DNA of 64,000 nucleotides from Hyaloraphidium curvatum SAG 235-1 (Eukaryota; Fungi; Monoblepharomycota). Positions within the stretch are counted from its first letter, which is position 1. The number at the start of each line of letters is the position of its first letter. Of this stretch, positions 1 to 64,000 are shown one piece after another. The stretch lies in contig JAIVFI010000017.1 in NCBI GenBank assembly GCA_025558095.1, forward strand, positions 558,001 to 622,000, written 5' to 3'. The notes beneath the pieces are model-generated. The model was given only the letters and a program-made list of their open reading frames with translations. It was not told the DNA's origin and searched no databases. The translations under genes and the position numbers were made by a program.

Positions 1-627
1 GGCGGGCGCATGGTGGCTTTGCTTTGACTAGGGACCGGAGATCTGTGAGGTGGATTCAACAGACGGATGCGAACGATGAAGGCGACGCAGTTCCGATTCT
101 ACGACTTAGCCACCGCAATTTATCCCACGACGAAAACAGACGCATCACGTCGGCCGGCCCATCCCAGCAGACAGCGGACCGATGTCCGCTCAGGTGTTCT
201 CCGTGCACCCCCCAGTATCGCAACGCTGCCCAGACGGGCACGCTGTGGCCGGTTGCGCGGTTGATCAGCTTGCCACAACGTGCACACGATTCGCCTGCGG
301 AAACGAACAAACGCACCATTCCCGCACCGTCCGCAGTTCTGGTCGCTCCAGTCGGTGTCGACACAGGACCCGGAGCAGCATGTTTTCGATCCCACCGCAG
401 GCTGCCCGGGAGGTGGGGGGGGGGGGCGCGGAGGGGGTATAGGAGGATTGTCAGTTGCCGGCCGATGCGACCCCAGGGCGTGGAACATCGTACAACTACT
501 GCAGCCTCCACAGTTGTTTGCATCGTCCTGAGTGTTGACGCAGACGCCAGCGCCGTCTCCGCATGTGTCCGGCAGCACCGGGGGGCAGTGACACACGCCG
601 CCCGAGCAGGTCGAGCCGTCCGGGCAC

Positions 628-758
628 TGTCAGGACGGGGCGCGGGGGACCCGTAAAGACCTGTGTTGACGACGTTGAGGAGTCACTACACAGCACTGCG
701 CCTAGTCTTCCCTCGCCGGGGACCACCGTCCCCCTTGCCCCGACGCCGGCGCGTTACA
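628..758 (-). repeat. 3' LTR (131 bp)
   Basis: tgtcaggacg...gcgttaca, identical to 5973-6103. Confidence 0.97.
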
Positions 759-2422
759 TCACCCCCCCCCAACCGCCGCGTAGGACCCGGCTTGTCCGGA
801 AAGCGGCGGTGAAAGTCGGCAACGGCGTCGGGGGCGTGCTGGAGGTGCTCCCACGGTTCCCATGAGCGCTCCGATGGAGGAAAGTCCTTCCAGTCGACCA
901 AGTACTGCAAGTGATTGCGGAATCGGCGGGAATCCAGGATCTGGTTAACCTCGTACTCGGGTTCGCCGTCAATGATGTCCGGGGGTGGAGTCTCTGCGAC
1001 GCGGCCGGGAAAATCGGCGGTGTCCGAGGGAGTATAGGGTTCGAGAAGCGAGACGTGAAAAACGTCATGAATGCCCATCGTGGGCGGAAGATCCAATCGA
1101 AACGCAACGGGATTGATCTGCTCCTTAATGCGGTAGGGCCCGAGGTAGCGAACGTCGAGCTTGCGAGACGGTCGACGCGTACGAATATTGCGCGCCGATA
1201 GCCAAGCACGGTCGCCGACGCGGAAAACGGGAGCATCCTCACGACTGACGTCTGCGGAGTCTTTGTAGCGTTCCTGGGCCCGCTGGAGGTTCTCGCGAAG
1301 GACGTCGTGGAGGGCGCGAAGCTCCCGGATGCGTTCCTCGGCGGCGGGAACGCGCGGCGCGTCGGGTGCTAAAAAGTCGGCTCGCGGGTCGTAACCGTAG
1401 TTGGCGCGGAAAGGCGACATGCCAATGCTGGCGTGCACCGAGTTGTTGTACGCGAACTCGGCGAGCGGGAGCTGATTGAACCAGTCGTCCTGGGCGTAAT
1501 TGACGTAGGTCCGGAGGTACTGCTCCAAAATCTGATTGATGCGCTCCGTCTGGCCGTCCGACTCGGGGTGCGCGGCCGAGGAGCGGTAAAGCTTGATGTC
1601 CATGAGTCCAAGAAGCCTTTCCCAGAATTTGGCGATGAATTGCGGTCCGCGGTCGCTGACGATGTCGAAGGGGAAGCCGTGGAGGCGGAATATTTCGCGA
1701 AGGAAGAGCCGAGCGGTGTCGTCGGCGGAGAAGTCCTTCCGCGCGCCAGCAAAATGAGCCTGCTTGGTCGACCGATCGGCCACGACGAGCACGGCGTCGA
1801 ATCCCTCGGACTGGGGCAGGTCGGTGACGAAGTCTATACTGATCGAACGCCAAGGTCCGTCCGGGATTGGAAGTGGCTGGAGAAGGCCGTGCGGGGCATG
1901 GCGCGGGGCCTTGGTTCGCGTGCACGTCTCGCAGCTCCGAATGTAGCGGGCGACGGTGTCCCAAACACGCGGCCACCAAAAATCTCGCAATATGAGCTCC
2001 ACAGTCTTGCGAATTCCGAAGTGGCCGGCAGTAACGGCATCGTGACGGGTTCGGAGAAGCTCCGTCCGAGACTTGCCGACCGGCACGAAGATGAGACCGT
2101 CGCGGTAGAGAATGCCATCGAGAAGATGGAAACGAGAAACGGACGCGTCGTGAGCCTCCAGAAGAGCGATAATGCGACGGGCGAATGGGTCCTTGGCCGT
2201 ATCGCGACGGATCATGTCCAGGAAATCCAACGAAGTCGCGTGGAGCGCGGCGACCAGGTGCGGCCCGAGGAGCGTGACGCGCTGTTGCGTAGAGACATCG
2301 TCGAAGTTGCCCGGAACGTAGTCGGAGCGGCGAGAAAGCGCGTCGGCGACGACTTGATCGGTGCCGGGTCGATGCTTCAAAACAAAGTCGTAGCCCGCGA
2401 GGGTCATGGCCTCATGGCCCAT
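686..2422 (-). CDS. Integrase with C-terminal chromodomain (out of frame with upstream pol)
   Basis: HHCC zinc motif (H..GHFG..CETC), SIDFV..SDRG..DGQTER core, GPY motif, chromodomain EYEVNQILDSR..YLVDWKD..SWEP. The ORF runs into the 3' LTR. Confidence 0.95.
   Translation of the reverse strand: MGHEAMTLAGYDFVLKHRPGTDQVVADALSRRSDYVPGNFDDVSTQQRVTLLGPHLVAALHATSLDFLDMIRRDTAKDPFARRIIALLEAHDASVSRFHLLDGILYRDGLIFVPVGKSRTELLRTRHDAVTAGHFGIRKTVELILRDFWWPRVWDTVARYIRSCETCTRTKAPRHAPHGLLQPLPIPDGPWRSISIDFVTDLPQSEGFDAVLVVADRSTKQAHFAGARKDFSADDTARLFLREIFRLHGFPFDIVSDRGPQFIAKFWERLLGLMDIKLYRSSAAHPESDGQTERINQILEQYLRTYVNYAQDDWFNQLPLAEFAYNNSVHASIGMSPFRANYGYDPRADFLAPDAPRVPAAEERIRELRALHDVLRENLQRAQERYKDSADVSREDAPVFRVGDRAWLSARNIRTRRPSRKLDVRYLGPYRIKEQINPVAFRLDLPPTMGIHDVFHVSLLEPYTPSDTADFPGRVAETPPPDIIDGEPEYEVNQILDSRRFRNHLQYLVDWKDFPPSERSWEPWEHLQHAPDAVADFHRRFPDKPGPTRRLGGGDVTRRRRGKGDGGPRRGKTRRSAV
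761..774 (-). other. Polypurine tract
   Basis: G-run on the minus strand (ggttgggggggggt) immediately before the 3' LTR. Confidence 0.8.
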
Positions 2423-5400
2423 CGAGCCTGACGGCGATTGAGCATCTGCTGCTTCATGAAGTACTCCAGGTTCTTGTGGTCCGTGAAGACGTCGACTTTA
2501 TGCGGGCTACCCTCGAGGTATCGCCGCCACGCCTTGAACGCGTCGACAACTGCGAGTAGCTCCTTGTCGTAGATCGGGTAGTTGATCTCCGCCGGCTGGA
2601 ACTTCCGGGAATGAAACGCCACGGGATGCATAAGCCCGTCGTTGGGGGCGGGCTGCGACAGCACGGCTCCGAGGGCGAAGTCGGAAGCATCTGCCTCAAC
2701 TGTGTACGGAACGGCTGGATCGGCGTTACGCAGGAACGGAGCCGAAGTGAAAGCGGATTTGAGCGCATCGAAGGCTGCGCGAGCTTCCGGCGTGAAACGG
2801 AACGGATCGCCCGGCTTGAGCTTAGTGAGGTCCGTGAGCGGAAGTGTGATCTGCGCGTAGTCCTTGATGAAGCAGCGGTAGAAGTTGGCAAAGCCGAGGA
2901 AGCTTTGGAGCTGGCGAAGGGTCGCAGGCTCGGGCCATGAGGTGATGGACTCGACCTTGGAGGGGTCCATGATGACCTTGCCGTCGCCCACGATGAACCC
3001 GGCGTACTCGACGGTCGTAACATCGAACGAACACTTGGAGAGCTTCGCGTACAGGTGGTTGTCCCGGAGGCGCTGCAGAACCTGGCGCACATGCCCCGCG
3101 TGATCGGCTTCGTTCTCTGAGAAGATCAAGATGTCGTCGAGGTAGATCGCGACGAAGATGTCGAGTACGTCATGGAAGATGCTGTGCATGAAGCGCTGGA
3201 AGATGGCCGGCGCATTCATGAGGCCCATGGGCATGACGAGGTACTCGAACTGGCCGTAGCGGGTGCGGAAAGCCGTCTTCCACTCGTCTCCTTCGCAGAC
3301 GCGAATCTGACGGTAGGCTTCGCGGAGATCCAGCTTGGTGAAGATCTTGGCACGGGAGAGGCGGTCCAGAAGGTCGGAAATGAGCGGGATCGGGTAGCGG
3401 TCTCGCTTCGTGATCCGGTTGAGACCGCGGTAATCCTCGCAGACGCGAAGCCCGCCATCCTTCTTCTTTGCAAAGATGACTGGAACCCCGCTCGGAGAAT
3501 CCGAAGGGCGGAGACGCCCCGATGCGGAAAGCTCTTCGATGTGCTTCCGGAGTGCCTCGGATTCGACTTCGGAGAGGCCGTGGAGACGTCCAGAAGGAGG
3601 GACTGCCCCTTCTTCGAGTTCGATTGCGCAATCGAAACCGGGACGATGCGGCGGCAGTGACGATGCAGGCTTGTCCGGGTCGAAGACGTCCGCGAAGTCG
3701 GCGTACTGCGATGGGACCGTGGGCTCGGCGGCGGCCGCGCTTGCAGCGCGCGCGGCGGGGTCGGAGACCATGGCGACGAAGATCTGTGCGTCCTTGCGCT
3801 TGCGACGCATCTCGGCGACAAACTGGCGCGCCGAGAGATTAGCGATCTTCACCTTAGGCGGCGGAGGCGGAGGTACTTCCGGAGGCGCGCCCCGACCGGT
3901 CCCATCGGCCGGGGTTGGCCTCGGCGGTTGTTCGTCGACCCCGCGGCCCAAGGGGACGGCCTGCGGAGGTCTGCCTGCGTCGCCCGATCCCATGGAAGCC
4001 GAAAAAGAAGCCGTGTGTGGGTATTCGGACTCCGTGATGTCCTCGAGGATGGTCCGGTCGCTGGCCTGGCTGGAGGCGGGGTCAGCAGCTGGGAGACATC
4101 CACCGGCAGAGACGGATACGTCCACCGGGGCCGCCCGGCTGGCGCCTTCAGCCGGGCTTGTCTTTGGCGGTTCCTGATCCGCCGCCGGAGCCTTAGGCGC
4201 GCTCAACGGCGGGGAAACTCCCGGTGCGAACGGGCGAGGGATCCGCAGGGATCGACGGGACCAATCGAGCGCCGCGTTCACGAACTCGAAGTACGAGAGT
4301 CCGAGAACGACCGGAATTGACGCGCTGATGATGTTGAAGCTGACTCCGACGGTAATGCCATCGGCTGTCAGTGCGACGGGCTCCGTCTCCTGGGTGACGT
4401 CGCCCGACGAAATAGGCCGCCCGTCCACCACGTCGAGCCCGAAAGGCGTGGAGCGCTGCAAGCACGAGTATCCAACGCAGCGCGCGAAAGCCTCATCCAT
4501 GAAGCAGGCGTCGGCGCCGGAGTCCACGAGTGCGTCCACGATCCGAAGCCGGCCGTCCGGAAGCACGATGCGCACGGGAATGACGAAGGAAGGAACCGGG
4601 TCGGACCGGAGCAGAGGAAATGGCGGCCGCCCGGAAGACGCCGCCAAGCAAGGGGCACGGGAAAACTGAAGACTTGTATTGGCATCGCCAGCGTCGGAGG
4701 TGCCCCGGAATCCGAGCTGGCGTTTCAAAAAGACGACGATGCAGACTTGGCGGGGCAAAAGGCCTTGACGTGACCGGGCTGACCACAGTAAATGCAGAGC
4801 CCCTCGCGAAGGCGGCGCTGGCGCTCCTCCGGCGTCAGCTTGGCGCGCGACCCTGAGGACGCCGAGCCTGAAGCCCCGCCCGGCTGGCCAGATGCAGACG
4901 CGGAGCCCAGCACCATCGGCACGGGGCCGGAAGCACTTGCGGAAGGAGCTGCCGGAGAGACATGCGATCCGATGGGCACCGACTGCATCGCTCCGGGGTA
5001 GGGATACCCGGTCGCGGCTCCGAGCTTTGCGCAGCGCAGCTTGCTGCTCGGAGAGGCGAACTTGAGCAGCAAATGCGATCTTCTTCGCTTCCTGGTACGT
5101 GCTGGGCTTCGAATGCTGGCCCATCTGGTTCACGATCTCCGCGGAGAGGCCAGCCAGGAACATATCCATGAACGTGGCATCACTGTAGCCCTCGACATCC
5201 GGCTTCAGGCTTTCAAATTCGACTGCGTATTCGGCCAGATGCCCGGGCTTCTGGACGAGTGCATGGAGCGCATTGACGGCGGAAGTGTGTCGAAGTGGCA
5301 TCTGAAAGGTAGAGAGAAACTCCTCGCGAAGCGAGATCCACGAGGGCGCAATCGTCCCGGAGCTGCTCTGCTGGGCAGCAAACCAGCGGAGCGCATCGCC

Positions 5401-5907
5401 CTTGAGAAGCAGACTGAAGAACGCGATCTTTTGGGCGTCCGAGGCAAGCTCCGGCTTGAGCTCGAGCGCGTTGTCGACCTGCATCATGAAGTAACGGGTG
5501 CGTGCGTGATCGGTCCCGTCGAACTTGTCCGGGGTAGGCACGTTGATCGGTTTCGCGGTTGGGGCAGCAGCGGCGTGCTGGGGCAGGAACCCCATGCGCG
5601 CGACAGAGCCGACAAACGCGTCCGTGAGCGCAGCGGCGGACACCGAAATCGGAGCAGACAGAGGAGCGTGCTGCGCGACGTGGGTTGCTTGGGAAGCGCG
5701 GTAGGTGGCGACTTGGGCACGGATCGGGAGCGCGATGAACTCGGGCTGAGCGTCGCCGAGGGCGTCCAAGAAGCTGACGAAAGCAGCACGCTCCTGCGGC
5801 TCGAGGGTATCAAGGAAAACCCTTTCGCGCTCGATAAGGACTTCGACGGGAGTCTGGGGGTCCGGGGTCGCGGAGAGGAGATCGCGGAGAGCGTCGGCGC
5901 CAGCCAT
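2404..5907 (-). CDS. Gag-protease-reverse transcriptase-RNase H polyprotein (Gag zinc knuckle is in an alternate frame, 4725-5025)
   Basis: PDKFDG gag motif; ALVDSGA aspartic protease; YLDD RT; [24 protein letters not shown] RNase [15 protein letters not shown] is in ORF 4725-5072. Confidence 0.93.
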
Positions 5908-5959
5908 GCTGCACCGAGGGCGAGGTCACGGGGAACGGGAAACGTGGATTCAGGGTTGG

Positions 5960-5970
5960 AACGTCGTCAA
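5960..5970 (-). other. Self-priming primer binding site (11 nt)
   Basis: Minus-strand TTGACGACGTT lies 2 nt inside the 5' LTR and is perfectly complementary to minus-strand AACGTCGTCAA within the LTR (6011-6021). Confidence 0.85.
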
Positions 5971-5972
5971 AC

Positions 5973-6103
5973 TGTCAGGACGGGGCGCGGGGGACCCGTA
6001 AAGACCTGTGTTGACGACGTTGAGGAGTCACTACACAGCACTGCGCCTAGTCTTCCCTCGCCGGGGACCACCGTCCCCCTTGCCCCGACGCCGGCGCGTT
6101 ACA
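5973..6103 (-). repeat. 5' LTR (131 bp)
   Basis: Identical to 628-758. Confidence 0.97.
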
Positions 6104-6270
6104 CCGGGCATTCTGGCGGGAAATTGGGTGCCGTCAATCCCCGATCAGCCTTCTGCGGTAGCGAAGCGGCCTACGATGGTCGCAGTAGCCGCAGTGATTC
6201 ATGTTGTTCGTCGTGTTGACGCACCCCCTGTTGCAGCACGACAGGCTGTCGGCGCAAACTACGTCACAGT

Positions 6271-6943
6271 TGCGATAGTGGGATAGTTGAGGCCATGGCC
6301 TGCTAGGACCGCCCCTGGCGTTCCCATCTGGTGCTCTCTCTCCCTGCTACTGTCCCGGCTGCTTTAACATGCTGTCCAAGCATCTTGACTAGCATTTGCT
6401 CACCTATTTGCTAAGCAAATGCTAGTGTATATACATATACGTTCTTCTCTTTAAAGCTTCATTTTCTAAAGCATCTGCTCTCCATCTCCTTACCTTTTTT
6501 ATTCTTTAATATTTTGTATACACTTATACACTCTATACACCACTTTATTCCCAGAAAAACTTTTTCGGGAGTTGGGGGCCCCGCAATTCTTGCCCCTTTC
6601 ACAATCACTGATTCTACCCCCATACCTGTGTATAACGTGTATATTTGTATACAGCTTATCACATGCTTCGGAACTCCTATCCGATGCTCATTCTCATGTA
6701 TCTCTGTGTAATGCATCCCTAGCTCCTGTGTATATACACCTTTGTCTTCATATTCGTGCTTCATTCCCCAACTCATTTGTCCCGGACCTTTACCTGTGTA
6801 TAACCTGTATACCTGTCTACAGCTCCTTATACGTTTATACATTGTATAGGCTACTTCCCCTCATACCCGTGCTTCCACTTCCTGCTCCCTCATCCCCCTC
6901 GGTGAACCCGCTCCCCTTCCCCCGACTCCCGCCCCGCCACCCC
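6271..6943 (+). repeat. Left terminal inverted repeat (673 bp)
   Basis: Reverse complement of 10343-11015 without net indels; about 3 substitutions seen by eye. Confidence 0.95.
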
Positions 6944-7045
6944 TAGTCCCCTTCTTGATTCATGATCTCATATTGTCTTCATATTCATACTTTGCTTGGT
7001 AAGTCTCCCTTGTATACACTTATACACTCTATACCCTACTTTGGA

Positions 7046-8662
7046 TCAAAAGTATGTCGTTTTCATGCTCCTCACTGTCTTATCACTACCTTGGGGATAT
7101 CTCATTGTGCTTTCCATCACATCCACGTATGGATTCCCTGAGTATGCTTTCTTGAATGCCTTTATGAAGTCTCGGAGCCCATGCTCTTTTGTTATGCCCC
7201 ACACTTTACTTGCACTTTTTAAATCATCTTGGCAAAGCTGATGCTTCAATTTAACCATTGGCTCCGTGGACTCTGCTAGATGCTCCATGACTCCCGGAAC
7301 TGCCACCAGACCATTCACCACTTCATCAGCAAACTTCTCGATCAGCGGCCTTTGCCCTTTCTGAATCTCTTTCTTCTCCGCTGTCTGCGGCATTTTGGTC
7401 GCATGAAACCCACTCAAGTCCCTCCTGAATAGCATTTCCACATAGTGTCTTGCTCCCCCTTGATCATAGTATGCTTTGTAGAGATTGTTGAAATACTATG
7501 TGTCTCCGATCTTGTCACTTGATACTCTCACCACAAAATACCTCCGGTCTCCAAGAGGGATTCTCACACAGTCATCATTGTTGCTCAGGAATATGAACCT
7601 TTGATAGTCCTTTATCATGGTTGCATCCAGTTTCTTCTTTTCCTGGCTCACATAGCTCTCGGTGATTAGAGCTTTCATCTTGTTGTCATCTCCTGTTAGC
7701 TTTTTCCCATTCCCAGATGATGGTGTCTCTTCCAAGATAGTCAGCAGTTTCCCTTCATCATTGTTGAACTGTCCTGTCAATTGAGTCCTAATGCTGATTC
7801 CTTCGATCTTTCTTCCCATCTGATACCGCCCTGAGCATCCTATGATCATCTCCATCAAGTAGTTGGCTATGGTTGACTTTCCACATCCTTGATCTCCTAT
7901 AAATACTGCTGCAATGCCTGACTTGGGATTCCCCCTCACCATATCTGCTTGGAAATCCAAGAAGAACTCATACAGATCTCTTCTTCCTGAAAATAGCACA
8001 TTCAGCTGGTGATCCAGTAAGAGTTGGATCTTTGATACATCCAGTTGCTCTCCTGGTTGCAATCTCTTTGCTTTGAGTCCTCTGAATCTATTCAGCACCA
8101 TGCAGCCTTCCTCATCCTCGAAATCATAAGGTGGCTCATTGTAGTTTGGATTAAATGCAACTGTCTCGAACTCCAACCGGTATCTGCTGTCTGTCCATAT
8201 ATCAAATAGCTTCACTTGTCGGGGTTTTCTGCCCTCTGGAATCTTGAAGTTGTATGGCTTTAAATCCATCATCAGAGTCTCCTTGCTCCCTCCCATAGTC
8301 CATGCCAATCCTGGCCTCTTTCTGAATGCAAACCTGTCCTCTGATCTAACACGAGCTATGTAAAAGTTCAAGCAGCTGACTAGAATGGTCTGGTCCTCAT
8401 CTGAAATGTCATTGTTGTACTTGGCTTTGATCACTCGTTTGTCCATGGGATCATCTAGACTTGGGATAAAGCTCCTCAGTTTTGCCCATTCCTCCGACTC
8501 ATTTGATGGCATTTCATTGCTTAGTCTTGAGTCATTGGTCCTCAGTGTTACCAATCCTGATCTTATTGAGAGCTCATCTGAGGTATGGGCATCTGATTCT
8601 GCCCCCTTCAGAGGCTTCAAATCAATCTCCATGGTTGTTACTTGCACTTCGTCGGGTTCCAT
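7046..8662 (-). pseudogene. Superfamily-3 helicase (D5/NrS-1/DUF5906-like) with one in-frame TAG at 7496-7498
   Basis: Walker A GDQGCGKS, Walker B LTILEE, motif C FIFLSNN, Arg finger GDRRYFVV, and an upstream W..R..F.P..N.F.G block. The frame continues after the stop (GDT*YFNNLY..RRDLSGFHATKMPQT). Confidence 0.85.
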
Positions 8663-8737
8663 CCTTTCCTTCCTCACACCCCCTGCTCCTTTTATGTCTG
8701 ATTGCTCCTTTACACTCTATCTGCTCTCTTTTCGATT

Positions 8738-9103
8738 CTAAACTTCATCTATCTCTGATATTCCGCTTCTCAAGATACTCTTCCAAGTCGGTGCTTCGCG
8801 AAGTAGTTTCAACACGTTGGCCCTTGCAAGATCCGAGTCCAGAATCGATGATGGGTACTGAATCCACAAATAGACATGGTGGTCCATGCCCACAAATGTG
8901 CTCACATATTCCATATCCCTCTCCCTCATTTTGTCTATCACATATTCCAAAGTTGGCAATTCCGCGTTCTCCAGGAAATCGCGAAGACCGCTTATCATGT
9001 TTCGCCGTCCCTCTGCCGTTGTCATGATGCTTTTCACCATCTTCAGCTGCTCTTCCTGCGATAACCCTTTCAAGTTTGATGGCATCACTTGCAGACTCTC
9101 CAT
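8738..9103 (-). CDS. Hypothetical protein of the TIR element (ORF open to 9469; start uncertain)
   Basis: Open frame with helical, protein-like composition in AT-rich DNA; no motif recognised. Confidence 0.5.
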   Translation of the reverse strand: MESLQVMPSNLKGLSQEEQLKMVKSIMTTAEGRRNMISGLRDFLENAELPTLEYVIDKMRERDMEYVSTFVGMDHHVYLWIQYPSSILDSDLARANVLKLLREAPTWKSILRSGISEIDEV

Positions 9104-9227
9104 GTTCTGCGATCTTTTTGCTATTTCTAAGAGACTCTTGTTGCTCCTATTCCCCGGGATTTTCAGCGAGTTCTTCAGCCATTTCTTTCCAATCTCATGT
9201 GTGCTGACCCAGTCCGATACTAGAGTA

Positions 9228-10193
9228 ATGACATGCTCCTTCACCACACCTTCATCATTCCAGAACTTGAAATTCTGTAAACAACACCCCGTTGGGAACA
9301 ATTGCCCCACCGCTATCAGTTCTGATGCTTCGTCCAAGTCTGTTGATGTTTCAAATAGTGTATCAAAGCGTGCAAACGACTTGCCATTGGTGGTGTATGA
9401 CAAGATCATGGAACATGCGGATCCAAGAAGCATATATACGTTGTCAAGGGTGAGTTTGAATGCAAACAATGCTTTCCATCACATGAGAGACAAAGTGTAT
9501 GATAGAAAGTTGGAGAACATTTTAAACACGTTTGACCCAGGAAGGTACTATAGTGTGGATCCAACATCTCAATCGGGGCAACGTTTGCTGATTGCTCTGA
9601 ATGACTACATTAGAAGGGGATACAAGACAGAAAAGGCACATGGTTATTTGAGCCATGTATTGGAACAGTTGCGGAATTTCAGAGACGTTGTAAGCTCAAG
9701 GCGTTCAGAGACAGATAGCACCTACCTGAGTTCAGTGAAGAGTCACCGTGAAATAGCCACGGAGCCGAGCCGACAGTTCATAAGAATGTGGGCAAAGGAC
9801 TTGGTGCAGGCATGTTTTAGCCGGACGGACTTTAAGTCAATCCATATGTTTGGCGGCCAATTGGAGTTCATAGCAAAGAATGCAGATGTATTTGGAGCAT
9901 GGGCAAGGATTGTGATAGGTGGAGTTCTTGGTGGCAAGATCGACTTTGTGAATGATAGTTTTGGACAGGGAAACCTAGCATCTACAGAAGAAGTAAAAGA
10001 GATTGTCATATTCCTAGATAGGTTTGACGGTTTCACGGATCTTTTCAAGAAGGTAGTGGAAACGAATGGGGAGCAAGATCTAAGAGTGAGGAACCGAGTG
10101 TTCAGAAATCTATCAGGTGCCTATGATCCACAGGGACTAGTAAGAGCGATTCGCAAGGGATTGGGAGCACTAGGACATGTGTGGCAGGCATAG
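9228..10193 (+). CDS. Hypothetical protein with an N-terminal F-box-like motif (start uncertain)
   Basis: Long ORF in AT-rich DNA. LPLVVYDKIMEHADPRSIYTLSRVS (from 9381) resembles the F-box consensus. Confidence 0.6.
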   Translation: MTCSFTTPSSFQNLKFCKQHPVGNNCPTAISSDASSKSVDVSNSVSKRANDLPLVVYDKIMEHADPRSIYTLSRVSLNANNAFHHMRDKVYDRKLENILNTFDPGRYYSVDPTSQSGQRLLIALNDYIRRGYKTEKAHGYLSHVLEQLRNFRDVVSSRRSETDSTYLSSVKSHREIATEPSRQFIRMWAKDLVQACFSRTDFKSIHMFGGQLEFIAKNADVFGAWARIVIGGVLGGKIDFVNDSFGQGNLASTEEVKEIVIFLDRFDGFTDLFKKVVETNGEQDLRVRNRVFRNLSGAYDPQGLVRAIRKGLGALGHVWQA

Positions 10194-10342
10194 CCGATGA
10201 AGCAGCGAAAGTTCTTACGTCGATGTCATTCACATGCAGATCTTGGAGGACCTGATCCAGTGTTAGCCGTTATGCCAATGCGACCAAGTGTATAAGTAAC
10301 AAGCATTGAAAGCAGCCAAAAAGGGACCAAGAACGGGACTTG

Positions 10343-11015
10343 GGGGTGGCGGGGCGGGAGTCGGGGGAAGGGGAGCGGGTTCACCGAGGGGGATGAGGGA
10401 GCGGGAAGTGGAAGCACGGGTATGAGGGGAAGTAGCCTATACAATGTATAAACGTATAAGGAGCTGTAGACAGGTATACAGGTTATACACAGGTAAAGGT
10501 CCGGGACAAATGAGTTGGGGAATGAAGCACGAATATGAAGACAAAGGTGTATATACACAGGAGCTAGGGATGCATTACACAGAGATGCATGAGAATGAGC
10601 ATCGGATAGGAGTTCCGAAGCATGTGATAAGCTGTATACAAATATACACGTTATACACAGGTATGGGGGTAGAATCAGTGATTGTGAAAGGGGCAAGAAT
10701 TGCGGGGCCCCCAACTCCCGAAAAAGTTTTTCTGGGAATAAAGTGGTGTATAGAGTGTATAAGTGTATACAAAATATTAAAGAATAAAAAAGGTAAGGAG
10801 ATGGAGAGCAGATGCTTTAGAAAATGAAGCTTTAAAGAGAAGAACGTATATGTATATACACTAGCATTTGCTTAGCAAATAGGTGAGCAAATGCTAGTCA
10901 AGATGCTTGGACAGCATGTTAAAGCAGCCGGGACAGTAGCAGGGAGAGAGAGCACCAGATGGGAACGCCAGGGGCGGTCCTAGCAGGCCATGGCCTCAAC
11001 TATCGCACTATCGCA
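10343..11015 (-). repeat. Right terminal inverted repeat (673 bp)
   Basis: Reverse complement of 6271-6943. Confidence 0.95.
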
Positions 11016-11917
11016 ACAGTTCCCACAATTCCTGTAGTCGGTGTTGGGGTTGGAGCACCCTGTTGCGCAGAGAGCCGGCTTCTCGATCGGGCAGTAGCAG
11101 TAGCCGGACTGGCAGTAAGCGTCGGCATCTTGTGCGGTGCAAGCTGCCGGGCGGGATCAGCGGGACGCCAGCGAGGGTGGCAGGGCGCAGAGACAATTTG
11201 CGCACGAGCCGCAATGTTCGTTGTTGCTGTCGAGATCGAAGCAGGATCCGGAGCAGCACTCCGGGGTGGTGCCGCCACACGTTGTCGAGCAGGTCCCGCA
11301 GTTGTTCCCGTCCGTGGTCTTGTTGACGCAGTTCCCGGAGCACACCTCCATGCCGGGTCCCGTGCACACGTCGTAGCTCCGGTAGATCAGGCGGTGGTCG
11401 TCGGGCGCGATGCTGACGCAGGCGACGTGCCCTCGGGCGTTGTTGGGGAACCCGAACTCGCTGCATGGGGGCGGCGGCGGGACCCGGTTCAGCCTCGTCT
11501 TAAAATGCATAGGTCAACGCTACCAGAAGTCCAAGGGATCGCAGTCCGCGCAGCTGCGGGCGAAGATGTGGGGGACTCGGGTGGGTCTTGGCCCCCCGCC
11601 CGGGGTCAGTCGGGCCGCAGCGCGCCGGCGGGACGGGACCCACGACGCAGCGACGACCGAGACCGACGCAAACGCGAGCAGGACGGCGAGCAATGGCCCC
11701 ATTTGTGCGGCCGGCGGTGGTGTCCCCAATGGAGCGGTGTCGTCCCCGGTTCAGCCATGCTCGTCCCGCACCACGGCCTCCGGGGCCGTCCCTCAAAATA
11801 ATGGCACGGCCATCACGCCTGTTGCGAAGAAAGAAACCCGGGAGAACGCGTCACCGTTCTGTCCTATTCGTGCCCGCGATCCCGGCGGGCCGTCCAGGAA
11901 CCCGGGCCGCCACTCCC

Positions 11918-13044
11918 CTAGGAAGACGGGCAGAATATCTCCCCCGTTGCCACCACCCCGTTCCCCCTCATCACGCTCCACACCCCGACCCCCAGCGTGA
12001 TCCCCGTCGCCGCAAAACCCCGCACCGCCGCGAACCCGACCTCGAACCCCGCGAACCTGCCCCTCAGCCCCGCCAGGTCCGAGAACGACAGGAGAAGATC
12101 ACACCCGCGTGCGCCGCGGCCGCGGTGCGCCACGGCTCCGGGGCGCCGGGGGCGCGGGCGAGGTACAGGTGGAGCGTGCGCCGTGCGGCGGCGTACTGCG
12201 CGCCGATGTGGGAGACCTGCGAGTTGCTGGTGGCGAGGAGGACGAGGTCGGCGATGGTCACGGCGAAGAAGGAGAGGAGGAAGGCGAGGTTCCAGGCGGT
12301 GATGCAGGGGCCAGTTGCCTGCGCGGGCGCGGGGAACGCAAGCAGCTTTAGTCGAGCTGTGAGGAGGCGGCGGTGCGGGACCCACCAGCGTGAAGACGGC
12401 CACGACCAGGAAGCCGCCGCCCCAGAAGGCAATCATCGCTGGATTGATGAACAACGAGGACATGCGGGTCTGCCAGGAGGCGGTGAGGAGCGCGTGCAGC
12501 TGCACGTACAGCTCGTCTCCAGCTGGGGCCGGCGGAGGCCCGGGGGCGCCTTCCAGGAGGCCGGAGCGGTACCGCCGGAGCAGGCAGCGCAGGGCGCGGG
12601 ACATGGCCCGGTGCTGGAGGCGGAGGTCGAGCCGGAGCAGGGGGAGCTGCGTGGTGAAGCGGGACCAGGTATTGGGGAAGAACCACCACCAGCTTCCGGC
12701 GACTGCGGGAGAAGGGCGGGTGAACAAGAAGCGGGGGGGCGAACCGGAGCAAGAGACCCACTTCCAAGGAGCCCGAGGATGATGCACCACCACGTGGTCC
12801 AAAACACGGGACCGAAGGCGACGAACGCCGTCCACTGCAACGCATAAAACGTGCCGAACCCGGCCGCCCACATCCGCAGGTTTCCGTCCAGGAGCTTAAC
12901 GTATCCTACGGATGCAACCAGCCGGCCTGCGCACTCTTCTGACGGGCACGTGCAGAATGGGTCCTCGGCCTCGTGCTCGAGCAGGACCCCGCGGGGGGGC
13001 CTCTCCCGATCCAGATCCCGATTCCGATGCCGTTTCCCGTCCCG
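11918..13044 (-). pseudogene. 7-TM CPCxxC-family membrane protein, paralogue B (5'-truncated, two introns, frameshift near 12098)
   Basis: LLEHEAEDPFCTCPSEECAG, FWTTWW, LYVQLH, and C-terminus RGRFAGFEVGFAAVRGFAATGITLGVGVWSVMRG..FCPSS. Confidence 0.7.
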
Positions 13045-14527
13045 GCCGACCGTGAGCGTGATCACCGTGACCACCGCGGTCCTATGAGCGAGAACGAGAC
13101 GGGGAACCCGAGGAGGCGGTACCGGTACCGCTCGATGCCCAGGAACGACGACAGCAGCCTGTCGTGGGCCCGCAGCGCGGTTACCACCTCGGCGGGTGCC
13201 GGCGGCCTTCCCGCGGGCGTGCGGCGTCGGCGAGCATCTCGCGGATGCGCTGCTGCGCCTCGTGGTACAACCCCGTGAGGTCGTCCACGGCGAGGTTGCC
13301 GAGCGAGACCATGGACAGGTCCACGGCGAACCAGCCCAGGGGCCAGAGGAGCCTCGCGATCGGGCCAAAAGGGATGCAGGAGCCGGCGGCGCCCGTGATG
13401 GCCGCGTAGAAGACGAACACGACGAGGTAGAGGGAGGCGTTGATGGGGCCGACGAGCTGCACGCCGAAGCCCCACGACAGGGCGCGCGTGAGATGGTGGT
13501 GCACGTCCACGTACAGCTCCCGGCTGCCGATCAGCTCCAGCAGTTCGACCTCGGAAGCGCCGCCCTCGAGCGCGATGGAGTATCGCTCGAAGAAGGAGGC
13601 GAAGGCGACGTCGGCGGCCCTCTTTCCCAGCCTTCGGCGCAGGTCCAAGGTGGCCGAAGGTGATGAAGGTATCCCGATATCAATGGGAAGCAGCAAGTAA
13701 CAGGTCATGAACAGTAACAAGACGCCCAACACGGCCGACCACCACGTGGTCCAAAACTGCGCAGCGAAGGTGAAAAACGGGGTTACCACGAGGCACAGAA
13801 CGGAACCAAATTGGGTCACGAGCAGAAACAGGATCTTGACCAGCTGCTGCACTCCTCCCCTCCTCGCGATCCCGCCAGCGCACGAGGATCTGTCGCACGG
13901 GCAGAATGGGTCGTTCTCTTCGTGCGAAACGAGCTTCGAAGCGGTCTCCAAATGCGTCCCGACTTCCACGTTGCGATCGGCGGCGGCATCAACGCCACGC
14001 ACGAGCTGGCTCCACCGCGCGAGACCCGCGAGGTAGTGGTTCCCCATGTCCGGGCCATCGCCCGACTCGCCCTTGCCCGCGTGGCCCGCCCTGTTCGAGT
14101 GTATGAACGGGAAGATGGCCAGCACCGCGATGCCGCAGGCGTAGCCGGCGAACGAGGCGGCGATCTGCGCGGCGCCGAAGCGGCCGTCGTCGAAGCTCCA
14201 CCCCAGCCCCAGCACCGCGAGCGCGGCGGCGTGGAACCCGTAGAACCGGACCGCGATCCTGCGGCCGACCGGCCAGATGGCAAACTGCGCCCGGGCCAGC
14301 CCGCGGAACAGCGGCGGGAGCTCGCGGAGGAGCGCGTCCCTGGTCAGCGGGTCGGACGCGCGCGCCGCGGCGGCGGGGTCCGCGGGGGGCGCCTTCCACG
14401 CGGTGCCGCCGTCGGGCGCCGCGCCGGTCGCGGAGAGCCACCCGCCCGGCATCGGGTGTTGGCCGCGCGGACAGAGCGCGAGCCATTCCCGGGGCGCGAA
14501 CGCGGCGGGCGAGGGCAGGCGGCCCAT
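13045..14527 (-). pseudogene. 7-TM CPCxxC-family membrane protein, paralogue A (frameshifts near 13225 and 13084; C-terminus fused to paralogue B)
   Basis: FAPREWLALCP, LVSHEENDPFCPCDRSSCAG, FWTTWW, LYVDVH; later frames give RYRLLGFPVSFSL/RTAVVTVITLTVG. Confidence 0.75.
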
Positions 14528-14924
14528 GGCACGTCGATGCGGCTCGTCCGCAGACTCCGTTCAAGGCGGGCAAAGGGGCTGGTCCGACTGGCCCCACGTT
14601 TCCGTGGTCCTCATTAAGAAGGACGAGGAGCGTGAGCTGTTTTATCAAGCTTCCAGCACTTTGCTCGGGCTACCTTCGGTTGGACGTTGGAAGGTGAGGC
14701 GGAACGTGCTGCTGAGCGTCGCCGCTGCCGCGGTGAAGCCGGCCGCCGTCACTCGCTGGCAGGCTGTGAAGCGGGCCGCGGACATGGATGGCCAGGGACG
14801 GCGCGGCGCTTGGACCACGACGGAAGTCTGCGGCCGAGGATGCGTGTGACGGTTGGTGGCACCGCGTTTGGAAATCGCGTGTCCCCCGTGTCGGCCTCCA
14901 CGTGGCGGGGCATGAGATACTCTC

Positions 14925-15680
14925 TCGGCCAGTTTTGGTGATCAGGTAGCACCTGTACACTGGATTTTCGACGCACGTGAATGCTCCGGTCCGAAATCGA
15001 TGGATGGGCGCTTGCTCCACATCGCCCGGGGATGCATCGCAGGGTTCGGCATAATAGGTGCACTTCCCGTCGGGGTGCCAACTCCGTCGAGTTTTGTCAT
15101 CTGACAGCCCACGGAGCGTCAATTCCCGACGCACACAAATCTGCTGGTCCGAATTTGCCGGATGGGCACTGGCTCCACATCCGCCCTGGGATGCAGGGGT
15201 GCACGAAGCCGGCATGCTAGCAGCCCTGGTACCCTTTCCGTCAGTGTTGATGATCAGGAAGGGCCCAGACGGTCGATTCCCCACGCAGTTGATTGTTCTG
15301 ATCAGGTGTTTCCGGACGAGACCTCGCTCCACATACCCTGGGGATGTCGGGGTCCACGAAGCAGGTGCCCTGCCGCCGGCCCCTTATTCCGTCAGTTCTG
15401 GCGATCAGGCACGGCCCGAACTTTCAATTCCCGACGCAGTTCAATGTCCTAGTCCGAAATTGCTGGGTGGGCGCTTGCTCCACATTCACCAGGTTCATGC
15501 CATCGATGGGGAGGGTATAGGGCATCCCGGTGGGGCTGCCATCAGTTCTGGCGATCAGTGGAAGGCAGGGCCGGACCGTCGATTCCCGACACAGTTGAAT
15601 ATAGTGCGCCAAAATTGGCACAGGAGTGCTGGCTCCACATCCGCCCGGGGGATGCTGGGGTCCGCGAAGCAGACCTCTCA
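14925..15680. repeat. Degenerate tandem array, about 5 copies of a ~155-bp unit
   Basis: Anchor CTCCACAT at 15015, 15173, 15327, 15478 and 15633; recurring GATCAG and ATTCCCGAC.CAGTT blocks. Confidence 0.8.
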
Positions 15681-16127
15681 GGGAGCGCGACCAGAAGGGA
15701 CCGGCAGGCGCGCTGGCTGCCGAAGGACAAGGCCGCCCGGCCCCGATGCGATCCGAAGGTACTAGTTCCCACCAAAGGATCCTCACGGGTTTGAGCAATC
15801 CGACGGCGGCCTTGTCCGAGGTGTGTGGATGCTTGCGGACCTCCCGTCACCGCGTCCCACGACCCTGGTGCCTTGAGGGGCTGCCATCCCGCCCCAAACA
15901 CCCGCCAGCACTATCAATCAGTTTAATAACATCCACGACGTGCTCTGAAATGCCACGTCGGGCCCCCTAGTGGGAGGGGGAGGGACGATGAGTCCGGGGT
16001 CCGCACCAGCCCGGGCACCGCCTTTGCTCGATTTCGGCGCGATGGCCCCGTGCCCACTCCACACCCATGGCGGTGCCTCCGGCAGCCTGTAGCCGGGCGG
16101 GCAGCCGACGCCGAGCGGCCGCGCGCG

Positions 16128-18026
16128 ATGGCGCGGCGTGACGTGCGCCGCGAGCCGAGGGCGCCCGCAGCGGCATCCCGCGCCGCCCGCGCGCTCCCGC
16201 CGCTCCTCGCCCTCCTCGCCGTCTGCCTGCTGAGTGCCGCCGGCGCCTCCGCACAGTCGGACGACGCAGGCGGCCCCTCGCGGCGGCCCGGCCAGTGCCC
16301 GCCCGACTGCACCGCGACCATCCGCGTGTGCGGCTCCGGCTCGTCGGCCGACCTGCGCTTCCTCGCGTGCATCTGCACCGAGACGTACCTCGCCGCGTTC
16401 GACAAGTGCGCCGCGCTGTGCCTCTCTCCCCAAGGCGGGACCGCCAACGCCTCGAGCCAGGCAGGCCTCTCCGGCTACGCTGTCCGCGTGCGCTGCGCTC
16501 AGGTCGGATTCGCGCCGCCGCCCGGGGAGGGCGCCCCGCCGCGGAACACCACCTGGTTGGGACTTTCCAGGCCGCACCTGGTGCTCAGAGGGCCTGCAGG
16601 CAACCCGCCGCCCGCGTGGTACGGCACCGCTTCTACCGCGAGCGCGTCGCCCACCACCACACCGGACGCCTCCCCCTCCCCTGCCCCGTCCGAAATGTCC
16701 ACCTTGAGGATATCCCGCACCTCGACGCGCACCTTCAGCAGGTCGCCGACCCTCATCGGCAACCCCGTCGCCCCCGCCCCCACCGGCTCGGCCGTCGCCG
16801 CAGCCGCCGCACCCTCGGACGGCGGCTTCCCCACCTGGGCACTGGCCCTCATCTGCGCCCTCGCGGGCTCGGCGGCCGTCATCGTCGCCCTGGGCGTGTG
16901 GTTCTGCTGCCGCCACCGCAACAAGCGGGAGAAGCCCGCGGCGGCGGCCCCAGCCCCCGAGATGTCGACGACGCGCGGCGCCAAGTCGCCCACGGATCCC
17001 CGCACCCCCACCTCCCCGCGCTCAGTTCCACCGCCCACCCCCCTCTCCGCCTCCTCCCGCACCGCACAGCGCACCCCGACCTCGCCCCCCTCCTACTCCA
17101 CCCCTTCGCCGCACCCCCGCTCGCCCACATCCCCCGCGCCGAGCTACCAGACCTACCCCTCCTCCGGCGGCGGGGCAAGGCGCGAAAAGGACCGCCCGCG
17201 GAAGCAGGCGACCTTCGAGGACCCCTCGGCGAGCATCCTGGACGCGTACGCGGCCCCCGCTTGGGACGACGTCGTCTTGGCGGGCCCGCCGAAGCTGGAT
17301 AGGGACAGGATGGTCCGCGCGACGGCGTCGGATTCGGTGGCGAGCAGGAAGGCGCGGCTCGGTCGGATCGACACGGGGGTCGCGAGGGGGGAAGGACCGG
17401 GGACGGGCACGCCGAGGGACGGCACGCCGTTCGACCCCCGCTACGCGGCGGAGCAGTTCGCGAGCGGAACCCCCGCATCGGCGCGCACGCCCACCCTCGA
17501 CAAACCGCGCACCCGCACGCCCCCCGACCCCGCGCCCGCGGACCTCCCGAACCCCCGCGAGCGGGACCTGCCCCCCCTCCCGCCGCCCACCCCCCCTCCC
17601 GCCCCGCCGACGCCCCCCTCCGCCCCCGCGCAGCCTCCCACGCCCATGAGCGCATCGCTCCCCCCCCTCGCCCCGACGGGCAACGGCACCCCATCCGGCC
17701 CCCGCCCCGCGCCCTTCTCCTCCCCCGCCACCCCCTCCACCCCCCTCGCCTCCCCAACCTCCGCCCTCCCCTCGCCCATCGAAGCCTTCGCGGCCCTCGG
17801 CCTCTCCCGCCCGCGCCCCACCGCCTCCTCCACCCTCCCGCAGACCACCCCGACCCCCGAAGGCACGCGCTGGGCGTCGTTTGCCGAGCTCCGCGCGCAC
17901 GTGGCCGCGGTGGGGAGGGGCAGCGAGGACGGGAGCGAGGGGACCGTGGGCGGGGAGGCGGGGGGGAGGGAGAGCCCCAAGAGCGGGAGGAGCGCGGGGG
18001 GGAGCAGCGGGACCGTGGCGAGCTAG
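16128..18026 (+). CDS. Single-pass surface/sensor protein: signal peptide, Cys-rich domain, S/T-rich stalk, TM helix, Pro-rich tail
   Basis: LLALLAVCLLSAAGASA; CPPDC..C..CIC..C..C; TM WALALICALAGSAAVIVALGVWFCC followed by basic residues. Confidence 0.75.
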   Translation: MARRDVRREPRAPAAASRAARALPPLLALLAVCLLSAAGASAQSDDAGGPSRRPGQCPPDCTATIRVCGSGSSADLRFLACICTETYLAAFDKCAALCLSPQGGTANASSQAGLSGYAVRVRCAQVGFAPPPGEGAPPRNTTWLGLSRPHLVLRGPAGNPPPAWYGTASTASASPTTTPDASPSPAPSEMSTLRISRTSTRTFSRSPTLIGNPVAPAPTGSAVAAAAAPSDGGFPTWALALICALAGSAAVIVALGVWFCCRHRNKREKPAAAAPAPEMSTTRGAKSPTDPRTPTSPRSVPPPTPLSASSRTAQRTPTSPPSYSTPSPHPRSPTSPAPSYQTYPSSGGGARREKDRPRKQATFEDPSASILDAYAAPAWDDVVLAGPPKLDRDRMVRATASDSVASRKARLGRIDTGVARGEGPGTGTPRDGTPFDPRYAAEQFASGTPASARTPTLDKPRTRTPPDPAPADLPNPRERDLPPLPPPTPPPAPPTPPSAPAQPPTPMSASLPPLAPTGNGTPSGPRPAPFSSPATPSTPLASPTSALPSPIEAFAALGLSRPRPTASSTLPQTTPTPEGTRWASFAELRAHVAAVGRGSEDGSEGTVGGEAGGRESPKSGRSAGGSSGTVAS

Positions 18027-18837
18027 GGCGGGGCGCGGCAAAGGGCGCGATGCGGTGATGCATCCGGAGCATATAGCACGGTGTGGAAAGTGTATATTAC
18101 GCTCTATTGCTATTGTTTTTGTGTGGCACGCCGGGACGTACAACGAGCAGCCGGATGCGCCGGTTTGATTCGGGCGGGCGTGCGGTGGCCTCGAAAACGC
18201 CGATCGTCGTCCCGTCCCGTCGTTCCCTCTGTCCATGCCAACATGCTACGGATCGCGATGGGCAACTACTCGGGCGTTCGCGGGCTGGAAATCTGGATCG
18301 ACTCGCTCGAAGATGCCTCATCGTGAGCACCTCCACGCTTGGACGACGTGCGGCTCTGGCCCGGGCTCGAGTTCCCGCAGATCCCGAAACCGTCGCCGAG
18401 GTCGCAGCTCAACTCGCTGGCTTCCCGAAGCGGACTCGGGTGCCCATCGACCCTCCGACCGTGCAGGCGGCGAAGGCTTCCCCGGACGACGGCGACAGGA
18501 GGCGGCTGCGTTCGTGCGTGGGGGTGCCCCAAGCTGCCCATCACGTGGACCCGGATGCGCGGAATCTCGCCGGCGTGCTGCGCGGGGACCGCGGGAACGT
18601 GCCGCAGTCGTCGGTCGCGGAGAGCCCGCTGCGACGACCACGCGGAGCTGGATTCGGGAAAAAGATACTCGAACTTTGGAAGTACGCCTCGACTCGATGA
18701 ATCCAATCGCATAGCAATACAGTTGCACGCAAACACTTGCCTAACAGGTGTGGCATACCGACCAAGCCCTTACGCCTCATCCCGAACTCGCCGCCGGCCG
18801 TCTCCCATCCGTTTCACGGTCCGCCGCCCCCGCCACG

Positions 18838-21046
18838 ATGGCCGAGCGCGCGCAGGCGTCCTTCCCGCAGCGGGACCGCTACCCCGCCGAGTTCCCCCCC
18901 GTCGGCCTGCCCAACGGCGTGACGCTCGAGGACATCGGCTCCGGCTCCGAGACCTTCAACGGCAAGGCCCCCAAAGACCCGCGCGGCTTCTCCCGCGCCG
19001 ACCCGTACGGCATGTACCGCAACGCCGAGACCGTGTCCCCCGCGACGCACCCGCTGGAACCGCTGTACCTCCCCGACTTCGAGCGCGAGGTCATGGGGTT
19101 GTCGCCCGCGCCCGAGTACACCACGGACACGCCGAGGGCCGCGCGGGTGGTGTTCATCGGCGGGGGCATGGCCGGGATCAACTTCGGGATCATGGCGCAG
19201 TACAGGCTCAAGAACGCGAGCTTCCGGATCTTTGAGAAGAACCCCGAGATGGGCGGAACCTGTGAGCTCTCTTCTCCCGTTCCTGCTGGGGCGAGCTGAC
19301 GATTCTCTTCCCCCTCTCACGCTGCCAGGGTACGACAACAAGTACCCGGGTCTGCGCTGCGACGTTCCGAGCTACTCGTACACCTTCCGTTTCGAGAACA
19401 ACGACTGGAGCGAGAGCTTCGCCCAGGGCCCCGAGATAAAGACCTACTTCCAGAGGTGATTCCTCCGCCTTGCCTGTTGGCACCCATCCTGACGGCGCGC
19501 CGCGGACAGGGTCGCGAAAAAGTACAACATCCTTCCCTATGTGACGTTCAATGCCGAGGTGCGGGTGCTAGAGTGGCAGGAGGACCGGAAGAAGTGGAAG
19601 ATTGGGGTCGAGGTCAAGGGAAAGATGGAGTGGGACGAGGCCGACTTCGTCATTGTGGGTCTCCTTTCGCACTCTTCCCATTTCGAGCCTCACCCATTGC
19701 GCTGCGGCCAGTCCGGAATGGGCTTCCTCAACCGCCCCAAGAACCCCGACATCCCCGGCTTCTCCACCTTCCCCCGCGTCGTGCACACCGCGCGCTGGCC
19801 GTCGGACCTCGTCGTCAAGCCCACCGACAGGGTGGGCGTGATCGGCACCGGCAGCTCGGGGCTGCAGGTCATCGGCGCGCTGGCGACCATGGTGAAGGAG
19901 GGGAAGTTGACGGTGTTCATGCGGACGCGTGGGTGTCCCCGGCGGCAGCCGGGCTGATCGATGGGCTCACACTCGCCGCCGCACCGGAACAGCGACCTAC
20001 ATCCTCCCCTCGGGACCCATGGAGCTCGACCCCGAGCGCAAGAAGCAGTTCATGGACCCGAGGTTCTACTACCGCCACGTGCACCTGGCCTTTTTGGCCA
20101 GCGAGCGCGACTTCACAGCCTTCTTCCGGGGGAGCAAGCACCAGGCCAACCTGCAGGCCACGGCCAAGGCGTTCATGGAGGCCAACATCAAGGACAAGAA
20201 GCTGCTGGAGAAGCTGGTGGGCGGCCCCGGCGGCAGATGGCTTGTCCGATGGCATCTGATGTTTCCGTTCAACCGCCCAGATGCCGAGCTACCCCGTCGG
20301 ATGCCGCCGCCTGACGCTCACCAAGCCCTTCCTCGACGCCGTGCAAATGCCCCACGTCGAGGTGGAGCGCGGCGACATTGTCCGGATCGACCCCAAGGGC
20401 CTCGTCACCCGGGCCGCGGACGGCACCGAGACGCACCACGACCTGGACCTCCTCGTCAGCGCCACGGGGTTCGACGTGACCTACACCAACCCGCGGATGA
20501 AGGTCACCGGGCGCGGGGGGAAGGACCTCTGGGCGCGGTTCTCCCCCAGGCCGTTGGCATACCGGAGCGTGACCGTGGACGGGTTCCCCAACTTTGTCTT
20601 CTCGATGGGGCCCTACCCGCCTTTGGCGCACAACTCGATCTTCTGCCACACGCAGCAGCAGATCAACTACGTGGGTATCCCCCGTCGCCGTGCCGACAGC
20701 GGAGCTGATTCGCCGCGGCTCGACAGGCCCTGCAGATGGTCGTCAGGTGGCAGTGCGACCCCACCATCCTCAGCTTCGAGGTCAAGAAGGACAAGGTGGA
20801 CGAGTTCGACCGCAAGGCGCAGGAGTTCCTCAAGGGGAGCATCTGGATCGAGCCGTGCGGCGGGTGGTGGGTTCGCTTTTGTGCGGGGCGACGCGGATCG
20901 CGGCTGATCGGTTCGGCAGGTACAACCAGCGCGGCGGTGGAGGGTACCTCGTGCAGTGGCCCGGGTCGGGCATGCATCACAACAAGAGCATTTACGCTCC
21001 GGATTACTCGGACTACATCGTCGAGAAGGTCGAGGGGAAGCTGTAG
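18838..21046 (+). CDS. Flavin-dependent monooxygenase (Baeyer-Villiger/FMO family), multi-exon
   Basis: GGGMAG; GGTW..NKYPGLRCD; VVHTARWP; VGVIGTGSSGLQ; SATGF; GFPNF. Confidence 0.92.
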
Positions 21047-21415
21047 ACGGTCCGGGGGGGAACTGGGCGATGCACGGGCCAATGAAGGCCGAGCGGCTGT
21101 AGAAGCGCGCTCAAAAGATTGCGGATGATGTACCAATCGAATGCTGGTGTCTTTCCTTTCGGGTGTGCGGGAAAGACTCGCGGCCTCAGGCCACACGGGA
21201 CCAGTGAATCATCGGCAGCGTTCTGCTCCTCAAGCCCGAGTGTGCACCCGAAGCGCAGCGCCGCTCAACATTCGGGACATTTCGACGCCATGTAAGCTCA
21301 AGAGGTAAATGAACATGTTGTCAGTTGTCTGTACGCGAGCCCTGCTTGCTTCCAGTGCTGCAGAACGCGGTCCACATGTGATCCACAGCCCGTACCCCAC
21401 GTTGCCAACGTCCGC

Positions 21416-21490
21416 GCCAAGTTCGCCAACTAACGTGCCAAGTTCGCGAACTTCCCGTGCCAAGTTCGCCAAAGTTTGAGCCAAGTTCGC
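21416..21490 (+). repeat. Four copies of GCCAAGTTCGC at 21-22 bp spacing
   Basis: Starts at 21416, 21437, 21459 and 21480. Confidence 0.85.
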
Positions 21491-21904
21491 TGACTTCTCG
21501 GGCGGGCAAGGTTTTGGCTCCGCTGCGCGGCGCCAACCAGATTTTTTCTAATTCCTCTCCCCGCGGCCTGAATCTAGGCATATCTCGAGCTTAAAAACTA
21601 GATGCAGCGCAGCTGATGCCGATTAGTTTGTGCGTGAGGGGCCGGGGAACGGGTTTGTGCGCCAGGGGAGTGTCGACCCCTTGACTTGGCGCCACCGGCC
21701 AACCAGTCGTTGCAGTCGCCGCTCGCTCGCGTGCGCTGGAACCTCTCGCTGGACCACCGGATGGCCCTTTGTCTGCAAGGTCGTCCAAGGATATTGGTAA
21801 TGTGCCAGACGCGGCATATTCCTTTGGATACTAAGGCGGTTCCGGTTCCAGCAGGGCAACACCTACTCATCCCCGACACGGCACCCCGGCCCTTCCAGCC
21901 CCCT

Positions 21905-23401
21905 TCAAGCAGGAGGCGGGCACACGCTGTCGATCGTGAAGAAAACACCCACACCCCTCAGCACGCTCCACAGTGCCACCCCGAGGGTTATCAGCGTGAC
22001 GCCCAGCGTCTTGGCCAGTCCCCATGTGATCGGCACCCCGACAAAAGTGGCACGCAGCCCGCCGGCGTCCGAGATGGTGGCCAGCAGCGCCGAATGCGCG
22101 CGGAGCTCGTCCTCGACCGCGAGGCGGGTGGGGGTACGCGGGAGGGCGGCGGATTCGGCGAGCATCGCGCGGAGGGAGAGCCGCGCTTCGGCGTACAGGA
22201 GCGTAAGAGCTTCGATCTGCGAGTTGACCGACGGCAGCGCGGCGAGGTCTACCACGACCCCGTAGATGACCATCAGGTACAGCACCACGGTCCAGAGGCA
22301 CACGCAGCCGCCGGTGGCGAGGTTGGCCGCGAGGCCCACCAGGCCCACGGCCGGGAAGGCCAGCACAGCGAGGGTGGTCCAGGGGCTGGAGCCGAAAGCC
22401 GGGCGCCGGCTGAGGGTCCACCGGCTCCTGTACGAGAGGTGGAGGGCGACGTAGATCTCGGGAGAGCCAGCACCGGAGGGGGGTTCGGGGCTGCCGTCCG
22501 GCGCCCCGGTTCCGGCCAGCAGACGCCCGCGCGACCGATCGAGGAACCCGTGCAGGGCGCGAGAGCTCGCCCGCAGGTAGAGCCGCGTCGCCAGGGACGT
22601 CTCTGCCGGGCTGGCCAAAGCAAACCGCGCGATCACCGAGGAGGCGTTTATCAGGACGTCGGCAAGGAGCGCGACAGTGCCCACGAGGACGCCCCACCAA
22701 GAGCCCCAGAACGCGGTACCGAAGTGAACGACGGGGGTCCAGGCCGTGGTGAGGAAGTAGAAGGCGCATAACATGTGAAAGGGGACGATGCGGACGACTC
22801 GCTCCCAGAACATCCACTCCACCAAACCCGAGCAGCAGGTCCGGCACGGGCAGGCCTGGTCCCCGTCCGCGTGCTCGAGCAAGGTCGAGCCGGTCTCGGT
22901 CGCAAGAGCCCAGTTCCGCGCGCCGGTCAGGCACCCCGCCAACAGGTCGGCCGTGGGTGGCAGGAAGGAGCGCAGGGCGAGCCAGTTCGCAACTTGGATC
23001 AGCATCGCCGCGACCCAGAAGGCGGACACCCCGGCCACCGATGCAGCAACACTGCGGTACGGGAACGTGCCGTCGTTGACTTTGAAAGCGAGCGTCGCCG
23101 CGGCGACAAAAGCCAGCGAGGTCACCGCGCCCAGGATGGCCAGCGTGTGCGCGTGCGCGAGCTTCAGATTGCTGCAAGCCCGCACCAGCTTCACCATCCC
23201 GGCCAGGTTCGGCGACAGCGGTTCAAGCGCCGAGACGAGGGCGTCGGCGGTGGGAGGCGCGTCGGCGGGCTCCTTGGACTCCGGTGTCGGCCCGGCCAGG
23301 GCGAGCGGGAACGTGTCCGGGCCGGTCGGGGCGCGCACAGGGAAGAGCGCGGCCAGTTCGGCCGGGGCGAGGGTAAATGGTTTCGGTGGCTGCTCCTCCA
23401 T
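21905..23401 (-). CDS. 7-TM CPCxxC-family membrane protein, paralogue C (intronless)
   Basis: FTLAPAELAALFP, LLEHADGDQACPCRTCCSG, FWGSWWG, IYVALH, RATFVGVPITWGLAKTLGVTLITLGVALWSVLRG..VCP. Confidence 0.85.
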   Translation of the reverse strand: MEEQPPKPFTLAPAELAALFPVRAPTGPDTFPLALAGPTPESKEPADAPPTADALVSALEPLSPNLAGMVKLVRACSNLKLAHAHTLAILGAVTSLAFVAAATLAFKVNDGTFPYRSVAASVAGVSAFWVAAMLIQVANWLALRSFLPPTADLLAGCLTGARNWALATETGSTLLEHADGDQACPCRTCCSGLVEWMFWERVVRIVPFHMLCAFYFLTTAWTPVVHFGTAFWGSWWGVLVGTVALLADVLINASSVIARFALASPAETSLATRLYLRASSRALHGFLDRSRGRLLAGTGAPDGSPEPPSGAGSPEIYVALHLSYRSRWTLSRRPAFGSSPWTTLAVLAFPAVGLVGLAANLATGGCVCLWTVVLYLMVIYGVVVDLAALPSVNSQIEALTLLYAEARLSLRAMLAESAALPRTPTRLAVEDELRAHSALLATISDAGGLRATFVGVPITWGLAKTLGVTLITLGVALWSVLRGVGVFFTIDSVCPPPA

Positions 23402-23542
23402 AACGCGGGGCTCCAGGGGGAGGCGATGGCGGGTCAGTTTCCTGCCGGCACCGATTCCCGTTCGCAGCATAGCTGGGTCCCCTTGAACTTCAGCGACGTT
23501 TCCGCCGCAACCGTCCCCTAACCTCTGCCCTGCTACGCGCAA

Positions 23543-25052
23543 ATGGACCCCGATTCCGACTTCTCCGCGGCGGAATGGCTTGCCTTGTTCCCTCCTCCGC
23601 TCCCACCCCTTCCTCTGGCGGACGGCGACGCGCTTCTCGGGGCGAGCGGCGACCCCGGCGCGGAGGAACGTGCGGCGCGCCCACTTACCGCGGACGCGCT
23701 GCTCAAGACGCTGCCGGAGCCTCTCCGTAGCGCCGTCGGCTTTGCGATCTTTGTTCGGTGGACGCCGCGCGAGACAGCCGTCCAGTGCGCCGTCGGGGCC
23801 GTCCTCGGCGCCGCGCTGCTCGGCCTCGCCGCCTCCTGGAACGACGGGACTTTCGGCGCTGCCCAGGTCGCCGCAGGCTTTGCGTGTGCCCAGCTTTACA
23901 TGGTCAACGGCATGCTGACCTTTGTGGTCACGTACCTGCTCGCGCCCAAGAACCGCCGGGGGCCCGCGTACGATTGGTCGTCGGCCGCGCCCGTGGCGCG
24001 GTGGCTGCTCCTGGAGAAGTCGAGCAGGCTCCTTCACCATGATGCCGCGGACGCTCTGTGCCCGTGTCCGGCCCGGTCGTGCGCTGGGTCCCTGCCGTTC
24101 TGGGCGGGCGTCGCGGCCGTTCTGCATGGAACGGCCCTCTTCGTCCTGGGATCGGGCGGCACCATCATGATCTGCTACACCACCTTGGTGACGTTTGGAG
24201 GCCGGCTGTGGTCAACGTGGTGGGGATGCCTCCTCGGTGTCGCCTTCGGTGGGTTGGAGCGTTCTGTTCTTGCGCCTTGGGAGCCAATGCCCGCCTACCG
24301 CAGTTCTCGTCTGGGCCCTGTACGGCATAGCAGCATTTGCCCGGTCCGCTACCACTTTCTACGTGCCCATCCTCGACCTCGAGCTTCGCCTGCGGCACCG
24401 CGCAGCGACCGTCGCCGGTCGCCTGCTCCTCGACCACTACCGCGCGATCCTCCCCCGCGGCGAAGGCAACATCACCCGCAAGCGATCGTCGGCTGCCCCC
24501 GCGCTGCTCGCCCGCCTCCACGAACGGCTGCTGCGCATCCTGCTGCTCCGGCACAAGCAGGACAACGCCACCACCGCCCGCATCTTCCTCCTCTTACAGG
24601 GCCCCGCGACGCTCGTCACGCTCCTCGTCAACGTCGGCGTGGGCTCGTGCGTCCTTGTGTGGAACCTCGTCGGCCAGTTCGTCTTTGTCGGCTTCCTCTC
24701 GCTCGTCAACCTCGCCCACCTCGCCGCCCGTAACGCGCAGACCGCCTCCCTCGCCTCTCTCTACGCCGAGATCCGCCGTGAGCTCGCCTCCCTCGCGTGC
24801 GCCTTTTCCGAATGCGACGACCCGAGCGGCGAGCTGCAGTCGATCGCCGCCCGCATCGCGCACCAGGAACGCCTAGTCGCCTCGTTTGCGGGGTTCGAGC
24901 GCTACGAGGCCAGGTTCATGGGGTTCCTGGTGACCTGGGGCGCGCTAAGAACCGTGGTCGCGACGATGCTCACGCTGGCGTTTGCCGTGTGGGGGGTGCT
25001 GCGGGGGATGGGGGTGCTCCTCACGCTCGAGTCGTTCTGCCCGACGCGGTGA
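23543..25052 (+). CDS. 7-TM CPCxxC-family membrane protein, paralogue D (intron 24249-24303)
   Basis: FSAAEWLALFP, LLHHDAADALCPCPARSCAG, LWSTWWG, ARFMGFLVTWGALRTVVATMLTLAFAVWGVLRG..FCP. Confidence 0.85.
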
Positions 25053-25080
25053 GGCGCAGCCGCGGGATGCCGCTGGGAAC

Positions 25081-25137
25081 CGGGGGCTGCCGATCGGAAC
25101 GGGGGCTGGCGATCGAAACGGGGGCTGCCGATCGGAA
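25081..25137 (+). repeat. Minisatellite, 3 x 19 bp (CGGGGGCTGCCGATCGGAA)
   Basis: Three adjacent near-identical units just downstream of the stop codon at 25052. Confidence 0.85.
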
Positions 25138-25758
25138 GGGGGGCGCAGTGCCGTTACATCATCGCCCAGAACAGGGGCTGCTGTGAGACTTCTCGAGGGA
25201 ACCGGGGTCTGGAATGCTGTCGTCACGGGTGCACAGCCTTTGGGGGCGGGGCCGTCGGTCCTTTCGGACGCGCCGTGGGCGGGCGCGGGCCGCCGCGTCC
25301 ACCGTCAGGCCGCTTTGCCTGGAATTACTGGCTGCCTGGAGCGCTCATTCGGCGGCCCGAATGTCGAGACGGCCGTTTTCACGCGGTTTTGGATGGAGCC
25401 GAGCCAAGCTCCGCCCAGAGGACCCTGGATGACGGTCCAGAGTCCTGTGCCGCTTTGCCGCCGCCGTTCCGCCGCGTTCTGGAGAAAAGCAGCCACGCCC
25501 AGACCCGTTGCCCCGCTCATAAGGCCGGGCCGCGGCCTGCAGTCGACCAGCTATGTGGTGCCTCGTCCGGTCCGCGGTCTTTCGGAGTCTGCAGGACGTT
25601 GCAAGCCGATCGCCCGCGTACATTGTCACTACAGCTTATATGGCCGCCGTGTTTGGACCGGGAGACGGTTCGACAGGCGGAGTGGGGAGTGGGAGGAAGA
25701 CTGGCTTGTGGAACCCCTTGACGTGCCTAGTCAACATGAACGTGCGAGTAGGATCCCT

Positions 25759-26640
25759 TTACGTCGCCCAGTTGGGCTTGCGCTTCTCCAGGAACGCCGC
25801 CAGCCCCTCCTTGGCCTCGGGCGACCTCCGAAGCCGGGCCAGCAGCTGCGCCGTCTCCTCCACCACCGTCGCGTCCACGGCCCCCGCCCGCACGCACGTC
25901 TCCACCAGCTCCTTGGCCGCCGCGACGGCCGACGGCGCGTTGAGCCTGATGCTGGCCTTTATCCTGTCCGCCCACGCGTCCAGCTCGTCGGGGTTGTCCA
26001 CGACCTCGTGCACGAGCCCGATGGCCATGGCCCGTTCGGCGTCGAAGCGCTCAGCGGTCATGAAGAACCTCCTCGACTGCGCCGGCCCGATCCTGCGCAC
26101 GACGTAGGGCGAGATGGTCGCGGGGACCAGGCCCAGCCGCACCTCGGACAGCGAAAACACCGCCGCGCTCGCGGCGACGGCGATGTCGCACACGCTGACC
26201 AGCCCGACGCCCCCGCCGAACGCCGGGCCCTGCACGAGGGCGATGGTCGGCACGCGGAGCGTCGCCCACGCGTGCAGGCACGAGGACAGCGCGGCGGCGT
26301 CGGCGAGGTTGCGGGCGTCGTCGGCGCGGGCCATGTCGCGCATGTGGGCCAGGTCGCCGCCGGCGCAGAAGACGGGGCCGGTCGAGCGGACGACGGCGCC
26401 GCGCGCCGAGGGGCGGGCGCGCACCTCCTCGGCCGCCCGCAGCAGCTGCTCGATCGTGGCGCCATCGAACGCGTTCTTGACGTGCGGGCGCGAGAGCGTG
26501 ACCGTCGCGAACTCGCCGGGCGCGTCCCACGAAACGGAGACGGCGCGGGGCGCGGGCGCCGCGGCGGCCGAGAAGCGCGCGGCCCCGGCGGGCCGTGCGG
26601 AGGCAGCGAACAGCACGCGCGCTGAGGCGACCCGCAGCAT
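25759..26640 (-). CDS. Enoyl-CoA hydratase/isomerase (methylglutaconyl-CoA hydratase-like) with a probable mitochondrial presequence
   Basis: LSRPHVKNAF, FCAGGDL, GPAFGGGVGL, LSEVRLGLVPATISPYV, AFLEKRKP; Arg/Ala/Ser-rich N-terminus; intronless. Confidence 0.92.
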   Translation of the reverse strand: MLRVASARVLFAASARPAGAARFSAAAAPAPRAVSVSWDAPGEFATVTLSRPHVKNAFDGATIEQLLRAAEEVRARPSARGAVVRSTGPVFCAGGDLAHMRDMARADDARNLADAAALSSCLHAWATLRVPTIALVQGPAFGGGVGLVSVCDIAVAASAAVFSLSEVRLGLVPATISPYVVRRIGPAQSRRFFMTAERFDAERAMAIGLVHEVVDNPDELDAWADRIKASIRLNAPSAVAAAKELVETCVRAGAVDATVVEETAQLLARLRRSPEAKEGLAAFLEKRKPNWAT

Positions 26641-26743
26641 CGCGATGGTCTTCTGGGCGGGAGAGGGTGGCGACGCGTTCGGTGTGGCAAGTTGCCCGAA
26701 GTCGTTGTAAACAGACGTTTCGCGCACGGTGAACGACGCGTTG

Positions 26744-27301
26744 ATGGCCGAATCCCGGGTCCCGCAGCTCGTCGTCGTCATCTCCGGCGTCCCCGGCAGC
26801 GGCAAGACCACGATCGGCCGGCCGCTCGCACGTGCCCTGGGCCTGCCGTTCCTGGACAAGGACGACATCCTCGAGGCGCTCTTCGACAGCCTCGGCTGCG
26901 GTTCCCCAGCAGAGCGGCAGCGCCTCAGCCGAGCCGCGGACGGCGTGCTCCGTTGCGTGGCGGAGAACGCGCGGGGAGCCGTGCTGTGCTCGTTCTGGCG
27001 GCCCCCCGGCCTGGCCATCGCTTCCGGCACGCCGTGCGACTGGTTGCAGGATCTCGGCGCGCGCATCATCGAACTGCGCTGCATGTGCCCGCCGGACGTT
27101 GCTGCGGCGCGGTTCGCGGCGCGGAAAAGGCACCCCGGGCACCAGGACGCCGTCCGGACCCCGGCCGACCTCCGCGAGCAGCTGGGCGCGCTCGACGCCC
27201 TCGGCCCGCTCGGCGTCGGCGCCCTCATCGAGATCGACGCGACGGGGGGGGTCGACGTTGACCGGCTGGCCGCCCGTGTGGCTCTCCTGTGGAAGAGCTG
27301 A
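26744..27301 (+). CDS. Small P-loop kinase (AAA_33/gluconate-shikimate kinase-like)
   Basis: VVISGVPGSGKTT..LARALGLPFLDKD; intronless. Confidence 0.85.
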   Translation: MAESRVPQLVVVISGVPGSGKTTIGRPLARALGLPFLDKDDILEALFDSLGCGSPAERQRLSRAADGVLRCVAENARGAVLCSFWRPPGLAIASGTPCDWLQDLGARIIELRCMCPPDVAAARFAARKRHPGHQDAVRTPADLREQLGALDALGPLGVGALIEIDATGGVDVDRLAARVALLWKS

Positions 27302-27554
27302 TGAACTCGGCTCGGTTCGGGCAACCGTTCCCCGAAGGAAGCCCGGGATTCGCATGCGGACGCCCCGCTGCACTCTTCCGGCTGTGCAGCTCATAGCAAC
27401 AACTTCTAGACTCCGGTTTCCGAAGAACAAAGCGTCTCCGATAAAGCACTACAATAGTCCCCTGTGCCCCCTCCCGATCGGTAGCCGCGATCCGGCCCCT
27501 TCAGGCCGCCTCGTCGCGCCACCTGGCGCCATTCTCGCATTGTCCGCGCGTGAG

Positions 27555-28415
27555 CTACCGCGTGTTCCCCCTCCCGAACCACTTCTGGAGGACCTTGCCC
27601 GCGTTCCCGAGGTAGAAAAAGTCCGCCGTGCACGGCGACAGCCTGTTGATGCTCGCCATGGTGCCCGTGCCCGTCCCCATCATCTTGACCTCCCTGCGGC
27701 GCTCCACGGCCTCGGCCAGTTCCGAGGCCACCTTGTCGGGGGACACGAACTCGGCCCCCATCTCCTTCCAAAGGTCCTTGTACCCCCGCTCGGCCTCGGT
27801 GTCGGCCGCCGAGGGGCAGAAGTACAGCAGCCGGACGTCGGTGCCGTCCAGCGCGAACTCGCGCCTGCAGGATTCCATGAACGAGAACACGGCGGCGCGC
27901 GTGGACACGTCCACCGAGTAGTACGGGAACGCGAGCCCCCCGTCGGCGAACCCGCCGAGGTAGGCGAAGGTGCCGCCCGGGCGCACGAGGGGGACGAGCT
28001 GCTGCAGGAGGAGGATGGGGGCGCGCTGGTTGATGCGGAGGGAGCGGTCGACGTCGGCGAGGGTGTGCGAGAGGAGGGGCTTGCGGACGTCGTGGCCGAT
28101 GGCGTCGACGACGACGTCGAGCAGAGGCGATGGAGCGGTCGGCTGCAGGGGTTCTTGGCCCGCGACGGGGTGCGGGGCGCCCAGTGCCTGCGCGACGCGG
28201 CCCGCGAAGGAGAGCAGCGACGCGTCGTCCTCCACGTCCAGCTGGACGTGCAGCCCCCCCGGGAGCTCTGGCAACCACGCCGGGGCAGACCGCGACGCGG
28301 TGACGATGCGCGCCGGGGGGCCGCCGCGGCGGGCAAACTCGCGGCAGATGGCGGAGCCGAGGCCGCCCGAGCCGCCAAGGACCAGGATGGTGAGGCCCAT
28401 GGCGGCGGAGACCAT
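27555..28415 (-). CDS. Atypical short-chain dehydrogenase/reductase
   Basis: VLGGSGGLGSAI Rossmann motif; the active-site region FPYYSVDVSTR lacks canonical YxxxK; intronless. Confidence 0.85.
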   Translation of the reverse strand: MVSAAMGLTILVLGGSGGLGSAICREFARRGGPPARIVTASRSAPAWLPELPGGLHVQLDVEDDASLLSFAGRVAQALGAPHPVAGQEPLQPTAPSPLLDVVVDAIGHDVRKPLLSHTLADVDRSLRINQRAPILLLQQLVPLVRPGGTFAYLGGFADGGLAFPYYSVDVSTRAAVFSFMESCRREFALDGTDVRLLYFCPSAADTEAERGYKDLWKEMGAEFVSPDKVASELAEAVERRREVKMMGTGTGTMASINRLSPCTADFFYLGNAGKVLQKWFGRGNTR

Positions 28416-28751
28416 CGAGGACGCGATGTGCGGGAGTTCGGCGGGGTTTGCGGGGCTTTATGCGCGGGAGACGGCGATGTCGCAAGCACCCTCGAAAACG
28501 GAGATGTGCCGCTGTGAGCGGGATGCATCGCGCTATGTAGCCCGCCCCCCCCAGCACGGCGCGAGGCAAAATGTGCGATGCACAGGCGCATTCTTCTGGA
28601 CACGGGACTGTTGTGCCCTTTTGCGGGGCCGCGTTAAAAGGCTGTCGCGATTCTGCCAGTGCTTCGGACTTTGTGACGGTTGATACCGCTTCGAGATGAC
28701 AACGGGACCAACCAAAGCTTCAATTCCAGTCGGCCCTGCATGCAATTGCAG

Positions 28752-30926
28752 CTACAGAGGCGCCAAGTGTTCTATCGGGACCCTCCCTCGCTCCTGGGGC
28801 TTGCCCGGCGTCTCTTGCCTCACGTCGGCCCACCTTCCCTCGACGCGCTCTACGGACACGATGTCCGCCCGATGCAGGGTGATCCGATCCTCCCCGGGCG
28901 CGGCCACTTGGGGAACCTTGACCCAAGCTTTCTTGCCAGGAAGGACCTCTGGCTGCGTGGCTGGGAGCCGGGCGGGAGTCGGGGCACCATCCGGCAGCAG
29001 GGAGCTGGTGCGGGGCGGCACCACGGGGGAGAACTGGAAGAGGTGGTCGGTCGCGTCGTTGACGTCGCCCTTGTAGCGGTTCAGCGCATCCCGGATCGCA
29101 TCGTCCGTGAAGGGGCAGAGGTCGCCCCCGCAAACGTCCTTCACCACCGCAATCTTGTCGTCCAAAGTGATGGTGGAGCTAGCGCGTGAAGTTGCTGGAG
29201 ACGAGCTCCGGCTGGAAGACGCTGAGCCAGGAAGACTCTGCGAGCGGGTCGGCGGATCGTGTACAAACGCGTCCTTTTTTTTGGTACGCGGAAAGGTGTT
29301 CGGACTTGACACGGGTATAGGCAACGGAGCTTTGAAATCCGAATCCGCGTCTCCGATGTCCAGCTTTTGTAGCTTTTCTGGTTTGGTGATGGGAAACCCG
29401 GTGATGCTGCTGTCCGTGTTTGCCTTCCTCTTCAAAGCCGGCTTCCGTGCAGGGGAGCTGCCGTCGTCGTTGACAACGGTGGAGTCCGAGGACGGATGAT
29501 TCGGTGTCCGAGGCACATTTGAGACCACGACGTGCGGCTCGATGATGCTATCGAGGTCCTCCCAAAGACTCGCAGACGCGGGCCGCTCCGAGGCTTCCCT
29601 CTTGCAGCAGTCCTCGATCACCCGCCAAACTGCATCGCTCAGTCCGTAAGGCCTGAGCAAGCGCCGCGCGCTGGAGCACTTGAAGTATACGACGTCCCGG
29701 TCCGAGTAGTTGGAGAATGGGTTCTGACCCCAACTCATGGCTTCGAAGGAGAGGATTCCGAACGAATACACGTCAGCTGGAGGTCGCGCTTTGCGACCCT
29801 CCAGGACCTCCGGTGCCATGTACAGGAACGTGCCGCGGACCACGTTGGTCGTTGACCGCGAGAACTTGCTCCGCACTCGACTCAGGCCAAAGTCCGTGAT
29901 CTTTGGGGTTCCGTTGTAGATGAGAACATTCTCCGGCTTCAGATCGCCGTGCACGATGGAGAGACCATGCAAATGGCTCAAACCGGACGCGATACCGCGC
30001 AGCAGGGGCAGTGCGGCGTCCCTGCTCCAATTGTGCTTGATCAGGTGATCGCGGAGGTCACCTCCGTTTGCCAATTCCATGGCGAATCGGAAGTCGGGCG
30101 TGTCGCAACATCCCATGAAGAAGACGACTGCGACCGATCGTCAGAGTGGGGATGAGCTCCCTCTACAGAAAACCGCGGACAGCTTACGATTCGGGTGCCT
30201 GAGCCTCGCCATAATGCCTAGCTCTCTGCGGAACTCTGAAACGAGCCTGCCGTTGCCTTTGTCCAACAGGATTTTGACTGCCACGGGGGTGCCATCTATA
30301 CGTCCTTTGTGCACGGCTCCAAAAGCACCCCGCCCGAGCTGCTGATTTGGTAGCACCACAAGCTTGGACGGCTCCAGGCGATGGAGGCGAGCCAAGAGAT
30401 CCAGCACTGAGTAAGTTTGGCTCCGGCTCAGGTTGATCAGGTTGATGATGATCTCGTCGGTGCAAATATCAATTGGAAGTCGCCCGTCTTTGTCCCCGAC
30501 GTTGGGGTCGGCTCCGTTCTCAAGGAGCTGCTCCACGATCCCGGCATGTCCTTTCTCGCAAGCTAAGAACAAAGCGGTTCGTTGCAGCTTTGACGAACGC
30601 AAATCCAAGTCAACATCGGCGGCATCCAGAAGCGATTTCACGATCCCCTCGTGACCCTTGAAGCACGCGAACATGAGGCCGGTCATCTCCTCGCCCGGGC
30701 CGCCGCTGCCGTCGCCGCGGCCGAGAGCATTGATGTCAAAGGTCCGCTCCGCAAGAAATTTATCCACGATGGCCGTCTTTCCCGAAATGCACGCGTGGAC
30801 AAAGGCCGTCCCCTCCTCGTCGACCACGGTCAAAGAGGACACCTGGTCGAACAGCCGAGCGACTGCTGCCTCGTCCCCCGTCCGGCACGCTTTCAGAAAA
30901 GCACGATTGACTTCCTCGCCCGCCAT
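28752..30926 (-). CDS. Ankyrin-repeat TKL protein kinase with C-terminal UBA/CUE-like and SH3-like domains (intron ~30127-30187)
   Basis: Ankyrin repeats (TGLMFAC..GH, TALFLAC..GH); GRGAFG, VAVK, HGDLKPEN, DFG, APE, DVYSFG. IRDALNRYKGDVNDATDHLF is UBA-like; the terminal W..V..GRVP is SH3-like. Confidence 0.88.
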
Positions 30927-31051
30927 CGCGGTCCTCTGGCGCGGCGATTGCCCCGTCCAGACTCGTTCAGTCGGTCAGCGCAGCGCCACCCGCACGATCG
31001 TCGGGCGATCACATTGGACGAGACACCGCCAGTCATCCGCCGCATCGGACG

Positions 31052-32842
31052 ATGGATACCGAAGCGACGGCCTTCGATGACCTCTTTGAACGTGCCTGTG
31101 CCTCTGCGAACGAGAGCGCCGCTGCGGAGACGCTCGTTTCCGGCCCGCACGGCGACCTGCTCTCGCAGCCCTCGCGCAGCGGAGACACGTACTTCGAAGT
31201 CGCCTGCGCGAGGGGCGCAACGGCCGTCGTGGAGGCCGCTCTGAGGCTCCGGCAGCAATCGCTCGGCTTGGACTCGTCTTGCTGCCTCTACCGCGCTTGC
31301 GAGTCGGGTGCCAAGGAAGTCATGTCGTCCTACCTCCTGAGGGCGCCCCTCTCTCCCGCCACGCTGAACTATCGCGAACCTGCGTCGCAGAACAATGCCT
31401 TTCTCGTCGCGTGCGCAAACGGACACGTGGACATTGTGAAGATTCTGCTCCGGGATCCGCGAATCGAACGCAACGCTCGGAACGCGCGACAAAAGAACGC
31501 GTTCATTTTGGCTTGCGAAGAGGGCCACGTCGAGGTCGCGGAGGAGCTCGTGGCAGTCGCTGGCGAAATCGGGCTCGACCTCAACGCCCGCGACGACGAA
31601 GGTTGCACCGCCTTCTTCCGGGCCTGCCAGAACCATCAAGCCGGTGTCGTTCGTTTGCTGCTAAACAACCAAGATCGGATTGATATTCGCCAGGCCAACG
31701 CGGATCATACGGCCCCGAGGGATGTGTGCGGACCCAATTTTCAGGCCCTGATTGATCAGCAGGTCGCCATTTACAATGCTGACCGGCCGCGCTTCATGGT
31801 CCAGCCAGCCGACATCAGGCGACGGGCAGTATCTTTCGCTGAAGGCGGCTTTGGAGACGTGTACCACGGGGAGCTCAACCGCGGCGGATGGCAGCGCGTG
31901 GTGGTGAAGGTGATCCGGGGGCCACTCACGAACGACACGAAGCGCGAGTTCCAGCAGGAGCTCAACATCTGGGCCATCCTGCATCCTCATCCGAACGTGC
32001 TGGCTCTGCTTGCGTACTGCGAGATGGACACAGAGTTCCAAATCGCGTCGGAGTTCGCGGACGGGGGGGACCTGCACCGATATCTTTATGGTTTGCCTGC
32101 AGATCCCAAGCGTGGCAGAGCCGCAGTTATGGGAAAAGCACAACTCGACCGCCAGCGGTACCTTTCGTACGGCTTTCATCTTTTGCTGGATGTTGCAAAA
32201 GGAATGGATCACCTCCATCAAAACAATATCGTGCACGGGGACCTAAAGCCGGGCAACGTCGTCGTCGTCAACGGTGTGGGGAAGATAGCTGATTTCGGAG
32301 CCTCGGTGGGTGGTAGACATGCGGGCACGAGACCTCGCATTGTCTGATGAGCACTTGCTGCGCTTGGTGCACAGCGTGTTCGCATGTCTGTCTCGGCAGC
32401 GTATTCGAGGACCAACTATGGACCAGGCACGTACCGGTTCCAAGCTCCAGAAGTTCTAGCGCTGCGTACTGCGGGGCTTCCATTCCGCAAGCTCAAGTCC
32501 AGCGACGTTTACTCCTGGGGCTTGATGCTGCACCAGATATGGGCGTGGGGTCACGAGCCGTTTACGCAGCACAATCCGCCGGCAATCGAACACAAAGACG
32601 TGGGTGCAGATGAAGCGCGCGAAGACTGGCCCTGGCTGTACTGATGGCCTGCTGTTCCGGTGCAGCTGCACATTGAGGCTCGACATCAGAGGCCCACAAC
32701 ACCAATCACCATCGCCGAGATCGGGAGCCTGGTCGCAGACTGCTGGGAGCGAGACATGGACGCCAGACCCTCGTTTGCGCAAGCCGTCGCGCGGATGGAG
32801 CCGGTCGTTCGGGCTCGGGCGCGGGTGCGACCGCCTCCGTAG
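31052..32842 (+). CDS. Ankyrin-repeat TKL protein kinase (two introns)
   Basis: NAFLVACANGH-type repeats; EGGFG, VVVK, HGDLKPGN, DFG, APE, DVYSWG, CW..RPSF. Confidence 0.88.
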
Positions 32843-33011
32843 ATGAAGACCACCGCGTGCGATGTAAAGTGGATTGGAACCATAGTAGCCAGCAATTGAG
32901 TTTGTCGGAGATCGATGATGTGGCGAGCGGAAGGGCGTGCGCAGGATCCGCGGCCGCCGATTGGGGGGACGATCGGCACCGCGACGTCCCCCACTCTTCC
33001 AAACGCGCACG

Positions 33012-35076
33012 ATGCCTTCCGGCGACTCTCGCCCCTCCTACGCGCTCTCCGCCGAATCTCAGGCCGCGCTCGCAGCGCTCATCGCGGCGCGGGACGCCAA
33101 GATCCGCCCGGAATGGCGCCTGTCCGAGGCCGAACTCTCCCAGGCCAAGGCGGACAAGACCAAGATAATCGCGTTCGTGGAGGGCAAGCTGTCGCCGCGC
33201 GAGAAGGAGATCACCTCGTGGACCGCCTCGGAGGCGCTCGCCAAGATGCACGGGCCCAAGGGGGACAGGGCGACCATACCCGAGGTCGTCGAGGCCGTCT
33301 GCCACCGCGCAGCGCTGGTGCACCAGCTGACCAACTGCCTGACCGGTGCGTGGACCTTCGGTGCTGGAAGAGTGAGAGCTGATTCGCGATGTCAGAGATC
33401 CTGTTTGAGGAGGCCATCCGGGACGCCGAGGAGAAGGAGCGCGCGTTCGTCGCCAACGGGTACAAGGTCCCCGAGCCGGCCTCCCCCAACGGCCTGAAGC
33501 CCCTCATCTACGGCCTCCCCGTGTCGATCAAGGACGAGCACGACCTCGCCGGCACCCGCACCACGTGGGGCTTCGTAGAATGGGCGCTGGACCCCCCGCG
33601 CGAGGCCGACGGCGACGTCTGCGCCATCCTGAGGGCGTCGGGCGCGGTCTTCTTCTGCAAGACCAACATTCCGACCGCGCTGATGACCTGGGAAAGCACC
33701 AACAACGTGTGGGGCCGGGCTTTGAACCCGCACAACCTGGACATCGCGCCGGGCGGGTCGAGCGGCGGGGAGGGAGCCGTGGTCGGCTCAGGGGCGTCGT
33801 TCCTGGGCTCGGGGACGGACATCGGAGGCAGCATCCGGATGCCAGCGTCGCTGTGCGGGGCGTACGGGCTCAAGCCGAGCTGCAAACGTGGGTCGACGGA
33901 GCGGGTTCGCGGACGAGAGCTGATGGGTCCTTCCAGGGTTCGCGTACACGGGGAGCAGGGTCGTCACTTCGGGATATCCGCCGGGCGACGCGGTGCCGCC
34001 CGTCCACGGGCCGCTGGGCAAGTCGGTCGAGGACCTGGAGCTGTACACGCGCGTGTTCACGCAGCCCGAGACGCTGCGCTACGACCGTGGGCTTGCCCGG
34101 CCCGCTCGCACCGGAAGCGGCCTGACGGTTTCTTCCAGCCAACGTGACGCCCATGCCCTTCACCCCCGTGAAGCTCCCGGCCAAGCTCAAGTTCGCGTAC
34201 TTCTGGGACAACGGGTACATCGCCGCTTGCCCGCCCGTGGCTGCCGCGGTCCTCGAGACGGTCGAGAAGCTGCGCAAGGCGGGGCACGAGGTCGTCGAGT
34301 TCAAGATCGGCGAGGGGGAGATGAAGGCGATCGCGGACTGCGTGGTGGGTTCCATCTCCGGTGCCGGCTCCCTTGCCTCGTGACACCTTCTGCCTGCACT
34401 GCAGTTCGCCTTCTATGGGGGCTACAAGAAGGAACTGCTCAAGATCATTGGCCCCAAATCCAAGCTGCAGGACCCCATCATCCCCGCCCTCTCCAACTAC
34501 GAAGACCTCGCCGCCCTGCCCGACGACGACCCCTCCCTGGACCCGCCCATCTCGAAGCTGTGGAAGCTGTTCGGAACCCGCGAGGGGATCAAGGCGGAAT
34601 GGACGCGGCGGTTCCTCGACCTGGGCATCGACGCGATCGTCTCGCCGACGACGGCGATCCCGGCGCCGCTGCACGACCAGGCGGGGAGGACGGTGCAGGC
34701 GATCATCTACTGTGCGTGCTGGAACCTGCTCGATTGGACCTCGGGGTGGGTGTCTCGGTGGCTTTGGGAACGGGCCGCACGGCGCTGACCGGACGATCGC
34801 GGCAGCATCATCCCGGCCAAGTTCCTAACCAAGGACGAGCTGAAGCCGTACCCGTCCCCCGCCCGCAATCCGGCCGAGGAGGCCGTGGTGGAGGCGTGGA
34901 ACACGCAGCTGGACAAGTACGAGAACGCGCCGGTGGGGATCCAGGTGACCGGGCTGCGGCTGACGGAGGAGAAGACGCTGGAGGTGATGAAGGTGGGTGG
35001 GATGGCGGTGGCTGCTTGCTGCTCGGGCTCATGACGGTCCCTGCGATAGGTCGTCGACAAGGCGTTGAAGGCGTGA
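33012..35076 (+). CDS. Amidase-signature family enzyme (acetamidase/FAAH-like), multi-exon
   Basis: GLPVSIKD, KTNIP, GGSSGGEGA, GTDIGGSIRMPA; final exon VVDKALKA*. Confidence 0.93.
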
Positions 35077-35205
35077 TGACTCGTTGGCGTGATGTCTGCG
35101 TCGGGAGCGATCGTGGAGTGCCAAAGAGCGCGAGAGCGGGCAAGGAGCCACGGCATTCGACCGTGCCGCACTTGATGCACCGAAATTCTTTCTCATAGAT
35201 GAGAG
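35022..35205 (+). repeat. Direct repeat copy A (amidase last exon and 3' flank)
   Basis: Similar to 36440-36625, e.g. GGTCGTCGACAAGGCGTTGA.GGCGTGATGACTCGTTGGCGTG. Confidence 0.85.
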
Positions 35206-35291
35206 AGCTTCCAGCTATAGCCGTGAAGGACTTCCTCCGGTTCTCCGTTCGCATCCTTGATCCACGGAGCTCCGAAAAGCTGTATTCCGCC

Positions 35292-36212
35292 CTAAGTCTT
35301 CCGAAGCAGACCGGGATTGCAGTTCTTCTTGTGCCCCGGCCAGTCCTTGATCTGGCATGCCTTGGAGCAGTAGTGGGCGAGCTTGCACCGCGAGCACCTC
35401 TTGAACCCTTCCCTCTGCGGGCTCGATGCGCCGCAGGCCGAACACCAGACGCCGGTGGTTGATGAGGGAGCGTTCTGCTTTATCCAGCGGCTGATCCTCT
35501 TCCACAGCGGCCAGAAGCAGGGATCGCAGCAGAGAAAGACACTGTAGGTCACCTCCCAGGGCCACACGTTGCTTGCGATCGAGTCGTCGTATTGGTACGG
35601 CCCAGATGGGGCGCCGCAGTTGATGCAAGGGGGACGGGGCCCCAGCTCGGCCTTGCCGCGGCGCATCATCTCCTTGGCCTCCATCTCCAGAGCCTTGATG
35701 ACATCCAGCCTCTTGTCCTTCGAAACCATCGCCGCAGGCAAGGAGACTTCGCGGGGAAGTTCCGCGTTGGTGAATACGGGGTTGGGGGCGTCCTGCGGCC
35801 ATGACGTGGCGATCCGGGCGATGACCTTGACAGGGTGACGTCCCTTTCCCTCCATCGCGGCGAGTCTCTTCTGCGTCTTGGCCTCGCACGCCGCCGCGCC
35901 GCAGGCCAGGGCGACGATGACCGAAACAGGGGTGGTCGAGAGGGCGACCGTGGAGACGACGCGCTCCGGGGGCGCCTTCCTGCACGCGTGGCATTTGGTC
36001 GCGTGCCGACTCCCCAGCTCGTTACCGCGGGACCGGCAGAAGGCTTCCAAAGCACGCGCGCCGTCCGGCAGGGCCGGCGCGAGGGCCACGTCGCGAAAGA
36101 CCCGGGGCCGCCCCATCGTACCGTTCAGGACGTGGAAAATCAGCGCAAACTCTTTCATCGCAGGTGCCGGTACGTTCGGGACCGCGCCACGGCGGGGCCG
36201 GTTCTGCTGCAT
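35292..36212 (-). CDS. zf-MYND domain protein (intronless)
   Basis: C-terminal [30 protein letters not shown]; two further CxxC..C modules. Confidence 0.88.
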
Positions 36213-36439
36213 TACTTGTTCTTGATGAGTGAGGCGTCAGCTCCCGAGGAGACGCGAATAGAAGCTCCGAACACAATCTTTGGACGATGATCTGCTAAGA
36301 CTTCTCAGACCTGCAAGTGTCTACTGTGTGCTGCATCTCTTTCACCCGTCGAAACTGGCGAGGGGGTTGATCGCTGCGGAAGAAGGCGCACGACGATCGA
36401 TTGGCTCTTGGTGGACATCGCATGGCGGTCGAGACTAAA

Positions 36440-36625
36440 CTCGGCCCCATAGCTGTTCCTGCTGAAGGTCGTCGACAAGGCGTTGAGGGCGTGATGACTC
36501 GTTGGCGTGGTGCACATTGCCTCGGGAGCGAGCGTGGAGTGCGAACGAGCGTGAGAGCGGGCAAGGAACCGAGGCCTACGGCCGTGTCACATTTGATGCA
36601 TCGATTCTTTTCCATAGAATGGAGA
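36440..36625 (+). repeat. Direct repeat copy B (diverged copy of the amidase 3' end)
   Basis: Diverged copy of 35022-35205, retaining VVDKALRA*. Confidence 0.85.
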
Positions 36626-36745
36626 AACGGAAGAGCAGCAGCTGCCCACGGGGTGTGTCCCCAACGGCGCTTGGGCCGGTGCTTCTGCCAGCGGCGGCGG
36701 CTGGAGAGGCACCCCTCGTTCCTTCTTTCCCCCCGGTGGCGTGCA

Positions 36746-39382
36746 ATGCCGCGCGCGGGGCCGCCGCCACGGCCGCGGCGTCAGCGGCTGGCGCTGTGTG
36801 CGCTCTTTGCTCTGGCGGCGCTGGCGGCGGCGGGGCCTGCGGGCGCGGGGCCGCCGCCGCACCCGCGCCCGCACGACATGGACCACTCGCGCTTCGCGTA
36901 CTTTGCCGTGGCGCTGCAGCCCGGCGCGTCGCCGTCTCAGCTCGCGGCCTCAATGGGGATGGAGCTCGTCGGCGACCTGGCGCCGCTGGACGACCACTTC
37001 CTGCTGCGGGCGGACAGGCATCCCCACGCCCCGACCGCCCACATGCTCCACAAAAGGCTGCTGCGCCGCATGGACGAACACCCGGACGTCGAGTACGCCA
37101 GCCTGCAGACGCCCGGCAGGCGGCTGTTCAGCCGCGCCCCGTACTCGAAGGAGCAGCTGGACAAAATCTGGCGCGATCAGCTGGGCATCCGCGACCCCGG
37201 CGTCGGCCGCCAGTGGCACCTGTACAACAGCGGCATCCCGGGGAACGACTTGAATGTCACGGGGGCGTGGCTGCAGGGCGTCACGGGCGAAAACGCGACC
37301 GTCTGCATCATCGACGACGGGCTGGACTACACCCACCCTGATTTGAAGGACGCCTTTGTGGGTAGCCGCCGTTTGCCGCCATCTTCTCTCTCAACGGACT
37401 GACCGCTCGATTCTTGGCTGATTTCGCAGGTCCTGGAGGGCTCCTGGGACTTCAACGGCCCAAACAAGTCGGCCTGGCCCAAGCCGCAGATGGCCGAGGA
37501 CCGCCACGGCACCCGCTGCGCCGGCGAGGTCGCCGCCCGCCGCAACGACAAGTGCGGCGTCGGCGTGGCCTACAACGCCCGCGTCAGCGGCGTCCGCATC
37601 CTCTCGGCCGACATCACCGAGGTGGACGAGGCTGCCAGCATCACGTACGGGTACCAGATCAACCAGGTCTACTCGTGCTCCTGGGGCCCCGCCGACGACG
37701 GCAGGACCATCGACGGCCCGCCGCCGCTCGTCGCGCGCGCCTTCCGCGAGGGCATCGAGCGCGGGCGCGGGGGACTGGGGAGCATCTACGTGTTCGCGAC
37801 GGGCAACGGCGGCGGCTCGGGGGACAACTGCAACTTTGACGGGTACACCAACTCGCTCTATACCATCACGGTCGGCGCCATCGACAGCAACAACAACCAC
37901 CCGATGTACTCGGAGCAGTGCTCGGCGCAGCTGGCCGTGACCTACTCTAGCGGCGGGCCCGCCGGCATCGTGGGTTGACTTCCGCCACCGCTTGCCCTCG
38001 CTCCCGGCTAACGGCCCCCCTTCCTTTCGACAGTACACCTGCGACGTCATGCCCTACGAGTGCACGCAGTACCACGGCGGCACCTCCGCCGCCGCCCCCC
38101 TCGCCGCCGGCGTCATGGCCCTCGTCCTCTCCCTCCGCCCCGACCTGCACTGGCGCGACCTGCAGCGCCTGACCATGGAGTCCGCGCGCCCCGACATCGG
38201 CGCCGGCGACGCGGACTGGGCCGACACCCACGCGGGGAGGAGGTACAACCACAAGTACGGCTACGGGCGGATCGACACCAACGACATCGTGGCCAACGCG
38301 CGCGACTTCAAGTCCTTGGGGGCGCACACGTGGTTCCAGACGCACTACATCGTGGTCAAGGAGCCGATACCGCAGGGCAACGACGGCACCAAGTCGGTCT
38401 TCACCTTCACCAAGGAGATGAAGGACCAGATCTCGCTATACCGCCTGGAGCACGTGACGGTGACGGTCGGGGCGCTGCACACGCGGAGGGGGGACCTGGA
38501 GGTACATCTCATCAGCCCGCACGGGATGGTGAGCGTGCTGGCGGCGGCGAGGCCGTACGATACGAGCAAGGAGGGGTTCAGGAACTGGACGTTCATGACG
38601 GTGAAGCACTGGTGGGTCTGCCGCGGTTGGCCGCCAGCAAGAACTCGTTCTGATTAGCGGAAACCCACAGGGACGAGGACCCGGTGGGCGACTGGACGCT
38701 CAACGTGCTGGACCGGTCCAACCCCAACGAGAACGGGACCTTCTACGGCTGGGCTATGAGGCTGTGGGGCGAGGCCCCCGAGGGCGTGGTGCCCAAGCAG
38801 GTCCCGATGCCCCCGATCCGGACGGCGACGGTGCCGGGGACCTCGGTGATTGCGCCGGCGACGTCGGCGGCGGCAATGACCACGAGCGCGCCGGCGCCGA
38901 CCACCACGACGACGACGCCGCCGCCGCCTGCGACGACGCCTCCGCCACCCCCGCCCGCAACGACCGACGCGATCTCCTCCACCGCCTCGGGATCTCCGAC
39001 ACCGCCTCCTGCCCCCGCGACCCCCGCTCCCTCCACCACCTCCTCGGCCGCCTCTCCCGCGGCCAGCACCGCCCTCGGCAGCAACTCCACCGTGACCGGC
39101 GAAACCCCCGCCGGCGACGACAAGTCATCCGCCGGCCTCTGGGCGCTCGTCACCGTCGCCGTCTTTGTCGGCCTCGCCGGCCTGGCTGTGTTCTACCTCC
39201 GCCGCCGGCTGCTCCGGCCCAAGGAGCCCGACATGTACCAGTTCCAGCAGCTCCCGGAGCTCGAGGACGACGAGATCGACGGGTTCCTGGACGACGTGGG
39301 GGACGAGGAGGTGGAACTGGAGGAGGTGGACGTGGAGATGGGCAAGGCCAACGGGGCCGGGGAGAACGGGACCAAGGGATAG
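36746..39382 (+). CDS. KEX2: Kexin (subtilisin-like proprotein convertase), multi-exon
   Basis: Signal peptide and prodomain; IIDDG, HGTRCAGE, GNGG..DNCNFDGY, GGTSAAAP; P-domain; S/T linker, TM helix and acidic tail. Confidence 0.95.
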
Positions 39383-39492
39383 AGGCTGCGGCGCGGTGGA
39401 CAAAAGGAACGGGAACACGGCCGGATTGATATGCTCTGTTCTCGCGGATCCACCATGTCCGAGCGCCAAGATTCCAAATCAGCTACGTTCCT

Positions 39493-42293
39493 TCACTTCA
39501 GCTCCATGCCCTTGAGGTCGTTGTCCTCCATGTGCTTGGCCAGGATGCCCCGGTAGACGAGGCAGCCGGGCGCGTAGGCGAGGTCGGTCAGCTTGAGGCC
39601 CTGGTCCTCGCTGCGAGACAAAGTGCGTTAGCATGCCGCGGAGACCGCGCGGTGATCTCTTCTCACTCGTTGTAGTACCTGCGAGGGGAATCAGTAAGGA
39701 ATGATCAGCTGGCGTTTCCGGAGCACTCACCCCGGCTACAAAGGAGGGTGACGGAGGAACGGACAACGCCAAAAAGGAGACATTGTCAGGACGTGCGAAA
39801 AGTGAGTCAGGAGCTCGTACCGTGCACTCGACGAAGAACTTCTCTCGGAAGTTCGACTTTTCCACCACCTCCTTGGTCCACCCGTCCTCCGCCTCCTTGG
39901 TCACTTCGACGGTCTTAGCGCCCCGCTTGATGGCCTCGGAGATGACGTAGGCAACCCAGTCGACCTCTGCGGTTCGGAATGAGCGGATGGATGGGGATGG
40001 CGGCCGGCGGATGGGCTCACGGCTGTTTGTGAGCGAGGTCCAGTTGAGGGTCGCGCCGGCTTGGGGGATGCCGAACCAGAAATGGCTTCGCAAGCGACGA
40101 CGATTCAACCGAAGCACGACGGACAGCGCGGCGGCGGGCTCACTTGGGGAACCCGTTGGTCGCCATCCCGTACAGCGACTTGATGCCGTCCTTGAACTTG
40201 TCCTGCGATTCGTGCGTGTGAGCCCGTAGCGTTCAAAATCTCTTCGGTGCATGCGCACCTCCTTCTTGATGCCGTCGCGCCCAATGACGTCGTAGTCCGG
40301 CTTGTTCACCAGCGCTGCCCCGTGCGTTTCGAATCCGGTCCTGAGGACGGCCGGGTCGTGAGCCCCATGCCCGGCTGGCCGCGCGAGGCGGAACCCACGC
40401 CCAGATGATGCAGTCGAGCTCGTACTCCTTGCCGTCGACCACAATGCCCTTCTCCGTGATGCGCTCGATGCCCTTGGTGGTGGACGTGTCGACAAGGTGA
40501 ACGTTGGGGCGGTTGAAGGTGGGCAGATAGGTGTCGGAGAAGGTCGGCCGCTTGCACAAGATGTTGTCTGCGCGAAAAGCTGGATGAGGGGCGGCCCATC
40601 AGCTGCCACGGAGTACCGACACCACGGCTTCAGCTTCTCTGCCGTCTCCTTGTCCTTCACGACCTCGTCCACCCTGCGCCGGATCCGCTCAAGATGGCGG
40701 TAATCCGCGAGCTGGAGCAGGTCTTCGGTCGTGTACTGCGCGCCCTCCCCGGTCTTCAGGTGCCTCCTGAGGAGCGAAGAGACGGCCAGGAACATCTTGG
40801 TGAACCCGTCGTCGAGAGGGAGTGGCGGCTCGCCGCCGGTGGGGGAGACAAGGAAAGCGTTGTCGCGCTCCTTTTGCCTGAAGACAGCGCATCGGCAAGG
40901 CCCCACGGGAAGGATCAGCAGGCAGCTCACCAGCCCGGCTTGAGGCTCTTCATCCATGCGAGATCGGTCGGCCGGTTGTCCCGCACGTCGATGGTCGACG
41001 GCGTGCGCTGGAAGACGTACAGTTCCTTGGCGTACTCGCCGAGGAAGGGAATGCTCTGGACGGCGGTCGCGCCGGTCCCGATGATGCCGACGCGCTTGTC
41101 CGACAGCTTGTGAAGATTGCCGTAGGCATCTCCACCAGTGTACTTGTAGTCCCTGGTAAACCAGCTTGTCAGCCCTTGGCGAGCAGCTGCCAGAGCGTGG
41201 AACGAACCAGCGCGCCGTGTGGAATTCGTGGCCCTTGAAGGACTCGATACCTTCGATGTTGGGCAGCCTGCGAAATGCGAGTCAGCAACTCGTTTCTCCG
41301 CGAGTCGTTGGCTAGTGGCTAGCTCACTTGGGCCTGTTCAGCGGTCCGCTCCCTACGACAAGGAACTGGGACGTAATGATGTCTCCGCGGTCGGTCCGGC
41401 ACGTCCACTGTTTCGTCGCATCGTCCCAGGTGAAGTCCTTCGCGTGCGTGTGGAACAACGCGTCGTGCTGGAGGTCCCACTTCTTGGCAATCCGCTCGAC
41501 GTGCTCGGCAATCTCGGGCGCGAGGCAGTATTTCTCACGGGGAACGTAGCCGGTCTCCTCGAGCAAGGGGAGGTACTGAAGAGTGGCGGGATCAGCGTGA
41601 ACATCCAACGACAACCGGGGACGGGACCAACGCAGTAGGCTTCCGAGTCGCAAGCGGCGCCGGGGTACCTGTTCCAATACCCTGTTTGATCGCAGAGACG
41701 TAAGCGCCGAGGCCTCACAGGCTGCGGACGGCAAAGTAGCCCACAGGTGCCGCCGAACGAGCCGGCGCCGTCAATGATCGTGATGTCCTTCACTCCGCGG
41801 TCCTTCAGCATCGCCGCAGTCATAATGCCTTGTGATGGAAACGCCGTGTGAGCTGAATTGCGTCACGATAGTTCTTCGAACCCACCGGAGAATCCGGCGC
41901 CGAGGATGAGGACCGTCGAGTTCTTGTTCACCGGCTCCCGCTCGATGTAGGACGTCCACGGGTCGGTCAGCCACTCCTTGTACCGCTCGCCCTTGCCTTC
42001 GCCGATGATTATGCTGCCGACGAGAATGGCGTTCGGTGCGTCCCTCGGTGGAGGAGCTGACGAGGCTCACTATTGCCCGTAGTGCTCCTTGTGGGCCCGT
42101 CTATCGCGCTCCTCGATGTACTTCTTGTGCAACGCGGCGGGATCTGGAGGAGTTCGGCGCCGAACAGTCGGTCGGACGGAGGGTCGGAGCGCGGGAGACA
42201 GGGTTCAAATGTGGCGCGGTGGTTCCGGGCCCGCGCAGACGTACCGAAATCGAACTGCCACAGGGCGGAATCGGCCACCTCCGCGACGACCAT
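39493..42293 (-). CDS. Baeyer-Villiger monooxygenase, many introns
   Basis: LGAGFSG; [13 protein letters not shown]; [11 protein letters not shown]; [12 protein letters not shown]; FQRTPS; [11 protein letters not shown]. Confidence 0.92.
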
Positions 42294-42456
42294 TTTCGCG
42301 GTTCGAGAGCCGAGTTCGACGCGCGAAAGGCGGGCTAGGGGGACGGAGTTTGTGGGTGAGCCCTCGCCACCCATGCGTTGGGCGCAGTGGCGAAGGTCGC
42401 CAAAAAGTCAATCCCGTGCCTCTCACCCAATCCAGGCCACGTACATCGCATGCAGA

Positions 42457-44074
42457 TCATAGCAACGCACCGGGCGGCGCCGAAACAGTCCTGGCCAGCC
42501 TCCTCCCCGGCCGCTCCACAGCCCGTCCCCCCTCCCATGCCACCCTCCCGTTCACAAGCACCATCGCGATCCCCTCGCTGGCCCGCACCGGGTCCTCGAA
42601 CGTCGCCGCGTCCCCCACCGTCTCCGGATCCAGCAGCACCAGGTCCGCGTGGCAGCCCTCGCGCAGCTCCCCGCGCCCTTCGAACCCGAACGTGCGCGCC
42701 GGCAGGCCCGTCATCTTGTGCACGGCTTCCTCCAGGGTGAACAGCCGGCGGTCGCGCGCGTAGTGCCCCAGCACGCGCGGGAAGCTGCCCCACAGCCGCG
42801 GGTGCGGCCGCGGGGAGTGCATCCCGTCGGACCCGATCATGCTCCGTGGGAAGGCGAGCACGCGGCGCACGTCGTCCTCGGACATGTCGTGGTACACGGC
42901 GATCCCGGGCGCGAGTTTCTCGGCGGCCTGGGCAAAGGTGAGGGAGCGGAAATCCGGGTGCGAGGTGACGAGGTGCGAGACCAGCTTGCCGCTGAGCTCC
43001 GGGAACGGCTTGGAGCGGATGATGCGGATCTCCTCCGAGATGGCGGCGAACTCGGGGAGGAAGATGGAGGAGCTCGCCGTGTAGGGGTACACGTCGAGCG
43101 ACACCGGGGCGTGCGGCGGGGCGTTGGCCATGGCTTCGGCGATAAGCTCGAGGGTCTCGCGCGTGCGGCCGTAGTTCGTGGTGCCAGCGCATCTTGGCGG
43201 CGGATTGCAAAGGTAAGGAGGCATGCCGTGAAAACGCATCGGGGTTGCAGCCGTACTTATGGTGGGAGATGACGAGGGGCAATCCGGCCGTGCGGCCAAT
43301 CAGGATAGCCTCCTTGACCGCGTCGATCACCTTGTCCGCCTCGTCGCGCATGTGGGTCGCGTACAGCCCACCGTGCGCTGCCGCGACCTTTGCCAGCTCG
43401 ACGATCTCGGCCGTGGGCGACGCGCGCTGCCCGGGGTATTCGAGGCCGGTCGAGTAACCGAGCGCGCCCTCGCGCATGGCTTCGGCGAGGAGCTCCTTCA
43501 TCCGCGAGATTTCGGCGGGGGTAGCGGGGCGCGAGCGGTCCGGCACGGCGGCGCAGCGCAGGGCGAGGTGACCGATGAGCAGCGCGTAGTTGGTCTGCGG
43601 GGGCTTCGACTCGAGCTTGGCAAAGTAGGTCGACGCCAGGGGGAACGGGCCGTGCGGGCTGGGACCCAAGCCGTACTCGGCTGCACATCGGGGACAATGG
43701 GCAGGTTCAATTAAATCGCCGACTCCCGCAGCCGGAGATCGACACCCACGCGGCGAGGCCGGGTCCGCGAGCGTGTCCGGCGCGGCGCTCAGCCCGCAGT
43801 TGCCCGCCACCACGGTTGTGACGCCTTGCGAGACCTTTGCGTCCATCGCGCGCTCGGTGAGCAGGGCGAAGTCGTCGTGCGTGTGCGCATCGATGAAGCC
43901 GGGGCACAGCACGCGCCCGCCGCCGTCGACCTCGCGGTCGGCGTCGCCCGCGACGGAGTCGGCGATGCGTGCGACGCGTCCGTCGGCGACCGCGACGTCG
44001 ACCGGGCCGCGGCGCGGCGCCCCCGTGCCGTCGATCACGACGACGCGCCGGAAGACGATCGAGAACTGCGGCAT
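42457..44074 (-). CDS. N-acyl-D-amino-acid deacylase (amidohydrolase family)
   Basis: IDGTG, PGFIDAHTHDD, GVTTVVAGNCG, THMRDE, ISHHK, IGSDG, PHPRLWGSFPR, KMTGLPA; two introns. Confidence 0.93.
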
Positions 44075-44185
44075 CGCGGCGCGGCGTCGCGACGTCGGAG
44101 GAGCGCGATGCGCGATGCGGCTGGGGATGCGGCTGTGCGGGAGACGCCGCGCCGACAAACTTCACGCGTTCCGCGGTCGGAAGCG

Positions 44186-45424
44186 ATGAAGTACCCTCCG
44201 CTGCCCGGCGTCGCGCAGAAACGAGCCTCCCTCGGATCCGTTGAGCTCGACTACCTCGACGCCGGGGACCCGGCCGGCCCCGCGGCCGTTCTCCTGCACG
44301 GCTTCCCGGAATGCGCGTGGTCGTGGCGGCATCAAATCGCGCCCCTCGTCCCCGCGGGCTACAGGGTGATCGTGCCGGATCAGCGAGGGTACGGGGGCTC
44401 GAGCAGGCCCGATGCGGTGGGGGAATACGCGTCGGACAAGCTCGCCGGGGACGTGTTCGCGCTCGTCGACCAGGCGGTCGGGCCGGGGGCAACGTTCGTG
44501 GCCATAGGCCACGACTGGGGCGGGCTGCTGATCTGGGAGATGCTGCGGGAGCGGCCGGAGCGCATCGTGGCCGCGGTCGTGGTGTCGGTCGTGCCGATGG
44601 AGTATCCGATGCCTCCCACCCAGCTCTTCAAGGCGATGTCGGGCGACAAGTCAGTGAGCCTTGCCATGCATGCTGGTACCTTCCTTGATATTCAGATGTT
44701 TGCAGATTCAACTACATTCTCTACTTCAACGCGTCCGTCGGCCCAGCCGAGGAGGAGCTCGGCTCGGACGTCGGGCGCTCCGTGCGCACCATCCTCTGGA
44801 CGGCCTCGGGCGACTTTGGGTATCCCATGGCGCTCCTGATGCCCGACTACCCGCTCGAGGGGGGAAAGATGCTCCCGGACTCGCTGGTCGCAAGGGTTCC
44901 GGGGTCGCTGCCGCGTTGGCTGGAGGAAGAGGACTACAAGGTGTACGTGGATGCATTCCGCGAGTCGGGATACTTCGGGCCCGTGTCATGTGCGTCGAGA
45001 TCTGGCCTCCTTGCGTCCATTGCCGAGGTGCCGGACCGACGGGATGACTGACACCCGCCCGTTCCGCAGGGTACCGGCACTTCGACTCCAACTGGGAGCG
45101 CCTCCGCGGCAAGCCATACGAGGCCATCGCCACGCCGTGCTACTTCATCGGCGGGGGCGCGGACGGCATCATCCTCCTCGGCAAGGACTCCATGGACGCC
45201 GCGTTGGCGCGCATCCCGGGATACAGGGGCAAGACGATCATCCCCGGTGCCGGGCACTGTGGGTTCCCATCGGTACGGGGTGGTGGGGAAAGCTGATTGC
45301 GCGCGCAGGGACGCAGCAGGAGGCGCCGGACGAGTTCAACGCGGCGATGCTCTGGTTCCTCCGAAGCTTGCCGGGCCCGGCCAACGCCGGGCCAAGTTCG
45401 GTCAATGACTCCGCGACAAGCTAG
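44186..45424 (+). CDS. Epoxide hydrolase-like alpha/beta hydrolase, multi-exon
   Basis: LLHGFPE..SWRHQ, PDQRGYG, GHDWGG, GAGH..QQEAP. Confidence 0.92.
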
Positions 45425-45764
45425 CCGTCAGATCAGCCTCTTCGTCTCGCTCGGCTTGCCGGGCAGTGCCGCCTTTCTTGGGGCGCCCGCCTCCTCTTGT
45501 TCATCGATATCTTTCAGCACGACAGCCCATCGGATACCCTCCGACATGTAGGTCGCAGAAAACTGGTTCTGAAGCCACGCTGGATGCGTTCACGTGCCTT
45601 GCTGGTCGTCTGATGTGGCGCGATTCAAGGGTCCTCGCCCATCTGTCGATCCGAGAAGATCCGACGCGCAAACACACCTTGATGCAAACCCCCGGTTCCA
45701 CGCCCATCGCAACTCCGGTCCCTCTGAGCGCACCGGAATTCGTCGGAGCCCCATACTCGTCGCA

Positions 45765-46472
45765 ATGTCCCTCGCCGCGGGCGTCCGTCGCGCCGCTCAC
45801 CTCGCACACCACCCCGCGCACCACCCCGCGCCCCTGCACCAGTCGTTCGGCCTGATCGCCGCGGTGTTCTCGGCGGCGCCGGCGGGGCAGCTCCCGGCGC
45901 TGCGGGACGCGGCGGTGCTGCTCGTGCGGGAGCGGAGAGGAGGGCACTGGAGCTTCCCCAAAGGTCGGCGGACCTCCGCGTGCCGGATTCAACGGGGACG
46001 CTGACGCCGCGGGCCCTCCCTGCTCCTTCCCACTGCTCATTCAGGCTCGCCGGAGCGGGGCGACGCCGACCCGTGGCACACGGCGCTCCGCGAGCTCCGC
46101 GAGGAGGTCTCGCTCGCCCACCCTCTGGACCCGCTGCTCCCTGGCCGCGCCTTCCACGAGCACCGCGCGCGCCGGTTCGCCAAGCGCAACACGTTCTTTG
46201 CCGCGCGGCTGCTGGCGAGGGAGCCGCCGGCGCTGGCCTGGTGCCGGTGGGAGCTGCTGGGCGCGGAGTGGGTGCCGGGTGGGGAGGTGGCTGGGATTCT
46301 GACCCACCGGGAGACCAAGAAGGTGTGGGAGGATGTGGTGAAGGAGCTGGTGGGGGAGGGGGTGGTGCGGTGGGACGGGGAGGCGCCGGTCGGAAGGGAG
46401 GAGGTCGGGCCTGTAAGCCTCCAGGCAGGGGTGGGTCCCACGGCAGGAATGAGGCCCGCGGTGGAGCTGTAG
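45765..46472 (+). CDS. Nudix hydrolase (one intron)
   Basis: Spliced HWSFPKG..E..TALRELREE Nudix box. Confidence 0.8.
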
Positions 46473-47102
46473 GCTGGCCCTACTGCTCTCCCTGCTGGCT
46501 TCCGCAAGGACCTCTGCCCTGCTGCCGGGCTTCTCTACCTCGGCTCCCTGAGACCGCTCGCACGCACCGGACACCTCTGGACTTGACTTTCCTGCACGAT
46601 CCTGATCATCATTGACACCAACTGCATCTCTCGGTCTCTGATACCACCTCTCCAGCTCCCGCACTCGCATTGCGGCTTTTATCTGCATCCCTTTGCCCAT
46701 TCCGTATCACGTGCCCGCCGCACCTCCGGTTTAAGCGCATCGTGGCCGGCGGCCCACCAGACATAGAGCCATAGAGCAATAGACTCGCACAAAGTTGATT
46801 GCCGACGTGGACAGCTGCTGGGGAGCTGAGTCGTGGGTGGACCCCGAAGCTGGGGGCTCGGGCACGGCAGGGCGGTCGGCCACCCCGGAACCGATCCAAA
46901 GCACAGAAACGCGATCCATAATGATGTCGCTCGGTAGCATTTTCTCCCAATAGCGTCGATCTTGAGTTGGCTTTGCGCGGCGGGGGTATCTTTTCGGCTC
47001 CGACTGGCGTGCTGCGGTTCCATTTCCTTTCCGGGCAAGCGTCTTTCGCACCCCCCTCTGCCGCTTCCCCGGCGCCGGGCCAGCCCGCCGGGGCGCGCCG
47101 CG

Positions 47103-48473
47103 ATGAGCACGACGACCAGCGCGTCCGCGACGGGGTCGTCGTCGACGACGGGAACGGCCAGCGTGTCGACGACCTCCTCGACGAGCCGCTCCTCGTCGGC
47201 CACCTCCTCCACGCGGTCGACGACCAGCATCTCGCTCAGGCCACCGCAGACGTCTGCCACGCCGTCTTTCACGCTGCCGACGCCCGCGCCGACGGCCACG
47301 GGGCTGCCGCCGCCGCTGGGCAGCGACCCGCTGCCGCCGGCCGTAATCGTCGGCATCGCGCTCGGCGCACTCGTCGGCTTCGCTTTATTGTTCCTGGGAA
47401 TTTCCTGCATAATCTACCGTCGCCGGGCAGCCCGTACCAAGGACGAAGAGAGCCGCCCGATGGCCCCGCGGCACGAGCCCGCGTCGCCGGCGCTCTCGTC
47501 GTCGTCGGGCGCGGCATCGGGGGACGCGTCGCCCTCGGGCGCATCCACGGCTGCGGCATCGGCGGCGCCGTCGCCCAGGCCCGAGATGGTGGAGCTGCCG
47601 CCGCCCCGAGGCGCCTCGGTTGCGGCCGGGGCATCCGCTGCTGCACAGGCTGCGCAGCCAGTGCAGCAGGCACCCGTGCAGACGATCGGCGTGCCGGCTG
47701 CCGCAGTTTTTGCGGCCGTTTCGCTCGCACGGACCGTCCCCACCGCCCCCGCGCCCTCCGTTTCGGCGACCGCACCGCAGCTCCCCACCCCCACCTCCCT
47801 CGCCGCCCCCGCCTCGACGCCCCCCGGCGCACCGTCCTCCCGCCCCATCCGCGAATGGACCGCCCTCCCCTCTCCAGCCCTCACCTCCTCGACCTCGGCC
47901 TCGCGCCCCTCCTCCCCCACCATCTCCTCCCTCTCGCTCCCCCCCGCCGCAGCGGACCAGTACAAGCCGCGCAACCCCACCCCCCTCTCCTCCACGATAA
48001 CCGCGCGCACCCTCGCGCTGGACGACGCCGTCCCCGACCCCGCGCTGCGCCGCGCGGTGCGGATGGGACTCAGGGCCGGGCCGAGCGGGGAGAGCGAGGC
48101 CGAGATGCTTGCGAGCGTGCAGCTGGCGATGAAGCTGCAGGAGCAGGCAGATCCGGGGAGCACGAGGGTGAGGGAAAAGGAGAAGGGGGAGACGCTGCCG
48201 CGCAAGGCGTCGGGGACCCTCACGGCGAACGGGCAGGCCAGCGGGTCCCTGCAGTCTGCAAAGGCGGTCGCGCAGCCGGCCAACGGGCAGGCGGTGCAGC
48301 CGGCCAAGGTCAACGGACAACCCACCGGGGCGCAGGCAGCGCAACCGGCAAAGGCCAACGGACAGGCGGCCGCCGTTCCTGCGCAGCCCGCGGGCTCTGC
48401 GGTGGTCGCCACCCCGTCCACGAAGAGCTCGACCGTGGTCATGACCCGCCGAGTTGGGTCTACCTCGGCCTGA
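47103..48473 (+). CDS. Single-pass membrane protein, S/T-rich N-terminus, low-complexity tail
   Basis: TM AVIVGIALGALVGFALLFLGISCIIY followed by RRR; no signal peptide seen. Confidence 0.7.
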   Translation: MSTTTSASATGSSSTTGTASVSTTSSTSRSSSATSSTRSTTSISLRPPQTSATPSFTLPTPAPTATGLPPPLGSDPLPPAVIVGIALGALVGFALLFLGISCIIYRRRAARTKDEESRPMAPRHEPASPALSSSSGAASGDASPSGASTAAASAAPSPRPEMVELPPPRGASVAAGASAAAQAAQPVQQAPVQTIGVPAAAVFAAVSLARTVPTAPAPSVSATAPQLPTPTSLAAPASTPPGAPSSRPIREWTALPSPALTSSTSASRPSSPTISSLSLPPAAADQYKPRNPTPLSSTITARTLALDDAVPDPALRRAVRMGLRAGPSGESEAEMLASVQLAMKLQEQADPGSTRVREKEKGETLPRKASGTLTANGQASGSLQSAKAVAQPANGQAVQPAKVNGQPTGAQAAQPAKANGQAAAVPAQPAGSAVVATPSTKSSTVVMTRRVGSTSA

Positions 48474-48776
48474 TAGACTGCACTGGGGGCTCCCGGGCCG
48501 GGGCCCCACGCGTGTATTTTGCTAATCTCTGTTGCGGTCTGGGCGATAGACCCGCTTTTGGACGGAACGAACGGGCGGCAACCGAGGTCCGGGGCAATCC
48601 AGCCCGCAGATCGGCGCCTCGATGTATGAAGACCACCCACTAATCCCCTGATGGTGGGGCTTGGACGATCTGCGCCGCATGTGATGTACAGCTCACAGCA
48701 GCTGTGGCTTGGGGTTGCCGCTGCCTGGACCCGTTCCAACTTGACTGACCGAGTTTCGAGCCAACCATCCGGCGCG

Positions 48777-51700
48777 ATGGCGACGCCTCCGCCGCGGTCG
48801 GGCTCGCGGCAGCAGCAGTACCCGGGCTACGAGATGCAGCCCGCCGCGCCGTACGCGGCGACGTCGCTGGCGGTGCCCGACGTGTCGGGTCTCAACTGGA
48901 CGTCGAACCCGCTCGCGTCGCCCGCGCCGGCGTCGCCCGCGCCGTCGCCGTACACGCCGGTGCCGCAGCGCGGCGTGCCGCTGTCGGCGCAGGGCGGCTA
49001 CGCGCAGCCCGTGCCGGCGGTGACCGTCTCGGCGTACCCGACCACGCAGCCCGTGAACGGCGCCGTGCCGCCCCGCAAGCGCCAGCAGTACGCCCCCGTG
49101 TTCGCGATCCCCAAGCGCACCGTGACCACGAAGAAGGTCGATCTCACGGAGAAGGGCAACCTGCAGAGTGGGTTCCGGTGGGCCCTGGCGATGGCGCCGC
49201 TAAAGTGCCCCCCGCACGCCAGTCGACCTGCCCGTGCCGTCCAAGCTGCTCCAGTTCGGCGAGATCAAGCGCGGCTGGGAAGTCGAGAACATGCGCTACA
49301 CCGCGGCCACTTGCGACCCCAACGACTTCCCACAAATGGGCTACACGCTGCGGCCCGCCGAGATGGGCAGGGAGACGGAGCTGTTCATCGTCATGACCAT
49401 GTACAACGAGGGCGAGGAGGAGTTTGTCAACACCATGGTGGGTTTCATCCACAGGACGCGTCGGGCGCGTGTGACCTCTCGGGCGGGCACAGCACGCCTG
49501 CATCATCAACATCAAGAACTTCCTCTCCCGCACAAAGTCGATGGTCTGGGGCCCCGACGCGTGGAAAAAGATAGTCGTGTGCGTCATCTCGGACGGCCGC
49601 AAGAAGATCAACGAGCGCACCAAGAATCTGCTGGCCGTCATGGGCTGCTTCCAGGAGGGCGTGATGAAGAACGAGGTCGCGGGGCAAAAGGTCACGGGGC
49701 ACATCTTCGAGTACACGAGCCAGGTGGACATCGACCTGAGCCTCCAGGCGACGGGGTCCGTGCCGGTGCAGATGATCTTTTGCCTCAAGGTTCGACCCCT
49801 GGCACGGCGCGCGCGTTGTTGTCATCTGATTCGATTTGGCCGACCACAGGAAGAGAATGCCAAGAAAATCAACTCTCACCGCTGGTTCTTCAACGCGTTC
49901 TGCCCCATCCTTCGCCCGCACGTGACGGTGCTCCTCGACGTCGGCACTCGCCCTCTGGACACGGCTCTGTACCACCTCTGGAAGGTCTTTGACCGGCACC
50001 CCAACGTCGGCGGCGCCTGCGGCGAAATCCGCGCCGACATCGGAACGTACTGGGAAAAGTGCTTTAGCAACTGGCTGGTCGCGGCGCAGAACTTCGAGTG
50101 TGGGTTCCTGCCCGCCCGTAATTCCGTTCACCTTCCTGATCCCGCGCCGCAGACAAGATGTCCAACATCCTGGACAAGCCCCTCGAGTCCTCGTTCGGCT
50201 ACATCTCCGTGCTCCCCGGCGCCTTCTCGGCCTACCGCTACCGAGCCCTGACCAACTACGCTCCCGACACCGGGCCGCTGGCGTCCTACTTCAAGGGCGA
50301 GGACCTACACTCGGGCAAAATCGACGGCGGCGTGTTCAAGAACAAGTGGGACCCGTTGCGCTTCGCGGTCGGATCTTCTCCTGACCGGCACGCCTCTCCC
50401 CAGCATGTATCTCGCCGAGGACCGCATTCTCTGCTTCGAGCTCGTCGCCAAGCCCGGCGAAGCCTGGCTGCTCCGGTACGAGCGCGACGCGGCGGCCGTC
50501 ACGGACGTGCCCGACGGCATCCCCGAGCTCGTCTCGCAGCGGCGGCGGTGGCTCAACGGGTCCAACTTCGCCGCGCTGTACGCGCTGCTCAACTGGGGCA
50601 AGATCTGGAAGTCGGACCACGGGTTCATGAGGAAACTGATGTTCATGCTCGAGGGGCTGTACCAGATCCTCGTCATGATCTTCAGCTGGTTCTCGATCGT
50701 GGGTTAAGGGCGGACCTTGCTTTGGCAGCCGCGGTAGCTAACACGGGAGACGCAACCCCACACCCACAGGCCAACTTCTTCCTCACCTTCTTCTTCCTCA
50801 TGCAAGCCTCGGTTCCCTCGACCACCGTCACCTCCGGCAACGTCGTCATCGTCGGCGACCCGAAACCTCCGTTCTTCGGCGCCGCCGAGATCGTCTTCCA
50901 GGTCCTCACCTGGATCTACCTGCTTCTCATGGCCACGCAGCTCATCATCTCGCTCGGCAACCGTCCGCAAGGCTCGATCAACCTGTACCGCCTCATCCTC
51001 GTCTGCTGGATGGGCATCATGGCCGTCATCCTTGCGCTGGTCGGCACCACGCTGTACCAGGTGTTCACCAAAGCAATGCAGCCGGGGACGAACCTCTGGA
51101 ACGAGCTGCTCAACGTGGGTTACGCTACCGGGCACGATTCGCGGCGGGGCTGACCTCGGTCGGCAGAACGCGACATTCAGGGCGACCATCCTCGGTCTCG
51201 GCAGCACCTACGGGCTGTGGATCCTCTGCTCGCTCCTCTTCATGGACCCGTGGCACATGATCAACAGCTTCTTCCAGTACATCATGCTGATGCCCTTCTG
51301 GGTTAACGTGCTGCAGACCTACGCCATGTGCAACACCCACGGTTGGTTAAACGATCTTCCTTACTTTCGGTTTCCGCTAACGGGAGGTTACAGACGTGAC
51401 CTGGGGCACAAAAGGCGACAACACGGGCGCGCACGACCTCGGAGGGGCCAAGAAGGCCGGCGGTGCGGCAGGCGGCGCCAAGGCCCAGGTCGAGCTGGAG
51501 CTGCCCGATGCGAACAACGCAGACGAGGCCAACACGACCTACAATGCGCTGCTCAATTCGCTCGAGGGGGGAATCCCGAAGAAGGAGCCTGGAAAGGTGG
51601 ACGCGAACACCAAGAGGGACGACGATTTCAAGGTCGGTTAGGGCGGATGTCCGGGCCGTGCTCCGAGACTGATCCCTCCCATGCAGCTGTTCCGCACGAA

Positions 51701-52070
51701 CGTCGTCCTCGTCTGGGTGTTCACCAACCTGTGCCTGATCATTGTCCTCACCAACCCCAAGATCCAGCAGCTCATGGTCTACAAGCCCATGATCGTGGAC
51801 CCCGCCACGGGCGAGATGATCCCTGACCCCAACGCCATCGGCTTCTCGGGCTACCTGGACTTCCTCTTCTGGGCGACGACCTTCTTCGCGGCCGTCAAGT
51901 TCATCGGCGCCATTTGGTACCTGCTCGTGCAGCAGCTGTTCGACAGGAAGGAGGACCCGGAGGACGCGCACATCGGTAGGTGGCGGGCGGCGGGCAAATG
52001 CAGGTCGTGTGCTTACGCAGAACTGGCAGGCAACGTGCTGGCCAAGAGGCCGGGTTTCAACGCCGCGTGA
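48777..52070 (+). CDS. CHS: Chitin synthase (division 1, class I-III type), multi-exon
   Basis: [58 protein letters not shown]; multiple TM helices. Confidence 0.96.
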
Positions 52071-52317
52071 GCGCGGAACTGCGGAGACTGGGGCGCCTTG
52101 GAAGCGGGGATGCGGATGTTTATCGCGTCTTGGGACGCTAGTTGTACATGTCAGTCATATCGAAGCATCGTCTTGAATCGTGTGGACCGTGTCTTTCGAG
52201 ACGGCGAGGAGGGTGATGAGGCGGGGAAACTCTCAACGGTTTGAGAGCCGACCTTCGCGAAATCCAACGAGCAGCCCCGCCGCCGTCCGGCCCTCCCAGT
52301 TCTCGGCATCAAGTCAC

Positions 52318-54778
52318 ATGGACGCCACCAACCTGTTCTCTAAGCCTCTGGGGGAATACCTCACCGCCGCCTTCGTGGCGGCCGGGATGAAAACCGAGCG
52401 CGCGGGCGAAGTCGCCCGTGAAGTCGCTGCCGCCCTGCCCGGAACCTCGACCGCCCTCGACCTCTGGACCCTCGCCCTCGACAACGTATGTTTGCCCCAT
52501 TGCTCGGTAGCCGTGGGCTGACGTGGACACCACCAGGCCGCGTGGAAGCAGATCCCCTTTAAGTCCAAAGTTCTCGGCTTTGTCCTCACCCGGGTCGCGG
52601 CCACGACGGCCGAAGATGCCCGCACCGCCAAGATCCCTGCCCAAGAGCTGGCCAAGATGGCCGTGGACAAGTACATCGGCCTGCGGGTCCTGCTCTCGAG
52701 CAGCGACAAGGAGGCCGTCTGCCCGCTGCTGTCCGACCTGCAAGACACGGCTGTCCTGGCCGAAATTCCGGTCAACGATGTGAGTAAGATGTTTGAAAGT
52801 CGACTTGCTCGAGTTCTCAGACCCAGGGCTTCCTGGCAGTTGCTCGGCGAGTTCCCCGAGAACGGAAACGCAGTTGCCCAGATCTTTGCCGCACTGCGCA
52901 GGGACGGCCTCCTGGACAAGTCCAATGACAACTCATCCGCGTCCGCAAACGCGATGGAGAGGGATGACCAAGAGCTCGAGCCTGCCGTAGGGCCGATGGG
53001 GGCGCAGTTCTCCGGCCAAACCCCGAAGGATTCGTCGTCTCCCTCTGCCCACCGAGGCTACGTGGATGAAGGTCCCAATGAATCAGACGACGAAGCCATG
53101 GAGCTCGATGCGGGTAGTGTTTCAAAGTGGGAATGCTCGGTTCTTGCTATTGGGATTGGAGTTGATATCTCCCGCTCTCCGCAGCCACCGGGGAAACCGC
53201 CCTGGATCTGCCCCGCCCGTTCGCCGCTCGAGCACCGTGGAAGCGCGCCAAGTCAACAACGAAGCCGACCAAGTGGCCATGACTGTGCAGGAGCTCGAAA
53301 CCAAAATCAACGCCGTCTCCGCCAAGCGCGACAAGAAGATCACCCTTGGGGACCTTGAAGCCGTCTCCGGAGTCTTCAGCTTCGATCCGGCCCCGCCGGC
53401 CGAGCTTCTCCAGACTGTTGCCGATATTTTGGGTCGCGCCTGGCAGCATCGTGGCACCCCACTCGCACGTCGCACGCTCAAGAAGCTCCTGAACCTGCTG
53501 AAGGACGCCCGTGCCGATCATACGCTCACGGTCCGCTTGCTGGAGGCGGCTGCCAGTATGTGTCACCGCTGCGCACCTAACGGTGCCGAAGTCGCCATCC
53601 AGGAAGGGGTAATGTCGCACGTTGCCGGAAGCCTGCTGGACAGCTACGTATCCGGCGGCAACCACGCCGGCACGCTGGCGGCGCTGCGTTTCCTCGATGC
53701 CGTGACAACGGACCACGATTGCGCAAAGCAGTTCGCAAGGCTGCCCGCGTTCGGATTGCTCGCACGGGCCGTGGCGGCCGACGATGGATCTGGCCGGTTC
53801 CGCTTCTGCGTTGCGGGCATCGTTGCCGGGACGGCCAGCCGCATGCGCAAGGCGTACCCGCAATTGATGGATGGCTGGATTGCGGACGGCGCGGCCCAGG
53901 TCGTGCTGGATTGTCTGGTTTGGGCCGCGGCCAACAAGGACGTTGAGCTTGCCCATGCGGTTGCTAGTCGCTCCGTCGAAGCACTCGCAGATGGACTCGC
54001 TGCTTCCCGTCCTGTGGCAAAGGAAGCGTTTTGGACGATCAAGGACCAGCTAGTCGACACGCTTGCCCGCGCGGAAGCGGTATTTGAGGAAGCGCGTTGG
54101 GAGCATGGCATCAACAAGCTTCTCGATCGCGTGGAGGAGCCTTTGGAGGACTACGAGCAGCGCTTGGATAGCATTCGGATCGAGCTCGGCAAGGGACCGG
54201 TCAAGAAGCCCAATGTAAACCAAGCGGGAGAGCGTGATGGGCTTGGGACGGCGTCTGCTGGATCGGCGGACGATGCCTTCGCTGATGAGCCGGTAACATA
54301 TGGCCACGATCGGCCCGTTCAAGGGCGCATCTTCTTCTCCCCTCTTTCCCGGTGGTATCCAAAGGACACGTGCGGCGCTCCAGAGATGGATGTCTCGCAG
54401 TTCTATGTGCAAAGCCGTGTCATTTCTGATGGACCCACGTCTGACGGCACTTGGGGATGCAAGTATGCAGCTTTTCTCAATCTCGATCCTGTTTTTGAGG
54501 ATGATGCAGAGGATTCGCTTGTGGTCCAGCCAGAGAACACGCAATGGATCAGACCCGAGGACGAGGACGTCGCATGGGACACCATCCCTCCTGGAGCCCT
54601 CCTGGTGAGCTGTGAAGAGTTTCGAGACGCAGTTGAGAAGCAGGCATGGCCCAAGGTGTATTCCAAGAGGCTGGAGAAGCTGGAGAGCTTGCGGGCTTCT
54701 GGTTCTCGGCCTCAGGGCACTCGCAAGCGGCGGCGGTCGCAGAGCAACGACGGCAGTGGGCCATCATGGGCCGACTAA
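52318..54778 (+). CDS. Hypothetical multi-exon protein with an alpha-helical (ARM-like) region
   Basis: Successive ORFs joined by GT-AG introns; long helical exon ~53185-54778; no diagnostic motif. Confidence 0.55.
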
Positions 54779-55033
54779 GCTCGCAGCCAAAACTAAAAGA
54801 AACCACGTTGTATTTACGTTGCAAAGTGCGCGCGATCTGCAGTTTCTGGCTAGAGATCCGTCTTCCGATCTGATCTCGTCGATTTGTCGATATCCTACTG
54901 GGTTGATTTCCTACTCCATTCAAGTCCATCGGGCTCAGCAGCTGATGGCACACCGACTGGACCATGGGTAGTTCCACACAGAAGAATTGCTGCTTGCGAA
55001 CGGTGTGTGTTTCCGATGGTAATCTATGGCTTC

Positions 55034-57121
55034 TCACCAGAGAAAGCAAGCTCGCTTTTGATTCGGCGCGCCGATTCCGCCGCAAACTTCAGTCCTCGCT
55101 CCGCGGCCACCGCATACAGCCTCTGCGCCTCCGAGATGTCCCTGGAACTCCCTAGCCGTGCTCATGGAAGAATCCGAGGCCGTGCTGAGCGGCTGCAGAG
55201 CCCTTGTCGGCCGCCATCCGGATCCTTCGACGAGATCCTTCGCGACGACGTCCCCGCATTCGTAGCACGTTCCAAGGTTGAGCATAGCCTCCGCGCAGCC
55301 CTGATCCGCCGCCTCTCGGAAGCAACGGACGGCTTCCTTGAGATCTGCCGCCACGCCCTGCCCGATCCGGTAGCACTCCCCGAGCCTGCTCTGGCTCTGC
55401 GCGTGGCCCTTCTCTGCGGCTTTCATGAGCCAGGCAGCACCTTCCGCGGCATCACCAAGAGCGCCCCGACCCTCCAGGAGGCATGCCGCGAGGTTGTGCT
55501 GGGACGCGAGGTGGCCTTGCTCTGCCGCCAGTCGGAACCATTTGCAGGCCTCCGAAGGGTCCTCCTCAACCCCGCGTCCTTGAAGGTATCGAACTCCCAG
55601 ATGGAACTGAGCCGCCTTGTGACAGCTCTCAGCAGCCTTTCGGTTCCACTTCGCAGCTTCTCCAAAATCTTGCTTCGCGCCAGACCCACTGTTGTAGGCA
55701 CAAGCCAACTGATGCTGGGCCCCCACGTGGCCCTGCTCCGCCGCCTGTTGAAACCACCGAACGGCCTCATCAAAACTTCGGGTGGAACGGTAGGTCGCCA
55801 GAGCAAATTGGGCATCGGCAAAACCTTGCTTTGCGGCGCGCGCGTACCACCACATTGCGTCTTCAATATCAAGATCGACTCCGGTGCCAGTCTCGTAGCA
55901 CCGTCCGAGGTTGAACTCAGCACGAGGGAAACCTTGCTGCGCGGCCTTGCTGAACCACTTGACAGCCTCCACGTGGTCCACAGCAACGCCCACGCCTTTC
56001 TGAAAGGACTCGCCAATGGCGTTCTCGGCCGCCGAGCTGCCCTTGTCGGCGGCCCTCCGCCAGATCACCATGGCTTCGGCAGCGTCCATTCCGACACCGT
56101 CCCCGCGGGCATAGCAGTCTCCCAGATTGAACGGTGCAGGTGCCAGTCCTTGCTCTGCTGCCGCACGAAACAGGCGCACGGCTTCGGCCTGATCCGTGGG
56201 CACACCGCGTCTCCGACGGAGGGCAAGTCCGAGGTCGTTCTGGGCTTTGGCATTGCCTTGGTCCGCGGCTTTCGGAAACCATCGCACCGCTTCCGCATGA
56301 TCCAGAGAGACGCCCTCGCCGCCGAGGTAGCACTTCGCAAGCTGGAACTGCGCCCTCGCGTGGCCCCGCTCTGCTGCCTCGAGGAACCAGCTCGCGGCCT
56401 CGCCGAGGTCCTTGGCAACGCCGCGGCCCAGCCGATAGAAACTTGCAAGCTCGTACTGGGCCTACACGTGGCCTTGTTCTGCCGCAACAAGGTAGTGTTT
56501 TGCAGCTTCGGTGAGGTCCACGGCCAGCCCGAAACCGCTGTGGTGGCAGACTGCAAGGTTGTATCGAGCCTCCACGACGCCCTCGTCGGCCGCTTTGCCG
56601 TACCACATGACAGCCTCTCTGTAGTCCTGCGGAACTCCGATGCCATTTGCAATGCAGTTTCCGAGCTTTGCCATGGCCATTCTGGTGCCCCCGGCCGCGG
56701 CCAACCTCAGCAGCCGGACGCGTTCGACCGGATCGTTCGCACCGCCACGACCAGATCTAATCCTTGCACCAAGATTAGCATGAGCTTCAACGTGGCCCTG
56801 GTCCGCCGCTTTTCGGTACCACAGGACCGCCTCTTCTTGGTCCTCGGGGACCCCGTCCCCCTTTCCATAGCAACCCGCCAACTTGAACTGGGCTCTAGCG
56901 TGGCCTTTTTCGGCAGCCTTGCGAAGCCACTGAGCTGCCCTTATCGGGTCCTTCTTCGTCCCTTTTCTCTCCTGGAGGCGCACGGCGAACTGGCACTGCG
57001 CCTCGGCGTCGCCGCCCTCCACGAGCGTCCGCAGCTCCCCGAGCAGCAGCCGGCGGAGGTCGCGGGCTTCAATAGCCATCGCTTCGGGTTGCGGCTCTCC
57101 TGCACCGAGATTCGGTCCCAA
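55034..57121 (-). pseudogene. Sel1-like repeat protein, disrupted
   Basis: Many A..W..KAA.QG...AQ..LG..Y..G.GV repeats; in-frame TAG at 56462-56464; frameshift near 55220. Confidence 0.88.
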
Positions 57122-57140
57122 CGCGCGAAGATCCGAGTCC

Positions 57141-57457
57141 GTTCACCCTGGAGGAAGCGGTGCACAAGATGACGGGCCTGCCGGCGCGCACGTTCGGGTT
57201 CGAAGGGCGCGGGGAGCTACGCGAGGGCTGCCACGCGGACCTGGTGCTGCTGGATCCGGAGACGGTGGGGGACGCGGCGACGTTCGAAGACCCGGTGCGG
57301 GCCAGCGAGGGGATCGCGATGGTGCTTGTGAACGGGAAGGTGGCATGGGAGGGGGGAAGGGCGGTGGAGCGGGCGGGGCGGCGGCTGGCCAGGACCGCGC
57401 CGGCGCCGCCCGGTGCGCTACTGTGATCTCATGCGGTGTACGTGGCTGCATTGGGTA
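57141..57457 (+). pseudogene. Inverted partial duplicate of the D-aminoacylase 3' end
   Basis: Near-identical to the reverse complement of ~42426-42742 (FTLEEAVHKMTGLPA...PGALL* plus 3' flank). Confidence 0.92.
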
Positions 57458-57783
57458 CGGATTGCTTCCGGACTAAAATGGGATTGAAAGATGAGGATGG
57501 TATCGGCTCGCGATTGTTGAATCCGATCAGGCTTGGAACTTTATTGGAACGGCACGCGAATCGGAGTTGGAATGGCGTTGATCGGGATTACGGGATCGGC
57601 TCGCTCCTGTGTGATGCTGGCGAGAAGTAGGATCTACATTACGAACTTGGAGCGCACCGGACCGCTGGCGATCTCGCGGATCAACTTGGCGGGCGGAGTT
57701 CGCGGGCTCGGCGCTGCCTGCGATCAATTTGTCCACCGGCCCGGCCGACGTCGTCGCGCAACATCGCCGAGCGGAACAGCAGA

Positions 57784-59217
57784 ATGGGCGGCCCGCCAGC
57801 CGGGCTCACTGCTCCCGAGCTCCTCGCCTTGTTCCCATTTGCGGTCCCGCTTCCGCCAGGAGACGCGTCCGTCGGGGACAGCGGCGCGCCCGAGCTTGAT
57901 GAGGCCGCGGCTCTTCGGGCCGCCGAGCCCATCTCGGAGGCCGCGCTCCGCGCTGCACTGGCCGGAAAACCCGCCGCACAATTGGTCGCGGCTGCGCAGA
58001 TCGCGCTGGCGCGGCTGCACCGGTGGTACGCGTTCCTTGCGGTACCGATGCTCCTCGCCTGTTCGGTCACAATCGCCCCGGTCTTTGCGTTCAACGGTGC
58101 CGGCGTGCTCTTTCCGCAGCGGAGCCTCGTCGCCCAAGCCGTAATTCGTGCCGCCTTGTTCTCCCTCGCTATGGTCTCGGCAATCATCACCCAGGTCGGA
58201 TCGCGCGGCCTGGCAGCGCAGTACCGTTCCCCCGACCGCCGCAAAGCGTCGGACGACCTGTCGGCCCACCCTTATGCAGGCGTGGTGCGTTGGGCGCAGC
58301 TCGTCGGCGCCGGTGGCTCCAAACTGGTCGAGCACGCGCCGGGCGCATTCTGCCCGTGCCCGGACTGCGCTGGAAACCTCCCGGAAAAAGCCGCGGCCGC
58401 CGTTCTGGGATTCTACGTATGCTATCTCCCAGTGGACATGTTTGTGTGGTTCACCGCGGCCTGGACGGCAGCCGTCACTTTCGCGGGGCCCACGTGGTCG
58501 ACGCCCTGGAGCGCCTTCGTAACCGGCACCTACATCGCAGTCCAGGTCTTTTACTCCCTGGCTGTGCACCTGCCGAATCAGATCAACTCGCACCCACCCA
58601 TGGCCCTGCTGCACCGCCTCAGGCATCGCGCAGTGTTGCTGCTGCTCCGGGATCTCGTTGCCCGCCTCCAGTCGCAGCCCCCGGACGCCGAGCAGCCGAC
58701 ACACCTTTCTTCGGAGCCCTACGTCTCGCTGCACCGCGCTCTCTCCGCTTCGTGGGCCAGCCACCTCGCGGCCGCCTCGATGGGTCGGTGGTTCCACATT
58801 TTCGCCGGCACATTTTGCGCGCTCTGCGCCGTGGTCTCGGCCCTCGTCTCCGGTTGCGTCCCTGTGTTCTACCTGCTCTGCCTCGTCATCGGCATCTACA
58901 CCGTGCGGGACCTCGCCCTCGTCGCAGTCTGGAACGCTGGCATCTCCTCCGTCCGCGCGCTGTATGCCTCGGCCGCCACGGAGCTCCTCGGCATCGGCAC
59001 TCCGCCTGCGGCCCGCCACGCGGAGCTGTTGCGCACCCTGGCCGCCCAGGACGCACGGGGGCGCTGGCTGGGCGTCGGCGTTGACTACGGTGTCGTGAGG
59101 ACGGTCGCGGCGACGGCGTTCACGGTCTTGGTGGGCCTGGTGACGCTTGCAAAGGGGGCAGGGGTCGCGTTTGTCCTGGACTGCGCTTGCGGGCGGGTGC
59201 CCGTGGGCCCCTCGTGA
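57784..59217 (+). CDS. 7-TM CPCxxC-family membrane protein, paralogue E (intronless)
   Basis: LTAPELLALFP, LVEHAPGAFCPCPDCAG, WSTPWS, PYVSLH, RGRWLGVGVDYGVVRTVAATAFTVLVGL. Confidence 0.85.
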   Translation: MGGPPAGLTAPELLALFPFAVPLPPGDASVGDSGAPELDEAAALRAAEPISEAALRAALAGKPAAQLVAAAQIALARLHRWYAFLAVPMLLACSVTIAPVFAFNGAGVLFPQRSLVAQAVIRAALFSLAMVSAIITQVGSRGLAAQYRSPDRRKASDDLSAHPYAGVVRWAQLVGAGGSKLVEHAPGAFCPCPDCAGNLPEKAAAAVLGFYVCYLPVDMFVWFTAAWTAAVTFAGPTWSTPWSAFVTGTYIAVQVFYSLAVHLPNQINSHPPMALLHRLRHRAVLLLLRDLVARLQSQPPDAEQPTHLSSEPYVSLHRALSASWASHLAAASMGRWFHIFAGTFCALCAVVSALVSGCVPVFYLLCLVIGIYTVRDLALVAVWNAGISSVRALYASAATELLGIGTPPAARHAELLRTLAAQDARGRWLGVGVDYGVVRTVAATAFTVLVGLVTLAKGAGVAFVLDCACGRVPVGPS

Positions 59218-59726
59218 CTCATCGATGTCGAAGTGTTCGATTCATAACCATGTGTTTGTCCCAACAACGCCTAGCTGGATTCTGATCTGGTGCCCGGTCG
59301 CGGCTGTCGTGTGAAGATCTGTTGGCGCGAACTGTGCATCTACCTAGTAGACACTTCGCATTATGCGAGTGCATGTCGTGCCGATCCCCCCGTACGTGGG
59401 ACGACGGGCAGCCGGCCTCGCCGCCGCCGCTGGATGCCATCAAGCAAGAGGGCGAGGTGCACGCTCGTACCGCACCGCAGTCGTCTAAACCACCAAGCGC
59501 CAGCCTTGACACCACGCCGCAGAACCGGAAAAAATGCTCACCTGAGGAGGCAGATTCCCCGCAGGAGGACCAAAACCATTAGCAGGCCCGCCGAAAGGGC
59601 CGTTGCCGAGAGGGATCAGGAAGGCGGCGGCGCGGTGAGTTAACTGCTCGAGGCTGGGCTGGCGCGAGGCGGCGCGACGCGCGACGGGTAGTCAATCTTC
59701 CGCCATTCCCCCGCGCGAATCTCGAG

Positions 59727-60980
59727 ATGCCCGACGCGCCGCTCCTCCTCATAACCGGCATATCCGGCTACTTTGCCTCCGTCCTCGCCGCCTACGCGCT
59801 GGCGGCGGGCTACCGCGTCCGCGGCACAGTCCGACGCGTCGGAGACCCAAAGACGGACCCAAAGACCGCCGGGCTGCTGCGGCTCACCGGGCCCCACGCA
59901 CCGGTGGAGCTAATCGCCGCCGACTTTTCCTCGCCCGATGGATGGGCGGACGCGGTCAAGGGCGTCACATATGTGCTTCACACCGCATCGCCTGTGCCCA
60001 CGGATCGCGTTCGGGACGCGGAGAAGGAGGTGGTGGGCCCTGCGGTCTCTGGAGTCTTGCTGGTGCTCGAAGCAGCGGCGAAAGAAGGCAGCGTTAAGAG
60101 GGTTGTGCTGACGGGCTCGACGGCGGCGGTCAACGAGGGGAGATACGCGGAATGGAAGGCCGGCAAAGTGTGGGTTCCGTTCAGCCGCGGGCCGTGACGG
60201 ACGAGCTGATGCTTTTGTCGGTGCAGATTCGACGAGAGCGACTGGAGCGACGAGTCCAAGTGTGGACCGTATCCGCTTTCCAAGACGCGAGCCGAGAAGG
60301 CCGCATGGAACTTTATGATGACCCATCCCGCCACTGGATTCGACCTCTGCGTGCTCAATCCCGCCTTCATCATAGGACCGTGCCCGTCGGACACTCCGGG
60401 CTCATCTGCCACCCTCTTCCGCCGCCTCCTGAATCGGGAGATGCCTGGGGTCCCGGATCTCATCTTCTGGTCGATCGACGTGCGCGACGTGGCCCTGGCT
60501 CACCTCCGCGCGATGCTGCGGCCCGAGGCAGGCGGCAAACGTATCATCCTAGCCAATGAAAGCCGCTCCATGAAGCAGATAGCCATGGACCTGGCCGCGG
60601 AATTCGGAAAGCACGGATATTCGGTTCCGACAGGGACGATACCGTCATGGATTCTCCGTCTGGCGAGCCATTTCGACGGCGCGCTGGCCATCGTGGCACC
60701 CGTGCTCGGGCTGACCCTGAAGATGTCGACCGCGAGGGCGGAGGAGCTGCTGGGGATGCGGTGGCTGGACCTGCGCAAGGCGTCAACCGACGCGGCGCAC
60801 TGCTTCATCGCCAAGGGTCTGATCGGGACGGGGAAGCCGCCGATAAAGGCTGGGGAGGTGATGGTGGCGTCCGAGAACTGGCGATCTTTCGCGCCGGCGC
60901 CGGCGGGCAGCCCGCTGGAGGTCCGCAGGCGCTACGCATTCGCGATGGATGACATCGAGGACGTTGTTTGGAAGGCTTGA
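59727..60980 (+). CDS. NAD(P)-dependent extended SDR (dihydroflavonol reductase/aldehyde reductase II-like), one intron
   Basis: ITGISGYFA, VLHTASP, KRVVLTGS, YPLSK, LNPAFIIGP, IDVRDVALAH. Confidence 0.92.
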
Positions 60981-61212
60981 ATAGGAAGGCTTGTCTTTTG
61001 TAATCGATGATTCCCGTTCAACTTGAGGATCTCGCTGACCCTGAAGTCCCTGGACCCCGCCGCGTCCCCCCGAACCCCGGAAACGTTGGCCGATCGCTGT
61101 TGGGCGCGAATCGCGCGCCGCCGACGTAGGCCGACCGCTGTCGGACGCGAATCCCACGATAGCTAGAGCGTTGAGCACCCTGAGTGCTCACGACCGCTGC
61201 CCGCCCGCAACG

Positions 61213-62592
61213 ATGTTCACGCCCTCGCCGGCCGCTGCTGCGCACCAGGTCGAGCTGGCGGTCAGCGAGGCCCACGCGAAGGAGTTTAAGCACCCCATTC
61301 CGTTCAAGCACCCCGACTGGCCCGCCAACGTGGTCGACATCCAGCTGGGCTCCATGGTGTACCCGCACCTCTACCTGGGGACGGTCAACTCCATCTGCTC
61401 GGACCCGGACGAGTTCGGCGCCGTCGAATTCCTGCGCCAGCGGAACGTGACACACATCCTGACCGTAGCGGGCGAGATTGAGGACGTGCCCGACATCCCG
61501 AAGCTGGAAGCCGCGCTGGGAAGACCCTTGGGCTGGTTCCACGTTGTTCGAGCATCGGACACGCCTGGATACCGCATCATCACCGACTTTGTCGACTGCT
61601 ACTCCTTTATCGAGGGCGCCTTGGCGCCGTACTACCGTGCCCTGTACGAGAAGTCCCTGGCGGACAAGGAGGGCGGAGCCCCCGAGGGCAACCCGGACCT
61701 GAAGAAGCCCGTGAAGCGACGGAGCTGGCTCTACCGCGCGTGGCACGAAATCAAGCACGACCTGCCCGGGCTGGGCCGCAAGAACGGTCCCGCGCTGCCC
61801 AAGGGGTCCAAGAACGCGAGCTACCTCGTCAAGAAGGGCGTCGAGCGCGGGAACCTCAACTTCCCCTGGCTGTCGCACCGCAGCGACTCCCCGGGGCGTT
61901 CGGCTTCGCCAAAAGGGCGGCCGGGGTCGCCTGGCGGAGGGAGGGCGGGGTCACCGAGCAGCGCAAGGCCCGGTTCGCCCCACCAGCGCGCCAACTCCCC
62001 CTCGGAAGGCCGGCCGGTGCGGCCCGACACGCCGAACGATCCCGACGACGAAGAGGAGGACGACGGCACGGACTACCCATCGCAGATGGAAGACCACGAG
62101 GCGGAGCACGAGCGCGTCGCGACCCTGGTCAAGGACTACTACGCCCATCCGTTCGAGGTCAAGGACCTGCCCGATCCGCTCGGGGAGGAGGGGCACATGT
62201 ACCCGACCGTCCTCGTGCACTGCCAGATGGGGGTCGGTAGCAGCTCGTGCACCGACCGCTTTTTGCTTACCTTCCTCAAACCCCAGATCTCCCGCTCCGT
62301 CACTGCCACAACCGCGCACCTCCTCCACCTCTCCGCCAAATTCCCCGACCTCCTCCCTCTCCTCCTCCCCACGCCGGACTCGATCCCGCCCAACGCTACC
62401 TACCAGCAGGCCCTGGCCTACGTCCAGGAGCGCAGGCCCGTCGCCAACCCCAACCCGGGCTTCAGGAAGCAGCTCGAGGCGTGGCAGAGGATGGGGTCGA
62501 CGCGGATCAAGCACGACTCGCAGGCCTGGGCGGACCTGACGGGGAAGCAGCAGGAGCCTTCGAACAAGATGCTCTACGTGCTGACGGTTTGA
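61213..62592 (+). CDS. Dual-specificity protein phosphatase with a long internal insertion
   Basis: HLYLG, NVTHILTV, spliced VLVHCQMG|ISRS, RRPVANPNPGFRKQL. Confidence 0.88.
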   Translation: MFTPSPAAAAHQVELAVSEAHAKEFKHPIPFKHPDWPANVVDIQLGSMVYPHLYLGTVNSICSDPDEFGAVEFLRQRNVTHILTVAGEIEDVPDIPKLEAALGRPLGWFHVVRASDTPGYRIITDFVDCYSFIEGALAPYYRALYEKSLADKEGGAPEGNPDLKKPVKRRSWLYRAWHEIKHDLPGLGRKNGPALPKGSKNASYLVKKGVERGNLNFPWLSHRSDSPGRSASPKGRPGSPGGGRAGSPSSARPGSPHQRANSPSEGRPVRPDTPNDPDDEEEDDGTDYPSQMEDHEAEHERVATLVKDYYAHPFEVKDLPDPLGEEGHMYPTVLVHCQMGVGSSSCTDRFLLTFLKPQISRSVTATTAHLLHLSAKFPDLLPLLLPTPDSIPPNATYQQALAYVQERRPVANPNPGFRKQLEAWQRMGSTRIKHDSQAWADLTGKQQEPSNKMLYVLTV

Positions 62593-62721
62593 GTCCGCGC
62601 TTCTTCGTATGTAAATGCTCTTTCGCCACGTAATGTATCGCATGGACAAGCGACTTTCCCGACCGACCGAAGACCACATCAGCATCGCGAAAATCCATTC
62701 TTCCCCCGTCACGTACACCCC

Positions 62722-64000
62722 TCAAGGCTGCTGCAGCACCTCGACAAACTTGTCGTTCCTCTTCTTCGCGCTCTTTGCCCCCGGCTTCCCGCCCTTTTCC
62801 GCCCTGAGCATCTCCTTGCGCCGCAGCACGATCGCGTACGGGTTCAGCCGCGCCAGCACGCCCACGTTGCGCAGGGGGTTCTTGCGCTGCGTGAAGGGGC
62901 GCTTGGTGTGCTTCTCCTTCGCGGGGTTGAGGACGGATTGGACCTGTCGGGGGGGACGCGGATGTGAGCAGGAGAGCGGGGCAGAGCGGCGGCGGGACGC
63001 ACCTCGTCCGAGTTGATGATGCGGTCCAGGTCGGGCATCGTCATCGGGCCGTGGGGCAGGGTGAAGCCGGACTTGACCTCGCTCTTCTCCGAGGTCGTGC
63101 CAAAGATCTTGTCCAGCTGGGCAAACGCGGGCTCGGTCCAGACCACGAAGCGGCCGATGTGGCCGCCGGGGGCGAGCTGCAGGAGGTTGAGGGCCGAGAC
63201 GGGGCACTGCGGGGACGCGCGTGAGCGGGCAGCAACTAGGCGGGGCGGGAGGAACGCACGAGCTCGACGCCGGGGATGTTGCGGAAGGCCTTGACGATGC
63301 CCTCGTCCTTGTCGTACACGATGAGCGGGCCCCTGCGCATCCGCCACCTCCGGTTCCGCAGCTTGCCCTTGCCGGCGCGGAGCTTCTTGCTCGCCGCGGC
63401 CTTCTCCACGTCCTCGAACGCGTTGACGGCCTTGAGCAGCTTCACGGCCTCCTTGGTCGTCTTGACGCCCGTCTCGACGGCGGCGTCCAAAACGAGGGGG
63501 ACGTGCTCGACCTTGGAGATGCGGTGCCCGCGGGCCTGGACCAGCGAGGGCACGGCCGAGGCGGCGATGGCCGACACGGTCGCGTAGCGGCGCTGGCCCT
63601 TGGAGATCTTGATGTGCCACCGGCGCCAGGTCTTGGTGGGCGCGAACATGCGACCCTTGCGGACCATGTTGCCGAAGGCGGCCTGGCCGGCGCGGTGGGT
63701 GCCGCCGCCCGACACACGGGGGATACGGGCGACGGCGCGCCCGGTGCCCCACGACTCGGCCGAGGTCTGGTGGCCGGCTGTTCAGGGCGTGTCAGGGCAA
63801 TGTCTACGATGCACGGAGGTTGGATGCTCACCGGTCTCGCTGACGGCGTACGGCTGCCTCTTGTTCTTGTTCATGCGCGTGTGCACGTCCTGCACCACGT
63901 CGGGCCGGATGGGCGCCCGGAACACGGCGGGGAGCACGATGGTGGCGCCGCTGGCCGCGCCATCGACGCCGTACACGGGAACCTGGGGAATGGCGGCCTG
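62722..64000 (-). CDS. RPL4: 60S ribosomal protein L4 (uL4); 5' end lies beyond the window
   Basis: [57 protein letters not shown]. Confidence 0.97.

Follow-up and report, generated by a model that had tools for sequence, protein, structure and literature searches.

A helicase-encoding insertion with long terminal inverted repeats in a Hyaloraphidium curvatum gene, and its possible descent from a Polinton-like element

The 64,000-nt window, the whole stretch of Hyaloraphidium curvatum SAG 235-1 DNA that was analyzed, contains a 4,745-bp insertion (6271-11015) with long terminal inverted repeats (TIRs), which encodes an SF3 helicase and has recently disrupted a host exon. We consider, with moderate confidence, that it arose by internal deletion from a larger Polinton-like (mavirus-type) element of zoosporic fungi, is non-autonomous and decaying, and was inserted by a helper rve integrase. 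Even if it is only a remnant, it points to a lineage of integrating elements that has so far gone undescribed in zoosporic fungi and that capsid- or polymerase-based surveys would miss by design.

Boundaries of the insertion and the interrupted host gene

The insertion starts with TG, ends with CA and is flanked by direct copies of ACAGT (6266-6270 and 11016-11020, by direct sequence comparison), the target-site duplication (TSD). Its left TIR (6271-6957, plus strand, beginning with TG) and right TIR (10328-11015, minus strand, ending with CA) share 673 nt with three mismatches in an ungapped alignment, and 687/688 nt with five mismatches and one gap in a gapped alignment. This identity of 99% indicated that disruption of the host exon was recent. 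The left TIR contains a 13-bp perfect hairpin (6388-6426) and abundant GTATA words, and the terminus of the right TIR is an 8-mer in a tandem pair. Within the window, the TIR terminus occurs only twice. A search for the element terminus in viral contigs gave no match, and an Rfam search yielded no matches at E ≤ 0.1. GC content of the core and CpG observed/expected were 0.446 and 0.47 for the element versus 0.66 and 1.10 for the host. RIP was rejected, based on TpA/ApT values of 0.46-0.53 in the core. The first-pass annotation, which had described an insertion of this size with ACAGT on both sides, TG..CA ends, 673-bp TIRs and foreign composition, was borne out on all these points.

The element splits a STIG1-like, Cys-rich host gene on the minus strand (6131-11510), for which a short intron near 11150-11200 is likely. 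When the element and one TSD copy are removed, a single uninterrupted Cys-rich minus-strand frame results, and the upstream part of the split gene matches Pfam Stig1 (E = 4e-8). Continuity of the frame across the reconstructed empty site, together with the Stig1 match, confirmed the earlier proposal that the insertion lies in a host exon. Both the TSD and the uninterrupted frame of the host gene speak against an assembly artefact as origin of the insertion, and this origin was rejected.

Genes and motifs of the element

A stand-alone SF3 helicase gene of the DUF5906/NrS-1-helicase type occupies 538 codons on the minus strand (7046-8662). Its product matches DUF5906 (PF19263, E = 7e-17, Pfam), its nearest solved structure is that of the NrS-1 helicase (6k9e, E = 1e-7), and it contains GDQGCGKS, ILEE and FLSN, which we take to be Walker A, Walker B and motif C, respectively, as well as a presumed DRR motif. 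The earlier assignment of an intronless open reading frame to the SF3 family therefore holds, but the frame is not intact: an in-frame TAG occurs at 7498-7496 (codon 389). In alignments, homology runs on beyond this TAG without a gap, and homologs have D, D and T at this variable position. An intron spanning the TAG was rejected because the homolog alignment is colinear. Under neutral decay at the divergence between the two TIRs, one nonsense codon would be expected with a probability of 0.17-0.45. The TAG could also be an assembly error, as noted for EMALEs (PMC8547959).

The closest helicases are stand-alone proteins of 507-526 aa in metagenome records, which form a supported clade with the element helicase, a clade without any characterized member. 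Close helicases begin near the ATG at 8662, and the extra N-terminus of the four closest ones, of -35 to +8 residues, identified these as stand-alone. Contigs of the metagenomic homologs, at 1.5-2.7 kb, show no architecture. Among 20 relatives looked up, all six that are named by organism belong to zoosporic fungi. The helicase part of the named zoosporic-fungal SF3 replicases (KAI9027905.1, from Hyaloraphidium, KAI9091430.1, TPX53761.1, XP_016605250.1 and XP_052927548.1) is approximately 30-34% identical to that of the element, and these proteins carry 280-830 extra N-terminal residues that the element helicase does not have. KAI9027905.1 groups with the element helicase clade (support 98/95 and 99/99) on a long branch, and its N-terminus gave a weak, AEP-like pairwise match (E = 5e-5). 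N-termini of the other replicases appear PolA-like by eye only, and searches of PDB and PHROG gave no confirmation of a PolA nature for those of the chytrid relatives. Scans of viral, metagenome and genome contigs yielded no confirmed relative locus. The Spizellomyces relative SPPG_07597 is absent from the eight SPPG entries of the PLV supplement, six of which fall within SPPG_00918-00930, while one is SPPG_03309. A phage origin is unlikely (189 records matched; identities of 24-28% among the eight listed). The best-supported named neighbor of the helicase is an AEP-like fusion rather than a partner of the pPolB type, and the window holds neither a parent nor a second copy of the element; both observations speak against a deletion derivative, as does the absence of SPPG_07597 from those entries.

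The hypothetical protein ORF2 (8738-9433, minus strand) was recognized by homology to a metagenomic protein, P0018 (415 aa), with 46% identity over 179 aa. As only residues 164-338 of P0018, in its C-terminal half, are covered, the frame proposed earlier is present but incomplete relative to its homolog. Homology begins only at nt 9337, with the first 163 residues of P0018 absent, so ORF2 is likely 5'-truncated; in-frame ATGs at 9433 and 9409 count against this. This truncation, and with it the junction discussed below, is deduced from a single homolog: in a profile search with ORF2 and P0018 against 7996 scored candidates, P0018 was the sole match, and atlas matches of ORF2 were all below 0.8. 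AlphaFold models of ORF2 and P0018 were of low confidence (pLDDT 46) and mostly helical, and Foldseek searches with these models gave no matches at E ≤ 0.001. Interpretation of ORF2 as a primase, PolA or HUH domain was rejected, since P0018 is a protein in its own right and full-length replicase profiles match the helicase region only.

ORF3 (9369-10193, plus strand) starts with a weak F-box match (9378-9488, E = 0.0044, 17.3 bits, under the cut-off of 20.5). The earlier F-box-like label thus survives as a sub-threshold match without a usable start codon: no in-frame ATG directly precedes the F-box, and the nearest upstream one, at 9228, falls within the ORF2 homologous region on the opposite strand. 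Codon-position bias of ORF3 resembles that of the helicase gene and ORF2. A search among 1462 candidates yielded no ORF3 homolog, and its atlas matches were all below 0.9. The ORF2 homology and the F-box face each other head-to-head across 40 nt (9338-9377), which leaves no room for two promoters. Abutment of two 5'-incomplete genes in this arrangement suggests that the interval contains an internal-deletion junction. As ORF3 does not match P0018, we rejected the idea that ORF2 and ORF3 are the halves of a single F-box gene divided by an inversion.

The helicase gene, ORF2 and ORF3 occupy all coding space of the element. A Pfam search of six frames read through stops (E ≤ 0.05) detected no rve, DDE, polymerase or capsid families in the element, including the protein-primed DNA polymerase B (pPolB) of Polintons/Mavericks and of the mavirus clade and the Gypsy-like DDE transposase of Ginger1/Ginger2; the rve domain of the neighboring Ty3 integrase, used as positive control, was found in the same search. 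Similarly, no Pfam or PHROG match was obtained for a morphogenesis module (DJR major capsid, penton, A32-like ATPase). These results upheld the earlier statement that the element has no transposase and revealed no recognizable DDE transposase among its open reading frames.

An element-specific 12-nt motif follows each of the three gene stops, at distances of 16, 20 and 92 nt, and is also present in both TIRs, with no copies in 59,255 host bases. Starting 16 nt behind the helicase stop, it forms part of a 33-nt copy (94%; 7010-7042, minus strand) of TIR positions 6514-6546, which is likely a 3'-end or expression signal. The second copy (8705-8718, minus strand) follows the ORF2 stop by 20 nt and precedes the helicase ATG by approximately 45 nt, and the third (10285-10296, plus strand) is 92 nt behind the ORF3 stop. 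The motif was picked after the fact; in simulations, three copies were reached in 2 of 500 runs and two copies in 15 of 500.

Proposed origin and alternative explanations

The ends, the TSD and the stand-alone DUF5906 helicase point to kinship with mavirus-type/Polinton-like elements. Such kinship with Polinton-like elements or virophages, and an rve integrase supplied in trans, had been suggested in the first-pass annotation; the ends, TSD and helicase family fit this suggestion, although none of the relatives could be assigned to a PLV or virophage. Of the two origins then left side by side, a satellite or a deletion derivative, the latter is favored by the abutting 5'-incomplete genes, the helicase stop and the precedent of truncated EMALEs. 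In the proposed mechanism, the central part of a linear double-stranded parent would have encoded an integrase, a polymerase and perhaps a capsid, with the helicase as hexameric unwinding partner of the separately encoded polymerase. Deletion of the center would have joined a left arm (TIR, helicase and 3' half of ORF2) to a right arm (F-box ORF3 and TIR) near nt 9340-9375. An rve integrase could still act on the retained ends and would join their CA termini to host DNA cleaved with a 5-bp stagger, after which gap repair would yield ACAGT twice. The deletion may have preceded insertion, in a mobile short family, or followed it, leaving a single remnant, and the present copy would be decaying. 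The TIR could serve directly as a probe for the autonomous parent. Should the short form prove a multi-copy family, it would parallel transpovirons, with an SF3 helicase, and give access to the parasites of fungal giant viruses.

A possible but doubtful alternative is that the element belongs to a minimal satellite family, consisting of linear, TIR-ended replicons with a stand-alone SF3 helicase as sole core gene, which would rely on a helper for polymerase and transcription and occasionally integrate by means of a helper rve integrase. The helper would be a PLV or a giant virus (Mycodnaviridae) of zoosporic fungi, the satellite would be an SF3 counterpart of transpovirons that inserts into host genes, and its F-box-like genes would retune host ubiquitination. 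Recurrence of the stand-alone helicases in metagenomes and the distribution of the 12-nt motif are consistent with this explanation, as are the reported infection of zoosporic fungi by giant viruses, with PLV-like integrases in five isolates (PMC13533422), and the reported existence of repeat-bracketed replicase modules without integrase (bioRxiv 10.64898/2026.10.13.758929). However, ORF2 and ORF3 look 5'-incomplete and abut, the helicase carries a stop, the short homolog contigs are uninformative on architecture, and the post hoc motif would equally be inherited by a deletion derivative. If true, this alternative would make the element the first of a group of approximately 5-kb SF3-helicase satellites with their own expression motif, with the orphan helicases in four metagenome records as relatives.

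Gene fragments are typical cargo of cut-and-paste DNA transposons, and the gene content would accordingly fit a non-autonomous element of this type (Ginger2/TDD-like or other DDE) that captured viral helicase and F-box fragments and was moved by a transposase of its own family. The 5-bp TSDs of TDD-4/5 and the TG at the start of Ginger ends (PMC2836005) agree with such an origin. It is nevertheless unlikely: Ginger TIRs listed in that source measure 40-297 bp and start with TGTNR, versus 687 bp and TGCGA here, the entire interior is uniformly foreign in composition and has a motif in common with the TIRs, unlike host-captured cargo, and neither ORF2 nor ORF3 has a paralog in the 64-kb window. 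Opportunistic insertion of linear DNA by a Ty3/gypsy integrase is highly improbable, even though a young chromovirus with identical LTRs, an open integrase frame, and rve and chromodomain lies only 167 bp from the element. LTR elements typically have TG..CA ends and 5-bp TSDs, a pattern that the ends and TSD of the element fit. However, the chromovirus ends share TG/CA alone with the TIR, its flanks carry a different duplication, of 6 bp, and the usual substrate of an LTR integrase is the cDNA of its own element, inside particles. Hardly credible is a reading of TAG as an amino acid, by which ORF2, the spacer and the helicase would form one 795-aa replicase. The minus-strand frame 9478-7046 does span 811 codons with three TAGs as its only internal stops, but the ORF2 homolog is a separate, non-helicase protein that ends near the ORF2 stop, the start of close helicases near the ATG at 8662 and the variable residues aligned with the internal TAG argue against readthrough, CAG and GAG are used normally, and one of the TAGs belongs to the intergenic motif.

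Comparison with known systems

No description of such an element was found in the literature covered, to which most subscription journals and Repbase do not belong. The preferred reading, a deletion derivative of a mavirus-type element, likens the element to mavirus-related elements (EMALEs, pMVRE group 1) by layout and helicase family. Common features are long TIRs, a TSD of 3-6 bp, GC contrast with the host and a short stand-alone DUF5906/SF3 helicase, and truncated, TIR-flanked copies exist. TSDs of mavirus/MPE are given as 5-6 bp, low-GC EMALEs have the short helicase together with pPolB and rve, and among 33 EMALEs there are three truncated ones that retain TIRs (PMC8547959). DUF5906, represented here by PF19263, accompanies pPolB more often than any other domain in mavirus-related group-1 pMVREs, to which a capsid-less lineage of Glomeromycota fungi belongs (PMC13215967). 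The element differs in having no pPolB, rve or capsid gene and in its size of 4.7 kb, versus approximately 7 kb for the smallest group-1 pMVRE among the supplement rows covered.

With Polintons/Mavericks and PLVs, including the Spizellomyces punctatus PLV, the element shares TIRs and an rve-type TSD; its 687-bp TIR and 5-bp TSD match the long TIRs and 5-6 bp TSDs of Polintons/Mavericks. PLVs have TIRs of hundreds of bp and TSDs linked to rve (PMC12220804), and are known from zoosporic fungi, including chytrid genomes (PMC7805220). SF3 helicase replicases are frequent in this group, but the element helicase has no PolA or AEP fusion, and PLVs measure 14-40 kb and carry MCP, mCP and ATPase genes, all three of which the element lacks. 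Ginger2/TDD elements have in common TG..CA ends and, in TDD-4/5, the 5-bp TSD. The element differs from these by its helicase cargo, the absence of a transposase, ends other than TGTNR and a TIR more than twice the longest Ginger TIR listed (range 40-300 bp). Transpovirons, described as PLV descendants by gene loss, are likewise small (approximately 7 kb), linear, TIR-ended, capsid-less and helicase-centered (PMC5499653). However, the transpoviron helicase belongs to SF1 and is fused to a pPolB-like domain, and transpovirons are associated with mimiviruses, whereas the element, read as integrated DNA, encodes an SF3 helicase and resides inside a fungal nuclear gene.

Element boundaries and host site

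The element spans window positions 6271-11015, starts with TG, ends with CA and is flanked on either side by ACAGT. Its terminal inverted repeat (TIR) arms aligned over 673 nt with 3 mismatches when ungapped, and over 687/688 nt when a gap was allowed, with a single gap and 5 mismatches. GC content and CpG o/e were 44.6% and 0.47 in the core, versus 66% and 1.10 in the host. For the ribosomal L4 of this GC-rich host, the best matches among solved structures were fungal proteins, and the relatives of the helicase suggest that the host is a zoosporic fungus. Upon removal of the element and one copy of the target-site duplication (TSD), a minus-strand cysteine-rich frame was unbroken; the upstream exon of the interrupted gene matched Pfam Stig1 (E 4e-8). 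Ends, TIR alignment, GC contrast and restored host frame thus bore out the first-pass annotation of a clean insertion with TG..CA ends, an ACAGT TSD, long TIRs and foreign composition. In the 64-kb window, the terminal 17-mer was present only at both ends of this copy.

At the right terminus (11000-11015), an 8-mer is repeated perfectly in tandem; at the left terminus (6271-6286) the second unit carries one change. A 10-nt palindrome follows the 8-mer pair, and the first 300 nt showed a DNA fold z of -4.3. Each TIR contains a 127-codon ORF (6459-6842, minus; 10444-10827, plus) that is probably non-coding, its best family match (E 0.1) being unconvincing.

The STIG1-like locus carries a second insertion 167 nt to the left of the element, a young Ty3/gypsy chromovirus (626-6103, minus) with identical 133-nt LTRs. 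Its gag-pol frame comprises 1167 codons with a stop near 2404, integrase and chromodomain being carried on in another frame (frameshift). For its flanks (620-627, 6104-6110) to form a 6-bp duplication, 2 additional nucleotides must be allowed beside one LTR, a pattern resembling integration of an unprocessed end. A 289-nt inverted repeat (94%; 42454-42742 and 57141-57429) was rejected as a TIR pair, as it corresponds to a duplicated 3' portion of a gene resembling amidohydrolases. At 14925-15650, the minus-strand translations of five repeats of ~155 nt each resembled, by eye, leucine-rich-repeat exons separated by short introns.

Helicase gene and its relatives

The minus frame 9478-7046 comprises 811 codons, with three TAGs as internal stops. 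Its translation with X at the stops (P0001) was used as search query and yielded 11 matches among 7869 candidates in a word search and 10,920 matches at E<=0.001 in a full HMMER search, the best 150 of which were listed. The helicase belongs to PF19263 (E 7e-17) and matched the solved structure of NrS-1 helicase (6k9e, E 1e-7). Alignment with the matched protein P0002 (53% identity) passes the TAG at 7498-7496 and reaches near the TGA at 7048, which indicated one 538-codon gene (7046-8662, minus) with one nonsense codon. Under neutral decay at the TIR-TIR divergence, at least one such stop is expected with a probability of 0.17-0.45. This TAG may instead be an assembly error; false stops of that origin are described in PMC8547959. 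Recoding of TAG as a sense codon is the least probable of the explanations considered. CpG was strongly depleted in the helicase region (7046-8716; o/e 0.29 versus 1.10 in the host), suggestive of earlier methylation in a different context.

Among the matches listed, the closest homologs were P0002, P0013, P0016 and P0017 (38-52% identity). Their N-terminal excess is -35 to +8 residues, whereas it is more than 150 in 110 of 163 aligned proteins, a count that includes the read-through query and in which some short rows may be fragments. Since their contigs measure only 1.5-2.7 kb, the stand-alone status of the four homologs rests on gene calls. In three helicase-region trees (75, 25 and 18 rows, picked out of 159 usable), the element formed a clade with P0002, P0016, P0017 and KAI9027905.1 of H. 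curvatum, joined by P0013 and P0024 where included. The careful trees gave this clade, KAI9027905.1 included, support values of 98/95 and 99/99; the placement of KAI9027905.1 is unsure because of its long branch. The N-terminus of KAI9027905.1 contains two weak AEP-like stretches (E 5e-5 versus protein P0022).

Six of the 20 top matches looked up were organism-named (Phlyctochytrium, two; Powellomyces, Spizellomyces, Fimicolochytrium and Hyaloraphidium), all of them zoosporic fungi. More distant P0001 matches included a bacterial MAG protein. Locus scans of viral, metagenome and genome contigs recovered no genomic context for the relatives, and the Spizellomyces relative was absent from the SPPG genes matched in a Polinton-like virus (PLV) supplement (PMC7805220). 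Long SF3 replicases also occur in Spizellomycetalean chytrids (the P0035 cluster; P0019, P0021, P0028 and P0029), with three records on separate contigs in Phlyctochytrium arcticum; that of Spizellomyces lies outside the locus-number range of the PLV described for this fungus. These replicases possibly represent another undescribed mobile family.

ORF2, ORF3 and shared signals

ORF2 (8738-9433, minus) matched, from nt 9337, residues 164-338 of the 415-aa metagenomic protein P0018 (46%), and its interpretation as a primase was rejected in favor of this match. P0018 starts F-box-like, as judged by eye; a Pfam search assigned it no family. ORF3 (9369-10193, plus) showed a sub-threshold F-box match at 9378-9488. 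Its only upstream in-frame ATGs lie inside the homologous region of ORF2, on the opposite strand, and its 5' extension has an antisense-like composition. Because the ORF2 match is partial and the ORF3 F-box lacks its own ATG, the two were interpreted as 5'-incomplete genes arranged head-to-head, 40 nt apart, both directed outward to the TIRs. A single gene split by inversion was ruled out by the absence of an ORF3-P0018 match; a naturally short ORF2 combined with loss of a single start codon in ORF3 is possible. The three ORFs annotated initially (helicase, hypothetical and F-box-like) were all present, but with a stop in the helicase, two apparently incomplete 5' ends and a sub-threshold F-box.

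A 12-nt motif (<=2 mismatches) occurs 16, 20 and 92 nt after the three stop codons and once per TIR, with no copies in 59,255 host bases. In 500 Markov simulations of the core, three copies were reached in 2 and two copies in 15, for a motif chosen post hoc. The element contains 44 copies of GTATA, versus 11 in the remaining window. Together, these words tie the TIRs and the genes into a single unit that has signals of its own.

Origin and comparison with known systems

The reported lack of a transposase was confirmed: six read-through frames of the element matched no integrase, transposase, polymerase or capsid families in Pfam, while the neighboring Ty3 integrase, used as positive control, scored. 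Insertion of the element by a Ty3 integrase is highly unlikely. An rve integrase connects linear DNA through its CA ends to a target site cut in a staggered manner, and repair of this cut duplicates the target. The element probably represents, by a modest balance, the arms of a larger Polinton-like parent with the same ends, which would have supplied integrase and polymerase. A central deletion near 9340-9375 would have left two arms, and the copy, now decaying, would have been inserted recently, as the TIRs are 99% identical.

The first-pass annotation had left open a minimal satellite or a deletion derivative; the apparently 5'-incomplete head-to-head genes and the decay argue for the latter. 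A true helicase-only satellite appears considerably less probable. The shared signals fit both, and the two readings overlap, since a deletion that preceded spread would make the short form itself a satellite-like family. A DDE transposon carrying the genes as cargo is less probable still.

According to PMC13215967, the DUF5906 domain is confined to mavirus-related group 1, among whose members is a lineage of fungi that lacks capsid genes. According to PMC8547959, mavirus-type elements have TSDs of 5-6 bp, those of low GC carry a short helicase together with pPolB and rve, and 3 of 33 are truncated yet TIR-flanked. Publications on PLV TIRs and TSDs (PMC12220804), chytrid PLVs (PMC7805220), transpovirons (PMC5499653), Gingers (PMC2836005), giant viruses of zoosporic fungi (PMC13533422), repeat-bracketed replicase modules (bioRxiv 10.64898/2026.10.13.758929) and Polintons/PLVs (bioRxiv 10.64898/2026.06.19.733378) were also compared. 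No description of such an element type was found in the literature searched, the supplements of both preprints, which might list some, being outside its scope. The element belongs to an uncharacterised helicase lineage and works like Polinton-like/mavirus-type integrating DNA, but it lacks the defining genes of Polintons, PLVs, virophages, transpovirons and Gingers alike.
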